Notes under the pieces: model-generated | Told to the model about the DNA's origin: nothing | What the model saw: only the letters and a program-made list of their open reading frames with translations | The model's database searches: none | In this document: positions 1-64,000 of the stretch, one piece after another | Layout of the letters: every line of letters begins with the position of its first letter | Numbering within the stretch: the stretch's first letter is position 1 | NCBI GenBank assembly: GCA_038496445.1 | Contig: JALMLS010000322.1 | Span: 682,001 to 746,000 of the forward strand | Length of the DNA stretch: 64,000 bases | Source: Trichosphaerium sp. ATCC 40318 | Lineage: Eukaryota > Protista > Tubulinea | Direction: 5' to 3' | Made by a program: the position numbers and the translations under genes

Positions 1-273
1 TTGTTTAAGACAACATTTCGGTTTTTCTGGGTGCTTGTAGAACCTTTCTATGACTATGCTTTTGAGAATTACCCAACGTTATCTTATATCGCACTTGCTG
101 TAATGTCGGTTCCATTAATGCCGATACTACTTCCTTACTGGATGTCTTTTGTACTATTTTTTGCTTGTGTTTATGCATCACAGTATGTAGTTCACGGACT
201 TGTTCTATATCACGTGCGTACTAACTTACCCACTAAAAAGAAGGAAACTTCGTGCTGTCCTTTTGTATACTGA
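1..273 (+). CDS. 3' part of a hydrophobic, probably membrane, protein; gene truncated by the window edge
   Basis: Open frame from position 1 with two hydrophobic segments (LSYIALAVMSVPLMPILL; WMSFVLFFACVYASQYVV). Exon structure not resolved. Confidence 0.4.
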   Translation: MFKTTFRFFWVLVEPFYDYAFENYPTLSYIALAVMSVPLMPILLPYWMSFVLFFACVYASQYVVHGLVLYHVRTNLPTKKKETSCCPFVY

Positions 274-1153
274 CTTCTTTTTCATTAGATGTGGTATCAA
301 ATCGGTCAAGTATTGTATATGTTTAGAGATGCACGTAATATGCTTCGCATGGTACTTGATTCAACACAGATTCTTTATTCAGGTGGAGCAAGAATCGCAA
401 AAGATTTAAGAAATAAGAAGGCTGCTAAACATAAAAAAGAAAAGAAGCAATAAAATTGCAACATGTTTTTTGTAAGTGCAAAATTTTTATTCAACTATTT
501 ACAATATTCCTTTCTGTTTAACCCATGCCGCAAAAATTGCAGGGTGCTCGTACCCAAACTTCTTCATCAAGGAACAACTTTATTGATTTATCTATTCCAA
601 ACTCCCTGTGGTTTAATGTTTCAGGATCAATATCAACACAAGTAACCCAACGACCCTAAAGATAAATGTGAGAAAATTTGAAGAAAAAAGGAACTGGCAG
701 GTATCTTCTCTTTCGTAATCTACCTTCTGAATAATCTCTATACAAGATCCTTTTGCTAGTTTATCAATAGAAGGTGGAATAAGTGATTTCAAGATGTGTT
801 CAAGGTCATCTGTGAACTTTAAATGAACACGTTGTTCGAAATCCATTCCACTACTGCTCTTTCGGTGACCTCAAGTGAATGTTTTATAATACTCTATTTT
901 TAAACACTCAGTTAATACTTCAACACAAGAGGACGTATAAAAACAATAGCACGTGCAGTATTAATATTAAGTCTCGGCAACCGGTCAGCAATGAGTAAGT
1001 CTGTAGTTTTATGTTTAACCAATACCCTTTGCCTAACATGGTCTATTAATGGCGCCTATTCTAATCTCTAGCTATCGTTCTAACCCCATTAATATTTTGT
1101 AATTGTATCCATCCATTTCATGGTACATAGTAAGCTCAACGTTTAACAACTCG

Positions 1154-1420
1154 TCATTGAAGAGAACCAATATGTCTGAAACAACAACCTTCAAATGAAA
1201 CGTTACTCAGAGTACATTGATTGACTCTACAACGTACACACTGTCTCATAAATCCTTCTTTAACATGCTCCCATGTTTGATAGAACATATCATCATGAGC
1301 GTTTCGTTCAGAAATAGTATCAATGTCGAAAAGTTTCTTGAACTTTTGGTGCATCTCAAAGCTGTAAATTGAAATGTTCACTTTCTTTGAATTGGACAAA
1401 GCGCAGTTAACCTTCAACAA
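1154..1420 (-). CDS. small hypothetical protein or exon with a Cys/His-rich C-terminus
   Basis: 88-aa ORF ending CVRCRVNQC...GCCFRH; no recognised family. Confidence 0.25.
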   Translation of the reverse strand: MLKVNCALSNSKKVNISIYSFEMHQKFKKLFDIDTISERNAHDDMFYQTWEHVKEGFMRQCVRCRVNQCTLSNVSFEGCCFRHIGSLQ

Positions 1421-2106
1421 AATCTATTAATATAGGCCTAAACAACTATATTATAATATCTTACATCGTACCAAGACTTGTAATACGACTTAAACGCATC
1501 AGAAACGTAAAACGAGTTTTTTATCTTTTTTTTCCAAAAATAATCGCTTGTACGTATTCTATTCTTGATTATATACGACGTCATACCTTTGTACATTAAC
1601 GAAAAAACATTTCGAACGTTTTTACTTGAAACAATTACAGGACGGTTAAATCTTATCGCATTCGCTTAAACTACGTACCTAATACGCCTACAGATACAAT
1701 AGACGCTTCAAGGAGTATATGCTCGAATAATTCATTAGGAAGCTTTGCAAACACGCCACCATCACCGCGAGTTGGTTGTTTTCTATGACTAGCTCTGTTT
1801 CCCATTTTGCATTAGTAGATATGACACTTATTGATTTCAACAAGGTTCAAACTTAAACTCCTCGAGCCGTCTGTCCACTCAATGCCTTCTGATAATACCA
1901 CTTTTGTCCTCAACAGTGTCACGTGTAATGACAAATCATGTACTGTAATACATTATTGTTATGCTAACCTACATGCTGTTTATCTAAAATATGCATGTGT
2001 TCATTAGAAGTAAACTAGAATTCGATCATTGAACACTTTTTTTTATAAATACAAGAAAATTGAAAGCTATTTGCAGCATTTTCTTGCAATTGCTTTTGTT
2101 GTATGT

Positions 2107-2811
2107 TCAGTTTTGCCTGACAAAATTGCGCTTGCTCCACAATACACCATTAGATCTCCAGACCTTGCACTCTCCTTCTAACCTGCCATTGACATAATTG
2201 AGCTGCTCAGATAATTGGCCACTCTCATACCACTTCTTGGACTCTCCTTCTTTTTTATCATTGATATAGTATGACAATCTTTCTAATTTGCCACTCTCAT
2301 ACCACTCTTTGCACTCTCCTTCACATTTTCCACTGACATAGTTGCACTCTTCTCTCAGTTGTCCGTTGTCATAGAACCACTTGTACTTTCCTTCTTCCAC
2401 CCATTGACAAAAGCTGACTGCTCCTTCACCTGGCCATTGTCATACCAATTCTTACATTCTCCATGTTGCTTACCATGTGACCAATTTTTATGGCAAGTCT
2501 AAAATAAAATCAGAAAGATTCTAAAAAGTTAAGTCTTTACAGAAAAGAATAACAACCTGATGAATGAAACAGACAATAAGGTAACTAAAGCTAATCGTAC
2601 TACTTGGTTGTTGGATACTCTTCTTTTTTGCCATAAGCCATGCTTTTTCATCTCACCATCAAACCTTGTCATCAATGCAGTGTTTCGAAAGAAGTGGCCA
2701 AGTTAAATACACTGATGAATCAATGTCTATGATACAAAGTTGTAATTCAATTGGAAGGTTTAAAAGGCCGCAACACACTGTTCGCGTAAATTCGCTATAT
2801 GTTTTCTTCAT
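2107..2811 (-). pseudogene. F-box-like/MORN-variant (MORN_2) repeat protein, frameshifted
   Basis: N-terminus LLNLPIELQLCIIDID.SVYLTWPLLSKH is near-identical to the 7633-8244 gene, followed by G.C..WY.NGQL..Y.NG repeats. There is a 2-nt deletion near 2680 relative to the paralogue and a 1-nt frameshift near 2401. An intron lies at about 2499-2600. Confidence 0.75.
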
Positions 2812-3094
2812 TTTTAATTTAAGAAGTGGTAGTACACTGGAAACAGTTCTCGGTACCGGTATAAAGCTTAATAAGTAGACTAGCTTTGATGGAAAGTCAC
2901 TTTATTTGAGTGCAACTTAGCGTACTAGTTAAGTCAACAAACATGATGGACAATGGATAGCGCCTTTATTGGTGATATCTTAAACGTAGCTGATAATTCA
3001 CTTTGTTGCTTACAGATTGAAATTGGCCTCACGGATTTGTGCAAGTTAACTCAAAGCAACGTGGTTATGAAGGATGTTTGTGTTTATTACTGCA

Positions 3095-4648
3095 TTAATG
3101 CCAATTCATTACTCTTTCGATGACAGGATACAACTTTCTGTACATTTTGCGTTGACCAAATGTCTGATAGCAAACAACATAAGCCAAAGGCAAACAGGTA
3201 AAACAAGTAAAGCTGATTTTTTTATGTGAAGTTGTATGCATGTGAGTATAAAACGTACATTAGGATGACGATGACAACCATAATCATAGTGTTCAAGCAT
3301 GTTCTGCATATCAACATAGTGAATATTAGCTGTTGAGGAACTTACGACATTTTGAATATATTGACAGCTAACACCGCTGGTCATTGGACCACAAACAACA
3401 AATATTTGCGTTTCAGGTTGATTCTTTGATACAATGAAATTAATAAACTCGTGATAGCCTAGCAGAATATGACGAGTGAGCGAAAAAAACAATCTGAAAA
3501 GGTACCTGATTCAAAGGCTTCTTGTGGTGGATGAGGTCGCGTACTGAAGTCGTTGGTACCCAAATTGATTACAATGGCATGTGGTTGATACTTTACAAAG
3601 TTCCAATCATCTACAGGCACATTGGCAATGGTACGAGGGTACTTCTTAGGAAAAGGCTCAATCGATGTAGGGTTAGGATCTCCGAAATTCCTTTTTCGTA
3701 GTGAGCACATACTGTAAATGTACGCTGTTCTTAATGTACCTTACTACGCCCTTACCAGACCAACATTCTTGGTAAATATCTGCGTTGAATTTGTCGGCAA
3801 TATACTGTGCATAACCCCTTGTGCAAAAGTAAGCAAACAACGAAGAAAAACCATCAAACCCAGTGAAAAAAGGCCCAATACACCAAATTGTATTATAGCG
3901 ATTAGTTTCCTGGAGTTGCTTACCTTGTAGCATCTTCTGTGTCTACTGTAAAGCCACCTAAAAGAACACTTTAGAAACCAATAGACAAAACGTTTTCAAG
4001 TACAAGGATCCGTTCCAAGTACGCCATATGAGCACGTGATTGAGTCTCCAATAAACTCTATACGTCTTGACTTTCGCATGCGTGGCATATCAAGTATTAC
4101 TGTATCTTGAAGCTTCTGGAATCCTGTAGCAAAGGAGTGTCACCAAATTAAACTAAAATCATGCATAGATTGGCAATACATACCTAAAAACTCTGCAATG
4201 CCAAATGATGCTTCGCTACGCTTTGCAATAACAATTGTATGTGTTCCCCACTCGACTGGTGGGATGCCGTATGTAATTACTGATGGTCTTGTTTTGATTA
4301 CAAATTGGAATCTCTAAGATATGGTAAGGTATTCATGTTGATCAACTTTCAAAGTACCCCATCCACATAGACATTGTACCAGTTTCCATGATCCTTCAAT
4401 AAAACCCTAAACAGGATCATGAGTAACACCAGAATAGTAACTATAACGTACATGACCGTAGACCCTACAAATTGAGCATGTATTTTAACATTAGACCAAT
4501 CAAATTGTACAGATCCTTCTGATGTTGATTTGACGCGTCCAGTGTAGCTAATACCAGGATGCTGAGCATTATAGTCTATCGTATAGGTAGCCGAAGCTAG
4601 CACACAGAGTGATAGTAGTGCCAAGGCAAGCAAGAAGTGTGACACCAT
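3095..4648 (-). CDS. secreted SGNH/GDSL hydrolase, carbohydrate esterase family 2-like (multi-exon)
   Basis: Signal peptide MVSHFLLALALLSLCVLASA; CE2-like N-terminal domain (ISYTGRV...FDWSNV); block I RRIEFIGDSITCSYG; CWSGKGVVR; INLGTNDF; C-terminal GCHRHPN. GT-AG introns join the ORF pieces. Confidence 0.85.
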
Positions 4649-6407
4649 CTTTGCTTTTTTTGTTAAACTGCCTACTTAAAACAGACGTATATGATTAGCA
4701 AACCCTCACTATTGTCCACTAAGGAGTTTTCAGTCAGCCAAGCCATCTGCAGTAATACATTGAGATAGACGGTTACTACTACCCTAGATCAGTATGCAAA
4801 CCCATACAGCGTGACTTTCTAATTTAGAAAGTATGATTGTGACTCACACAATTTTGTTACTAGCGCTAGGCTAGCGCCTATATACGCTAAAGTCTGGAGT
4901 TCTCACAGTCACACCCAAAAACAACTTGTCTAACATACCAAGTCACAAACAAAAGGTGCACGTGGTTTTGGGTTTGTTTTTTATCACGCATAAATTAAAC
5001 AAAATCACGTGGTTAAGTGTACCCCGTTTTGATCTACCCACGTTTTTTGAAATTTTTGATTGGTTTTAATTCGTCACGTGACAGACTTTCTGGCGCTCTT
5101 CTCAGACTAGATCACATTTCAAAACGGTTGATAGCACGTTTACCCAATAGCTGTCAACAGTACTTAAAATAAGTTACGTAAACGAGTCACCCACAGTGTG
5201 ACACTCTTGTGAAATCTCAGAACTATTGTCCACAGTGACCAGAAACCATCAAGATTTGAGTACAAGTTTCCACTGACCGCAATAGTAAGTTTGATGTATG
5301 ATTGATCGGTGGCTTAGTTTCTTATGAATCTTTTTGTGCCTCATTTGCGCCTCATTTGCGATCTTTTTTAGATGAACTCCTTGTTGTGTCTACTATTTTT
5401 CTACCGGCAAGGTAGGAAGCACGGCAAGCGGTTAAATTATGAGAATGATACTTTGGTGAAAAAGGCCTATGTGCGCTGTTTATTCAGTGCGCACAGAACT
5501 TTGCTCATATTTTAGGGTTTAGCTTTTACTCCCTTATCATCAACATAAATACATTGCTTTATTTGCCCATTTTCATACACCTCGACCATACCGTTTTTTT
5601 ATCTTTCTTACACCAACACTGGCGGAGTTTCTCGCCTTTCTTGGTCCATCTTGTAATCACCAGTAAAAGAGCGGATTGTGGACAGTAGTGTATATGTAAA
5701 CGAGTGACTAGTGATTGCGTATCTAAAACAAAATCCTAGGCAAAAGCTATCAACAGCTCGGCTAACAAAACAGCAATGGCACGTGATTTCAGAGATTCGC
5801 TTCTAAAAAAAGCACCTTGAGAGATCATAACGTGGATAAGGGCCAAAATATGTTGATTGCCTGTGTAGATCTCACGGCGATGAAATGAGCCGTAGTGCGT
5901 GGATCGTGTTGGTTGTCTACAACGAAGACAAATGAAATAGAACAAAATACCTGGTAAATTTTTTTACAATGTGGTTCACTATTGGACCTGACTGTACGAT
6001 TTCTGGTAACTGTTTCATAAGTTCTCTCAATTTTTAGTTGCACAAATGAATTGCAACATCAAATACCTTGTCAAAGCTGTCAACAGTACCATCATGTCAT
6101 AAAACTTGCCCGATGTTTCAATAGCGAACACATTTTTTGTAAAATAACCAAACCTGCTAAGAAAGTACTTGACAATAAAGCATAAGCTTTCGTCTGATTA
6201 TAAGCACTATAAAAGGGACCTAGCGATAGTGTGATAAATTCCAATCTAAAGAACCTGCTAAGTTTCAAGACAATAGCAAAGCTGAATGAATCGTTCCAAG
6301 TCTACCAACAAATTCTGCATTTACTGAATGGAAGTGTACTTATCAACAAAGTTGGATATATTTTGTGTATAAACAGTGCGGCTGCAGTGGTTTAAACAAT
6401 CACTTTA

Positions 6408-7266
6408 CTACAACACAGTGCATAACAGCTTTTTGGGGTTAGGTGGTATTGGATGTAGGAGTACATCAATCCTACGAATTTCTCTTACAAGTTCATAAAA
6501 CTGTTCATCAACATTGACACGTGTTTTGGCAGATGCTTCTAAAAATAAACATCCGTTCTTTTGCGCCAGTTCCCTTCCTTCTTTTGTGGTTACTTGTCTG
6601 TCTTCTTCTAAGTCTACTTTATTTCCCACAAGTACAATCGGAACTTTTCTTCTTAACCTTAACCTGCATACAAATACTTAGGGTACTTTTTTAATAGTCA
6701 ACAAACTAAACTTGCTTCTAAAACTGGTCGCATAAAATCTCATGAAACATAGTTTAACATTGAGGAACACACTGCAGAAAACGAGAAAAGCAAAGGACCT
6801 TGAGAGCAAAGTCTAGACATGACGCTTTTGCGGTTACCTGTAAATAGTGTCAAAAAAGTATGACATCTCTTCAAAAGATGGTCTGTCAGTTATGCTGTAT
6901 ATTAAAATAAAGCCGTGACCATTTCTAATGTACTACAACCTGTTAGATTGGTGCAGCCCTGTAAACGCTATTTAATTACCATGTCACCTATTGTGGAGAA
7001 GGGGTCAGGTGCCGCTGTATCAAGAATATCAAGATTGGCAGTATTCTCGTCTACAGTGACTTGCTTACGATACCTTAGCGCGTGAGTGAGAGTTTAAAAT
7101 ACTTTTAAACTTTTTTCACACTTTTATCGTTAACGTTCATGTGTACGTACTGGTCTTCTATGGTTGGGTCATAATCTTCTAAAAATTGCTTCTGAATGAA
7201 TTGTGTTGTTGTTGCTGATTTTCCAACGCCTCCACAGCCCAATACGACAATTTTATATTCACTCAT
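6408..7266 (-). CDS. Ras-family small GTPase (atypical switch II), prenylated
   Basis: [32 protein letters not shown]...[20 protein letters not shown] and C-terminal CAAX CTVL; 4 introns. Confidence 0.92.
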
Positions 7267-7632
7267 TTCAGTTTCGACTTGTGGTGTTTTGTAGACTTTT
7301 TAGCTCTGAAAAGCATCTTTTTATTTTGTTTGTTTCGCTGAAATCTATTTTAATGACATCACATATTAGTGAACAGGACACTAACTTTGCACTCAGACTT
7401 TGGTCATTACTATCAAAAAACTGGGGCATCAACACTCACTGTGTGAAGTTTACATCAGTGTTGATAATAATTGTATGCACATTACTCATGAGCCATGTTG
7501 TTTCACTTTGCCGTAGTAAACTATAAATAACTGCATAAACGTAGTAAAAAAACTGTTATGAGCCATGGTTTCACATAAACATAAATACCACTGTAAAATG
7601 ATTAATTTCTTTGTACTCATTTGAAAAAAATA

Positions 7633-8244
7633 CTAGTAATTAACCTCATGCTGCAATATACCATTGACGTAATTTCTCTGGTTAATTAATTTACCACCAT
7701 CACGCCATTGCTTGTACTCTCCGTCAAATTTACCATTCACATAGTTGTACTGCTCATACAATTGGCCATTGTTATGCCAACACTTATACTCTCCTTCTTG
7801 TTTACCATTCACATAATTATACTGACCATGCAATTGGCCGTTCTTATACCAACGTTTGTACTCTCCTCCTAGTTTATCATTGACATAATTGCATTGAAAT
7901 TGTAGTATGCCAGAAAAATACCAACGTTTACACTCTCCATGTTTCTTACCATGTGACCAGTACTGTTGGTGAGTCTAAACATAGAAAAATCAAAAAGCGA
8001 CTGGGCATAAAAAAAGCCTTACCAGTCGGTTGTATACTCTTCTTTTTTGCCATAAGCCATGCTTTTTCATCTCACCATCAAACCTTGTTGTCAATGCAGT
8101 GTGTTTCGAAAGAAGTGGCCAAATTAAATACACTGATTTGTCTAAATCGATAATATCAAGCTGAATCTCGACTGGAAGGCGTAATAGATGGCAATGAATA
8201 GATTCTATGCAAAATCTTGTAACGTTTCTTGCTACGTGCTCCAT
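7633..8244 (-). CDS. F-box-like N-terminus + MORN-variant (MORN_2) repeat protein
   Basis: LLRLPVEIQLDIIDLD start. A 48-nt GT-AG intron at 7975-8022 joins RRVYNRL to THQQYWSHGKKHGECKRWY in frame, followed by about 4 G.Y..W..NG.L repeats. Confidence 0.8.
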
Positions 8245-8974
8245 TTTATAATTGTAAATTAAGAAACCAGGTTGAAAACATTTCAGAGAAAACTGTGTTC
8301 TGAGAAATCCTGTTTTTCTTTGACGGCCAAATGTAGCCTCGTATCGCATCTTTCAACCACGAACCTGAGCGTTGTAATAATACACTCTTGTGTTGTAGTG
8401 ACTTGAACCCAATGTTATCACTAAGCAATACAAATAGTTTTCAAGCGAGGAGAAATATTTTTTTTGGTTGTAGATATCTTCTGCCTCGATTTGGGACCTT
8501 ACAATATGTTTGGTTCAATATCTTGTACAACAATAAGTGCAACTGAACCTACATAGGTCTATGCTTTTACTACGTCCATGTCAAAGTGCTGGGAGTTAAA
8601 GGTTTAAAAAATGTCAAGTGGCATTCATTTTGGATACAAATATGTAAACTTCTTTGAAAGGATGACTTGTTGCACTTATCCCAAATCACTATTGCATATG
8701 AAAAACAGGTAGCAGTAGTTAAAACATCATTTGCCTATGGGTGGAATAGAATATTGTAACAAACTATAAGCTCATTGTGAGAATAAAACACGCTCGAAAA
8801 TGTGATATTCCGGGTTAACTCCGGCAGGAGCAATGCCGTTGTTTAGTTGGATAGATAACACACCTTTTTGGGAATGTGTCATCATGTAACTCCGTACGTA
8901 TGTGGTTAATCAAGAAAGAACTACAGATAAGCTTTACAAACACTTTTATTTGTTCTTTTTGACATTTCTTAGCT

Positions 8975-9421
8975 TTAAAAGTACGTTATAGCATCATCTT
9001 CACTCTTACTGTCTTCAATATCTTTAAGCGTAGTAGTCTTGTCAAAGTTGCAATAGATACGTGCGTGTATGTACTCCGATTCTCCAATTTTGATCTTTTT
9101 CGTTGGTTATTGTGTGAGGTGATCAGAAAGATGAATAAATAGTACCTTTATGAAGTAGTTGGTTCCGGCAACTACTTGAGAGCAAAAGTTGATCGGTTCA
9201 TACGTTGTTAGTGTTTTGTCTAGTTTTTTCTCTATATCTGCCTTCACAGCGTTTGCGGCTATAGTTTAATTGATAAATACGCGTTTGTTTGATAATTTAG
9301 GTTAAGAACCTTCAATTGCGGCGTCATGCATTTCTTTCTCCTCGCCTAGGCCACCTGCTTTGCTCACATTGGTTTCTGGTTTACTCTCGTTGCTTTCTTG
9401 CTTGCTACCGAAGCTTCCCAT
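8975..9421 (-). CDS. type 1 cystatin (stefin) with an N-myristoylation-like extension
   Basis: QVVAGTNYFIK signature, N-terminal GGLG and C-terminal ITYF; 2 introns; starts MGSFGSK. Confidence 0.88.
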
Positions 9422-10085
9422 TTCGTATTTTTTGTAAACTTTATCGAAACCGGAAATCAAATTCGACTTGTCTTTACAATATGTGTACGTAAAACAACAA
9501 ACCAGTAACCGATATAAGATACTTTCCACAAGGAAAGAGAGCTCAGTTGCCAACATTAGTAGTTCAGTGAACAAGTTTCGAATTTGACTATTTGGCTTTA
9601 CCTGAGTTGGGTTTTTCATGTCGACATCCAGATGATTTTTAACCTCTTCGCAGCATTTAATTGCATAGCAGAGCAAGGGTGACTCTATACGTAAGAGGCA
9701 TTGTGAGAGCAAGGAACAAAATTATCATTTACTTTTTCTGCCCTGTATAAGGTGTCAAAGAACCTTGCATCTTCATTCGTTAGTGTGGGAGTAATGGTGT
9801 GCATTACAACCACCTACAAATGTGCTTGTTGATGTTTAGTTGAAAACTACAGAACTTTTTGTTAACTCCAACTTTGTCAGTAAATGCCAAGCATGGAAAG
9901 GCGCTTGTTATTTAGTGGCTATAGCCAAGAGTCAGTACTCTAGAACCTCAAGAGTAACATCTTACAAAAGTCTTTCTGACTTACAATCCGTGGCCGTGTG
10001 CTAACACGTTTTCTCAAATTGGCGAATGCAGTTAAGTTTGTAATTAAGTAGGTGTAGTTATAAACCGCACGTGGCTCTCAACAAC

Positions 10086-11445
10086 ATGCACGCGCACAGT
10101 TTATTTGTTTTCATACTATGTAGTGTTGTGGCTACAATGGGTAAATATAGAGCTTGTTTATGATTACTTGACCGTTAATAGCTGTCAAAACTAGTACCGA
10201 GACAGCTGATACAATTTTATTCATACTGGAAGGTCAAAGAACACCTAGGTGCTCTGAGATCCTTGATAAGGTTATTCCTTCGAGCGCTTCACTTTACATT
10301 CGCTTCGATAACGTCAGAATAACAGGGGATGCTGAAGTATGTATTTTTTTTGCTTCGTTTATGATCATCATTTCGTTTGTTTACCCAACACAATTTCGGG
10401 TAAAACAAAGAATAAAAAAAATGCCAACTAACTTTCACTACCCCAAGATTATAGACATAGATTTTAATATACACACAGCGTTTGCAAACGCTTTTAATAG
10501 TAGAGGATTTATTTTCAATATTGTACGAGAACCAGATCCGGCACCAAGGGTTTGTACTACACCAAGCAACATTACGTATCAAAACTGGAACTACACAGAC
10601 CTAGGTAGAGAGAATAAGGAACTTACCCTTCTCATTAACTCTGTAGGCTTAGATCATAGAGAATCATCAAGCCAATTCAGCAGTTTAAACAATTGGAACA
10701 TTCCTAACTCATTACTTGAAGGTGTTATTGGTCAACGTTGTATGTCACTTTTCGTAGCTTATTGTTGTTTTTGGAATGGAAAAGTACTTTTCTCGCTTTT
10801 TTCCTAATTTGAGACTTTTTACAGCGTGGCAAGACCTCCGTAGTTCTATTGTTGTGATTTTACAGCCTGCTTATAAAGACGTAAACCCTTTCAGTGCGTA
10901 CTGGGACGTCAATGTGCGCCAAAGAACACAAAATTCCACTGTTTCCATTGATCGTCAATAGAAACCTCCATACTTTGATATAGAATGGAAAGAATCTTCA
11001 TCGCCCACATCTTCAGGAGGATCTGCGTTTGGGGTATACATTGTACCAATAAGCATTGTTGTTGTAATCGTTTTCGTGATACTGGTGATATGGTTTCTAA
11101 AGTACGCTGTACGTTCATTCACTACTGTTTTCTTTTTTATTTATATCACAACCTTCTAGGTATGCTGTACAAGTTCAAAAAGTTCATCAACAACTACCAC
11201 GCACACTACAGTTTCTCCACAACTAAATACAACACCAATGTATCAACCACAACCTCAACAACCAGTTGCTTATGGTACACCAATGCAGCAACCATATGCA
11301 ACACCACAACCATATAGCACTCAAAATGAGTATCCTCAACCAGGTATGTCACGTGACGTATCCTGTGCTAGCTTATAAATATTCTACTTATTGTTTTCTC
11401 ATAGTGGAGGAAAGTCCGTACGCTGAAGACTCTCCATACCAGTAA
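10086..11445 (+). CDS. type I membrane protein with a Pro/Tyr/Gln-rich cytoplasmic tail
   Basis: Signal-like MHAHSLFVFILCSVVAT; TM segment YIVPISIVVVIVFVILVIWFL; tail PMYQPQPQPVAYGTPMQQPYATPQPY; multi-exon. Confidence 0.6.
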
Positions 11446-11676
11446 ATAACAGGCCTCGCAAGTTATAGATTCTTATTTTGTATCGAAAGAATTTATAGCA
11501 CAGACACAATAAACTCACTTGGGTATTTAATTATACATGTTGTATGAATAGTAACTAAGTCGTTCATGTTGGTTAAATGGTGTTTTATGATTGAGAGCAA
11601 CAGAAATCACTCGAGATCTTTTTTATTATTCTGTTTTTTTTTTTTTTTCACTTCAAGTGTACTTTGTTTCTTTTCC

Positions 11677-12446
11677 TTACACTAGGTTTTCAGGAATTGG
11701 TAATGCCGTATCTTCATAGAACAAATGATACTCACTAGCCATTAATCCATGACGTGCCATTGCAACACGATGATGTATACCAGCACAAAGAGCCATTTGT
11801 AAGAGTTGTGGTTCACAAGCAACAGCATTACCACGTGTCTTTTTTAAGCAAGCTTCTACCTCTTCATGTGGTTTCTTACACCAAAGAGAACCAAGAAACC
11901 TCATTCTAGAAAAGTCGTGAAGAACCATACCAGCAATATTCTCAACCTCACTGTTAGAATCAAATGCGTCTTTCTCTGCTTGCATAATCAGTTTTTCCAT
12001 CTCTGGTGCTGGTGGGAAGCCAGTATCATCCTCGTCGTCTGGATTAGGGCCTTTTAATGACTAAATACAATAAGCGTGAATTTAACTTTCGTTTTACGCT
12101 ATAAATACGTTTGAAATACATAATAAGAGCTATTTAAACAACGTACAGCGTCTCCACTAAAGTGATCCTCAAAAAACTCGTTCATATACCCAACAAGAGT
12201 GCTATGGATATCCTTGCAAGCAGTACTGTCGAAATTGTTCTTTTCCATGCAGTTGTCGTAAGCGTCGTATTGCTTACTAAACAACGCTGATGATAGGCAC
12301 GAATAGAAGTCTGATTGTAACTCATTACATTCCTCTGACTCCACGTCTCCATAGTCGCACTCAGCAATTATATGCTTTTGAACATGAGCACATGCATCTA
12401 GAGTGTCAGAGAAGTCTTGAGACCACTCACTCCATTGATCATTCAT
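11677..12446 (-). CDS. hypothetical protein with paired Cx9-10C helical motifs (CHCH-like)
   Basis: Several C-x(9-10)-C pairs in two exons (ECDYGDVESEEC, CMEKNNFDSTAC, CKKPHEEVEAC, CLKKTRGNAVAC). Confidence 0.5.
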
Positions 12447-13132
12447 AGCTAGAGCTTGTTTTATTTGACTTTTTACATACTTTTTTAATTTACACATTTT
12501 TATCGATCAAAGGGTATGCCTATTGGTACAATAGAACCCTTTGGTTACGTTTTCTACCTCGTCTACGCTTAAAACTCAAACTGAACTCCACTAATATGCT
12601 GATCGATGTCTTGCTTCTATGAGACGCGTTAAAAATGATCGTAAACGCCTATCGTACGTTTTTCAGGTCTTGACGTTGCTTTATAGAGTACTTTTCGCTT
12701 GCACCTGCTACTGCACCCAGAACCGCTGAAATAGCGACCGCGCTGCATACTAGTGTTACAATACTTGTTATAGTAGATATGATAAGGTTCCCCATGTGTA
12801 ATAGAAATGAATAAATGACATTTCAATCTCGACAAGTGTCATCAATCTTGACATTTTGCTGAATTACTTTGACTGCAGTGCCAAATACGATGTATTTTCG
12901 CTCCTTCTGCAGTTCGTTACCTCTTTTAAAGGTGGTGTCTTTGGCTTCTTTAGTACCCTCGCTCGCCGCTATTGGAGCACAGCTAGCTATTCTTAAACCC
13001 AAGAATTATTTCAACAACCTTTATTATACTACCAATCGCGTGGAGAATACATAGAGTCCTAGAAACAGTAGCATATTCGCTGTTAGTTTCGTTTATTCCC
13101 GAAAACGCTTAAAAGCGCTACAAATACTGAAT

Positions 13133-13789
13133 ATGACCTCTGGCGCTAAAGAAGAACAAGTTCCTGGCGAAGAAAAAACTGCCTATTTCACACCATACGA
13201 CTTGCGCGGCTTTTGGCAAGGAGACAAAGGTCCCAATGGATTAGAAATGCTTCAAATAACACTTACAGATGGTTTTCTTGTAGCAACAAAGGTATTTACC
13301 GAAACTTGTTTAAACGCCCAAAACTATCGCTCTTTGCAGATTACAGGTGGTGGCCATGTGCCTGCTGGTAAAGTCAGTTGGAAAGTAGACCGCAAGCTTG
13401 GTGTTGGATCCATACAGGTATGCCGTAATTTGTTGTTAACAACACGTGACAGAAAGTTATTATTGTTTGGTTGCTAAAAAAAACGGTTATTGTTTGTCGA
13501 ACAAAGAGCTGTTGATAGCTTTCTTGTGATAGTATTTTTGATGTCAATAGGTAGCAGAGAAAGGCTTTAAAAACAGTCAATGGAGGAAAGGCAAAATAGA
13601 AGCTGTTATCAGTCCTGATAATTTTTTTTTCGTTTGGTACCTTTTTTTTTTGTATAAAGTCGTTACTGCTGACACTGTATGATCAAAAGGGAAAATGTAG
13701 AACGTGAATTTAAGCGGTTACATATTAGTGGTGATAACAATTGCGGTTACACTTTTGATCATGATCCTGTAAATTATGACTATGATTAA
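13133..13789 (+). CDS. stand-alone Cyclin-D1-binding/DUF3506 (FBXO31/EXECUTER C-terminal-like) domain protein
   Basis: After splicing: GFWQGDKGPNGLEMLQITLTDGFLVATK-ITGGGHVPAGKVSWKVD, which matches the family pattern GxWxGxYxxHGxE...LxAxKxTGDxNVPxG as recalled. Confidence 0.6.
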
Positions 13790-13954
13790 GACTTGAGTCA
13801 TGTGCAAAAAAAAAAAGAAGAAAGAAACAGGAAAACCTATTTAATTAGTCGCTAGTACGTTCGAAACTAATAACAACATTACTTGAACAATTTATAATTA
13901 CAACGTAGGTTTATTAACGATATAAGTAAGTTATAGAATGTAAAAATAGTCTAT

Positions 13955-16505
13955 TCACATTGTAAATAAAAATTCTGGGAATGAGTTTCCAAGTCCACTG
14001 AGTGTCTTTGGTTTCTCTAATTTGTTATACACTTTGTCCTACTACATACAAGCTTCAAAGACTCTACTCTTGTATTATAAACCTCTACAAACACGTGAGT
14101 GTCAGCAACAAATAAGAACACTATCATTTGAATAATCTCTGCTTGTATCAACTTGTAATCGTCTGTATCTGAGATACAGTTAGTGATTTCGTGCATTAGG
14201 TTTTCTTAAGTCTAACACTTTGCGCCTTTAACTTGTTTTCAGAAATAATCCAAGACAGGAGTACGTATTAATATTAAAGATTTTGGCGTAATAGACGACA
14301 TGTCTATTTTCTCTGAAATGGGCGCTCTAACACTTGGCATTCCTAAGTTTAAAAAAGAAGATTGGGTAAGAAAAATAATGAATTGGTTGGTATATTTCAA
14401 TCAAAAAAACCTATTTACAAGAAATCCAATGTCCACAACACAAAAGCTATTCCATCACAGAAACTACCTCTTCCATAGAATGATTTTTGTAGAATTCGGC
14501 AATATCATGATGATCTGATGGTAAGGCAAGACCACAACGAGTGACAAACTGTAAAGGAAAAAATGAGAAATGGTTCTTTTTTAAATGTAACGAAAAAAAG
14601 ACGTACATTTATTTTGGCTTTAATGATGGGATACACTTCTGCCCATGAGTCAAGTAAAGATTTTAGCTCTTTTGCTTCAGTGTCATAACCATAATCTTCA
14701 AATGTTTTCCATGCAGCTACCATAGCAAAGCCAACAAATGGATAAATACCTTTCGCATTTTTTAGAATCGAAACCCTCTCTTTAACTCTCATAGAAGCTT
14801 CTAGTGCATCTTTACTATGTCCCAATAGATTAAATACCCAAGCAGCGCACGCATCACAGAAAAACTGTGCAATAGGCCTCTCAGGAATAGACTCAGAAAG
14901 AGCTAAAGCTTCAGATATACAAGACAAAGAAGTATTGTAATGTTTTTCGTTATTGGTTTTAACCCAATTACTAACCTATTAATAATACATTAATCGACGC
15001 TATAGTAATATTAACAACATCTCATATCGTACTTCAAACTCTGCCATTGCTTGTAATGCATTCATAAGAGTAGTAATATGATCACCATAAAGAGATGTTG
15101 TTCTTAGTTTTTGACATTGTAATTCAATTGTTTGTTTAGAAAGTTCCATTGATATTTTGTGTTTATATGATGGTATAGTAGGTGTAAACTGACATAATCT
15201 TGCATTCAGGATTTTTATATGTGACGCTAAAGAACTTTCACGAGAATTGCCTATTTGGATGATTAACGATGAGAACAACACTCAGAGTATATGAAGTCAT
15301 TCCAAAAAAGTTGTCTTTTCGTACCTTCACGTAACCTTCTTGCTGCTGTTAAACATGTCATCATTTCATCAGCAAGTGATACAAAATCAAATGCCTTCAA
15401 ACTATTTCCTGAACCAACAAGGTACGACCCCAAAACAAGCAATCCAACTGACACAATTGTTAACAAAAAACAAAACAAAGCCCAAAAAACATAACATGCT
15501 CAAAGTATGCTTTCCTGGCTTGACAACAATTAATACACTTAAAGACAAAAGAGCGTATTAGGTGACTGCCATACAGGAAGAAAAAAAATAGAAATGCAAC
15601 TGACCACGTGGTCAGATGAAACATGGTCAAAACAAAACAATAATTGTAGTTAGATTCGCACCAGCAGTGTCCACAGAAGGTTTGTCTATTATCAAATCCT
15701 TTACCCTCATTGCCATATTAGAGAACTCTCTAGCACGGTGCTTATTGCCCTGAAATAGTTGTTGTACTGCCAGCAATGAATATACACGAAAATTCGCAGG
15801 AGTGGCTGAGTCATCAAGTTAGGAATTTCGAAAAAACCTGATTTGTTTTTGAACTCACTTTTTTGAGAAAAGAAAGCGTCAAAATTAATAGGTCCCAATC
15901 TACATGCCGGTATCTTTGACCCTATGAATGCTGTTGCCATAGAAACACATGATTGGATATTACAAGCGTGAATCAAGCTGACATTTGACAAAAGAATGGC
16001 ACCCTTAACAGAATGAGTTAAAAATCTCAGTTTGTCGGTATTTAATGTGCAAACAAATGCTGTACCTGTGTTATATCCTTTCTTTTAACTCCCCTGGAGT
16101 TTATTGCGAGTACGTGGGGATGCTCTGCGAGAAGAGATTTTAAGTTTTTTTGAGCTGTTTTCTCAATGTTCAAAGCTTCTTGTAACTTCTCTATTTGGTC
16201 ATGTAAAGCTTTTTGCGTGGTTCCTGCGCTTTGTCAATGTTATGACACGCCAAATGCCGACAAGCAAGTTGATAACCGTGAACCGGGTTAAAATAATTAG
16301 CCGACGTACCTCGTTTACGACCACGACGCTTGGCGTTAGTGTACGTACATTTCGTGTTTGATTTAATACAGACGCCTGTTGTTATTTAGATACATGTACT
16401 CTCCGTATTATACGTACCACAGGGGTTGCAATGGTCGCATTTTAGATGTTTTTTACGACACGAAACGCACGAAATTGACGAGTCTTGCTTTTGTTCGCTA
16501 GTCAT
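13955..16505 (-). CDS. Zn(II)2Cys6 binuclear-cluster transcription factor (multi-exon)
   Basis: Spliced motif CVSCRKKHLKCDHCNPC-GVCIKSNTKCTY (C-x2-C-x6-C-x5-C-x2-C-x6-C), then basic KRRGRKR and helical C-terminal exons. The 3' end is approximate. Confidence 0.8.
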
Positions 16506-16917
16506 CAAGTTTCGGCCTGAACGGTTACTTTGGAGTAAGCGAATACGTATTAAAATGGAATGTAAGATTAAAAACTCGGTCAACATTTTTATTATTTTCA
16601 CGAAGAGTGATAACCACAACGAATTCTTCAATTCTATTGTACCTCACTTATAAGCAATACGTACGTTAATACCTTGTTTTAACAAAGTCTGTTACGTTAA
16701 TTAACAGTATTCACTTTAGTACACTAGGAAAGAACTACAAACACTCTAATTAATTAAATTATAAACAATAGTACGCTATTAGTGCAGTTAAAACAAATTT
16801 CTTTGTGAAATAATAAGCAACGCCTTACATCTACACGAGAGTACCCCACTATAGTGTAGAAAGCGGTTTTTACTACTTTTAAAAATATTCCGTTGAATTG
16901 GCTAAATATCGATCAAG

Positions 16918-19066
16918 ATGTCTGGAAGAGTAAAAGTTTTCCGTAAAAAGGATAGTAGAGTAGAAGCACCAACATCAAGCTTACCTGCATTCGAGCCGGG
17001 AAAGAATTACAAGCGAAAATGGCTTCATGACAATTACGGAGGTATTTAATTCATCTAATTAACCTTACGAGACCCTGTAGTTTAATATAACTAACTCTAA
17101 CGCCAGGACAAACAAGCTGTGGCATATCAACGCCTCAAAACCAAAACTTTATTTTCCTTTTCTCGTATAACCACGACCGATACGATAACAGATGGACTGT
17201 ACGTTGATTTACGCATTTTCGATAAGTTTTATTTTTTATCTTCAAAACCACCCAAACTGGTCACCAAAGGCTCATCGTACTTTCTATGAGTACACCATTC
17301 ACACCATAGCAAATTTGAGGCGGTTTTTTTTTGTATTTCAATCAACTAACACTGATTGGTTAAATTATCAATCGAAACTTGGAATTCTCGCGATAAAAGT
17401 CATTACGCATGCTTATGAGAAAAAACCGCTTCATTCCATTGGCAACTTTGTCATCTTTTCGAAGAATTTTGCATTAAGAGTTGAACTATTTTCTCTTTCT
17501 TTTTTTTTTCCGGTTTGATAATTGACCTTTTGCCAGTTAATATTCTTACCTATATTTGTTTAGAAAGATGGGAATTTCATTTACGCTGGAGAAGGAGATG
17601 GAACGTTTACACGTGGGAATAGAGCTTTAAAATTCTCAAGTAAAGCTCTACTTCTATTTTTTGCAGTAAATAATAAGCAAGGCATTGTATGCTTTGTAGG
17701 ATACTTTGATTACGTAAGATATAAACTTATCAAAGCTTCAGGTACCTAAATATACAAAACAATACAAACACTCCACTTTTATTGAGAAAAAACCTCAATG
17801 TTGATCTGCACATCTCACCATGAGTGTTACTCCAACAATCAACGCTACTCTAACCCTTGATTTTTCTGAAGTTTTTTTCCTTTTTTTTTTGGTACAAAAT
17901 GACATCACGTGATTACTTGAAAAACACTTCTTCCAACTCCAATAACAAGACAAAGTTGCCTCAAAATTTCTTAGAGACCATAAATATTAATTATTACTCT
18001 AGGAAGACATAGAAGAGGTGTACAGTTTCATCTTAAGCCAAGAAGAAAAAGTACAATACCCGATTTTGTTATTAAAAGAATGAAGGAAGCACGTGCTGAG
18101 CGTCTAAAAAAGATGGAATATAAAGTACCTGGTGTTGCTGAGAGTGTTTTACAACAGATATGGGATATAAACATTCTAAAGACAAATGTAAAAGATGAGC
18201 CAGATGAAACAAGACCAAAAGAACCAGAACAACAAGTTGTCCAACTGAATGAATCAGAAAAGAAAGCAAGTTATATTAATCTTGTTTCAGATGAAGATGA
18301 AGATGACTTAAATATGGAGATTTTGGAAAAAAGAGAGAAAAAATCTTATGTTCAGTTAGATCTTGTAAGTGATGATGAAGATGAAGAAAATGAACATCAA
18401 CATGAACATGACGGACATGACAGACATGATGATCATGATGTTATAGAAATAGATACAGAAATAAACTATGAACACAACTTTACAGATGAAACAAACAGTA
18501 GAACTACTGTTAATAATAATAACATTGATGACCATCAAAATAATGTAATGGATGTTGATTATCAAGGAGAAAGAGGTTTTCTTGAGGAAGAAGAGGGAGA
18601 TGCTGAAGGAGTTACTCTTGAAGGCCTTGATACAATGGAAGAAGAAGAAGAAAACTCTGATGAAAGAAACAGATTTCAAATTGTTGAAAGACAAGAAGAA
18701 GTTCCACCTCCTCCACGTTATGATTTTGAAGGCCTTGAAGAAATGAATAATGAGGATGATGGACATCAAAACTATGAAGCTGTTGCTTTGAGCTCTGTAC
18801 AGAGAATAATAGTACCAGGTATTATTCTTTCAAAAAAAGTGATAAGAAAGAAAGGACAAACAAATAAGAGGAAGAAAACAAATAGTTCTCAAAATAATGA
18901 TAATAATCAAAGATCAAAAAAAAGAAGACGTTTAACACAGAATATACAGTTAACTCCTGGTATAACTATAACAACAAGAAAAGAACCAAGTTTGCCTGTA
19001 GTAAAACAAGAAGAACAAGAGGACGAACATGTAAGCTTTGCGAACTTCTTACAGCCAAACTTTTAA
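16918..19066 (+). CDS. SRA-like (bacterial McrA/SRA-HNH type) domain protein with an acidic SIM-rich tail and NLS
   Basis: Exons 16918-17041, 17107-17198, 17564-17741 and 18003-19066 splice to FEPGKNYKRKWLHDNYGGQTSCGISTP...IFLFS...YDNRW..DGNFIYAGEGDG.FTRGNRAL...LLLF...FVGYFDY...GRHRRGVQFHLKP. Confidence 0.7.
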
Positions 19067-19487
19067 GCCCACAAAGAAGAAAACCATGTACAATAGTTGT
19101 AATCTAGATAGAACAATAAAAATATTGTCAATTTTTTTTGTGTTAATGCCACAGGAAAGAGCCAGCTCATTGCCCCCCGACTCCATCTGAAATCTATTGC
19201 TAGATGCTCTACTCTTCATGCCCACATTGATACAAGATTATACTCTGTAGTTCGTTGCAAATAATTTTTGGGACCTTAAAGGCTGTTCGATCCGCTTGTC
19301 TTGTGTATCCAAGTTTACATTTGTTTTGCTATAAGCAGAACATGGCTTGTTTTGAAAAATACCATTTCTGCAACAACCAAAATCAACGACAGCCTGTTTT
19401 TCACAAAAGAGGGTTGGGGTTTTTTGTACAAATTTTTCAACCCTCATACTTTTTTATTCGTCACATTAATATTCCCATTGGAAACAA

Positions 19488-22400
19488 TTACATTGCCGTA
19501 AGGCCTTCTTGTACACCTTGCAAGTATTTCTCCAAAAACTAAAAGAAGAAAAGTTAATACCAAGTCACCTGAAGGAAGAAAAAAGAAATAAAAAACGACA
19601 AAAAAAATTGAAATGAATTTGAAAAACTTTTTTGGCGATTGGCTTGTTTGTCGTACCTTTGAAGTAACACGTGTGTAGTTAGTTACATTCTCCTTCCATT
19701 TGATAAATGCTTGGTAATCAGCCTTGAATAAAATATTAGTAGCTACTCGAGTAGAGGCCTACGCGCGTAGCCAAAAAAAGCAAAAAAAAAAAAAGGGTGA
19801 CTTACAATCTTGCCGAGTTCTCTCTCGTATAGCTCTGAGAGCATGTTTGTGTGCTTTTCTAGATCCTCTTGTAGGTACTCAAATAGATTCTTTTCATCAG
19901 TTTTAGAATCATCTTGTGCAATATAAAACCCGTAGACATAAGACCATTGCAAAGCACGGCGATTCTACACAGTAAAAAATCAGTCTCTAAGAACTTAAAA
20001 TAGTCGAGTGTATAATTTTAAACACAGCAAACAGTCAATTATACATTGGAGGGTTTTATAGCCATAAATACAAACAAAAAAATAAAATACCAGCGAAAAA
20101 AGATGAAAAGAAAAAAAAACAAAGACGCCTCCCAGAGTGTTTCATTGGGACGAGCTTTAATTTGGCTCCACGTCAACTTGTTAGAAGAGCCATCTACGTA
20201 AAAACCAAAAATTCTTTGAACTACTACGCGTTTAAAAACATACCTTTAACAATTGCTCAGCAGCTTCATGAAGAAACTTAGTATCTTGTGCTCTAACAGA
20301 AAATTTATCCAAAATCTCGCTCGCTCGCGTCTCAGCATTCTTTCTTTGCTCATCAGCGACTTTCTAAACGAACACAGTGAGCATACAGACAACTTTCGGT
20401 AACTTTAAACGATTTTTGATAACAAAACACAAAAAAAAATTCAAGCTATCTACGCGCTTGAAAAATGCTCTAAAACACATCTCCTTATACGCACCATAGC
20501 GTTTCTGTGGGATTCATAACGATGAAAGTAGAACATGTACTTATCTAGCTCAGTTTTAATTTTTTGAGCTCCAACATCCTCGTCTTTAGCTTTAGATGCA
20601 TCGTATTTATTACAAGCATAGTATCCACCAGTTTCAGCACCATGTTCAGTCCAAGGACCACGGCACAACCAACAAAATTCGTAACTGAAGAAAAAAAAAA
20701 TTAGCAAGCGATGATACAAGAAGGCTCGAAAACAACACTGGGACCATCAGTAGGCTGAGCCAAAGAAAAAATACCAGTGCGCGTAGATACATACCTACAA
20801 CCGCCAGCCTCTTTCCTGCAAGTCATGTGCATACAACCACCATTCTTCTCAATAGGAGAGCTACACTTTGGGCATTTTTTTGTATTAGCAATAAGCCATT
20901 TAACATTCTCACTCTCATCTAAAGCCTAAAAACACAAAAATCAGAAAAAAAATCCATCTCAACGTTTGAATTTAGGGTTTTTTTACCTTTTCTTGCCACT
21001 TTTCAACGTCCAAGCAAGTAGCCGGTGTGTGATCACCAACATCACTATCAGCGCATTGAAAGCAGAACCTAAAAAAAATTGTTTAGCATGGACCAAATGA
21101 GATAAAAACGGAATTCATCGAAATGAACTTAGAAAAAAAAAGTTTTGACTTTTTTACACCACAGACACAATAAAATACAGTCTAAAATACGCCTTAAATA
21201 CCATCAATAGTATTGTATTAATATACAACCACTAAGACAATAAAAAGAGACAATGGTTTAGAGAAAAGAATATGAAAAGCATCTTCTTTTCTGAGAACGT
21301 ACTTGAAACCGCAAGAGCATGAAACAGGTTCTCTTCTATTTTTTCTTTCTACTTTAATAGAACAATTACATCTAGGAGCAGGACAGTACTTAACCTACAG
21401 CAGAAGAGTCAAAAAAAAAAATCGAAAAAAAAAACCACAATCAAACTGCAATTCCATACCAGTGGGTTATCTTCCACAATAGAACAATATAGCTTCTTAC
21501 GATATCTTTTGTACATTTCTTTACTAACTAGTTTCTTAAACGCGCGATCGTGAGTCAATTCGTTGCACTAGAAGAGAAAAAAACGTCAATAGACGACTTC
21601 CAATGTAAAAAAAAGAGTGAAAAACTTTTTCCAACGTAAACGCTTTTAATCGTTTAGGTGCTAATAACTTACCTTAGGCGCAGGACATTTTGTGAACGTC
21701 ACATCTGTAGTGCCTGTGATGCGAAGCTATAAAAATGAAGTGAGATTTCAGTAAAGTACACGCGAAATATCAAAAAGGAGGAAGAATAACACGAACGTTT
21801 AAAATAAAACAAATCAAAAAAAAAAAGGAGACGCGAGTGCTGAAATAAAAACGATGATTGTTACCTCTAAATACTCTCGCCAGCAGTTCTTACAGTTACG
21901 ATGGCCACACGATAGTGCAAATGTATCCTTACCCAACACATCGTCTAAGCAAATCGGACAGCACATCTATAAACAGTTTAGAAGCGTCTCATGACGATAA
22001 AAAAAAAAAAAAAAAAAAATCAAGACCGTTGTTGGCGTTTTCACTGTACAGTACCTTCTTTTTTTTATTTTTGCATTTACGCTCTTCCTCGAAAGTGGGC
22101 GAAACACCAGCAGCTTTGCAAACTTTTTCAGGGTTTTCCATGTACGCTTGTACGAGTTTTTCCTTATTCCACCTATAGTAAAATAAATCAGCACTGTGAA
22201 GGATGAAAGGCAAGTGTCAATGCGGCCAAAAGTATAATTCACAGATCAGCAACAAATCAGTTTTAAAAACGCGCTTTGGGTGCGAGATATCGTTCCGACG
22301 CGTTTGAGTGCGAAAAAAGTTGTAAAAGGCATTAAAACCTAAAACAGATCTGTGTGAAGTTGAAAAACGTACTTGAAATGGCGGATAAGTATGAGCGCTG

Positions 22401-22650
22401 CGCTTTTCGATGGTATATTAAGGAAATCCATCACTTCGTTTATAATATTTTGGCTCCGCTCTTCTAATACACTTTCCTCTAAAACCTCGAAGGATTCTGT
22501 CTTCTCCATGGGTTCATTTTGGTTGTAACCGTCCTGTAGGTCCATACTATCGTATAATTCGTACTCCATCTCGTCATACTCATCATATTCATCTCCTGAA
22601 CCCAGATCGAAGTCGTTTTCGTCATACTCGTCGTAGTCACCCTCAGACAT
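19488..22650 (-). CDS. ARI1: Ariadne-family RBR E3 ubiquitin ligase (multi-exon)
   Basis: Acidic N-terminus, HFKWNKEKL, RING1, IBR, RING2 [22 protein letters not shown]...FCWLC, Ariadne domain [11 protein letters not shown] and [10 protein letters not shown]...FEYLQEDLE. Confidence 0.93.
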
Positions 22651-22932
22651 AATCTTTTTTCTTTGTTAACAGAATTGGTATTCCTGACTCCCTTAATCCT
22701 TACGGGAGCGCGACGTACTTATGGTTTCGTGTTGGATGAACGGTTTGTTTTTGCAGCAGCGGCTTTATTCAACGCTTTTGCTGAACTTTAAAGAAAATGA
22801 TTGACTCGCCTAGAAAAGTCACGCTTCAGTGCAACTACGCTGGCTAGATTCGGCTACAAGAGTTTTATTTTGTGCTCGAAAGAGCTGACGAAGTAGTTTA
22901 CAATTAAAAAGTTTTGTGTTTTGGCGTCTGTG

Positions 22933-25113
22933 CTACTCGTTGTTGAATTGATCCTAGAGAATGGTGTGAGCAATGAGGGAGTGCGCAGGTATTTTCAAAG
23001 AAGGGGAAGCAAAACTGGCCTACCTGCAATTTTTTCGCCATTGCTGTGTCCTCATCTTCCTGAGTATACGTGCGCACTGCAAACTGGTAGAATTTGGTTA
23101 AAAGCGTGAAAGCATCTCCAGAATTGAGTTTTATGGTTTGTCCGCAATTCAAGGGTTTTATATTGTTGTCGTTTGATATACAGAACAATGGGTTCACTCC
23201 TTGGTTGCGCAGTTCCAATACAAAGTTATCCGCGCTGCCAACTGGTCTAACCTTCGCCTGAGTGCGACTCACGCGTGTATCACCGCCTACATGCGCTCTG
23301 CCAAGCGTGATGCGTTTATTGAATGGCACGTAGATATCCTCACCTATGCGTTGTTAATCCTAGTCATCGTTATGCTTCCCGCACCTCCATCAAACTTTGC
23401 AAACAACCGAACGCCACATATTTCCTTTGAAGACGAACTTGAGCCAGCAGATGTCTTTTTTTGTTTTTTTGGTGTTTTGGCTTTTACCGCTGCTTGTGGC
23501 TTTGGAGTACTCTTTTTCACTGCTGGTTTCGGTTTTGCTTTGTAAGGTTTTGCGCTTGGATTACCTTTGACAGCTCCTTCAAATTGTGCAAAGTCAATCG
23601 TAGAAATACCCAGCTCCTCAAGCATTCCATTGATTTTATCGAAAGGTTTATCATTTTGGAACGCGTGGACATTCGAGGGTGAAGGCATTGATACAAGCTT
23701 CATCGGTACACCTTTACCATAGTTCTAATAATAGTCAGAGACCGAAAGAAGGTGAGGACGCCAATGTTTCATAAAAAAAGAGAGGACTCTGCCGTAGGTT
23801 GTGTGGTTACCTTGTACATATTTAGTACTGTCTTCCTTCCACTTCCTAGCTCGCCACAGAAAGCTATGACCAAACCTCCCTTCGGATTTGCTTTTTTTTC
23901 TTTAAAGATGAGTTTTACAATATTAGAGAAAATTGGCGCCCATGAATCTATATGGGATTGCCTGGCTGCATCGTTTGCTACATAAAGAGTCACATATATA
24001 CTATAGCTGGTAGAGTACCTGTTGTTGTGAGGGATAAAGGAAGGAACATAACGCCTTTTCTCTGACATTTAAGAAACCACGATTCAATAGACCCTTCAGT
24101 TATAGAAAGGGCTCTTTTAATAGCTTCCATCTCTGCTGTAATATTATCAGATTCAAATGTAGTACATGCGCCATCCCAGAAAGGATATCCTGTGCCGTCA
24201 CCGTTCCATCTGGCTTTTTTGTTAGTAATATCTCCTTTTGTCTTGTATAGTCCTGTACGTACTGAATGGAAGGTTCTTCAGCGATAAAAAGCACTTTTAC
24301 TCTTTGTGGGTAGCCTTAAAAGAACATTAGTTGACATGTTTTTTTTTGAATTTTTGCAGTTACCAAATTTGTCGAATACTGTCGTAACACGCGATGACGG
24401 AGGTCCAAAAGGTTTTTTAAGGGAATCTAGAACATCATCACCTCCTGTTAACGCTTGCTCCCAGCTTTATTAAGCATCAGAAAGTGATAAAAAAAATAAA
24501 CAACATTTGCTGAGATAGTTTCTTTTAATGGTCATTGTACTTACCCTCCAGGCACAGAAAAGTCTTCACTTGCTTTCTTCTGTTTAGCTGGCTTTGCTTT
24601 CTTTGATTTCTTGCTCTTTGACGCTTTTTCTATTTTTTGGCGTCTTATCTTCATGTACTCTTTGATGAGGGTGCGTAAATGTTTTTTATCGACTTCTTTT
24701 AACGTTTCAAAGTCTACGAAAGAGGTTGACAAGGCAGAAAGAGAAGATCGAGCCCTATTTGTTATTTAACGAATTGATTTTGGATGGGTACCTTGTAGAT
24801 CGTCCTCGCTTTCGATTACTTTCGTTGTGAGGCGTACTCGTTTGAATGCGTGAAACATACACTCTGGGTGATACCTGACGGTGTTAAAGCATCTGTGTAT
24901 ACCTTTTGGCATACCATTTGGTCTGTAGGTCCCCTTCGTGAAAAAAACTCGCTGTTTGTTTTCCAATTCGCACTGTTGCTTTCTCAATCTCCTTAGACTC
25001 ACATCCAGAGAATCCACACTAAGTTAAATAACATTAGCGGTTAAAAAACTTGTTTTACATACTTTGGAGCGTCCAGTCGGTGCGTATGTTACAATGTAAA
25101 GGTTGTTGGCCAT
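22933..25113 (-). CDS. PARP-type zinc finger + degenerate family-1 uracil-DNA glycosylase domain + FHA + MIU protein
   Basis: YIVTYAPTGRSKCGFSGC...IEKATVRIG...KWYHPEC (zf-PARP); GPPSSRV...RVKVLFIAEEPS, GVMFLPLSLT, SH..SW..IF, SMPSPS...FDKINGMLEELGISTIDF (UNG fold); ITLGR...VSRTQ...GVNP (FHA); EDEDTAMAKKLQDQF (MIU). Confidence 0.75.
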
Positions 25114-25751
25114 CTTATTTAATGTTTTTCCATGAATAATTGTAATTTTGTAAGCCTACCTTAACAATGTTGTTGGTAACCAAATTGGTTTATTTTGTGT
25201 CTAGACTTTCAACATGAGCGTTGTTTCTCAAATGACATATGCCACAAGGAAATTAAGGATCGATAGTTGTCCTCTTTTGCTATGACAATGTGCCTTGTAC
25301 TCCTTCATTTACCTCACCACAATACCAGATTTATTTTGCATTGAGAAATCACGTGGCTAAAGAAGCTCTCATTTGTTCCAACACAAGCGAAAACAAAAAA
25401 ACCCATAAGAGTTATCAGCTTCGAGGCTTAGTGCGCGTGTAGTAACATTATAACGATTGCTCTGTAACAGACATTGCGTGTCAAAACTCGAAATAAAAAC
25501 TTGTCTTTCATTGAACAATCCGAGTTCATTCGGGTCTAAGTATCCTCGATCTATTAAAGAATAATAACAACATTACTATGTTTTGTCTATTTTACAAAAA
25601 ATTTATTTACATTCTGGAGGGCTTTGATTTAAATCGGCATGTTAGTTTTTTTTGATTTGATTATTTTTTTTTGGGTGCCTTGCATTTTCCTTTGTTTTTT
25701 TTGATAAATAATGCCTCTTTCCCTTCTTTTCTTACGTTTGTATTTCTAAAA

Positions 25752-26977
25752 CTACAAACAACAAACGCTTTCTGCGTCCAATATACCACAATGATTACAA
25801 TTAGGGAGATATAATGCGATAAATTCAGTTTCTTGTTTTTCAAATAAATCCACTGTTATTATATCTTCCTCTTCAATACTGTCACCGATTTTAACATGCT
25901 TATTAGCATCTCTAATACCCAGTACTAGAACATATAACCAACACACCATCCATATAGAACCACCAAGTACTTCAAACATAACCTACAATTCGAGTATAAA
26001 CAAAACTGAAAAAAGCCCAAAAAAAAAAAAAAAAACAAACTAAAACCCAATTGATGGTTGTACGTACAATGAGCCTTAAAGGTCTTTCTTCAAACAAAAA
26101 GTTATCACGTGGGCTTTCATACCAAGTATATAAAAGAGGGCTATACGCTAGTAGTATATTTATGACGCTATAGAACAAGAAGGAGTGTAAGACGATGAGA
26201 CTTTGTGAATGAACAAAAAAACTATTTCTCTCGAAACGGCGTTTTTATCAAAACTTGCACCAAAATGGTTTTTAAAGTAAAACGCATACCTTAATACAAT
26301 AGCAAGACGTCCTCTTCTTACTACATGTGTGTTTTGCTTGTAATGGCTTTGTTTTTGTTTTACAGCACAACTTCCGCTAGTAGTACCAAAATGCGCCGTG
26401 TTTACCTTTGTATCTATCATTTAACCAACTATAGGGTGATTATATCGTATTTTAAACGTTTGTATTTAGGTCTGCTTTTCTTTGCTTTTTAATGCCGTTG
26501 TAGTACTGTTCTATACAATATATATATTCAACCTTTACGACTGGTGATGCTACAACGTAGTTTTGAGTACTTTCAAGTAAATAAAAACTAGTCTCCCCGA
26601 ACTTCTCCATTTTTTCCCCTTATACGTGAAACTACGCCAATAGATTGTCCCCAGGACTATGTAATTGTATTATAGCATTATGATGTAAAAACACTAGAGT
26701 ACAGGAGCGCTAAAAAAAGGAGGAGAAACGTCAATATTTCACGATAATAAAGTTCCGTGCTTGGTCCGCGAGTAGCGTCATTTTCACGTAGAGTACTCTT
26801 TGGGTGTTCGTGCCAATTAACAAAAGCACGTGATATGCTAATTGGTGTTATTTTTGGGATAAAGAGGGTAGAGACACTTGTCATTGTGACATTGTAAAAC
26901 GGTTCATTGGTAGAATTTGCAACTTTGATTTTGTTCTTTTTTGAAATTCTTCTTAGTGCTTGATATGTTCGATTCAT
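25752..26977 (-). CDS. hypothetical multi-pass membrane protein, possibly with an organelle-targeting N-terminus
   Basis: Basic N-terminus MNRTYQALRRISKK and several hydrophobic exons (SVINILLAYSPLLY; VLGGSIWMVCWLYVLVLG). Confidence 0.45.
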
Positions 26978-27117
26978 TCTTTTATTTAACTTAAAAATGC
27001 TAGTGTTATCACAGCGAGAAAAGTAGTTGTACTGAAATACAACGTGTGGGAGGGAGAAAAACTAAAAAAGAAGGGAAGTTCAAAACAAACTTTATTTTTA
27101 GTCTTGTTGATTGTTAG

Positions 27118-30100
27118 GTCATACTATCGCTGTAAATTACGCTTACGTTAGTTAATAAAGCAAACGCGCTTGAAAAGATGCTTCTTACACCTTTCGCGGG
27201 TCACGTGCATTGCCTTCATGTTTGAGCGCTTACTAGCTTTCTTTCTGCGCTCTTTAATGAGGTCTTTCGAGAAATTCTTATTTGTGCACCATCCTTCTGT
27301 TTACCAATCATACGAAATTTCTAAAGGACAACCGCGTTCTCGAATTTCCCCGCAGGTATTTCTAGTTTTTAGTTAGGCTGTTATGTATAGAAAAGTGCGT
27401 ACGGTGGTATGCTACAGGTTTTCTAAAGTAATTGGTTCCTCGTTTGGGAAGATGTAAAAGAGGCTTCACTCTTGGGTCACTTGGAGGTAATGATAAATCG
27501 GGTTTGTATTGTCTGATAGTAGATATTATACTAGAAATATCTCCGGTCCACCAATATGGTATAGGAATCAAACAAATGCCTTTTAAAAGATAACATAAGA
27601 ACCAAACAAGGAAAAGAAGAAAAAAATAAGACAAAATAGAAACGTACCTTGACGTTCACATTCTCGATGTTTTATAGCATCACGTGCTTTGTATACAGAA
27701 GAAGGTTCATGCAGCACGCAGTCATGAAAGTGATGTTCTCCTAGAGTACAATTGTGAGTTGATTTTTTTAGTATTTTGTTTTACCTTGATACTCCAAAGC
27801 AAGGTTATGGTGTTCAACGTAAATATCCAGAGATAATAGTTGACCACTTATAAATCGTTCACCTATTTGGTGCTCTTCCAATACAGGACAATAAGGGAAT
27901 ATACGTCTAACACATTCTAATAAAACACGCTGACGAGAACGTTTGGAAGTGACATTAAAATTCTGCCAATCCCAAGAAATATTTGGATATAAGTGGCTTA
28001 ACATATTCGGAAAATATTTAAGAACGCTCGATCTTCCTGTATTCAAAAGCTGTTTATCTGATACACGATACCTTTAAAAGATAGTCAAAAAATTAAGTCG
28101 GAAAATCCAATGTATTTGTATCCATAAAAATAAAGGACAAAAAAAAACTGAACAAAAAAAACTAGCTATAAATCACGTGATTTTTACCATTGTTCAGGTT
28201 TTGCTATTGTATACTTCTTTTCAAGTTTCTTCAAGAAACTAACAACATTTTTTTGTTCATTCCAAAACGTACGATCTCTATTTTTTTGACAGTTTCAAGT
28301 TAGTCATTTTATCAAGTTATTTATAAATAACTAACCTTTTTTCTACCCTTAATACAGACGACCACATATAATCAGGGAATAAGGTTGATAAACATTGAGA
28401 TAAGCATCCATCATGTCTAGAAAAAAACAAGAAAAAAGTGAGAAACTACTAGGTAGTAGTTTTTTTACCTTCGAAGTATGCCACCGCCACCAGCATGATA
28501 AATATCAGCAGGTAGGATATCTTTCCAATCAATCAGTGTCATTAATCTTTTATGGGAGCAAAATCCATTAATCCAGCTTCGTTGGCGTGATTCGTCTTTC
28601 CAATACCACAAAGGAGATGAACTTTATCCAACAGCGTTGTTAGTTAACTAATTCTTTGCTGCCATTACTTACGTAAATTTAAATAGCTCCCAATTGTGCT
28701 CTGGAAATATTGAAGATAGTGTACGTGATAGAGAGTTCCCATATCTATCCATAATGTTAAGTAGTCTTTACAAAATAGCAGAAAAAAAAAGAAAGTACTT
28801 TAACACAATATGAAAACCGCCAAGTTTATCTATTTCCTTTGCTGTGACGGGATACCACATATCAAAAGTTTTCATGCCCATCTTATGCGCAATATTTTCA
28901 AACCAATCACGGTGATACTTCATCAAGTGATCTGAAGGCAGCTTCCTGGGAAGGAATAAGAATAAACAACCAACATGACATCGAACGTTAACGTCCTATT
29001 GATGTTTAAACGTACTTGAACAGATATGACGGCCATTCGTAGTCGGGATAAATCACTTTCAAAGCATCCAATAAGTTATGGTTATACCTACAACATAAGT
29101 GTTAACAGGCAGAGGTTGAACATTAGAAAAAAAACTGGTACCGTTTTAAAATAAATTTAGCTCCAGGGAACTGTACAAGCTTCTCTTTAGAAATATGAGC
29201 CCAGTCGATGAGATTTTCAACACCTAAGGCATCTCCATATACATTAAATTGTTTTCGCTGAAAATTTACATCATCCCAGAGCTCAGCATCTTGAGGACTA
29301 AAATTGAAAAAAAATCAATAAAGAAATTTAGGTAAGCTTTAAAGCAGCCTCTGTTGCGTACGGTTTGAACTTGTTCATATCCCACACATGATGAAGATAT
29401 AGATGTGGTATCATTTTGGCTATAGAACCATATCTACAGCAATTAAAAGATGATGTGAAGGTTTTGTTAATACCTCGAGAGGATTGCACTTCCACCTACT
29501 ATGTCAGTGATCTGCTCACGTGATATAGAGTACCATCCGTTTAGATCATGTATACCAAACTCAGACATATTATACTCTAACCAACCCCGTTGATTATCTT
29601 CACTATCCCAACAGCCACGTGGAGCTGTCCTGGCAAGAGTAAGGACAAGCTGTAAAAAACTCAAAGCAACATACTTGAACCGCCAAGGAAGCCATTTATA
29701 CTCTGGGAACACTTGTTCTAACATACCAGAGACACTTTCTCGATACCTACAAAAATACTCAGAAGGATTGTACTCGCGTGCACATACTTTATTAGAATTC
29801 CTGTGCCATTTTTCTTCCTTACGTCAGCACAAGTAATATTGTACCACTGATCATATGTTTTAACATTGAGAAGCCTAGATACATCATCTAGCTTCTGTCT
29901 ACGATTTTTATGTTGCTTCCAGTGATTCTTTGAAACTTGCCTGTCAGAAAGATAAGCGGAAAAAAAAGACACTGTGCTCTTTAGTTCGCTGTGAAACTAC
30001 GTACTTGAAGTTGGACTCAATCCAATTATACTCTGGATAAATATCATTCAGTGCTTTTGCCATGGAATTACCATACCTAATTTAACCGTGAATATCAAGG

Positions 30101-30508
30101 GTCGTAGATGTTAACACTTTTCTATCAAGTGCAACAAAATATTCTGTTTTGAGGTATTGTCGACTATCACGTGATTTCTGTAATTCATGTATTGACGTAC
30201 GCATAGTATAGAAAGTTGTTCGAACATAGTTTGATGATATCTTTCAAGTTCACATTGTAAAAATCGGATAACTTCGCAATTTTCAATTTTTTTCTAACAA
30301 CTTTGTCAAAATACTGCCTTAGCTCTTTAGAGTCCCGCCATTTAACTTGTAGATTCTCGTCTACGTTGAAATTAGCAATGGTAAGACTATTAGAGCCAAA
30401 TAAACGCGGTTGCTAGGTTTTTTTAACGAACGCACTGTTTTTATCAATTCGACGTGCGCGACGAGATCTTGACGCGAAAAATAAAGCGTTAGGTGCTTTA
30501 GCTGCCAT
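27118..30508 (-). CDS. Trp-rich tandem repeat protein (about 7 repeats) with a C-terminal Vsr-like PD-(D/E)xK nuclease domain
   Basis: Repeat pattern W....NQR.....L.I....WY.I...I...GG..IL.RY.S....L...FPEY.W..W.F; C-terminus LSLDIYVEHHNLALEYQGEHH...RDAIKHRECERQGICLIPIPYWW; many introns. The 3' end is approximate. Confidence 0.75.
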
Positions 30509-31056
30509 TTACAATTTGTAGTCTACAATAGTTTGGCTGGGTACTTGCTATTAGCCGCATTGTACGCTCTAATGCGTGGATAGATGGTTAACCATGGCAT
30601 AAAAGCTGATCACAGTCATCTATTGTCAAAACCGGATTAAAAATTCTAGGTCTGATTATCTGACTGGGAGCTCATCAACTCTTGAACAGTAGGCTGTAGA
30701 TGGCGCGAATCGTTACTACGCATCTTATAGGCAAAGACTACAACAAATAATTTAGTGCAAGTAGTGCGTGATCACGTCATTGCCATCAAATAAAACGTTT
30801 TCTATCCATCACGTGTAAAGAGAATTCGTTAACGGTTGGTGGTTAAGGTAAATTCTATTTTGTGTACTGATACCGCTCTCAAATGGCGTCATTGAGCGCC
30901 GAGATATCAGTTTAACGTGTATGAAAACTCTTACCGAAATCGCCGATAATTAAGTGCATTTAGTAGTCCATTGTTCTAAAAACGCAGCAAAGGCTATAGC
31001 GCCAGGCGATGGCGTTGAGCACTAGTTCCGATACACAACGAGGTAGTATTTACAAG

Positions 31057-32434
31057 ATGGAGCTTACGCGCTCCAAAGCCAAGGAAACACTGTCAGATGC
31101 AGCTAAAGACTGTATCTTTGAGGCGGAGATAGCAGCCAAGGTATAATACTGCTTTTTTAGTACATTTGAGTTTCTACTCGCTAGCGCGCTTTCCACGCTC
31201 ATGGTCTAATTGAGCTTTAACTTAGATCATTTTTAACGTTTTATTACTTGTAATCGATAAAAACAACGCTAGTTCTTTTATTTGTATGTAGTAGTGGCTT
31301 GTTACACGCTTTTCTGAATTATTTTCTTTAATCGCGTATTTGTAACGTACGGTTTTAGGCTGGAATATACGATGATGTATTGTTAAGTTTAAACAAGGCT
31401 GCAAAGCTTGGTGTAGAGTTTGGAGAGCGCGAGCGGCATTTTTTTTCAGAAGCGTACAAGAAGGTACTAGGTAAGCGCTTGGCAGCACACCAAGTCATAT
31501 TGGAGCTAGAAAACAAACAAACAGAAATGTACGTGTCACTAAACGGAGATAAAACCTCTAAACTACAAAACCAACAACGCACGAGTTACTTCATAGCAAT
31601 AAAACAGAAATTGTTTTTTGACATTTCAAAGCACAAAAGTAGCCCAACACACAGCTCAAGCATTTCTCTACGCTAAAGGAAGTAGACCTGACCTGCTAGA
31701 ATTAGTTTACACACTCGTCAAGTCTATTTTTCTTTGTTTGCCAACTACCCAACAATCCTTTGACTGAAATACGTTTAAATTCATTATACCGTTTATACAA
31801 TACTTTATTTCTGTGTACACAAGTTTTTATTTATTTCGAATGCTGTGATATGTCGTTAGGATCTTTTTTGTAATTTTTTTTCTTGAAATGCCAAAATTTT
31901 TTTGGTTTGTACTAACTGTTCTAAAACAGAAATGAGCACAAAGCTCAAAAGATAAAAGAATACAGAGAAAGGTTAGATGGGTCTATACGTAAATTTTGCA
32001 CAGAACTTATAACGATTCTTGATGATCATCTTGTACCAAACGCTACTAAATGTGGAGCTAAAATTTTTTATCTTAAAATGAAGGCAGACTATTGTCGATT
32101 CTGGGCAGAAACAAAAAGAGATAAAGATCGTCAGGATATGATCGAAAAGACTCAAAATGCATATACAGAAGCTATGAAACAAGCGTACTCTTCTCTAGGC
32201 GCAAATCATCCGACAAGGATGGCTTTGGTTCTTAATTACGCTATTTTCTTGTTTGAAGTTGTAGAGGATAAGGAAAAAGCTTGTAGAGTAGCAGATAAGG
32301 CTCATGATGATTTCTTTGGGTCTCAGACTTCTTCTATATCTTTAAAAGAGATAAAAGAGGCTGAATTGATACTACAGCTTTTAAAACAACACGTAGCGAT
32401 GTGGGAATACGATGAAGATGATGAATTTGAGTGA
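31057..32434 (+). CDS. divergent 14-3-3 family protein
   Basis: ERERHFFSEAYKKVLG, ILDDHLVPNA, FYLKMKADYCRF, HPTRMALVLNYAIFLFEV and LILQLLKQHVAMW; 2 introns. Confidence 0.88.
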
Positions 32435-32809
32435 GTAGATAGGGAAGCAAGTAGACGAATTCGATTCTCAAGTTTTTAATTTAAACCTCAAAACGGCGCC
32501 TATATAGTGGAGTGGGTACTGGAGTGTAGAGGGAGAGCAATTAACTTTGCCGAACGGGAAATCCCAATAGAGAAATCTTCCACCTGTAAATTATTAATAT
32601 TGTTGAGTCTTGTTGTGATGGTTTTAGCAGTAAAGTAAATACAATTCAACTTTTCTCTTTTTTTTTTTCATATCTTGTTGTTTGCCTTTTTATCTTGTTC
32701 ATAAACGACCACACATAATTCCAGCTACAACCAGCTGAGTAGAGGAGCTTCTCAATCAAATAGCAAGTTGGATAGGTTTGGACAATAGGTAAACACATAA
32801 TTTTACAAG

Positions 32810-33275
32810 TAGATACAAACGTGACTGATAACAGTTTGAAAGCATTGGCAGGTGTACATACTATCAACTTGTGCGGTTGTGAATCAATAACAGATGATGG
32901 CGTCAAGGCATTGGCAGGTGTTCACCAAATTGATTTAACTGGTACTAAGGTGACAGATGAAAGCCTTTTGCGTTGCCTGGCGTTCATAACATCACACTTC
33001 TGGCTAATAAATTACTAACAGATTTCGGCATTAGAGCATTAGCAGGTGTACACACCATTTATTTAGCATACACAAATGTGACGGATTTGGGTTTGACAGC
33101 TTTGGTTGGTGCACATTTTGTTGATTTATCATATACAGCTGTAACAGATAAAGGGTTAAGCTTTGGTTGGTGTACACACCATCAAGGTGTGGTTGTAATA
33201 ACATAACAAATGATGGTTATCAATGGTTGCGTACACAATACAAGCAAATGGGACAAGGCATGTGGAGCAAAAATT
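32810..33275 (+). pseudogene. leucine-rich repeat (LAGVHTIxL.xTxVTD) gene fragment, frameshifted and 5'-truncated
   Basis: Repeats of the same type as the 42143-43213 gene, split over frames (shifts near 32970 and 33160); no F-box or start codon seen. Confidence 0.7.
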
Positions 33276-34031
33276 AGAAGATGTTAGCAACATCCATTAC
33301 TAGATACTCACTCCTACGGTAGTAAAACAAGTTGTAACTACAAATACAATGATGTAATAAATTTAGTATGACCATCCAACCTAGATACTCCTTCAACTCA
33401 CCACTAAATATGAATCGAAAAGCGCCATCATCAGGAAGTCTACCATGACAAACACCGTATAAAAATGTAACACGACAATAACTTAGTATTTTTTGGAGCG
33501 TAGTCAATTTTGTAGTTAACAAGGCTAAGCTGTTTGTACCTCAAACTTTGTTAGCGATCGTCATTTTATACAACTCTATTCGGCGCAGCAATAGAAAAAG
33601 GAAGAAAGGAAGCCACTAGCAAAAGGATAAACGATAATAGCTCAAGTTAAGTGGCGTACAAAGCCTGTTAGAAATTTCCTCACAAAGGGCAATACAACCA
33701 GCGTTTCTGAACAAGAAACAACCACCTGTGGATGTACGTAGCACAAACTCGAACATTTTCTGAACGAGGATTATGAAGCAAGGTGATGTTGCTTTAGTAC
33801 GCTAAACCAAAACTAAATTCTGTTAGGGGTAAAAAATAACGAGCTTTTTTTGTGATTGTACAACTCTATCTCACGTTCGAGCTTCCTTGTATTTCTTGCA
33901 AAAAAACCAGTTGAAACTGCAACTTGATAGCTGTACAATGGTGACACATAACGTTCGCGCCTGAATGTACTGCATGTTCATCAAAATATTTTGGTTTTTT
34001 TTCATAATTGTCACTTATCTCTAAACTGACA

Positions 34032-35732
34032 ATGGCAGAATACCATCAGAGATCCGGTTCTGGAAGGGTATGGTGGAATACAGTTGACAGAGAAGAACAT
34101 TACGAACTACAGTCGTACAAAGCGCCAGCACTCTCCTCTTTCCGCTCTATATGGGATGACAAAGTGAAATTACACAGAGTTGTTGATTTTAAAAATCGGT
34201 TTGAGCCAGTTGAAGTTGGTGGCTCTAATATTTTAGGCGAGGCGTATGACCTATTTAAACGTAAAGTGCAGGAACGGAAGAACGCACGCCGACCTCATCG
34301 CATTATTCGTCCAACCACCGTAGCACCTAGGCAACTTCAAAGAGCGCTACGGTATTGGAGGGAAGTAGACGACAATAGCAAGGGCGTTAAAGTTGTGCAC
34401 GTGCGTAAAAAAGTTCTGTGTTTGGATTTTAAACGTTTGGCAGGAATCTGACGGCGTGCATGTGCGTGGAAATGGAGGGATTAGAACATATTTACCGGAC
34501 TACATTGAGTACGAGATTAGAAACAACCTTGAGGGTGAGATGAATGGCATTAAAATTCACGTGATTGGTCAGAAATACGACGAAATGAAGGTAACTTCTG
34601 GAAACGCTCCCGGTACTGAAGGTCACTACTCCTTCGTAGCGAAGTACTTCAAGAGGTGTATAATGGTAACTCAAACAATTGGAGGTACGTTCCTTTTCAA
34701 GAAGCCGTTAAAAGAACTAATGAAAACTACAAGCGGATGAAATTGTGTTCTTTGGGATGTACGTGACTGAGTTTGAAAAGGATTGTGGTATAAAAAGGAA
34801 TGAAGGCCGTGTGTACCTTAGCTACTTGGACTCAACACGTAAGTTTTTGTTGAAAAAACATCTACTCATCCTCATCAAGCACATTACGTTCGCGGTCCGA
34901 ATGATGGGAATGTAAGAATCAAACGGCTAGTAATAAATGCGTATATGCACTTTGTAGCTGCTCTTGGATTCCATAGTGTTCATATATGGAGTTGCCCACC
35001 ATCTCAGACATCTCCATTTTGGGTTTTTAACTGCGGACAGCGTCCAATACTCAGCAGAGAGCAGTTGTTTAAGTGGTAAGATAACTTTTATAAAACGTAT
35101 GTGCTGACTTTAAACAAGGTATGAGAAGGTAATACAAGATGGTGAATGGCCAAAATATGAGCTGCACGGTTCCATGAAGCTTACAGATGACAATATATTC
35201 GAAGTTCCTCTATTCCCAGGCGATGTAAAGACTCTTGCTCTCAAGAAGGTAACTTCTAGTTTTTTTTAAGGGAGTTGTCTTGACCACATTTTGGCGCACT
35301 ATCACGTGATTTTTACTGAAATTTTTTTTCTTATGTAATTACTTTTTTTTTTTGACTACTTGTTAGTATGACAAGAAAGAAAACACAACCTTCTGGGTTG
35401 CTAATATTATTCGTGTTAATGTGAGTACATCAAAGTGGTTTGGCAGATTCAACGAAAGAACAACTTGCTATTGGTCACCATTCGTTCCAAGGCCAAAAAT
35501 TAGACGTCTAATGTTCGACAACATTTCTTTGGCCTCAGTGTCAACCAAAGTTTTGCTAGCGTCGACACTGGTAGAGACGCCGGAGTTTGCTACTAATAGT
35601 CAGCGTATTAAGCACCCCAAGAAGTATGCAAATGGCAAGGGTAACCGCAGAAAAGCATTTGAAATATTGAAAAGCAAGGCTAGTGGCATGTTCAACTTGG
35701 ACAACGTAAAGTTTGAAGACTTGGGTGTATAA
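34032..35732 (+). CDS. compact p300/CBP-type (KAT11) lysine acetyltransferase
   Basis: Intron 34401-34443 joins the two track ORFs in frame. DEIVFFGMYVTEFEKDC...RVYLSYLDS, GFHSVHIWSCPP, LFKW|YEK and PLFPGD align with p300 FFGMHVQEY, RVYISYLDS, HIWACPP, EWY and PYFEGD. Confidence 0.8.
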
Positions 35733-36351
35733 AACCCAATCGCATGGTCTCCTCTGAGGCCAATCATTTAATGTAGTAAATAAAAGCTTCAAAACTCTGA
35801 TTTTATCAGGCATAGAATAGCACTTTTAAAAGCTAGCGGGAACGAAATGGTACTGATTTCGGTCAGTCGTGTTTTTGGAGTAGGTTCCTTGTACAAACTA
35901 CACAGCAATGTCCTCAAGATGAGTTTGTACTGTTCGCTTAATTGTTTATGTCTTGTACAATCAGGCTGCAAAGGGTCGACAGGATTCATTAGTGCACCAC
36001 TATAGTTGACACAGTTGCATACTTGCTTTTAGAGTCATCGTTAGAAGGGCAGTGACTAGCCTACATAAGTGACATACAGTAAAAAGAATAAGCCATTTAT
36101 TTGCCTTAGGCTATTCGTACTGTATCAAACATACATATCCGAAGCTTTCTGTTGCTCAGTCATGTCTTTAAATGGTTGGTGCTATTCATGACATTGTCGC
36201 ATACAAAACGTCCTTATAGCTAGCACAAGGGTTTCACGAAAAAACCCTAAAGTTCTGTTGATTGTAGAACAAAAGCAAATAGGTATTTTGCAATGTATGT
36301 TATATCTTTATACCACCAAATACTTGTCGTTTATTTAGTGGTTTTAATGTG

Positions 36352-39031
36352 TTACAAGCCTTCAAAGGCATCACACAGTATAGCAAAGTCTGGTCTCTTT
36401 CTTGCTTTAAAAGCCCAACAATGACCAAGTAGTGTTCTAAATAGAGGGAAGCAATCATCTGGTATAGGTGGTGTGTAACCTTCGTCTCTTATTTTAATTG
36501 CTAGTTTTAATACATCTTTATCCTTTATAGCTGATTGTCTACTAATACATTCCCTTTTGTGGCAAAACAGTAAGGTACAACAACAATACAAAATAAAAAA
36601 ATAAAAAAGTTTTCATTTATTTGGCAAGTTTCCGTCCTTCTACCAAAATACAAATGTGGCTAAACGTCCATTTAACGTTGTATAAAAATATGTTTCATTC
36701 TTCAATTGAATAATATCCACGTGCAAAAAAGAGATTTTTGAAAAAAGGAATAAAAAGGAAAATTGAGTTTTTGGTTTCAAATGATTTGTTTAGTAGTTTT
36801 TTTGCTTGGCTTAAGTCTTTTGAACAAGTTAATGCGTACCACATGAGAATACCAAAAGACCAAATATCACTCTTGACACTATATTTGTTTATAGATATTG
36901 CCTCAGGAGCCTATACAAAATCAATATCAACCATTAAAGGTATTGTTTATACCATCCACGGTATGGGTCCATAAGACTGTTTAGAATACCAATAATCTCC
37001 TTTAATAACACGAGATAGACCTTATTAAATATTAACACAAAGCTACGACAGCAAGGGCGGTACCGAAATCGCAAACTTTGGGGTCTTTGCTTTTTGACAG
37101 CTACAAAAAAACAATTAAAAAAAGCAATGATAGAAAAAAATCTTCGCACCAAAATATTTCGGGCAGCCAAGTCTGTTAGGAAATAAATTGTTATATAAAA
37201 TGCATGGATATATAATGGGGTTTTTAGTACCTCGATGAACAATTCCGTATGCATGGAGGTGCTCCATACCACGACAAATACCAAGAAATAAATCTTTTAG
37301 CTCAACATTTGGAACTTTTTGTCTTCTTATATACGTCTTTAACGATCCTCCGGCCATATACTCTAGGACCATATGTGGTTTTTGTTCTCTGATACAAAAT
37401 CCTACAATGAAAACATCTTTAGGTTGAGAAAATCAATGTTACGCAATTTTGCTTGACAAACTTTGTGTTTGCTGTATAGCATTTCACCTCGTTCTATTTT
37501 TTTAAAAAGTTTACCACGAACATGTAGGACCAAGTTGGGAAACTAATTATTGGTGGCAGCTACTACTTGTACACTGATGATGCGCAAAAAAACAACATTT
37601 AAAGAAAAAAACAAGAAAACGTTGGGTAGTAGAAAATTAATCCTCACGTACCATAAATCTGAACGACATTGCAATGAGGTCTTAAATTCAGCATAAATTT
37701 TACTTCTTGAACGAAATCTTGCAACTGACTCTCACTGGCAGTTGTCTAGTCAACAAAAAAAACGTTAACAACATCATACTTTTTTTCTTCGTTGAAAATA
37801 CATACACAAACTTTTACTGCTACTGGCGTATGACGTAATCTTCCGTTATATACAGTACCATAAGCACCCGAACCCTTTAAAACAAATCAGTTAAAGCAGG
37901 GTAATTTACATGAAGAGCTACAACGATTTTTTGCGATGCCTTGTCGTAGAAGAAAACAACTTACCAGTTTATCCTTTAGCAACAGTAAGTTATGGTCAAG
38001 CATCCATCTAGCTATATTGAATATGTTAGATAATAAGATTTATATCTATACTATACCTGTAGACGTTGTATCAGAACTACGTGATGAAGGAAGACTGGTA
38101 TGCCTCTTCAAATTACCAGGTGATTTATTTGCTCTTGAACTGCTTGGTGAGTTCCTTGAGGATGCTTGCGCATTTCTACCTTGCGATGAACGTCCAGTAG
38201 CTCGACTTGTATTGCCTGGAACGGACACTGGTTCTGCGCTCATAACAAGAGCATAGCCATTATCTTTTGGTACCTCAGCACTCATTGCAAGTCCATAGCC
38301 TCTTGAAGGCTCCTCTTGCGCAGGAGGAAGTTCAAAATTAGCGTATTGCTTTTTACGACGCCCTGTTGAAGGTCCTGGAATTCGTTCTGCGCTTAAATCA
38401 AGCATATATCCTGATCTGGAGTGTTCACTTATATCGCTCATTGTACTCGAGTAACCAGACTCAGAACTATAAGATATTAAATCAAATGCTGTCAAAAAAA
38501 TTGACAAAAAGTCGGGCACATTGAGAGTTTTTGTACACAACGTGGCGTAGTTTGGCGATAAAATAAAAATACGGTGAAGAATACTGTTTTTGTTATTAAG
38601 AGATAAATAATAACGCACACATCGTCATCTCTTGCTTGGTTTGCCCTTTGCTCCATTTTCTTTTTTTTATCTATTCTGAGCATCTCTAAGATATCACCAG
38701 CATCACGTGCCACTTCTGGTTCTGAACATGCGCCAAGAGAACAAAGTCTTTGGAATAAATGCTTATCTACTATAACATCGTCCTTATGCGATGCTACAAC
38801 GATATTAGTTACATTTTTAAAGCACGTGATTGAAGTGTTTGGATCTTTTAATTTTAGGTTTTTTAAAAACTTACCTAATTCCTTCTTTAGCTGTTTACAT
38901 CCAGTGCGTTGTCGATTTATATCATTTGAGAGTATACTTTTTATATAATTGTTGTCATCACGTTTATTTTGTTTTGGCGGCGATTTTGGAGAAGAACTAA
39001 AGGTAATATGGCGCCTGCGGCTCATTTTCAT
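36352..39031 (-). CDS. tyrosine kinase / TKL-group protein kinase with a long N-terminal extension (multi-exon)
   Basis: [27 protein letters not shown]|[34 protein letters not shown] and CW...RPDF. Confidence 0.88.
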
Positions 39032-42000
39032 ACGGGTTATCAATAATAAACGAGCCAACGTTAAGTCAGGTAGCTAGCGTGTGAAATCCGTTTTTTCGAG
39101 TTGATACGTGACAATCGTTTGGGTTGGAAGGAATGTTCTATTTTCATGACAAGAACATATTCACAAGAGCGATGTGAATTCTACTGGACGTAGTACGAAT
39201 AATTTTCTGTGTATTCTTCATTGCACTGTTTTATGAGATCCGTGGAACTCGTTATATTTCATTTGCTAGGCTTCTGAGTTGGTGTTATTCTGTTTTGTTT
39301 ACAAAAAGTAATGAGGACTAAAAAAATAACGAGAATTTTCGTGGTGATATTGTATTTCAACAGTAGGATTAAAAGAGTGACGAACAAAAAAAGAAGCAAG
39401 AGTCACATTGAATTGTCATCATGACAAGTACGACAGTTTTACAATGCCACACCCAGTTAAACGCTTCCGCCCTTTGAACGGCCTAAGGTGTCAACGTCAA
39501 GACAGACTGGCCCAATAACAGGACTTAGGCGTGGTCCTACTGTGCAGACAACAGTGAATAAAAACAGCGATAGTGTTTCAGTTGGGTGCGACTTGTTTAC
39601 AATTGTCTTCTTGCAACAGCGCTTGAGGTTTCATTTTTTAGAAACTCTCAGGGTTTCTTGAGCTTCATTTACGAAGTGGAAGCCCTGGAGAGGCACCTGG
39701 AGAGGCACCTGGAATAGAAAAGCTTACAGGAAAACAACAGATTATTCGCGAAAGAAATTCATGGTATGTGCCATTGTGCACGCTGCATCTTTGCCAGAGA
39801 AGCTTAGTACCGCGTTAAAAGAATGTTGTAGGCTTTGTACAGTATCTAGCTCCAAGCAATACGCCAGATCCCGTCGCACAGCCTTCTAGTGTATAGAAAG
39901 ACTACGAAGAAAGTAAAGTGAGACGTTAAAAGTCTCATATGAGAAGCAAGGTATCTAGCACTAACTTGAAGAAAAAGAAAAAAAATGACAAGTGAGATGT
40001 ATTAATAAAAAACCAACGCCCTTTTGTACAGTCACCGCTATGTTTAGTAATGAAAGCAACTTATTTTGCGAAATATAAATCATGGCAGACTTCCAATGAT
40101 GGTGGTTTTCGATTCATGTTGAAGCGGAGAGATAAGGACAAAGCTGGACCTTGTAATATGAGCAAATATCAAAAAAAGTTTATTGGAGGCAAGGTGCTAG
40201 GATACTCTGTGTTACGGAGAGCCTTGCCTGTTAGCGCCTTGGTGATATGCATCTACCATTGAAAGTAGATGTTGCTGCCCTGGAAATTAGGTTTCCAACC
40301 AGATAAATACCGTAACGAAGGTACCAAGCATCAAGCTCTTAAGGCGCCCTCTCCGCTCAGCGGAGTAGCGGCACATCAGTCAGAAGGGTTAATTAAGACC
40401 GGCTTACTATTGAAGAAATTAGTTCGATTTATAAACCTGTACAAATTAACCATAAAAAAAAAGTGGTTTTGAAGAAACTGCGCGAAACCGCGTCTAGCGC
40501 TACAACGCACCAATAGAAACAGCTTCGATTAACCTTTAGTTCTAATTTGTTGGTGCAAGACGCACAAGTATCCATATTACTTCTAAACAGTCCTTAGACC
40601 TTCACTTACGCAATTGCATAACGCACAGCCCATTACAAGCAATGTGCACTAGTGCATCCGTGTTGATTTCTGTATTGTTATCTGAAAATTCTAACAAGGA
40701 AGCGTCTAAACCGACCCTGCGCGGAAAACATGTATTAGAGTGTTCTCATTCTACAACACGTCAAATCCACTGTAAAACGCTTCAAAATCAATAAGAATAG
40801 CATTTTTCGATCGGTTTCGCTTTAATTAGTTGTTTAGGAAGGTATTCGACGCAAAAACGTGATCGTACCGGTTTGAGGGTTTTTTTTTGGCAAAACCGGT
40901 TGAAATTGGTGTTGTAACTCGTGTTAGTGCATTGTGCAGCGTTTGACCGACTTTAGATCTGTAAGCGATTTCTTTAGCGTCGTTTGCGTTTTTGAGCAAA
41001 CCTTGATCTATTTCAGCTGCTTAAAACCACTCTACAATCGCTTGATTAATTTAAAAACAGTACGTGGTATTCGTTACGCGCACTTTAAACCTCATCAGCG
41101 CTTTTAGATTGAAAAAAACGTGATCGTAAACCGGTATTGCGTTTAAAATCTCGTTTTATATTCTTATCAGCTTTGTAAAGTGTCAACAGCGCTTACACCT
41201 TGTTTGAATTACTTCGGCCGCGAAAACGTGATCTTTGATTTTAGCTTAAATCTGACCAAGACTGACCACCTTATTTCGCATGTAATGTACTAAATATGTT
41301 CTCCTACTAAACGACAAAACAAAAGGACGCATATTGGCTACTTCTCGCTATAGACGTTGCCAGAAGCAGCTCTTATCGCAGTTCTGAGGTCATTGCATCA
41401 CATAGCTTGTGTCAGAGGTACATATCACGCTTTACTGCTATCACCCTTGTGCGTATTAGGTTTGGAGCACCGAGAAAAGCTCACAGAGCTTGCATGCAGT
41501 GCTATACAGCACAGACCGCTCTAGAAAAAAAGTTACCGAAGGAAAAAACGTATCTACAGCTAAAGCTGGACAAAATAATAAGAAAGGACATTCATAACCA
41601 ACCGTCATGATTTGGAGCGTGGTTAGTATTTTTTTTGTTTTCGCGAGTTTCTTTTTGTATTTGCTAAGTTTAGAATTTTAGTACCTTAGATTTGCTCTAT
41701 CGCTCAACTACCCTCAGTAGTATTTAAAGAAATGGTGGAAAGATTTCTACATTTGATACCAAGCAGGGATAATTGCTGTTCGATTGTAACCTGAACCATT
41801 TCTTTTGAGATGATTTGTGCCGGTTTGGCGTGTTATGCTTTCTTAGAAAGCCTCATCCAGTGGCATTTATTAATGCATACGGTTGGTCAATGCAGGAACA
41901 AACATTATGTCGGTTGTGAAATAAATTATTTAATGTAACTTTACCATTGCCTAATAGTGTTTGGTGTTGTGGTTCTTTAATTTAAAATTGTCACTTTCCT

Positions 42001-42142
42001 GTTTAGACAGCAAGACTATCGTTACCAGAGGCTAAAAGTTCATTCCAGATTTTTCAGAGCCACGTGCAATAACACCAGCCTTGTATCTGTACTAGCGTTA
42101 GGTACAATATGTTACTGTGTTTCCTTATAGCTATTTTTATCA

Positions 42143-43213
42143 CTAGATATTACAACCATGTAGTACTAATTTTTTTACATTGGACAGTGGAGTAAGCCAT
42201 GTCTTTGTAGCTTTTGTAAATGACAAATCTACTGTGTGTGCATGTGCAAGGCTGTTCATGCACTCTCCAGTAATACCCATACAGTAAGCTAATCTGATTT
42301 TAACAACTTCTTTCAAAGACGAAACACCTTTATCTGTTACTGATGTATGACTCAAATCTATGGTATGTACTCCGACCAAGGCTGAAATACTCTTGTCCGT
42401 TACAGACGTAAACTTCAAACCTATTGTATGTACTCCGCCTAATTTAGAAACACTCTTATCTGTTACTGCCGTATCTGTTAAATATATTTCATGAACTCCA
42501 GTCAGTTTCGAAACTCCAGCATCTGTAATGTTTTTACAATCACTCATATAGATTGTATGAACACCAGCTAGTTGTGAAAGACCTACGTCGGATATTCCAT
42601 CACAGCCTGTCAAACCGATAGTGTGTACACCAGAAAACGTAGACAGTACATCATCATTTGCTTCTCTGGACCAAGGTAGCATTACCTGTGATAACCCAGC
42701 TAGTGCTTTCAGACCCGATGTGGTGATTCCTCGAACATGACAAAGGGAAATTCGCTTGAGGTGTTTTGCAATGTGTTTTATTCCTTCATCTGATATTTTG
42801 TTGCAAAACTTAATGTTCAAGTTACGCACTCCACATACAGACTTCAATCCTTCGTCTGTGATATTATTGTTACAGCCAAATGAGAGAGATTCCACACCAG
42901 AAAGAAAAGCAAGATCTTGATCTGTGGCTTTAGGGAACTTATGAAATGATATTGCAGTGTTTTTTAGTAAAGGACTTTCTGCCAGACAAGAACAATGTTC
43001 GCTTGATTTAACTTTGATTTCACCATAACCAATATAACGCTGTATTATGTTCAATGCTCCTTTACAGGTCTGAGATGCGCGACATCGACCAGAAATATCC
43101 AAAAAAGAGAGTAAATGCACAAGTGTTTCTGTTGGTAAGTCTAATAAACGAATAACTGAGTCTTCCCCTGTTCTGACTTGAATAGCGTTTCCTTTACTGT
43201 TTTTAGCAAGCAT
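42143..43213 (-). CDS. F-box + leucine-rich repeat (cysteine-containing LRR/AMN1-like) protein, intronless
   Basis: LLDLPTETLVHLLSFLD...ASQTCK F-box and about 11 L.GVHTI.L..T.VTD.GV repeats. Confidence 0.88.
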   Translation of the reverse strand: MLAKNSKGNAIQVRTGEDSVIRLLDLPTETLVHLLSFLDISGRCRASQTCKGALNIIQRYIGYGEIKVKSSEHCSCLAESPLLKNTAISFHKFPKATDQDLAFLSGVESLSFGCNNNITDEGLKSVCGVRNLNIKFCNKISDEGIKHIAKHLKRISLCHVRGITTSGLKALAGLSQVMLPWSREANDDVLSTFSGVHTIGLTGCDGISDVGLSQLAGVHTIYMSDCKNITDAGVSKLTGVHEIYLTDTAVTDKSVSKLGGVHTIGLKFTSVTDKSISALVGVHTIDLSHTSVTDKGVSSLKEVVKIRLAYCMGITGECMNSLAHAHTVDLSFTKATKTWLTPLSNVKKLVLHGCNI

Positions 43214-43946
43214 AGAGCTGTGCTGGGTTGCAGGTGAAGTGTCAAAGGTAGTAACTGCGAACGAGAGTAGGTATTACTTGAAAATACTGTCATTAATTTT
43301 TTTTCATCTTTTTTTAAGCTGGTGATCAGTGAAAGTCTTTCTGCAATAAGTGATTACGATATCACGCCTGTCTCCATTTAAGCGTCCCTGCTTTCGGGTA
43401 AAAAAGCCGAAATGGTGTACTACGTCCAGACGTGCCTTGCTGTTTCTACAAAGAAAACTCGGCTTTTTCATCTTTAGCTCACAACGCCCTGAAACGCATA
43501 CAAAGATTACACTTGTCTCCTAAGCAAGTAAGGCCGTTCGAAGGGTGGAAGCGTTTAACTAGGCGTCGACATTGTAAACTGTCGCACTTGTTACCGCTAC
43601 CCACGTGATAAATAAGCGCTACAGTTTTGAAACAGTGCTTCACTCGGTTGACTCACACTTGTTTTTTTTAACGGTCAGCTGGCGTATTAACGTGTTTAAA
43701 CGCTTCAGGTGTTATCTCTTAAGTGCCTAAAACGTATGGAAGGCGTAATGCAACAGGAGAAACCCATAGGAATGCGTACCAAATCATAACTCATCAATAT
43801 GTGTGTATAGTCCCTTCTACGCATTAGTTGTAACCGCCATGCACGCCACACACTGCACATGGGCTAAAACCGTTGTGAATTTTCTCATACAGCGAGCCTT
43901 TGTTTAAATATTTTCATTCTGTTCCAAATAACACAAGCAACACATC

Positions 43947-46411
43947 ATGTCTGGCCCTATCCAATACAAATTCTCTGACTTTACGACCATGTGGTAAGTG
44001 TCTTACAAAACCCAAATGAAAAAATTTGCGATCAAAATCAGTTTTTTGTGGATATTTTATGTACAGCTTTGTCTAAATTCTGTTTAGTTACGCCGATCAA
44101 GGCAAAGTACGTTCTTAAGGCTCTTTTTTGGAAGGATCATTTGTGTTGTGTCTTACGAGGGTTTTTTCTTTAGGCGTTTTTAAACGCTTATTGGGACGAT
44201 TGTAAAGGCACGTGATCTGTTTTTTTGTGTTTTGGTAATTTTTTTGATCGTTTTTTGGATATTTCTAACGTTCTTCGTTTAGATAACGCAGAAGATGTAT
44301 GGAAATGGGTGAACCGTTTTGTTGAGCTCGACCTTGATAAGGGAAAAGAAGGAAATGACATAGATGAAGTAAGTAATTGAAAAAACAAGCCAAACAATAC
44401 TTTGTTTGTTATGTTTTCAACAATTCTTTTGTCAGAAGGTTAGAAGTTAACCACTTGTTTTAGTTCAACGCTCATCGCTTCCTTGAAGGCATTGGTACGC
44501 ACCTGACCTTATATAAACAGTTATCTCGCGATTCACCTCTTTATTTTCTGAAAACCTGAAACGAAACTTTTTTTCATAACACGTGATTTCAAACCGAAAA
44601 TAACAAAAATTTCAGGCGAAACCTTGACCGTCAAACAACTCAGAGAAGAGCTTTCAAAAGCTGATCTTGATTTCAACAAAAGACTTGCCGTAAGTAAAGT
44701 AAAACTAATACGAAATCTAAAAAGGTGTAGGTCATTGAATACTGCTTATACAAGAATGGTAAAGTTATCGAAGATTTCTGCAAAAGACCACAAGTAAGTT
44801 TTTTTTCCCTGTGTTTACCTCTTTTCCTTTTTCTTCTTTGTTGTAACATATGCGTAGGGTGATCCAGAAGAAGTCAAAAAGGCCGAAGCCGCTCTCAAGA
44901 GAGTTATGGCAGCAATGAAAGATGCTCAAGAAAAAGCTGAAGCCGCTAAAGCAGCTGCACAACAAGCACGTGCTGATGAAGCAGATGCAAAAGCAAAAGA
45001 AGCAGATGCTAAAGCCAAAGCTGCTGATGCCAAACAAAAAGAAGAAGCCGCTAAACAGAGAGTACGTGAACATTTCTTTGCTGTCAATGACGTACTACGA
45101 GTTCTGCTTCAAGCGTTATCAAAAAATTTACTTTTTTGTATTGCGTTTTATTAACTTATTATTAGGCTGCTGAAGCAAAAGCAGCAGAAGACGATGCATC
45201 TGCCAAAGCAGCTGAAGCTAAAAGACAAGAAGATGATGCTAAGAGCAAGGCAGACGAAGCTAAATGTGATGAAGACAATGCTAAGGATGCTGCAAGCTCT
45301 GCTAAGGCAGCTGAACTTGAAGCAAAGAGACAAGCAGAAGACGCTGCTGCCAAAGAAGCTGCTGCAAAAGCCTCAGCTGCTGAAGCTGCTGAGAAAGAAA
45401 AGATTGCTCGCGCAAGAGCAGATGAACTCAAGGCCGCTGAGGATGAACTCCGCGCTGCTTTGAACGCTCTCAAGGTAATTACCATTTAAACACTTGTAAA
45501 CATGAACTAATGGCTGTTTAGGCTCAAGAAGATGCTTATAATAACAGAACTGAGGAGCTAAAGAAAAAGAGCGAAGAAGGAGGTGTTGTCACTAGAGGAC
45601 GTGCAAAGGCTGATCTAGCTGTTCACTTGGCTGAGGTAAGCTTCATACATTTAAAACTAGGTAAATACTGACCATGTTAACCTAGGATCCTTTGCCTCTT
45701 CGTAGAGCAAAAATCACACAAGAAGCTGCAACGAAAAAAGCAGAAAAAGCACGCCAACCTGCTGAAGAAGCAGCCGCTGCTGCCGCCAAGTCTCGTGAAG
45801 CCGCTGAAAAGGATGCCGCTGCTGCTACTGCATCAAGAGAAAGCGCAGAAGCTTCCCATGCTGATGCTGTATCCAAACGTGAAGCCGCTGACGCTGCACA
45901 CGCTCAAGTAAGTTGCCATTATTCATTGTGAAAACCAATTCTTATTTTACTTTAAGGCTGTTGCTTCACGTGAAGCCGCTGATGCTGCCCATGCTGAAGC
46001 AGTTGCTGCTAGACAAGCTGCTGATGATGCTCACGCAGCTGCTGTCGCTGCTAGACAAGCCGCAGACCAAGCTGCAGCAGAAGCAACTGCCGCTCGTGAA
46101 GCCGCTGATGCAGCACAAGCCGCTGCAGAAAAGGCTGCTGCTGATGCTGTAGCTTCTCGCGAAGCTGCTGAAGTAGCACAAGCTGAAGCCAACGCCGCTG
46201 TAGACGCTGTAGCTGCTGAGGTAGAGAAAGCTGAGGCTGCTCTACAAGAAGTTAGCAACAGCTCTGTTGGTCAAGGAAACGTCTGGGTAAGTACTTGTTC
46301 TTTCTGAAGTTTATCTTTTCTAACACGTGATTGTAGTGGTTGGAAAGAGAGCTTCATGAAGCTAAGAAATACATGCCATTGAAGAAAGGTGGTATTTCAC
46401 GTAAAGAATAA
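43947..46411 (+). CDS. calcium-regulated 34 kDa-type actin-bundling protein (Dictyostelium ABP34 family) with long Ala/Glu/Lys coiled-coil insertions
   Basis: QGKAFLNAYW, EF-hand-like FNAHRFLE..GETLTV..LREEL..ADLDFNKRLA.IEY, GGVVTRGRAKA.LA.HLAEDPLPLRRAKITQEAA and GQGNVWWLERELHEAKKYMP.KKGG. Confidence 0.82.
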
Positions 46412-46671
46412 ATTATCTATCTTAACTGTAGAAAAGAATAAAATAGTTAGAAGCAAGACTGCTCTTTTGTTTAATGCACTTCTGTTTGTTAGCTCCAAGC
46501 CACGTGCTACCTGCAATGACACTTTAAGAGCTGCTCAAAAGTCACTGTATTAGTTGCGGGGCAGGATTAATTCACGTGTACACATCACAGAATCGCAGAA
46601 GTCAAAGGTATTATTATAGCGTTAAAAATGCACACAGTACGCTGCTTGTCAGAAGTCTTGCACGTACCTAC

Positions 46672-47324
46672 ATGAACGAAAGTATTCAGCAACCGCCTCG
46701 CAATGGTGGTGACTCGGTATCTACGAAAACACTCAAGCTTGTCAGAAAGTACACTAAACAACTAGATCCAGTGCTAGATAAGCAAAACAAAGCTGTAAAG
46801 GTGCGTATGAAAGCGGTTGGGGGTATAAGTACTTGTTGCGACTCTGCGCAGTGGTACGGCCCGCGTCTATGGACCAGCATCAAGGAACGTACCTCTAAAC
46901 CTTGATCGTTGTTACTAGAACAAAAAACTGGAGCAACCTCCGCGCAGTGGTACGGCCCGCGCATACGGACTCACTGCTTTAGTTTTTATTCAAAATGTAA
47001 CAAATGAGCGCGATCTTTCGTTGGAAGTGGTTTTTCTCATTTCTCACCGCACCTTAGGAAGCGTACCATGCAGCACTGAACGATTTAGCTAAAACGGTAG
47101 TTGATCTTGAAGAACGCTTAAAAATACAAGCAGGACACAAGAGAAAAGCCGATTCATTACAAATAACGAATACAAAATTGAGTGAAAGAGTTGATGAATT
47201 AGAAACAACAAACAAAAGGCTTAAAAAGAAGTTAAGAATAGTAGGAGAGTTCGTATCAAGCGATATTGATGCTGAAGAAAGTGATAACGACGACATACTC
47301 CTTCTTCAACTAAAAGAGAAATAA
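46672..47324 (+). CDS. small coiled-coil hypothetical protein (2 exons)
   Basis: Exon 46672-46800, intron GTGCGT 46801 to AG 47058, then EAYHAALNDLAKTVVDLEERLK...LSERVDELETTNKRLKKKL. Confidence 0.5.
46846..46961. repeat. perfect 20-bp GC-rich direct repeat GCGCAGTGGTACGGCCCGCG, two copies (46846-46865 and 46942-46961)
   Basis: Directly visible; similarity extends to about 33 bp. Confidence 0.9.
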
Positions 47325-47914
47325 AAATAATGCCTTGCATTAAAACGCGTCAAATTGTATTATTCTAAGCTACAGGACGATTTTAACGCGTACCAGACCA
47401 ACATTACAAGTATCAAATGCGTTGCACATTTTGACAGGCAAAATTTCTCTTGAGACGTTTGTACGTATAACGTTGAGGGAGCCATATCTTTCTAGGACTA
47501 CTTTCTGTGTCAATTTTACGATTTGAAAGCTACGCAACATTTCAGCGGGTTTCTACGTTAATGTAATTTTCATGCGCCAGCATGCCAACCGGTCATGAAA
47601 CCAGGCGTTGTGAAGGTACATATAGCTAAATCGACAAAACAAACCGTGTATTTAGAGTCAAGCTTTTAAATCCATTGATCAATACCACAAGCGCAATAAA
47701 CGGTCTAATCGGGTTGCTTTTCCCAAGTACGTCAAACAAACCGTTTTATTGATTTATTGTTCCTTTGACGCCACAATAAACGCGCGTGTACCTAATAATG
47801 ACACAGAAATGTCACACAAACGAAGTCTTCACTTATTTTATCAAAGCGCAAGCTAGACGCTTCTGAGGGTACTTATATACGTACTATATTGATATTGAGC
47901 GAAATAGTTAAAAA

Positions 47915-50456
47915 ACAAGGAGATTGGCTTGATGTTGAGGCACAAAAGGAGTTTGTTCGCAAAGTACGCCATACAAACGACGACTTGCCGCTGTGTGTCA
48001 ATTAAAATGGCTTCTAAACTAGTTTGAAAAATTGAGTGGCATACAAGTCCTTGATGATTGGTATGACATTACCATAATGAACGTTGTTTTTAATGGTGGC
48101 TCTGGATTACTTCAGTAAGTGGCAATAAATAGTTTTCTTGTTTTTTTTTATTCGTTTTGGATTTTGAACAAAAAACTAACCATTACTCGCTTAGAAACTT
48201 TAACAGTTCTTTGCAAACGTTCTTGAATTATATATATCCTGAACACGAATGGGTACCATGGCGATTTGGTACGGTTATCATCCGCTAAAGCGGGAAATTT
48301 CGCGAACTCTCATAAAAACAATACAAAAGTTTTTCCCTTTTTGTTTCTCTGACTGAGGTTAGGTTCTGTCCCAAAGCACTTCTGGAATAAAACAGATAAT
48401 ATAAATATGTTTGCTAGACACGTGCGTTTATCATTTTTTTTGGGTAGAGTACGAGTTTGTAAGGCGTTAAAGATAAAAGCAAGGTTGAAAAAAGTCTGAA
48501 GCTAGATACCATAAACGATTGGTATAGAGTATCTATAGTTGATGTTGGTAAGCTTGGTGGAACTGGTCTATTGTACGCATAGTGTGGATTGAAATTAAAT
48601 TATATTTCAAGGCTTGTAACTAAGTTACAACCAAAACTGATTTGTTCTGACATGACTCAATCTCTGGTTTTCTTTACGTTGTGTTAAATCAGTTTAGAGG
48701 GCTTCATGGTCGATCTATGCAAAAGCTTCTGTTATGGATATATCCATTTCACAACTGGAAGCCATATAGATTTTGTACGTTTTAACCTAAAGGCAAAATT
48801 AATATATGACATCAGCATATCAATGAAAATTATAAGAAAGTCAAGTTTTAAAGAAACATCGTTCTAATTTAGTGGTAGTGCGAACTAAATATAAATTTTG
48901 GAGTAACCGAGAAAATAGAGAAATGTATATTCGTGACGTAAGTTATAACTTGAGCTAATCTATGTTTTTGTTTGGTTTTGCATTTGACTGATTAGTCACT
49001 CTAGTTAGAAGAATTTCTGGGCATTAAAGATATAAAGGACTGGTATGGATATACAGCTGAACATTTGAAGGATTTCTATGGTTGGGGAGTACTTGGGTGC
49101 GGTTATAAACAAAGAACCATAAAATATTGTTGCTTGAAATTATAAAGTTAAATCCATTTCTCTTATGTACATCTAGTTCATTCAATAATTCAATGCAAGC
49201 AGTGATAAAGGATACATATATAGACTATCCATGGAATCCCACTGGATTTAGTACGTACTGTAGACATGTGGAAGAGCCTCTTTCTTCAATTATTTTTGTT
49301 TAGCTAAAGCCTTTGTTAACTTCTTTTCTAGCTCACGTTGTTTATAATTTCTGGGCGAGTTCAGAAAACTTAAGAGAGTTCTTTATTAAAGTAGAAAGAG
49401 GAATTAATATTGAAAAAATAAGCGATTGGCATTTTGTTACTACACAACAACTAAGGAACTATGGAGGTGGAGGTGTACTTAACTATTGGCCTGCACCTCT
49501 CTTTCGTATATACCCAGATGAAGTGTGGGATGTTACTTATTTTAAAGCAAAAAGGGAGAAGAGAAGTTCTCAGATGTACGTTTAGCAAGAATGTCACGTG
49601 ATTTAAGTTTTTACTATGACGTTTGGTGGCAAAGGTTTACAAAGACAATAGGTTTTCGAAACTTTTTTTTTAATATCAGCTTTTGGCTCTTGTCTGAACC
49701 ACCTTATTCTATTAAATGCGCCTTACTTCTCTCAAAGTATCTGTATTATATCTTTAGTTTAAAACAAAAGCGCAAATCCGCTGCAATCGCGCAGGAAGTC
49801 AATTATTAATTTTTTTTTGTAGGAACCTTTTCTCAACAATACGAAAAATATTTCCAAAACTTGAGATTATAGATGAGTACTATACTGGTCTACCTTCTGT
49901 TAGAAGTACTGTATCATTAGATGTGTTCGTACCAAAGTATAGCTTGGGTTTTGAATACCAAGGAAAACAGCACTACAATGATATTCCTCAAGCTTACGCT
50001 CCTGTAATGTTACAGGAGGCAATAGATTCTAATAAAGAAACTCAATGTCGGCAACAAGGTACGCGCATTAAGTGAGGTGTTGAGGCAAATGATTTTTTTT
50101 AGGTATTACGGTTATACCTATTCCTTATTCTTGGTCTGTTGGTGATATTGATAGTATCAAAGCTACCATTGCACATTTTAGGTACAAAACTTGTTTTGTA
50201 TTAAAGATTTTTTGAATTTCTTCTTTCGCTTGTATCCTTATTTATTATTATAGAAGCGACATTCCAATTAAAGTACCAGAAGGAGTTGAACCGTTACTTG
50301 AAATACCTACATCAATTGACGACCAAGAAAAGGAAGGTAAAATGTCACGAATTTTGTTTCCTAGTAGTCTGATTTTTTTATTCGGTAGTCACTTTAGTAA
50401 AGTCCTTGATGCAGGCAAAATCTCATTTTGCTACTTACCAAAAAAACTGTACATAA
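47915..50456 (+). CDS. second Trp-rich repeat protein (about 4 repeats) + Vsr-like PD-(D/E)xK nuclease; start codon not located
   Basis: DDWYDIT...NGGSGLL, YPEHEWVPWRF, PKHFWNKTDN, FWASSENLREF; C-terminus VSLDVFVPKYSLGFEYQGKQHY...DSNKETQCRQQGITVIPIPYSW. Confidence 0.75.
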
Positions 50457-51166
50457 ACGGGTAATTAATCAAAAGTAGTACATAATACAAGAGAATGTGG
50501 CCACTTTTGACCTGAACCACATTTGACAAATCAGATTGTATTTTTTTGAATTACTTGGTGCGTTTGAGGTCGTCTGCACAATCGACATCTCTTCGCCTTT
50601 TTTATCGCTGAATTGTACCACCATCTGCAAACATTATTTACTTACCGCAGTTACTTCACTTCAATTCAAAACAAAAAAAAACCAGACCAAGAAAAACGCT
50701 GCAGTGTACTTCTAAAATACAATAATAACACGTGAAAAGGATACTAGAGAGTCAACGTTGAGCTACATACCCTCGTAAACCTACAAGAGTGTTTATTATT
50801 ATTACGATCTTCTAAAAACCCTCCATAAAGCTCGGACGCGCATACATTAACTCCACCACGTGCTTTTTTGCCGTTTCGGCCGTTTTGTCCTTTACCACAC
50901 TAACCGTGTTATCGAACTCCGTAGAACGCACGGGAGATGCCACAAAGGGCTCTTTTTGCGTCTTGTATTGATAAAAGGACTTTAAATAAAGGCTATGCTG
51001 AAGCACATGTTTTTATTTGTGCGATGAGAATAGAATATATCTGTTCAGGAGATAACTATCATGCTTAGTGTCAAAGAACCTCAAAAGCAGATTTAGGAAA
51101 GTACAAAAGAGCAAGCAACTTGTCTTGGGCGTAGACTATTAAGAACATAAGATAGCATTTATTTCT

Positions 51167-54100
51167 ATGCCGATTACATTGTTTATTACTGTTTTTGCTC
51201 TTTGTACTTGCGTCTTGAGCGCTTCTATACATGGTATAGTGTTCGATGATGCAAATATCGACGCACAAAGAAATAATGACGAGAAGGGCGTCTTCGGTAT
51301 TTATGTATGCATTGATGTCTCTGGAAACGGTAAATGTGACCTTGGAGATCCTCTAGAACTAACAGGTATGCCGAAAATCAAAACTACTTTAAAAATCATC
51401 AACAAAAAAAAAACGTGAATAGCACGTGATTTTTCTATGTATTCTGAAAGACACACGGGCCAGAATTTTCTTTTTTAACATTGTGCTTATAGACAGAAAT
51501 GGAGAATTCTCGTTTGATAACCTTAGCTCAGGAAAGACTTATAATATAATTGCAGTAAGTTGTATTCAAAAAGATACCTTTACTAATGTACACTTTCACC
51601 TACAGCATGACCCTTTAGGCTGTGTGACATTCCCCACGCGTGATAGCACATTACCGCCTTCTGAAAAGCCTACTCAAACACCGACTCAGAGTCCAACTTC
51701 TCCGCCTACAGTTACTCCAACAACAGCACCTTCCGTACAACCAACATCTTCTCCAACACAAGAGGTTGTAACTGACAGAACTAAGTTTAATATTGCTTTC
51801 ACTTATGAAGGCACTGTCGTTGGGGTGAGCCTTTACAATTTGCAGCAGCTCCTCGCTTACATACAATCCTACAGAAAGAACATTTTGAAAATGCTAAAAA
51901 AGTGTGGGAAAACATTATCACTGAAGACTTGCAAGATGTCTCAAGCCGTTTGTTTGGTTATGGTACTTTAGTCCTTATGTAAAGCGTCTATCATTAACAC
52001 TTTCAGTTGATGACATCTTGATAACAGTAACTACACCTTACATTGGTATTACGACTTACTACGTTCCTTGTGCCTTACTGATTTCTTTTAATAGATGGAC
52101 TACATGGAGAACTTGGAAGTGCTGGACCAAGATATCTTCGTCCTAATGGTTTACCAGTACATTACTAATATAAGCAAACCATAAATGTTTACGTAACTGT
52201 TAGTATTCTGGAGTAATTAGGATTGATGCGGCTGATATGCAACTGTCGAATATTGAAGAAGCAATCGTTCATGAAATTGGACACGTTTTGTATGTACTAT
52301 CCAGTAATCTACAATGTTAAGCTGTTGTTGTTAACTTAAGTATTAGAGGCATAGGAACTCTTTGGGCAAGAAATTTGCAAGTTCTTGATGCTGGTAGACC
52401 AAATCCTTTCAACAGAGCAACAAAGAGCTTGGAACACTATAGACGACTTTTTAATAAGCCAGAAGCTTATGGTGTACCTGTCGAGAATGATGGAGGTGCC
52501 GGAACCGCACTTGTGTACGTCATTAATTAAAACATCATGTGGAACTTTTTGCTAAATCAAAGGTAAGGCATTGGGAAGAAAGTGAGTTTGGCAACGAGTT
52601 GATGACTGGTTTCTTAAGCAAAGATACAAAAAATCCAATAAGTCAGGTGACTACGGCTAATTTGGAGGATCTCGGGTACCCATACATGCTTGGTACCTTC
52701 CTGATTTACTTTGTTAAATAGGTACACGGTCAACTATGATTACGTTGCAGGAGAGTATGATGTGAATAAAGCGTTTAACGAAAAGAAAAACGTACGCGAC
52801 TTTGTTAAAAGCTTCATTTTCTGATGTGCTTCTAGATGGAGGCTCATGACCATCATGAAGGAATGAAATGCACAACTGAGCCATTATTGTACGTACTTAC
52901 AACTAAAGTAAAGCATCTTACACTTTGGTAGAGCGTTTGATGCTTCAGATCTGTTGTTTTTGTATCCAGAAAGCACGAAACGCTCAGTTGAACATACGGC
53001 TGACACTGAAATTACCACTTCGTTTGAAGACTTTGCTGTAGGAACAATATCAAGTAATAAACTCATTTGCTTCTTTACATTAACATACTCTTGCAGATGG
53101 TGTTGAAATATCAAGAATTGATCCTTTTGAGGTAAGTTACTTTTTTTTTCTTCGTTTTTTCTTATTTCTAAACAATAACGTTAGGGAGATCAACATTTAA
53201 TTCTTGGTCAAGAATACGGTGTTGGCGACGCATTTTATGAAGTCGTTCCATACACAATAGGAACGGTAGTAGCCGAAACATTTTTATTATCGTTACACAT
53301 CAAGAACCCTAAAGGTGGATACATATTTTCTTACTTTTTTCTCACAAGGTGTAGTTGGTTCAGAACGTGCTCACAAAACCTTTGATTTACGAATTGAAGG
53401 TGATGAAATTATGATGCATTTAGAGATATCTATAAGAGGAAAGCGTACTCTTGTTACAACGCACACACCTACTGAAACTGCTCATATGATTGTTGGTTCT
53501 GACGAATTCTTTGACACTTACAAAGACATAACAATCCACACCTATGTCAACGCAAGTTGCTCTTTAAAATTACCATGTTGGCCTAACTTGATAATAGGAG
53601 GCCAGTGATTATGTCCTTGATATCTTTGTAGGTGATGTGAAAGTGGCTTCGAACATGCATTTAACAACAAACAAATTCCAATCAATTGGGTAAGACTCGT
53701 TTTCTTCAATTATTCGTTGACTCCTAACTGTCTGCAGCTTATCTACGAGCAGCGCTTTCTATATAGATAATATACTATTCTCAAAGCCTGTCAGTGACGA
53801 GCAACAGAGTAAAGTATACACAATTCCAATACAATCAGGTATAAAAAACCAAAAAACCATTGGTTTCATTATTCTTAATCCCTTTTAGACTCTGAAGTTC
53901 ACGATGTAGCTATTGGTTTAGATACTGTTTGTTATTTCAATTCTGGAACTCGGGCACCTTCCCTCCCACCTACTAACCAGCCTACGCTTTCCCCAACGAT
54001 GCCACCAACTCGCGTCCCAACAACACCTCCCCCAACACTTCCTCCGACAACAGCAACTCCAACAACTCTACAACCAACTACAGCTACACCAACAATTTTA

Positions 54101-55510
54101 GCTCCTACAAAAAGCCCTACCACCAATCCTCCCACAACTTCGTCACCAACAACAAGAAACCCAACTACTTTATCACCTACCAAGGCACCAACACGCATTC
54201 CTACTACCCATTCACCAACAACATTTGAACCAACCACTTCTCCTCCGACCACACATAGTCCGACAACTTTACCACCTACCCTTCCTCCTACATTATCACC
54301 TACAACCACGCCACCTACCACTCACGCTCCAACTACATTGCCTCCAACTACTCTTTCACCGACAACACCACCACCAACGGCACCCCCAACTACATTACCT
54401 CCCACGACACTGGTCCCAACCACACTGCCACCAACCTTAACGCCAGCAACAAATGCGCCGACGACAAATCCACCAACTACTTTAGCACCTACCGAACCGT
54501 TAGAACCTTGTAATACTACATCTCCTGCTATGGTCCCAAGCGTGCAACCTACAACAAGTCCTTCAGTAACAGATGCGCCTACAACAACCGCTTCTCCGAC
54601 TGTCACTCCTACGCTTCAACCTACAACACCTCCAACAAAACCACCGACTAGGGTGCCAACCACAAGCTCGCCAAGTACCATAAGCCCTACTACTTTGGAA
54701 CCAACAACACCAGCTCCTACAACAATTGCACCTACAACTCTATCTCCAACAATCATGCCATCAATGCAACCAACAGTTGGGCTTGTTGACAATACTGGCG
54801 AAAAGGTATGTTCTATTTTGTCAGTTTGTGGGTGTACTAATTGTTTTTTTAAAAGGTTCTTTCTCCAATCACTCAAGCGCATGTTGCACTTTCTAAATAC
54901 TCACCAACAGATGGTCAACCAACAATCGTCAATTTTTACAGTTTAAGATCGAAGCAATATGTGGCTATTAAGGTGCGTCTTTCAAAGATGAGCTCCAATC
55001 TAATCATGAGTTTTTTAGTTCAAAGTCCCAGAAGAAACAGTGTCTTCAGCAGTCTTTGAAGCTAAATTTTATGGATTTAATAGCAATGCGCTTACAGGTG
55101 GTACATATGAGGTATCACATGTATACTTCCCACTTCTTGAGAACGCACCTGAAGGTTGGAAAAAAGAGGACTTGCGCATCTATTATATGAGGGTATAGAA
55201 TTTTTTTCTTCTTTTCGCAGAGTTTTACTTAAACTTGCTGTAGGAGACAGGATTCTCTGTTAATTTCGATATTGCGCCTTCACCTACTATACCCTTTAGT
55301 CATAAAATAGATGTAACAGAAGCTTTCTTAGCGGCAAAACAGAATTCAGACGAGTACATTACATTCGTTGTAGAAAATACAGCTAGTAAGTCATCACTTG
55401 TTGAACAACCCCTTACATTCTCAACTCTAGACGGCGGAGCTCGACATTCTTTTGCAAGAACATATTTGTCTGAATCTGAAGATGAAGCATGTAATATACG
55501 ATACACGTGA
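51167..55510 (+). CDS. secreted zinc metalloprotease (leishmanolysin/M8-like) with an SdrD-B-like N-terminal domain, a Pro/Thr mucin stalk and a C-terminal beta domain
   Basis: Signal peptide; IHGIVFDDAN...TDRNGEFSFDNL (SdrD-B-like); VHEIGHVL-GIGTLW, VPVENDGGAGTA..HWEESEFGNELMTGFL...SQVTTANLEDLGY; PT repeats at 53950-54780. Confidence 0.82.
53950..54780 (+). repeat. coding Pro/Thr-rich mucin-like repeat (PTT(L/S/A)xPT)
   Basis: Imperfect tandem CCA-ACA-ACT codon repeats inside the protease gene. Confidence 0.9.
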
Positions 55511-55929
55511 AGTGAAACTAAAGTCAAGAAAAATTGTAAACCATTGTGATTATTGTACATAAAACACTCTCATTTAAAAAATCCGGTTGGCATGTTGTAC
55601 AAGGTGGCTATAGTTCATCTTTATCCAGAATGATCATACTTACTCCATGTGAGTATTGATTACGGCAAGGCAAAGTACAAAGTACGTCAAAACAAGAAAA
55701 ATCACGAGACAGAACTCAAAGGAGTAAAAAGTCAACGGGAGTTTAATCTATCCTATAAAAAACACGTGGCAACAAAACATAATAATACGATATTCTTAAA
55801 TACTGAGCATTCAATTTAAGCAAACTAGATCTCCAAAAACGCACGTGCAAAGAAACTTCTTGTTCAACGAAGCAATTCGGTTTTATAAACACCTCACGTT
55901 TCTCCTACTTAAACTATACACAAACAAGT

Positions 55930-56772
55930 ATGAATAATACTTCGAAATCAGCAAGCCATTACAAAAACAATCTATTGCGCCTTCCTCTAGAAATACAGTT
56001 TAGTATTATTGACTTAGACTACGAAGTGTATCAAAAATGGGCTGTTCTATCGAAGTACACAGCAACAACAACAAGATTTGACTCTGAATTCAAAAAACAT
56101 GGCAAATGGATGCAATGTAGATTTCTTCATTGTCATGAGGAAAACACTTCAAAATATAAACTAGTATCTCAAGCGTACTGGAAACACGGTAAACATGATG
56201 GAGAGGAAAGCTACTGGAACGATAATGGTAAATTACTTTCTCAATGTCACTATGTAGACAGCAAACTTGAAGGAGAGTCCAAGGAATGGCATAGAAATGG
56301 ACAACTTTCAAAAAAATCTACCTATGTCAATGATAAACTTGAAGGAGAGCACACCTTGTACCGCCTTGATGGTACACCTAACATTCGAGCAAAATACAGA
56401 AACGGTATATATGAAGGGGAGTACAAGGCATGGAGTGCAAATGGTCGCCTGTCTAGCCTGTATTATTATGTTAATGGCGAAGTAGACGGAGAGTTTAATA
56501 GCTGGTATCCTAACGGCCAATCAAAGGAGAAGTGTTATTATGTTAATGGAGAAAGAGAAGGAGAATACAAGAGTTGGCATTATACTGGTGGATTACATGT
56601 CCATAGTAATTATGTTAATGGTAAACTCTCAGGGGACTATAAGACTTGGTTTATGGATGGCACCTTGAGCAACCACTACGCTTATATTGATGGAGTTTTA
56701 GTAGAGAGTGAACATCAACGGAATACCAATGATCAGAAAACCAACAATAAGCCATATTGTATAATCTCGTAA
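55930..56772 (+). CDS. F-box-like/MORN-variant (MORN_2) repeat protein, intronless
   Basis: LLRLPLEIQFSIIDLD...LSKYTATTTRFDSEFKKHG.W shared with the 7633-8244 gene; about 7 G.Y..W..NG.L repeats. Confidence 0.85.
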   Translation: MNNTSKSASHYKNNLLRLPLEIQFSIIDLDYEVYQKWAVLSKYTATTTRFDSEFKKHGKWMQCRFLHCHEENTSKYKLVSQAYWKHGKHDGEESYWNDNGKLLSQCHYVDSKLEGESKEWHRNGQLSKKSTYVNDKLEGEHTLYRLDGTPNIRAKYRNGIYEGEYKAWSANGRLSSLYYYVNGEVDGEFNSWYPNGQSKEKCYYVNGEREGEYKSWHYTGGLHVHSNYVNGKLSGDYKTWFMDGTLSNHYAYIDGVLVESEHQRNTNDQKTNNKPYCIIS

Positions 56773-56792
56773 TAACAGCTACATTTTTTTGC

Positions 56793-56986
56793 TATTAACT
56801 CAAGGTAGTAGCGGAATGTAACGCCTCGGCGTAGGCACTACCGTCCTGTCATATTCACACAGCCAAGCATGTTCGATCCCTGCATTGGACGCCTAAAACT
56901 TTTTGGGTTCTGTACTAGGTAATTGGTGTAATGTATAGACTAAATAAAATCAAAAAAAAAAAAAAAAGTCAAATATTAACTCAAGG
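56793..56986 (+). mobile_element. tRNA-like (Pol III A/B box) SINE-type element with a poly(A) tract and a 13-bp flanking direct repeat
   Basis: TATTAACTCAAGG at 56793-56805 and 56974-56986; A-box-like TAGCGGAATGT near 56809; B-box GTTCGATCC at 56871-56879; AATAAA at 56943 then A16 at 56952-56967. Confidence 0.5.
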
Positions 56987-57185
56987 GCTCAAAATTGTCA
57001 ATCTAAGATAGGTCAAGAAATGGTATTGTATGCAAGTTGAGGTAGTTTCATACAGTGATCACATTTACTTAGCACTAGATATCGAGGTTTCACATTACCT
57101 AATTCAGCATGTGTTTCAAAATTTAAGGCTGCTCAACAAAGAAATAAAAACCTTTTTGACATGGTTTTTCTGTTTAATTGAACTA

Positions 57186-58871
57186 TTACACTTTACTGTT
57201 TGTCTCCCAAGGTCTTGACTTATTTCTTAAAGAATCCAAATGGTCCCAAGACTCAATATGTGGCTTACTATCGAATACATGTGCAAACAAAGCCTTTGAA
57301 TAAACGCCATATTTCTCTTTACAATCTCTTCCTTCTAACGAATCTAAACGTAATACTAACTGTCTCTTGAGATTAGCAATAACAAATACATCATTATTAA
57401 GACAATAAATAAACCTTCTATCAAAACTACGAAAAGGTCTATGTGGGTTCCACTTATCATCAACTTCATCACTTAACGAGTCTTTTAAGTCATCTAAATC
57501 AATGACGATCTTAAGTCTTATAAACTGTCTTGTCTTTGTGTAATACTTGTATAAAACATCTTCCGATGTTATAAAGTATAAATCATTATGTCTATCAATA
57601 GTCATACCAAACGCATGTCCTTTCAAAGATCGCTTAAACATGATGTTTAAGTTAGGCCTTGTACTGCTTGGTGATGATGAAATGTTTATCCGATATAATG
57701 TTGTTATCCCTGTCTTCTCTTCTAAATCAATAACGTACATATTTGTATCTGTATTGTCAATACAAAGTGATCCTGGTGTAAAATTGAATAAATCGTTTCC
57801 TGTAAGTTTAAAAATAACTGATTTTTTTCCTTCTGGTGTAACCTTATGTATACGACGTGCTCTTGATTCGCTAAAATATAAGTTTTCCTTAGAATCCAGG
57901 CATAATCCACCTACATATTCCATTGTCATGTCAATCTTATGGCCGGCGAGAGTTGACACTTGACCTGAATCTGTTTCTATTTTTCTAATCGCTCGATTCA
58001 TGCTCCATTCTGAAACGTATATGGTGTTATTACGTGATACGGTTATACTATAGGGTGTGTTGAACTCAGCGCTGTATCCTTGAGTAATGAGAAAGAGGTG
58101 TGAAAGGTCTAGGAGCTACAAGTAGTCTCGAAGATGTGGACGATACATTTTTTCTAAAACGAACTTACACTTTACAACTTCCATCTAAGTATCCTTCCAT
58201 CTTTTGAAGCTGTTGGGGTATTCCTGTTATCGTACTGATATATTTATTACTGAAGTCTATTTTTCTAATCATGCCATTACCAGAATCTGCCACCAAGAGC
58301 TAAACGACATAAATAAGATCAATCAAAGAAAAAACTACAAAGAACCGCTTTGTATTTTCTATTTACTACCTTTCCTGACGTACACTACCGGACCCATCTC
58401 TAGTAACTCCCCGTATACCTTTAACGCGACCTTTACCGAAACTACCATCTTTATAACCCCATTTCAACCCACACAACGTTCTTAAAACGCGCAAACCTGA
58501 AATATCCTACAAACAAACGCAAGTAAGCAACAAGAAAACGATTTTTTGTGATATCGTTAAAAATAAACAAACTGATTTCTCCAAATCACGTGATGTAATA
58601 AATGCACACGTGCGTTGACGCGTTATTTAAGAAAGCCCGAAGAGCATAAGGTAGATGAATTTGAGATTATTTTGCTTTAAACGTGATTAAAAAATAAAAT
58701 TAATATCGGGTTGGCTTTTTGTACCCTTCCTACTTGAGTTCCTTGAATTATCAGGTCAAACCAATGACATACTAACCGAAAAGCCAAAAAATCAATTGTA
58801 GGCAGTTTTAGGCCTATTATTGATAGTATTTCGCTCGGTAGCTGAAGAATACCTTTACTCCGCTCCATCAT
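57186..58871 (-). CDS. F-box + NHL-repeat beta-propeller protein
   Basis: ILQLPSEILSIIG...FRLVCHWF F-box; VADSGNGMIRKID, FNTPYSITVSRNNTIYVSEWSMNRAIRKI...VSTLAG and GLCLDSKENLYFSE...RIHKVTPEG. Confidence 0.82.
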
Positions 58872-59239
58872 CTTTGCAGTTTTTTTTTGTTGGATAAATA
58901 ACCGTATATTATGGTCAATGCAATTATCTATGCCCAACCCGAGCATTAACCTCTCAGTTGTCGTAAACTGGCTTGTACGTTTTCATCTAAATTCAGCTAT
59001 TCCGTTTAAAAACTGGGACATTTTTATTTGGGCTAAGGACTTTTATACTGAATACCTTACGCCCACAAAAGGGTGAAAGTGATTTTAGGCGCTTTGAAAA
59101 CTCGGAATGTTATGCTTTAGACCTGTTTTAAATGCAAGTCGACTGTGCTAACCAGAAACGGAACGTTGTAAACTTGAACGTTCAGAAAGGGCTAGGCAAC
59201 GAAAATATAAATACCACGTGTTTTACGTCAAAGGTTGTT

Positions 59240-60086
59240 TTAATTCTTTAGATCAATCTTTATTTCCTCAGTTTTAAGGTCTTCGTAGTCTGATATATCC
59301 AATAATACTCTCACAGTTATAGTACCACTTACTAGATCCTTTTTACCTGGACGTGGATTCATCTTCAGCTTGAAACCTTCGAGATTCTTTTCAGAACGTG
59401 ACAAGCTGTCAAAAAGTTCTTGGAAGTTCTCACAAAGTTCGAATTTCTGATCTATCAAGTCAGTCAAGACAACGCTTGCTATCCCCAAGAACGAATCCTT
59501 TCTTGGTCCTTTATCCTTATCTCTATAGTATCACATTAGTTTAATCGAATATACTACGTCTTGGACTCATTCCAGGTCGTATTCCGGCGTACCGACATTC
59601 GAACTTTATAACTTTGTCCTTTAATGGTCCTTTAACCTCAAAATTGAACCCTTCGCTCCAAAATGGTGACAGAGTCTTCTTATGAACAGTGGTTCGCCCA
59701 TACATTGACCCTTTTTCGATATATTTTATTTTCGGGCATTCTAAGGGTTTCCCTAGCTCGGACTATAAGTAGCGTGAGCTATCCGTAAGGACGATTATGT
59801 TGTATTTAGCGTTTCGAAAGCAAGATTTGTGTTGTTTGTTTTTAAAACGTTTGTAAAGGCGTAAATCAATGTTGGACGTCATTTAAACGCGTAAGAGATG
59901 AATGACTAACGTTTTAATACATACCCGATCTGTAACGTGTAACATAACATAAGGATCACTAGAACGGCCGAAATCCTTTGCTGCAAGGTCTCTACCGCTT
60001 TCTACTGTTACATTTACTTTAGTTGTAGTATTTTCGTTTAATTCAAGACGCCTGTATTGCGGGTATTCAGTCTTCTCTTCTGCCAT
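59240..60086 (-). CDS. single C2-domain protein
   Basis: VNVTVESGRDLAAKDFGRSSDPYV, RTTVHKKTLSPFWSEGFNF and DKDKGPRKDSFLG; 2 introns. Confidence 0.85.
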
Positions 60087-61718
60087 GGTTCGAGCACTAC
60101 TTTACTTGTTTGTTATGGTCTGACAACACCGTCAAACTTAGTCCTTTTACGACGTAAAATGTGAAATTTTAAACGCTAGAACACGGTTTTGTAGTAAAAT
60201 TAGAGTTGCTCGCTTGCTTTGCGCCATGTAAGTTTGAGATGCAACACGTGACCAAACTACTCACGACTTTAACACTCGCGTTTGAGCGAGTAAGTATGTA
60301 AGCTGGAAAAATATTGAGCATAGTGCGAGGCAGAGCTTACACGCTGCGTCATGCATACCAAGCCAGACTAGGAAGTAACGGACACCGCAACGTGCAGCGC
60401 TAACCAACACTTCCGACGAATTGAATTGAATGGGCAAAAAAGACTATAAAGACTACAACGGAGGTCATGTCATGCTATATCTTCACTTCTTTTTCGTGTT
60501 TAACGCGAATGGATTATATCCGTAAGGACGTTTTAGCTAGATAGCATATAGGGTTCTTTAAATATTATGGGAGTGACTACACATAAGATAGTAATGCAGC
60601 CAAGGTGTTAATATCGCGCCCGGTGTTTAAATCAGCGGAGGCGAAAATAACTGAGTTTTCGCAGTTGTGTGCACGAAACATCGTCCGAACGCTCCGCACT
60701 CCACGGGGTTTTGGTTGTTCATTTGTTTGTTACCTATACACCAGAAGCCATGACTCCTCATGTCAAAATAATACGTATACCTAACACGTAGCACTATTTT
60801 AAACCAAATTTTGGAAAAAATCACGTGATGCAGAAACCGCTTTATAAAAGAGGCAAAAAACTGACTTTTACATACTCCTAACGGCGTTGTCTCATTTTTA
60901 CATTCGTACAAACGGGGTACAAAAAACGCTTCAGGAACACCCCGCGTATGCCATCCGCGATGACTACGCTGGATGTCCAGTACGAATTTTTTATCTTTAC
61001 TTTACTTTTCTGCACACGGCAAACACAGCTTAGTGGGTTTCTAGATAACCCGTGTGCATGACCTTAATACCACCGCAGTATCGGCGTTAAGGAGTTGATG
61101 AGATAGTAAAATATCCCTAAAGTGCGCGAGGAGAAACGGTGTGTGAACCAAAAGTCAAACTGCGGTCCCGAGGACTTAAGTTGAATTTTTTTGTTTACCT
61201 TTTTTGCCAATTTCACTTTTTCACGAACTACATCCTTTTTATTTTTTACGCACAACATCCCTAGCGCTCCCTTTAACGTTCCAATAGCTCCCCTTGGCTA
61301 TCTTTTGTTCTCCTCTTTTTTATTATCTGGCAGATTGTGAGAAAAAAAAAAACACCGCGGTGTTTTTACTCCATGGATTTGTGCTCCTCGGTAAACGGAG
61401 GTAAACAGCGAACAATAAATCAACCAATACCCCGTATTACTTATAACGTTATATATGAACGCTGTAATAAACTTGAGAGCAAGCGGTGTTCCTTTAAAAT
61501 CCCCATTGAGGAGAATTTTGTAATCGTTCGGTTATTTTTCACTCCCGTACATACCTGTTCGTTATCATACGTTTCCTTAAAAGGTTAATGAGAAGAGCCT
61601 TGTATTCGTTGTGTCACAAAGAATTCTTCGATCCGGTAGTGCTGTACATTACGCGATAGTGTAAATAGTCAGAACGGAGACTTTGGAACACAACTAAGTT
61701 TTTTTACTTTTTTGAGCG

Positions 61719-62858
61719 TTGGAGTTAAGTGTACCCGGGGAGGACAAGTCATTTCTCACATACCCAAAACGTATCAAGCGTTTCGCATCATCTCCTGGAA
61801 TAATCGTTATGTTACAGTCATCTATACGCAATTATAGCACCAACGCAAGCTCTTTAGACAGAGTACAACTTTGTTTTGTAAACGCAGACAAGTGCGAATA
61901 TACAAAAGGCCAGTGGCGCCCGAGGGAATGGCGCGTGGGCTTCGACGGCCTTCAACATGGTGTTTCCCGCAAGGAGGTGTCAGTTCGCGTCAGGACCAAA
62001 AGCCCTTCGCAAGTACGCACGCACTACCAAAAGGTCAAGTTCAAAGGTATGTTGTCTTACATTGGTTGAAAATGACTAGTCGTTCTCCTCTTACCTTAGT
62101 AATAAATTGCAACAGGCGTTATATCATACGGAAGTTCAAACGTCACCAGCCACAATGGAATCAATACTTCAGATGTTTTAACAGAGGTAAATTTCAAAAA
62201 AAAGCGGTTATCGGATTCAATTCTAATCACGTGGTTTTAGAATGATTCGATGATGATAGCTCTAGATTGCAGAGGCGAGAAGCTTCCACCATGCAACGGC
62301 CCTTTTTCATACAGAGAGATGTACTTAGCTGTACGAGCAGTTTTCCAATGGGGACTGAAACCAGATAAAATATCTTGGTGTCTTGGCACACGTACTCCGA
62401 GTGATGTATTGATGGTTCTACAAAGTTTAGAGGTTCGTCATACATGATTAGATTTTAATCAAGCTCATTTGCTAAATTCTTTGTGGTAGAATCTCGCTGT
62501 TGCACATGGTTTTACAAACGAAAGAAAACCAAGAAGAGGCCGGCAAAACGGACAAGTTAAGCGATGGCGTGCGTTCAACAGGATAGTTGGAAACCCAGTA
62601 GAAGAACACCAACACCAACCACAAACACAAACACAAACTGTGCAGGTATCTCAAGTATCTACGGGTCCTCAACGCATTCCTCGCTACAGCAGAGCAGCGC
62701 GAGTACTGCGTGAGCCCGAAGAAAAAAGCACAAACAATTTCCAATGGCAAGGTTTAGGGCTTTACGACGCCTGGGCATCTTCGCCCGATACTCCTTTACC
62801 AAGCTTGTTCCCAGAACTCGTTTTGATACAGGAAAAACCTATTGAGATGTACAGATAA
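61719..62858 (+). CDS. divergent Myb/SANT (SHAQKY-like) transcription factor; start uncertain
   Basis: KGQWRPREWRVGFDGLQHG...VSVRVRTKSPSQVRTHYQK resembles the G.W..EE...F..GL...V.TK...QVR.H.QK Myb helix-turn-helix. Confidence 0.6.
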
Positions 62859-64000
62859 ACCGTAGAGTAACAAAACGAAAACTATTTCCAGTGTAATTAA
62901 AAATAAAGTGTATTATATCAAACATATTGATCAGACCAAGCACTCTTTTTAGACCACGTGACCTCGTAACTTCTATATTCCTTCTACTACAGTTTTGTTT
63001 TTGCAGAGTGGTATGAATGTGCCAGCGCTGGGAGCATTAGGGGAGAAAAACGTGGAACAACATCTGTTTTTAGTTTAAAAAAAGTAAACTTCTTATTACA
63101 ACCCGTGGATGGCACTAACGAATACTGTAACGAAGATAAGTAGCCTAGCAGGTTGTACAGGGTTGGCAGTGATAAACAATAATGGATAGGGTCGCCTGAC
63201 GTAAAACTACTTTCTCTTTAGTAACACCGCCGCTTGAAGCAAAAATGCCTGTGAAGTACTCCACTACGTATCCTTCTTCAATTAATGAGTAGCCGATTTA
63301 ATAGGTCAACGTAGTGCCGTATTATTCTGTAGAAACGCTAGAATGGTGTCTAAAGCGGTGTCAACAGACATACTTTGCAAGGTATATCTCAACTTCGCTA
63401 TTGTTTTTGAACGTTTCCTTTGTAACTGTACCATTCTAGGCCCTTTACAACTCCTCATGAGTTGGTGTCTTCTACTTAGCATAAAAAGATCCGTGTTGGT
63501 CCCGTGATAATTACTACTAAAACGAGCACAGTAAGGAAATTGGTAAAACCAAAGACATCCTGGTTTGTTTTTCGATCAAATTCAGAATTTATTTATTGTA
63601 ACAAAAAAAAACCAAAATTATTCTGGTCGCACAAACAAAGTTTTTTGACTTCGATGTACGTCATAGTAACAAAGTGGAGTGTACACTATTATTTTCCCTT
63701 TAGTTTTATCAAATGAAGGATGGAACTGGCCAAAAGGAGTTTTTGTTTTTCCGGAGACCTTGAAACACCTCTAAAGGGTATCCTAAACGCCTCATTTTAC
63801 AATATTGAATTGTTTTCTTTAGCAGAATTAGCAGAACACATAATTGTTTAAGATCTTTTTACTGATGCCTGGTAATATGTAGTACCAACGTACGTAATGT
63901 ATGAAATCGTTTCCCCAAAAAATAAATAAAGAGTGTACACTCTTTTTCTTAGAGCTCCCTTTCTCGCTCCTATTTTTGACACGTACGTAAAGTAGAAAAA

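What the first reader, a model, noticed from the sequence alone, without database searches (positions are those of the whole stretch)
16918..19066. Restriction-enzyme-type SRA domain rebuilt as a eukaryotic nuclear reader with SUMO-interaction motifs
Seen: this domain is invisible in the ORF track, but four exons splice to F.PG..Y.R..LH..YGG....GISTP....IFLF......YD.RW..DG.F.Y.GEG...F..GNRA......LLLF.......FVG.F.Y........R..V.F.L.P. No HNH nuclease follows. Instead there is an acidic disordered tail with SIM-like motifs (YINLVSDEDED, VQLDLVSDDEDE, VIEIDTE), SUMO-acceptor consensus sites (VKDE, VKQE) and basic NLSs (KKVIRKK, KRKK, KKRRR). Known, recalled rather than searched: this pattern resembles the SRA/PUA-like modified-cytosine-binding domain of bacterial SRA-HNH/McrA-type modification-dependent endonucleases more than UHRF1/SUVH SRA. 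Inference: a horizontally acquired type IV restriction sensor that lost its nuclease and now links modified DNA (host, transposon or giant-virus) to SUMO-dependent chromatin machinery.
Basis: partly seen in the sequence, partly recalled or inferred. Interest (0 to 1): 0.8.

Follow-up and report, generated by a model that had tools for sequence, protein, structure and literature searches.

The report
Amoeba gene with bacterial-type SRA domain
An amoeba expresses a spliced gene whose front end is a DNA-modification sensor domain of the kind bacteria use in restriction enzymes, but without the nuclease, with two base-reading residues changed, and joined to a long acidic tail, so it probably acts as a nuclear DNA-binding adaptor whose ligand is still unknown.

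Summary
Spliced contigs from public runs use all the junctions. The gene has a 5'UTR exon and four coding exons (16918-17041, 17107-17198, 17564-17741, 18003-19066), giving 485 codons.

I searched exon by exon. Exons 1, 2 and 3 and the start of exon 4 match, in order, a profile of the prokaryotic ScoMcrA-type SRA family (PF26348). The hhalign E-values are 9e-6, 1e-4, 2e-8 and 0.02. In a six-frame scan of all 64 kb, the three best hits are these three exons. That family has the SRA fold, closest to ScoMcrA. No HNH or other nuclease follows, and the tail has no cysteine.

The family's near-invariant thumb Gln is Ser, the pocket Asp is Asn, and the finger loop is three residues shorter. Both aromatic pocket walls remain. 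Unchanged 5mC reading is therefore doubtful.

The SUMO link rests on motifs only. Two LVSD-acidic motifs are conserved in a related organism, and the SUMO-acceptor sites occur at chance level. Horizontal origin is likely but was not tested by a tree.

The parts
16728..16770 (+). 5'UTR exon (its 5' end is not defined; contigs begin at 16728)
   Evidence: Contigs X3 rec 7 and X4 rec 11 join 16770 to 16918. There are stops in all frames.
16771..16917 (+). Intron in the 5'UTR, 147 nt, GT..AG
   Evidence: Joint in two contigs.
16918..17041 (+). Coding exon 1: ATG, a 22-residue basic N-terminal extension, then the first SRA segment (FEPGKNYKRKWLHDNYG plus the first base of a Gly codon)
   Evidence: hhalign residues 20-41 to profile 10-31, E 8.9e-6. 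HMM 9.3 bits, reached by 1/2000 shuffles.
17042..17106 (+). Intron, 65 nt, GT..AG, phase 1
   Evidence: Joint in X3 rec 7.
17107..17198 (+). Coding exon 2: thumb loop (QTSCGIS, Ser where the family has Gln), a beta strand, and pocket wall Tyr-Asp-Asn-Arg-Trp (Asn where the family has Asp)
   Evidence: hhalign 3-21 to profile 35-53, E 1.3e-4. HMM 8.3 bits, reached by 0/2000 shuffles. Column mapping.
17199..17563 (+). Intron, 365 nt, GT..AG, phase 0
   Evidence: Joint in X3 rec 7 and X4 rec 12.
17564..17741 (+). Coding exon 3: second pocket wall (FIYAGEG), shortened finger loop (DGTFTRGNRAL), helix and two beta strands
   Evidence: hhalign 2-52 to profile 68-121, probability 95%, E 1.7e-8. HMM 19.9 bits, reached by 0/2000 shuffles; without the motif used for fishing it scores 9.2 bits, also 0/2000.
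17742..18002 (+). Intron, 261 nt, GT..AG, phase 1
   Evidence: Joint in X2 rec 4, X3 rec 7 and X4 rec 12.
18003..18049 (+). Start of coding exon 4: last SRA strand (RRGVQFHLKP)
   Evidence: It aligns at the expected end of the profile (138-148) but is not significant alone, E 0.023.
18050..19066 (+). Rest of exon 4: acidic, Cys-free, low-complexity tail with stop TAA at 19064-19066. No nuclease.
   Evidence: Composition. Pfam finds nothing. The family's linker+HNH profile scores -0.6 bits and there are 0 Cys.
18272..18304 (+). SIM-like motif 1 (hydrophobic core INLV followed by SDEDED)
   Evidence: Only synonymous differences in the contig of organism B.
18350..18385 (+). SIM-like motif 2 (LDLV followed by SDDEDE), a repeat of motif 1 including the preceding KK-SY
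18390..18440 (+). His/Asp-rich low-complexity stretch with in-frame 3-nt indels between runs
   Evidence: tables 3-4.
18833..18931 (+). Three basic clusters (KKVIRKK, KRKK, KKRRR), NLS-like
   Evidence: Judged by pattern only.

Best explanation
Shown: a eukaryotic (amoeba) gene, spliced and transcribed, encodes a 485-residue protein. Its first ~150 residues are a complete ScoMcrA-type SRA domain (Pfam PF26348 kind), a family otherwise found here only in prokaryotes and their mobile elements, usually fused to an HNH nuclease. The nuclease is gone. In its place is a ~330-residue acidic, cysteine-free tail with two conserved hydrophobic-core plus Ser/acidic motifs and three basic clusters. Also shown: the domain keeps the fold-determining residues and both aromatic pocket walls. 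It has Ser for the thumb Gln, Asn for the pocket Asp, a finger loop shorter by three residues, and a further three-residue deletion that removes a conserved His. Inferred: the protein is a nuclear adaptor. The remodelled SRA domain docks on DNA, and the tail recruits partners through its acidic SIM-like motifs. Because the residue that reads the cytosine Watson-Crick edge has changed, the ligand is probably not read as in canonical 5mC/5hmC readers. Binding may be relaxed or retuned to another base. The ancestry is most simply explained by an old transfer of a restriction-enzyme sensor from a bacterium or a virus, followed by intron gain and loss of the nuclease.
For: Splicing and expression. 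Exon-wise homology, collinear on the family profile. In a six-frame scan of the whole window the three best hits are exons 3, 1 and 2. Single bacterial proteins match three exons each, for example a Chloroflexota MAG at 15.0, 12.8 and 15.6 bits. Family identity: all 120 listed relatives carry PF26348. The profile hits ScoMcrA at E 2e-10 and SUVH5 SRA at E 0.0015. An AlphaFold model of a bacterial member (pLDDT 91) matches only SRA structures, with ScoMcrA first at TM 0.76. No nuclease. Changed residues: the profile-to-SUVH5 alignment places family Q25/G27/Y51/D53/Y63 on SUVH5 Q392/G394/Y416/D418/Y428, whose roles are described in PMC4740795. In 208 family sequences Q25 is 97% conserved and D53 97%, with Asn seen once. 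In a sample fished without constraining them, nearly all of 56 members printed with the motif keep GY.D upstream and all show GEGQ. PMC6212794 states that the carboxylate gives the preference for modified cytosine over thymine. Tail: composition and motifs; 5 synonymous and 0 non-synonymous differences over codons 21-127 of exon 4 in a related organism's contig.
Against: No binding, localisation or partner data exist. The fold of the amoeba domain itself was not predicted, because joining the exons was left out. The start of exon 4 is not significant on its own. A Gln two residues upstream of the lost thumb Gln might substitute for it in a flexible loop. For ScoMcrA itself, the authors say the UHRF1/SUVH5 recognition residues are not conserved and that the SRA domain mediates dimerisation (PMC6224610), so mapping residue roles from SUVH5 is an inference. 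The SIM-like motif count is only marginally above shuffles (p about 0.07), and the NLS call rests on pattern alone. No eukaryotic or giant-virus relative was retrieved, so neither the donor nor the age of the transfer is known.
Confidence: 0.55

Rival explanations
1. The domain still flips out and reads 5mC or 5hmC like other SRA domains, and the tail couples methylated DNA (transposons, host or viral DNA) to SUMO-dependent silencing through SIMs.
For: The SRA_ScoMcrA homology is shown. Both aromatic walls, the thumb Gly and the GN.AL helix are kept. ScoMcrA prefers 5hmC/5mC DNA (PMC7461809). Unchecked notes from the same genome report CpG-decay footprints of transposon methylation and a DNMT3-type gene. 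Two strong SIM-like motifs are conserved.
Against: The Asp that bonds the cytosine Watson-Crick edge is Asn, the thumb Gln is Ser, and the finger is shortened. These positions are 97-100% conserved in 208 relatives. The SUMO acceptor sites are at chance level. There is no SUMO data.
Confidence: 0.2
2. The SRA fold has been repurposed. It no longer reads a flipped base and instead serves as a dimerisation or protein-binding module, or as a non-specific DNA clamp, within an acidic chaperone-like or scaffold protein.
For: Several near-invariant functional residues are lost at once. In ScoMcrA the SRA domain mediates dimerisation and did not contact the DNA in the crystal (PMC6224610). The tail is highly acidic (23% Asp+Glu), as in histone-binding proteins.
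Against: Both pocket tyrosines, Trp55 and the GEG turn are retained, which would be unnecessary for a scaffold alone. The N-terminal extension and the segment after the domain are basic, which is compatible with DNA binding.
Confidence: 0.15
3. The gene is a decaying relic of a transferred or transposon-borne restriction gene, with no present function.
For: Conserved residues are lost. No relatives were found in very large protein libraries with exon 3 or exon 4 as the query.
Against: The 485-codon frame is intact across four exons, all introns are spliced precisely, and spliced contigs occur in runs of two or three coded organisms. Only synonymous differences fall across 107 tail codons. The neighbours are ordinary host genes and no transposon features were seen.
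Confidence: 0.06
4. The resemblance to SRA is due to chance or low-complexity sequence, and the N-terminal region is an unrelated lineage-specific domain.
For: Pfam, NCBIfam, PADLOC, PHROGs and PDB phmmer gave nothing for single exons. The large phmmer search returned only spurious repeat proteins.
Against: Those blanks are explained by short queries and by a Pfam copy that found no PF26348 even in the bacterial seeds. Three exons match independently and collinearly, each at p<=0.001 by shuffling, and they are the three top hits in the window.
Confidence: 0.03

Closest known systems
ScoMcrA-type SRA domain (Pfam PF26348 SRA_ScoMcrA) of prokaryotic SRA-HNH / SBD-SRA-HNH type IV restriction endonucleases (ScoMcrA, PDB 5ZMM/5ZMN)
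   Same: All four coding exons align in order over profile positions 10-148 of 156. The shared landmarks are FxPG..Y.R..lH..yGG, GIs, Y.x.W..DG.F.Y.GEG, GN.Al, L.lF, G.F and R.vi.F.L.P.
   Different: There is no HNH or any other nuclease. It is a eukaryotic gene with four introns. The thumb Gln is Ser, the pocket Asp is Asn, the finger is shorter by 3 residues, 4 residues are deleted before the wall Tyr, and a 3-residue deletion removes a conserved His. A 330-residue acidic tail is attached.
Stand-alone bacterial SRA_ScoMcrA proteins (e.g. P0056, 152 aa, on an actinobacterial-type metagenome contig)
   Same: They have the domain without a nuclease. P0056 is among the best pairwise matches to exon 3, at 24 bits.
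   Different: They are bacterial, have no tail, and keep Gln, Asp and the full GEGQ.GD finger.
Eukaryotic SRA readers UHRF1/UHRF2 and plant SUVH5/SUVH6/KRYPTONITE (Pfam PF02182 SAD_SRA)
   Same: The superfamily and fold are the same. The family profile reaches SUVH5 at E 0.0015, and the model of a bacterial relative matches SUVH5 and UHRF1 structures. The general idea is also the same: a nuclease-free SRA domain joined to effector-recruiting parts in a nuclear protein.
   Different: No exon gave a PF02182 match. There is no NKR-type long finger and no RING, PHD, tudor or SET partner domain. The pocket carboxylate is absent.
SUMO-interacting-motif proteins with phospho-SIMs (PIAS, Daxx, RNF4 type; recalled from general knowledge, not searched)
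   Same: There are two copies of a hydrophobic core (I-N-L-V, L-D-L-V) followed directly by Ser and an acidic run.
   Different: The similarity is at motif level only. No SUMO binding was tested, and such motifs also fit CK2-site or acidic histone-binding stretches.

Membership tests
SRA_ScoMcrA (PF26348) | Significant sequence match to the family profile across the domain | tested here: met
   Tested exon by exon against A3 (39 non-redundant members, all annotated PF26348). E-values are 8.9e-6, 1.3e-4, 1.7e-8 and 0.023, and the matches are collinear. Shuffle controls are and the window-wide scan. A score of the joined protein against Pfam's own gathering threshold was not run, because the joined step was left out.
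SRA_ScoMcrA (PF26348) | SRA (PUA-like) beta-barrel fold | not tested
   For a bacterial relative (P0105) the fold is SRA, with ScoMcrA first at TM 0.76.
SRA_ScoMcrA (PF26348) | Near-invariant base-flipping and pocket residues (thumb Gln25, Gly27, Tyr51, Asp53, Tyr63; the SUVH5 equivalents are Q392, G394, Y416, D418, Y428) | tested here: not met
   Gly27, Tyr51 and Tyr63 are kept. Gln25 is Ser and Asp53 is Asn. Gln68 and Gly70 are deleted.
SRA-HNH type IV restriction endonuclease | C-terminal HNH (His-Me finger, four-Cys zinc site) nuclease | tested here: not met
   Pfam finds nothing in exon 4. The family's linker+HNH profile scores -0.6 bits and there are 0 Cys. No hit anywhere in the window.
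Eukaryotic SAD_SRA (PF02182; UHRF1/SUVH) | Match to PF02182 and a long finger (NKR-type) loop | tested here: inconclusive
   No exon piece gave a PF02182 hit at E<=10, but the pieces are short. The finger here is the shortest seen, with 6 residues between GEG and GN.
Eukaryotic SAD_SRA (PF02182; UHRF1/SUVH) | Partner domains (RING/PHD/tudor/UBL or pre-SET/SET) | tested here: not met
   No Pfam family in any exon.
SUMO-interacting proteins (SIM) | Hydrophobic core psi-x-psi-psi or psi-psi-x-psi flanked by an acidic/Ser run | tested here: met
   There are two strong copies and one weak copy (VIEIDTE). Enrichment over shuffles is marginal: 2 observed against 0.39 expected, and 7% of shuffles reach 2.
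SUMO-interacting proteins (SIM) | Physical binding to SUMO | not testable with these tools
   This needs a pull-down or NMR titration.

The most novel reading that the evidence does not exclude
The Asp-to-Asn swap at the position that reads the Watson-Crick edge, together with the lost thumb Gln and the minimal finger, may have retuned a restriction-enzyme SRA pocket from modified cytosine to a thymine-type or oxidised base such as 5hmU. That would make this a new class of eukaryotic base-modification reader. It might work with the transposon-borne dioxygenase genes that other readers noted in the same genome as carrying 'SRA-like' domains.
Probability: 0.1. Interest if true: 0.85.

Novelty: new variant of a known kind. 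Interest (0 to 1): 0.55.

Why it matters
SRA domains are the main known base-flipping readers of 5mC and 5hmC. Eukaryotes were known to use the UHRF1/SUVH branch, while the ScoMcrA branch was known from prokaryotic restriction enzymes. Here a member of the prokaryotic branch has become an ordinary intron-bearing, expressed nuclear-type gene in an amoeba. It has lost its nuclease and has changed precisely the residues that specify the flipped base. This gives a natural experiment on how restriction sensors are domesticated into chromatin proteins. It also gives a simple, testable prediction: reverting Asn to Asp and Ser to Gln should change which base the domain prefers. There is a practical point too. 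The Pfam copy behind the family-scan tool did not detect PF26348, so other 'SRA-like' calls in this genome that follow-up agents could not confirm may deserve a re-test with a PF26348-type profile.

Tried and rejected
1. Exon-wise scans of Pfam, NCBIfam, PADLOC and PHROGs gave nothing, or only noise such as phrog_15103 at E 0.2 and a lasso-peptide model at E 0.39.
2. Exon-wise phmmer against PDB gave only chance hits, GFP and GAPDH.
3. The word-index protein search found nothing with exon 4 or with exon 3.
4. The exhaustive phmmer search of 1.84 billion representatives with exon 3 gave 7 hits. All are FG-GAP or TPR repeat proteins that score through many short stretches, so they are spurious. 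In hindsight that single job would have been better spent on a profile.
5. tblastn of exon 3 against phages and plasmids found no match. The search for related loci with exon 3 alone found nothing.
6. The first DNA pattern (Y.GEG, a 6-residue gap, then GN.AL) fetched an unrelated 123-residue ORF family on phage-like contigs that carries the same motif by chance.
7. The Atlas feature search with exon 2 (30 aa) gave no usable hit. With exon 3 it gave the useful lead: SRA, SRA_ScoMcrA and DUF3427 clusters at 0.86-0.91.
9. A remnant of the HNH domain or its linker was looked for in exon 4 and in all six frames of the window. None was found.
10. A second copy of the domain in the window was looked for. 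None was found.
11. A giant-virus origin was suggested only by one Atlas cluster name. None of the viral-contig relatives retrieved looks like a giant virus or shares the derived residues.
12. The SUMO-acceptor sites were rejected as evidence: 2 observed against 1.6 expected.
Full report
**Gene model**

The region is AT-rich (about 35% G+C) and has no long ORF over the proposed domain.

Contigs from public runs laid on 16700-19300 settle the splicing:
- One 839-nt contig (X3 record 7) skips 16771-16917, 17042-17106, 17199-17563 and 17742-18002. All are GT..AG, and the contig has at most one mismatch.
- X4 records 11 and 12 and X2 record 4 repeat three of these joints.

The runs are not labelled as RNA. 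However, contigs that lack four canonical introns are most simply cDNA.

The transcript has a 5'UTR exon, seen from 16728 to 16770, with stops in all frames. The ATG at 16918 is the first base of the next exon. The coding exons are 16918-17041, 17107-17198, 17564-17741 and 18003-19066, which gives 485 codons. Both split codons encode Gly.

**Why the first searches were blank**

These searches on single exons gave nothing meaningful:
- Pfam, NCBIfam, PADLOC, PHROGs and PDB phmmer.
- The word-index search with exon 4 and with exon 3.
- The exhaustive phmmer search with exon 3, which returned only FG-GAP and TPR repeat proteins.

The only lead was the Atlas feature search with exon 3. Its nearest clusters were PF18491 SRA, PF26348 SRA_ScoMcrA and DUF3427, at scores of 0.86-0.91.

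**Finding real relatives**

A degenerate DNA pattern for Y.GEGQ.GDQ was scanned over viral contigs. The first half of the pattern comes from exon 3 and the second half from my recollection of bacterial proteins. It returned seven ORFs of 270-330 residues.

These ORFs share the amoeba protein's landmarks from end to end. By phmmer they match the SRA region of ScoMcrA (5ZMM residues 259-347, E 5e-6) and the HNH domains of McrA-type enzymes.

The tool's Pfam copy found only HNH and a sub-threshold SAD_SRA in them. Yet the same protein (P0017, an HNH endonuclease of Aquamicrobium) carries PF26348 in the precomputed annotation. The copy behind the scan tool therefore does not detect PF26348, which explains the earlier blanks.

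Wider sampling gave:
- 377 confirmed relatives among GTDB species genomes, mostly Actinomycetota but also Chloroflexota, Bacillota, Pseudomonadota and a haloarchaeon.
- 192 proteins from the word and profile search. The 120 listed all carry PF26348, often together with HNH.

**Exon-by-exon test**

Against a profile of 39 non-redundant members (A3), hhalign gives:

| Piece | Residues | Profile positions | E-value |
|---|---|---|---|
| Exon 1 | 20-41 | 10-31 | 8.9e-6 |
| Exon 2 | 3-21 | 35-53 | 1.3e-4 |
| Exon 3 | 2-52 | 68-121 | 1.7e-8 (probability 95%) |
| Start of exon 4 | 3-13 | 138-148 | 0.023 |

The matches are strictly in order. A local HMM gives 9.3, 8.3, 19.9 and 0.7 bits. Of 2000 shuffles, 1, 0, 0 and 190 reach these scores, and only 3.7% of shuffles give a collinear order.

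The fishing pattern overlapped YAGEG, so I re-scored exon 3 without its first 11 residues. It still scores 9.2 bits at the right place, and no shuffle reaches that.

Scanning all 2718 stop-free segments of the 64-kb window with the family HMM returns exon 3, exon 1 and exon 2 as the three best hits. Wrong-frame and reverse translations score below zero.

Single bacterial proteins match three exons each. A Chloroflexota MAG protein scores 15.0, 12.8 and 15.6 bits, and its FEPG.tY.RK.iHD.YGG start is nearly identical to the amoeba's. Exiguobacterium SRA-HNH proteins share GISTP.

The tail of exon 2 (YDNRWT) and the start of exon 3 (KDG) meet exactly at profile columns 56/57. The split codon between exons 1 and 2 supplies the invariant Gly22. 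The domain assignment is therefore secure without joining the exons.

**What the family is**

The A3 profile hits ScoMcrA at E 2e-10 and the plant SUVH5 SRA domain at E 0.0015. An AlphaFold model of a bacterial member (P0105 domain, pLDDT 91) matches only SRA structures: ScoMcrA (TM 0.76), then AspBHI, SUVH5, KRYPTONITE, MspJI, LpnPI, TagI and UHRF1/2. In the ESM Atlas its nearest clusters are all bacterial PF26348 proteins.

**No nuclease**

Exon 4 has no Pfam domain and no cysteine. It scores -0.6 bits against a profile of the family's linker plus HNH region. Nothing in the window matches that profile.

**The amoeba copy is an outlier**

The profile-to-SUVH5 alignment uses a single offset of 361. 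It places family columns Q25, G27, Y51, D53 and Y63 on SUVH5 Gln392, Gly394, Tyr416, Asp418 and Tyr428.

PMC4740795 describes these residues as follows:
- Gln392 is the thumb residue that fills the gap left by the flipped base.
- Gly394 is a thumb amide that contacts 5hmC.
- Tyr416 and Tyr428 are the two stacking walls.
- Asp418 is the carboxylate that bonds the Watson-Crick edge.

In 208 family sequences these columns are 97%, 100%, 98%, 97% and 98% conserved. I then fished a second sample with a pattern that does not constrain them (DG.F.Y.GEG). Nearly all of the 56 members printed with the motif keep GY.D upstream, and all show GEGQ after it.

The amoeba protein keeps Gly27, Tyr51, Trp55, Tyr63, GEG, Asp71, GN, Phe94, Gly105, Arg128, Phe133 and Leu135. 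It differs as follows:
- Ser replaces Gln25.
- Asn replaces Asp53. The register is fixed by Tyr51 and Trp55.
- Gln68 and Gly70 are missing, through a 3-residue finger deletion.
- Gly replaces Gln72.
- His84 is missing, through another 3-residue deletion.
- Four residues are missing before Tyr51.

The Asn codon AAC lies in two perfectly matching contigs.

PMC6212794 says the carboxylate is what makes SRA pockets prefer modified cytosine over thymine. That an Asn here could relax or retune that preference is my inference.

Two caveats apply. The ScoMcrA authors say the UHRF1/SUVH5 recognition residues are not conserved in ScoMcrA's SRA, and that the SRA domain mediates dimerisation. A Gln two residues upstream of the lost thumb Gln might also compensate for it.

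**The tail**

Exon 4 after the last SRA strand is 23% Asp+Glu, 8% Asn and 14% Lys+Arg, with a net charge pattern of basic, strongly acidic, then basic.

Two near-repeats, KK(A)SY-x-L-x-LVSD followed by an acidic run, fit the phospho-SIM pattern, and VIEIDTE is a weaker third. Two strong hits are observed against 0.39 expected, and 7% of shuffles reach two. The psi-K-x-E sites are at chance level, 2 against 1.6. Three basic clusters resemble nuclear localisation signals.

In the contig of a differently labelled organism (X2, 95-99% identical) the five differences across exon-4 codons 21-127 are all synonymous. The His/Asp-rich stretch (codons 131-140) carries non-synonymous changes and in-frame 3-nt indels. 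The motif-bearing part therefore looks constrained, though the sample is small.

**Context**

The flanking genes are ordinary host genes. A weak Zn2Cys6-cluster exon lies head-to-head upstream, and there is a Cyclin_D1_bind-like ORF. I saw no transposon features.

Unchecked notes from the same genome report CpG-decay footprints over transposons, a DNMT3-type gene, and transposon-borne dioxygenase genes with 'SRA-like' domains that follow-up agents could not confirm. I could not read those loci.

**Verdict**

- The domain call is right: ScoMcrA-type SRA rather than UHRF1-type, and without a nuclease.
- Horizontal origin is likely, because every relative found is prokaryotic or prophage-like. 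The donor and the date are open.
- Unchanged 5mC reading is doubtful because of the changed thumb and pocket residues.
- The SUMO link is a motif-level hypothesis.

**Left out**

Noticed in passing
tool behaviour; seeds L009-L015, P0017: The Pfam library behind search_protein_families reported no PF26348 (SRA_ScoMcrA) even for bacterial SRA-HNH proteins that carry PF26348 in the precomputed annotation. Blanks for 'SRA-like' domains from that tool should therefore not be read as absence.
   Followed up: partly
other pieces of this genome (notes s1-383640, s1-387256, s1-404216, s1-383721): First readers repeatedly noted 'SRA-like' domains behind AlkB-like dioxygenases in CACTA-like transposons, and follow-up agents could not confirm them. 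A re-test with a PF26348-type profile (such as alignment A3) might settle whether they are paralogues of this domain.
   Followed up: no
window 16386-16631 (-): An exon with a CX2CX6C...CX2C pattern gives a weak match to the fungal-type Zn(2)-Cys(6) cluster (PF00172, E 0.0012, below cut-off). It lies head-to-head with the SRA gene, about 100 bp from its 5'UTR exon.
   Followed up: partly
window 13133-13477 (+): This ORF matches the Cyclin D1 binding domain (PF12014) at E 4e-6.
   Followed up: no
window 18390-18440 (+): A His/Asp-rich coding microsatellite-like stretch shows in-frame 3-nt deletions and several amino-acid changes between runs, and between two contigs of one sample (tables 3-4).
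   Followed up: partly
L001-L008 (viral contigs): A conserved 123-residue ORF family on phage-like contigs carries YAGEGTGNT(D/E)EGNIAL. It was hit by chance with the first motif pattern and is not related to SRA.
   Followed up: no
literature (PMC6765204): ScoA3V (Sco5330) has an N-terminal PUA-like domain of a separate clade, restricted to Streptomyces, Nocardiopsis and Micromonospora, and its nicking is stimulated by 6mA. The taxa overlap with the Actinomycetota-rich family found here. I could not test whether Sco5330 belongs to PF26348.
   Followed up: no
L033 (Natrarchaeobius versutus): A haloarchaeal genome encodes the same SRA type at the end of a stop-free frame of more than 500 residues, with a long unrelated N-terminal region. 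The family therefore has architectures other than SRA-HNH. The Atlas also lists a NUDIX fusion.
   Followed up: no

Follow-up and report, generated by a model that had tools for sequence, protein, structure and literature searches.

A gene on the reverse strand of a 64,000-nucleotide stretch of the genome of the amoeba Trichosphaerium sp. (here called the window) encodes a protein of 532 residues, in which a predicted PARP/DNA-ligase-III-type zinc finger, a remote relative of the family-1 uracil-DNA glycosylases (UNG) and a predicted FHA domain of the aprataxin/APLF type follow one another. The reading that we favour, and to which we give about an even chance, is that of a nuclear gene for an adaptor of single-strand-break and base-excision repair, whose UNG module would no longer remove uracil.

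Gene structure and expression

The gene lies at window positions 22933-25113 on the minus strand and comprises 11 exons with 1599 nt of coding sequence (532 codons), from an ATG at 25113 to a TAG at 22933-22935, the same limits as those given in a preliminary description of this DNA. Its parts are as follows.

25113-25063, minus strand: exon 1
25018-24915, minus strand: exon 2
24874-24792, minus strand: exon 3
24713-24545, minus strand: exon 4
24464-24364, minus strand: exon 5
24314-24263, minus strand: exon 6
24209-24019, minus strand: exon 7
23977-23811, minus strand: exon 8
23724-23385, minus strand: exon 9
23343-23024, minus strand: exon 10
22953-22933, minus strand: exon 11
22933-25113, minus strand: whole coding region, with consistent exon phases and introns confirmed by spliced contigs

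All ten introns are of the GT..AG type and 40-86 nt long, the exon phases agree, and the joint left by every one of them is present in spliced contigs from the public runs X1, X2, X3 and X5. Exons 1-9 are covered by record 9 of X3, exons 8-10 by record 4 of X2 and exons 9-11 by record 2 of X1; these contigs overlap across exons 1-11 and link all of the domains, and the gene is therefore expressed as one mRNA, not two. The single spliced transcript of the preliminary description is thus upheld, while the two separate transcripts that it had considered are contradicted by the overlapping RNA contigs, and a two-gene or artefactual reading is likewise ruled out, since contigs bridge the domains. 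The motifs quoted in that description could all be read in the exon translations, including VKVLFIAEEPSI, GVMFLP, MPSPSN, the terminal F.K.N..L...G...IDF, the C-x4-C ... W-Y-H-P-E-C of the zinc finger and the LGR...VSR.Q...G.NP of the FHA domain. Other strains or relatives show eight coding differences, all of them synonymous (8/8), and the gene is both expressed and kept under purifying selection.

Domains flanking the UNG-like region

The translation can be divided into six segments, listed here with the evidence for each.

24652-25113, minus strand: PARP/DNA-ligase-III-type zinc finger (predicted), about 100 residues, exons 1-4; exon 3 match to 1UW0 and ligand spacing
24547-24651, minus strand: first Lys-rich linker, second half of exon 4; translation
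23581-24464, minus strand: degenerate family-1 UNG-like domain, exons 5-9, residues ~137-354; exon-wise profile alignments
23425-23580, minus strand: second linker, rich in Lys, Pro and Ala, then a run of Ser, central part of exon 9; translation
23066-23424, minus strand: aprataxin/PNKP/APLF-type FHA domain (predicted), end of exon 9 through exon 10; APLF matches
22936-23062, minus strand: acidic stretch, then an MIU-like A-x-x-L-Q core and a 6-residue tail; translation, motif-level match only

The N-terminal finger has the putative zinc ligands C18, C23, H54 and C57 in the spacing C-x4-C-x30-H-x2-C, and the best solved match of exon 3 is the zinc finger of DNA ligase III (1UW0, E 0.016), in line with the zf-PARP domain that had been proposed. 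Compared with the C-x2-C-x28/30-H-x2-C spacing of Pfam zf-PARP (PF00645), the second half is canonical and the first pair is two residues longer. The PF00645 model, run exon by exon and against six-frame translations of the amoeba's own genome, did not report the locus, where the domain is divided among four short exons; solved-structure matches of exon 2 were chance ones, none of them relevant. Judged from its best match, the domain appears to belong to the PARP/ligase III class of fingers. It has in common with the fingers of DNA ligase III alpha (1UW0) and PARP1 (F1/F2) a W-Y-H-x-x-C-M-F core followed by an R..TTK.IE helix, and like them it sits at the extreme N-terminus of its protein, but it differs in its first cysteine pair (C-x4-C versus C-x2-C) and is followed by neither a ligase nor a PARP catalytic domain. 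The plant protein ZDP, in which PARP-type fingers are joined to a DNA 3'-phosphatase, illustrates that such fingers are able to deliver a repair module to breaks, although ZDP lacks both the UNG and the FHA domain. The first Lys-rich linker resembles a nuclear localisation signal or a tail that binds DNA unspecifically, and together the finger and the Lys-rich linkers would bring the protein to nicks and gaps.

At the other end of the protein, the two best solved matches of the FHA domain are both the FHA domain of APLF (E 0.04 and 0.07), and the alignments extend over the whole of the domain, which is interrupted by a 41-nt intron at 23344-23384. In the APLF alignment R435, S445, R446 and N470 (the G-R, S-R and N-P of exon 10) correspond to Arg27, Ser39, Arg40 and Asn60 of APLF, residues with described roles in phosphothreonine binding (PMC4655838). 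The earlier assignment to the aprataxin/PNKP/APLF subclass is borne out by these matches and by the retention of all four binding residues, and the domain is, as far as its sequence tells, an FHA of aprataxin/APLF type with an intact predicted phosphothreonine-binding network. It gave no Pfam match (PF17913/PF00498) at E values up to 10, and a six-frame search of the amoeba's own genome with FHA_2 returned other loci only; in an Atlas feature search the ten best named clusters were all FHA, with a score of 0.85 that we take as a lead only, and an AlphaFold single-sequence model of exon 10 alone (pLDDT 47) was too poor for fold comparison.

The tail motif EDEDTAMAKKLQ, completed by DQF, is likewise present and is divided by the last intron (22954-23023), the joint of which (22952>23023) occurs in run X1. 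A minor form of the transcript appears to keep this intron. Within it E-D-E-D-T-A-M-A-K-K-L-Q fits the MIU pattern, with A522, L525 and Q526 as its core, in a stretch too short for statistics; canonical MIUs are described as having such a Leu-Gln pair for their highly conserved core (PMC5824887). This acidic A..LQ tail may contribute ubiquitin binding.

A possible docking partner is encoded in the same genome, which contains an XRCC1 N-terminal domain (47.7 bits); BRCT-like exons lie at the same locus, as does an acidic linker in which the motif SEGTD[VE] occurs twice. In the adaptor that we propose, the FHA domain would dock on CK2-phosphorylated acidic motifs of this XRCC1 homologue.

Similarity of the middle domain to family-1 UNG

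The colinearity with family-1 UNG noted in the preliminary description was examined with a profile built from 65 bacterial UNGs, against which single exons were searched (hmmsearch) with shuffles as controls. Exons 6, 7 and 9 aligned at nodes 58-69, 95-130 and 190-224, respectively; by hhalign exons 5, 6, 7 and 9 were placed at 44-54, 59-70, 96-131 and 192-225, in the same order. Four of the five exons of the domain (5, 6, 7 and 9) are thus colinear with UNG, as had been claimed, and the length of about 196 residues compares with 181 profile nodes. Exon 9 reached 13.2 bits, a score equalled by 0/1000 shuffles (best shuffle 4.0), and by hhalign it matched the family-1-specific C-terminal motif with a probability of 87% (E 3.9e-6). 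The expected profile positions were reached by 1/1000 shuffles of exon 6 and 5/1000 of exon 7, and the four exons were colinear in 7/1000 shuffles, P values that overstate significance because the UNG hypothesis was picked by eye from the same sequence. Exon 8, which with its 55 or so residues makes up about a quarter of the domain and lies in the core of the supposed fold, has no UNG similarity above shuffles (P ~0.11); a resemblance of this exon to Walker A P-loops is due to chance, the G-x4-G-K-[ST] spacing being unmet.

Relationship to another UDG family was checked with a control profile of 32 family-4 sequences, to which nothing was colinear: exon 6 meets motif A with a score of 0.9 bits and the other exons are negative and out of order. 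A first impression that motif A was that of a family-4/5 UDG was rejected on this test. The Pfam UDG model, used exon-wise and on six-frame translations of the own genome, did not report the locus, the threshold not being reached, and a sequence search of solved structures found no match for exons 5, 7 and 9. In a BLASTP comparison of exons 7-9 with the amoeba's own UNG there was one weak match, to the C-terminal piece (E 0.017).

From these alignments the middle domain appears to be a remote relative, and descendant, of family-1 UNG. It shares with the family-1 enzymes of human (UNG) and E. coli (Ung), and with the three UNGs of the amoeba itself, the order and spacing of the motifs, and in particular the strand before motif A, the G-V-x-x-L strand, the P-S-P loop and the C-terminal F..K.N..L...G...ID[FW]; it differs from them in an insertion of about 15 residues, in its unrecognisable central quarter and in its position between two other domains. 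It would be quite improbable, in our estimation, that the middle region has a fold other than that of a UDG, and that the zinc finger and FHA domain are joined by a lineage-specific region whose UNG matches are convergent or fortuitous. Such an origin would agree with the lack of Pfam and solved-structure sequence matches for exons 5, 7 and 8, with an exon 8 that scores like its own shuffles and with the large-library search by exon 7, which gave spurious repeat proteins only. It is opposed by the ordered matches of four separate exons and the similar length, by the standing of exon 9 far above all shuffles, and by the absence of colinear matches in the family-4 control.

The genome also encodes three intact UNG paralogues, and uracil removal is therefore already covered. 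The intron positions of the present gene were compared with those of the three paralogues and none is in common. The gene probably originated in this lineage from one of several UNG copies.

Changes at the catalytic positions

In family-1 UNG, the aspartate of motif A activates water, the tyrosine excludes thymine, an asparagine reads uracil, a histidine is catalytic and a leucine wedges the DNA. The profile alignments set the Gly-Gln-Asp-Pro-Tyr-His of UNG against A181-E182-E183-P184-S185-I186, such that Asp is replaced by Glu, Tyr by Ser and His by Ile while the motif proline is kept. Further on, G-V-L-L-L-N aligns to G-V-M-F-L-P, which puts P243 in the place of UNG Asn204, and H-P-S-P-L-S aligns to M-P-S-P-(gap)-S, with M319 at the position of His268 and the Leu272 position deleted. 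The statement that the Asp, Tyr, Asn, His and Leu positions have all changed therefore holds in both the hmmsearch and the hhalign alignments.

The change of Asp to Glu retains a carboxylate, which might still allow catalysis, and one alternative to the adaptor is that the UNG-derived domain is still a glycosylase with a pocket remodelled for another base, delivered to repair sites by the finger and the FHA domain; candidate substrates would be 5-substituted pyrimidines, whether thymine-like or not, or a lesion beside a nick. The kept motif proline is consistent with this, as is the serine in place of the tyrosine that excludes 5-substituted bases; Kavli et al. reportedly found in 1996 that Tyr147 mutants of human UNG gain thymine excision. 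The purifying selection on the gene also agrees with an enzyme, and by analogy aprataxin and PNKP bear enzymes on the same kind of FHA domain. The single loss of His, Asn or Leu, however, lowers the rate of UNG by orders of magnitude each, and here the leaving-base histidine, the base-reading asparagine and the intercalating leucine are lost together, in a domain whose exon 8 has diverged past recognition. We regard a remodelled glycosylase as rather unlikely on this balance. Its specific form, an active glycosylase with Glu as general base and a gate opened by Ser that would cut a 5-substituted or damaged pyrimidine at or beside breaks, is unlikely; if it were true, this would be a break-coupled base-excision enzyme without a described counterpart.

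A different use of the fold, as a protein-binding or decoy module with no part in lesion recognition, was also considered: the module might absorb UNG inhibitors of amoeba viruses, or bind a partner in the manner of the poxvirus UDG that serves as a polymerase processivity subunit. The precedent is vaccinia D4, a UDG fold put to structural use, which unlike the amoeba module stands alone and is catalytically competent. Such a role would fit a gene that is still under selection although the catalytic and DNA-wedging residues are gone, in a lineage with several UNG genes. It fits less well with the putative nick sensor and FHA domain on either side, which suggest action on DNA, while for a decoy a search by exon 7 in viral contigs gave nothing related, and the known DNA-mimicking inhibitors bind loops that are changed here and that a decoy should presumably keep. 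We consider a protein-binding or decoy function very unlikely. In the adaptor that we prefer, the UNG-derived module would bind a damaged nucleotide, be it abasic, flipped-out or altered in another way, or a partner protein. A sensor of breaks or abasic sites, a remodelled enzyme and a decoy for inhibitors had all been put forward as hypotheses in the preliminary description.

Relatives and precedent

Each exon taken alone gave no Pfam family over threshold, and the sub-threshold matches were irrelevant. No relative was found among 1.84 billion proteins searched with the 63-residue exon 7; the five matches were giant Calx/Ig-type repeat proteins with scores summed over repeats, and are spurious. 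There was no self-match, the amoeba protein being absent from that library. Nothing was found in metagenome contigs searched with exons 7 and 10 or in a word search with exon 10, and weak RNase H-like leads (< 0.9) from an Atlas feature search with exon 7 were disregarded. The literature search found no paper on this domain combination or on UNG pseudoenzymes. The preliminary description had called the architecture undescribed, and this is consistent with the lack of both an orthologue and a paper. The combination of zinc finger, degenerate UNG and FHA domain was found nowhere else and appears to be new, as far as one large search with an exon of 63 residues can tell.

Comparison with the APLF group and implications

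The closest parallel in design is APLF, with aprataxin and PNKP, which carry an FHA domain of the same subclass and, in APLF, a similar logic: a domain docking on phosphorylated XRCC1/XRCC4, a module targeting sites of damage and a central functional domain. The amoeba protein differs from this group in that its FHA domain is C-terminal rather than N-terminal, its putative targeting module is a nick-binding finger of ligase III/PARP type rather than the poly(ADP-ribose)-binding PBZ fingers, and its cargo is a degenerate UNG domain in place of a HIT nucleotidyl hydrolase, a kinase/phosphatase or a histone-chaperone tail; the similarity of its FHA domain to that of APLF is marginal (E 0.04), under Pfam thresholds.

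To our knowledge, aprataxin, PNKP and APLF are the sole factors that ride on XRCC1/XRCC4 by this FHA subclass. The amoeba gene would encode a fourth kind of XRCC1-tethered factor beside them and, if this fourth type is real, the FHA docking system would be an open platform for lineage-specific cargo. The middle domain would be a natural UDG fold kept under selection after losing its catalytic and base-reading residues, in a protein that is small, soluble-looking and easily assayed, and may therefore bear on how glycosylase folds are reused as binders of lesions and abasic sites or retargeted to new bases.

Gene structure and transcription

The region, eukaryotic DNA of about 37% G+C, contains a gene interrupted by short introns, as seen from the six-frame ORF list and the minus-strand sequence. 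Exons were set by GT..AG boundaries, with phases checked by script and each exon translated separately, and the resulting model of 11 exons encodes 532 codons (1599 nt), its limits being identical to those of the preliminary description.

25113, minus strand: ATG start codon
22933-22935, minus strand: TAG stop codon
Introns, minus strand: 44, 40, 78, 80, 49, 53, 41, 86, 41 and 70 nt

Logan contigs from four public sequencing runs (X1, X2, X3 and X5) were aligned to window positions 22300-25500. Each of the 10 predicted introns coincides with a contig joint whose plus-strand ends read CT..AC, and the absence of the introns from the contigs marks the latter as RNA-derived. An X3 contig of 1174 nt runs from about 25116, 3 nt upstream of the ATG, through exons 1-9, an X2 contig of 790 nt covers exons 8-10 and an X1 contig of 535 nt exons 9-11; these overlaps place the zinc finger, middle domain, FHA domain and tail on one mRNA, as had been proposed. 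Of the differences shown by X1 and X5, which represent other strains or close relatives of the amoeba, 8/8 of those within codons are synonymous, an argument that purifying selection acts on exons 9 and 10. The amoeba's own 70-Mb genome has one copy of the gene.

A neighbouring gene lies downstream on the same strand.

22339-22789, minus strand: downstream gene, transcript start near 22789, ATG at 22650
22654-22718, minus strand: 65-nt intron in its 5' leader, joint seen in X2 and X3

Its leader starts about 145 nt past the stop codon of the studied gene, its N-terminus is very acidic, and its start may resemble that of an Ariadne-type RBR ligase. Its own 5' intron and a contig depth about 20-fold above that of the studied gene identify it as a separate transcript.

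The zinc finger

The exon translations contain the zinc ligands C18-x4-C23-x30-H54-x2-C57, with W-Y-H-P-E-C-M-F in the second half. Among all solved structures, the top match of exon 3 (27 residues) is the DNA ligase III zinc finger 1UW0 (E 0.016), in an alignment that takes in both the His and the Cys ligand as well as the R..TTK.IE helix after them, which agrees with the proposed PARP/ligase III type; exon 2 alone gave no relevant match in the solved-structure search. The Pfam zf-PARP model, applied exon-wise, did not report the locus, as expected for a finger split over four short exons. The C-x4-C spacing of the first ligand pair is unusual, and is real, since the exon 1/2 joint creating it is confirmed by RNA.

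Kinship of the middle domain

Pfam, exon-wise and six-frame, did not recognise the middle domain (exons 5-9, about residues 137-354); exons 7, 8 and 9 found nothing relevant among solved-structure sequences, and no relative emerged when metagenome and viral contigs were scanned with single exons. One big search for an orthologue, with exon 7 (63 residues) against 1.84 billion representative proteins, a library without the amoeba's own protein, returned five matches, all giant repeat proteins summing weak repeats, and therefore no orthologue. A word search with exon 10, blind to proteins more than 1.75 times as long as the exon used, likewise yielded no relatives.

For a family-level comparison, the amoeba's own canonical UNG was located first; one of its exons retrieved 74 bacterial UNG loci, and 65 full bacterial ORFs gave a family-1 UNG profile of 226 nodes, against which the exons were searched singly with all filters off.

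Matches of the middle-domain exons to the family-1 UNG profile
Exon 5: no profile match; hhalign columns 44-54, E 0.38; P...vF.af, weak; shuffles not scored
Exon 6: nodes 58-69; hhalign columns 59-70, E 0.0016; vkvvilGqDP vs VKVLFIAEEP; 1/1000 shuffles equal in score and place
Exon 7: nodes 95-130; hhalign columns 96-131, E 0.024; akqGvlllnavLt vs QRKGVMFLPLSLT at its end; 5/1000 shuffles equal in score and place
Exon 8: nodes 152-156, trivial; best hhalign match at columns 94-115 (E 0.16), which is out of order; score equalled by 114/1000 shuffles
Exon 9: nodes 190-224, 13.2 bits; hPsPls...f..k.f.k.n..L...g..idw; hhalign columns 192-225, probability 87%, E 3.9e-6

The 13.2 bits of exon 9 were reached by none of 1000 shuffles (the top shuffle of exon 9 scored 4.0, and the top one of all exons 8.7), and at least four exons were colinear with the profile in 7/1000, statistics to be read with the caveat that the UNG hypothesis had been picked by eye from the same sequence. 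The claimed colinearity therefore stands for exons 5, 6, 7 and 9, which follow in order, and falls for exon 8, which is unrecognisable: matched to its expected profile segment only, it was bettered or equalled by 11% of shuffles. The domain is about 196 residues long against 181 profile nodes, with the surplus in exon 8. A G-E-L-G-S-G-R-K-T stretch in this exon (23811-23975, minus strand) was considered as a Walker A motif; its ABC-transporter matches (E 0.3-1.2) were taken as chance, the G-x4-G-K-[ST] spacing being unmet.

Against a profile built from 32 family-4 UDGs as a control, exon 6 gave a generic motif-A touch and nothing was colinear, which places the kinship with family 1. On these alignments, descent of the middle domain from family-1 UNG is very probable, with high divergence and a quarter of the domain beyond recognition; that the region has some fold other than that of UDGs, as the blank exon 8 and the Pfam and solved-structure searches might suggest, is improbable.

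Catalytic positions

In human UNG, Asp145 activates water, Tyr147 is the gate against 5-substituents, Asn204 reads uracil, His268 stabilises the leaving group and Leu272 intercalates. Profile alignments bear out the claim that every key motif has changed, the positions of all five residues being altered: G-Q-D-P-Y-H is replaced by A-E-E-P-S-I, the Asn of G-V-L-L-L-N by Pro, and H-P-S-P-L-S by M-P-S-P-(gap)-S. Family-1 membership is thus supported by homology and fails at catalysis. Uracil excision is very unlikely given the loss of all five residues; pseudo-glycosylase of UNG origin is the most fitting name for the domain, which can at the least be termed non-uracil. The Asp-to-Glu change is conservative and the Tyr gate opened, which still leave room for another activity; a retargeted glycosylase that remains active is a minority possibility.

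The genome also encodes three canonical family-1 UNG paralogues, each with several introns and with GQDPY[HF], L[NI]xVLT and HPSP[LM] all intact.

Contig C16, 19316-19615: canonical UNG gene
Contig C4, 308704-309109: canonical UNG gene
Contig C33, 369175-369650: canonical UNG gene

Ordinary uracil repair is thereby covered and the raw material for a duplicate is present. No intron position is common to these paralogues and the studied gene, so gene structure adds no support for UNG descent. Elsewhere (contig C11, 483200-483325), an exon with V-I-I-G-D-N-P-G and a weak Pfam UDG match (21.1 bits) looks like a MUG/TDG (family-2) glycosylase.

The FHA domain and tail

Exon 10 (106 residues) had no Pfam match. 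A search of 177,635 solved sequences put the APLF FHA domain in the first two places (E 0.04 and 0.07), aligned over the whole domain, in keeping with the aprataxin/APLF type first assigned. Its G-R, S-R and N-P align with Arg27, Ser39, Arg40 and Asn60 of APLF, which form the phosphothreonine-binding network of aprataxin-family FHA domains (PMC4655838); APLF Lys36 and Pro29 are not conserved in exon 10. A language-model feature search placed FHA clusters in 10/10 top named places (score 0.85), a lead rather than proof; a single-sequence AlphaFold model was unusable (pLDDT 47). Three further aprataxin-family (FHA_2-type) genes of the amoeba show the same pattern, with weak colinear BLASTP matches.

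Contig C2, 1074662-1074766: FHA_2-type gene
Contig C93, 22588-22707: FHA_2-type gene
Contig C198, 39824-39991: FHA_2-type gene

In each of them an intron immediately precedes the conserved G-x-N-P/A loop, a place where the FHA domain of the studied gene has none.

The tail, E-D-E-D-T-A-M-A-K-K-L-Q then D-Q-F-N-N-E, is a putative MIU, matching at motif level the acidic A..LQ core, in which the Leu-Gln pair is highly conserved (PMC5824887). A short X3 contig of low depth (22862-23003) reads through the 3' portion of the last intron (22954-23023) without a splice joint and could represent pre-mRNA or an isoform that retains the intron; retention would exchange the last six residues for a 41-residue tail and keep the A..LQ core.

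A possible XRCC1-linked adaptor

The amoeba genome encodes an XRCC1 N-terminal domain (47.7 bits), and the XRCC1-like locus (contig C21, 275500-283500) has BRCT-like exons, Lys-rich stretches and an acidic linker. Two S-E-G-T-D-[VE] motifs in this linker resemble the S-T-D-E CK2 sites of animal XRCC1 and look like candidate CK2/FHA docking sites. XRCC4 was not found in the genome, an uninformative absence.

On one mRNA, then, a finger of the nick-sensor type is followed by a UNG descendant devoid of the catalytic set of UNG and by an FHA domain of the aprataxin family whose phospho-binding site is intact, an architecture of zinc finger, UNG-like domain and FHA on which our literature search found no paper. 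The protein has a functional likeness to the aprataxin/PNKP/APLF group, from which it differs in domain order, its ligase III-type finger and its cargo. That the middle domain is a decoy or purely protein-binding module is unlikely; an adaptor with a non-cutting UNG module has about an even chance of being correct. In such an adaptor, the finger and Lys-rich linkers would target the protein to breaks, the FHA domain would tether it to phosphorylated XRCC1, and the UNG-derived module, instead of cutting uracil, would bind either a partner protein or a nucleotide that is abasic or flipped.
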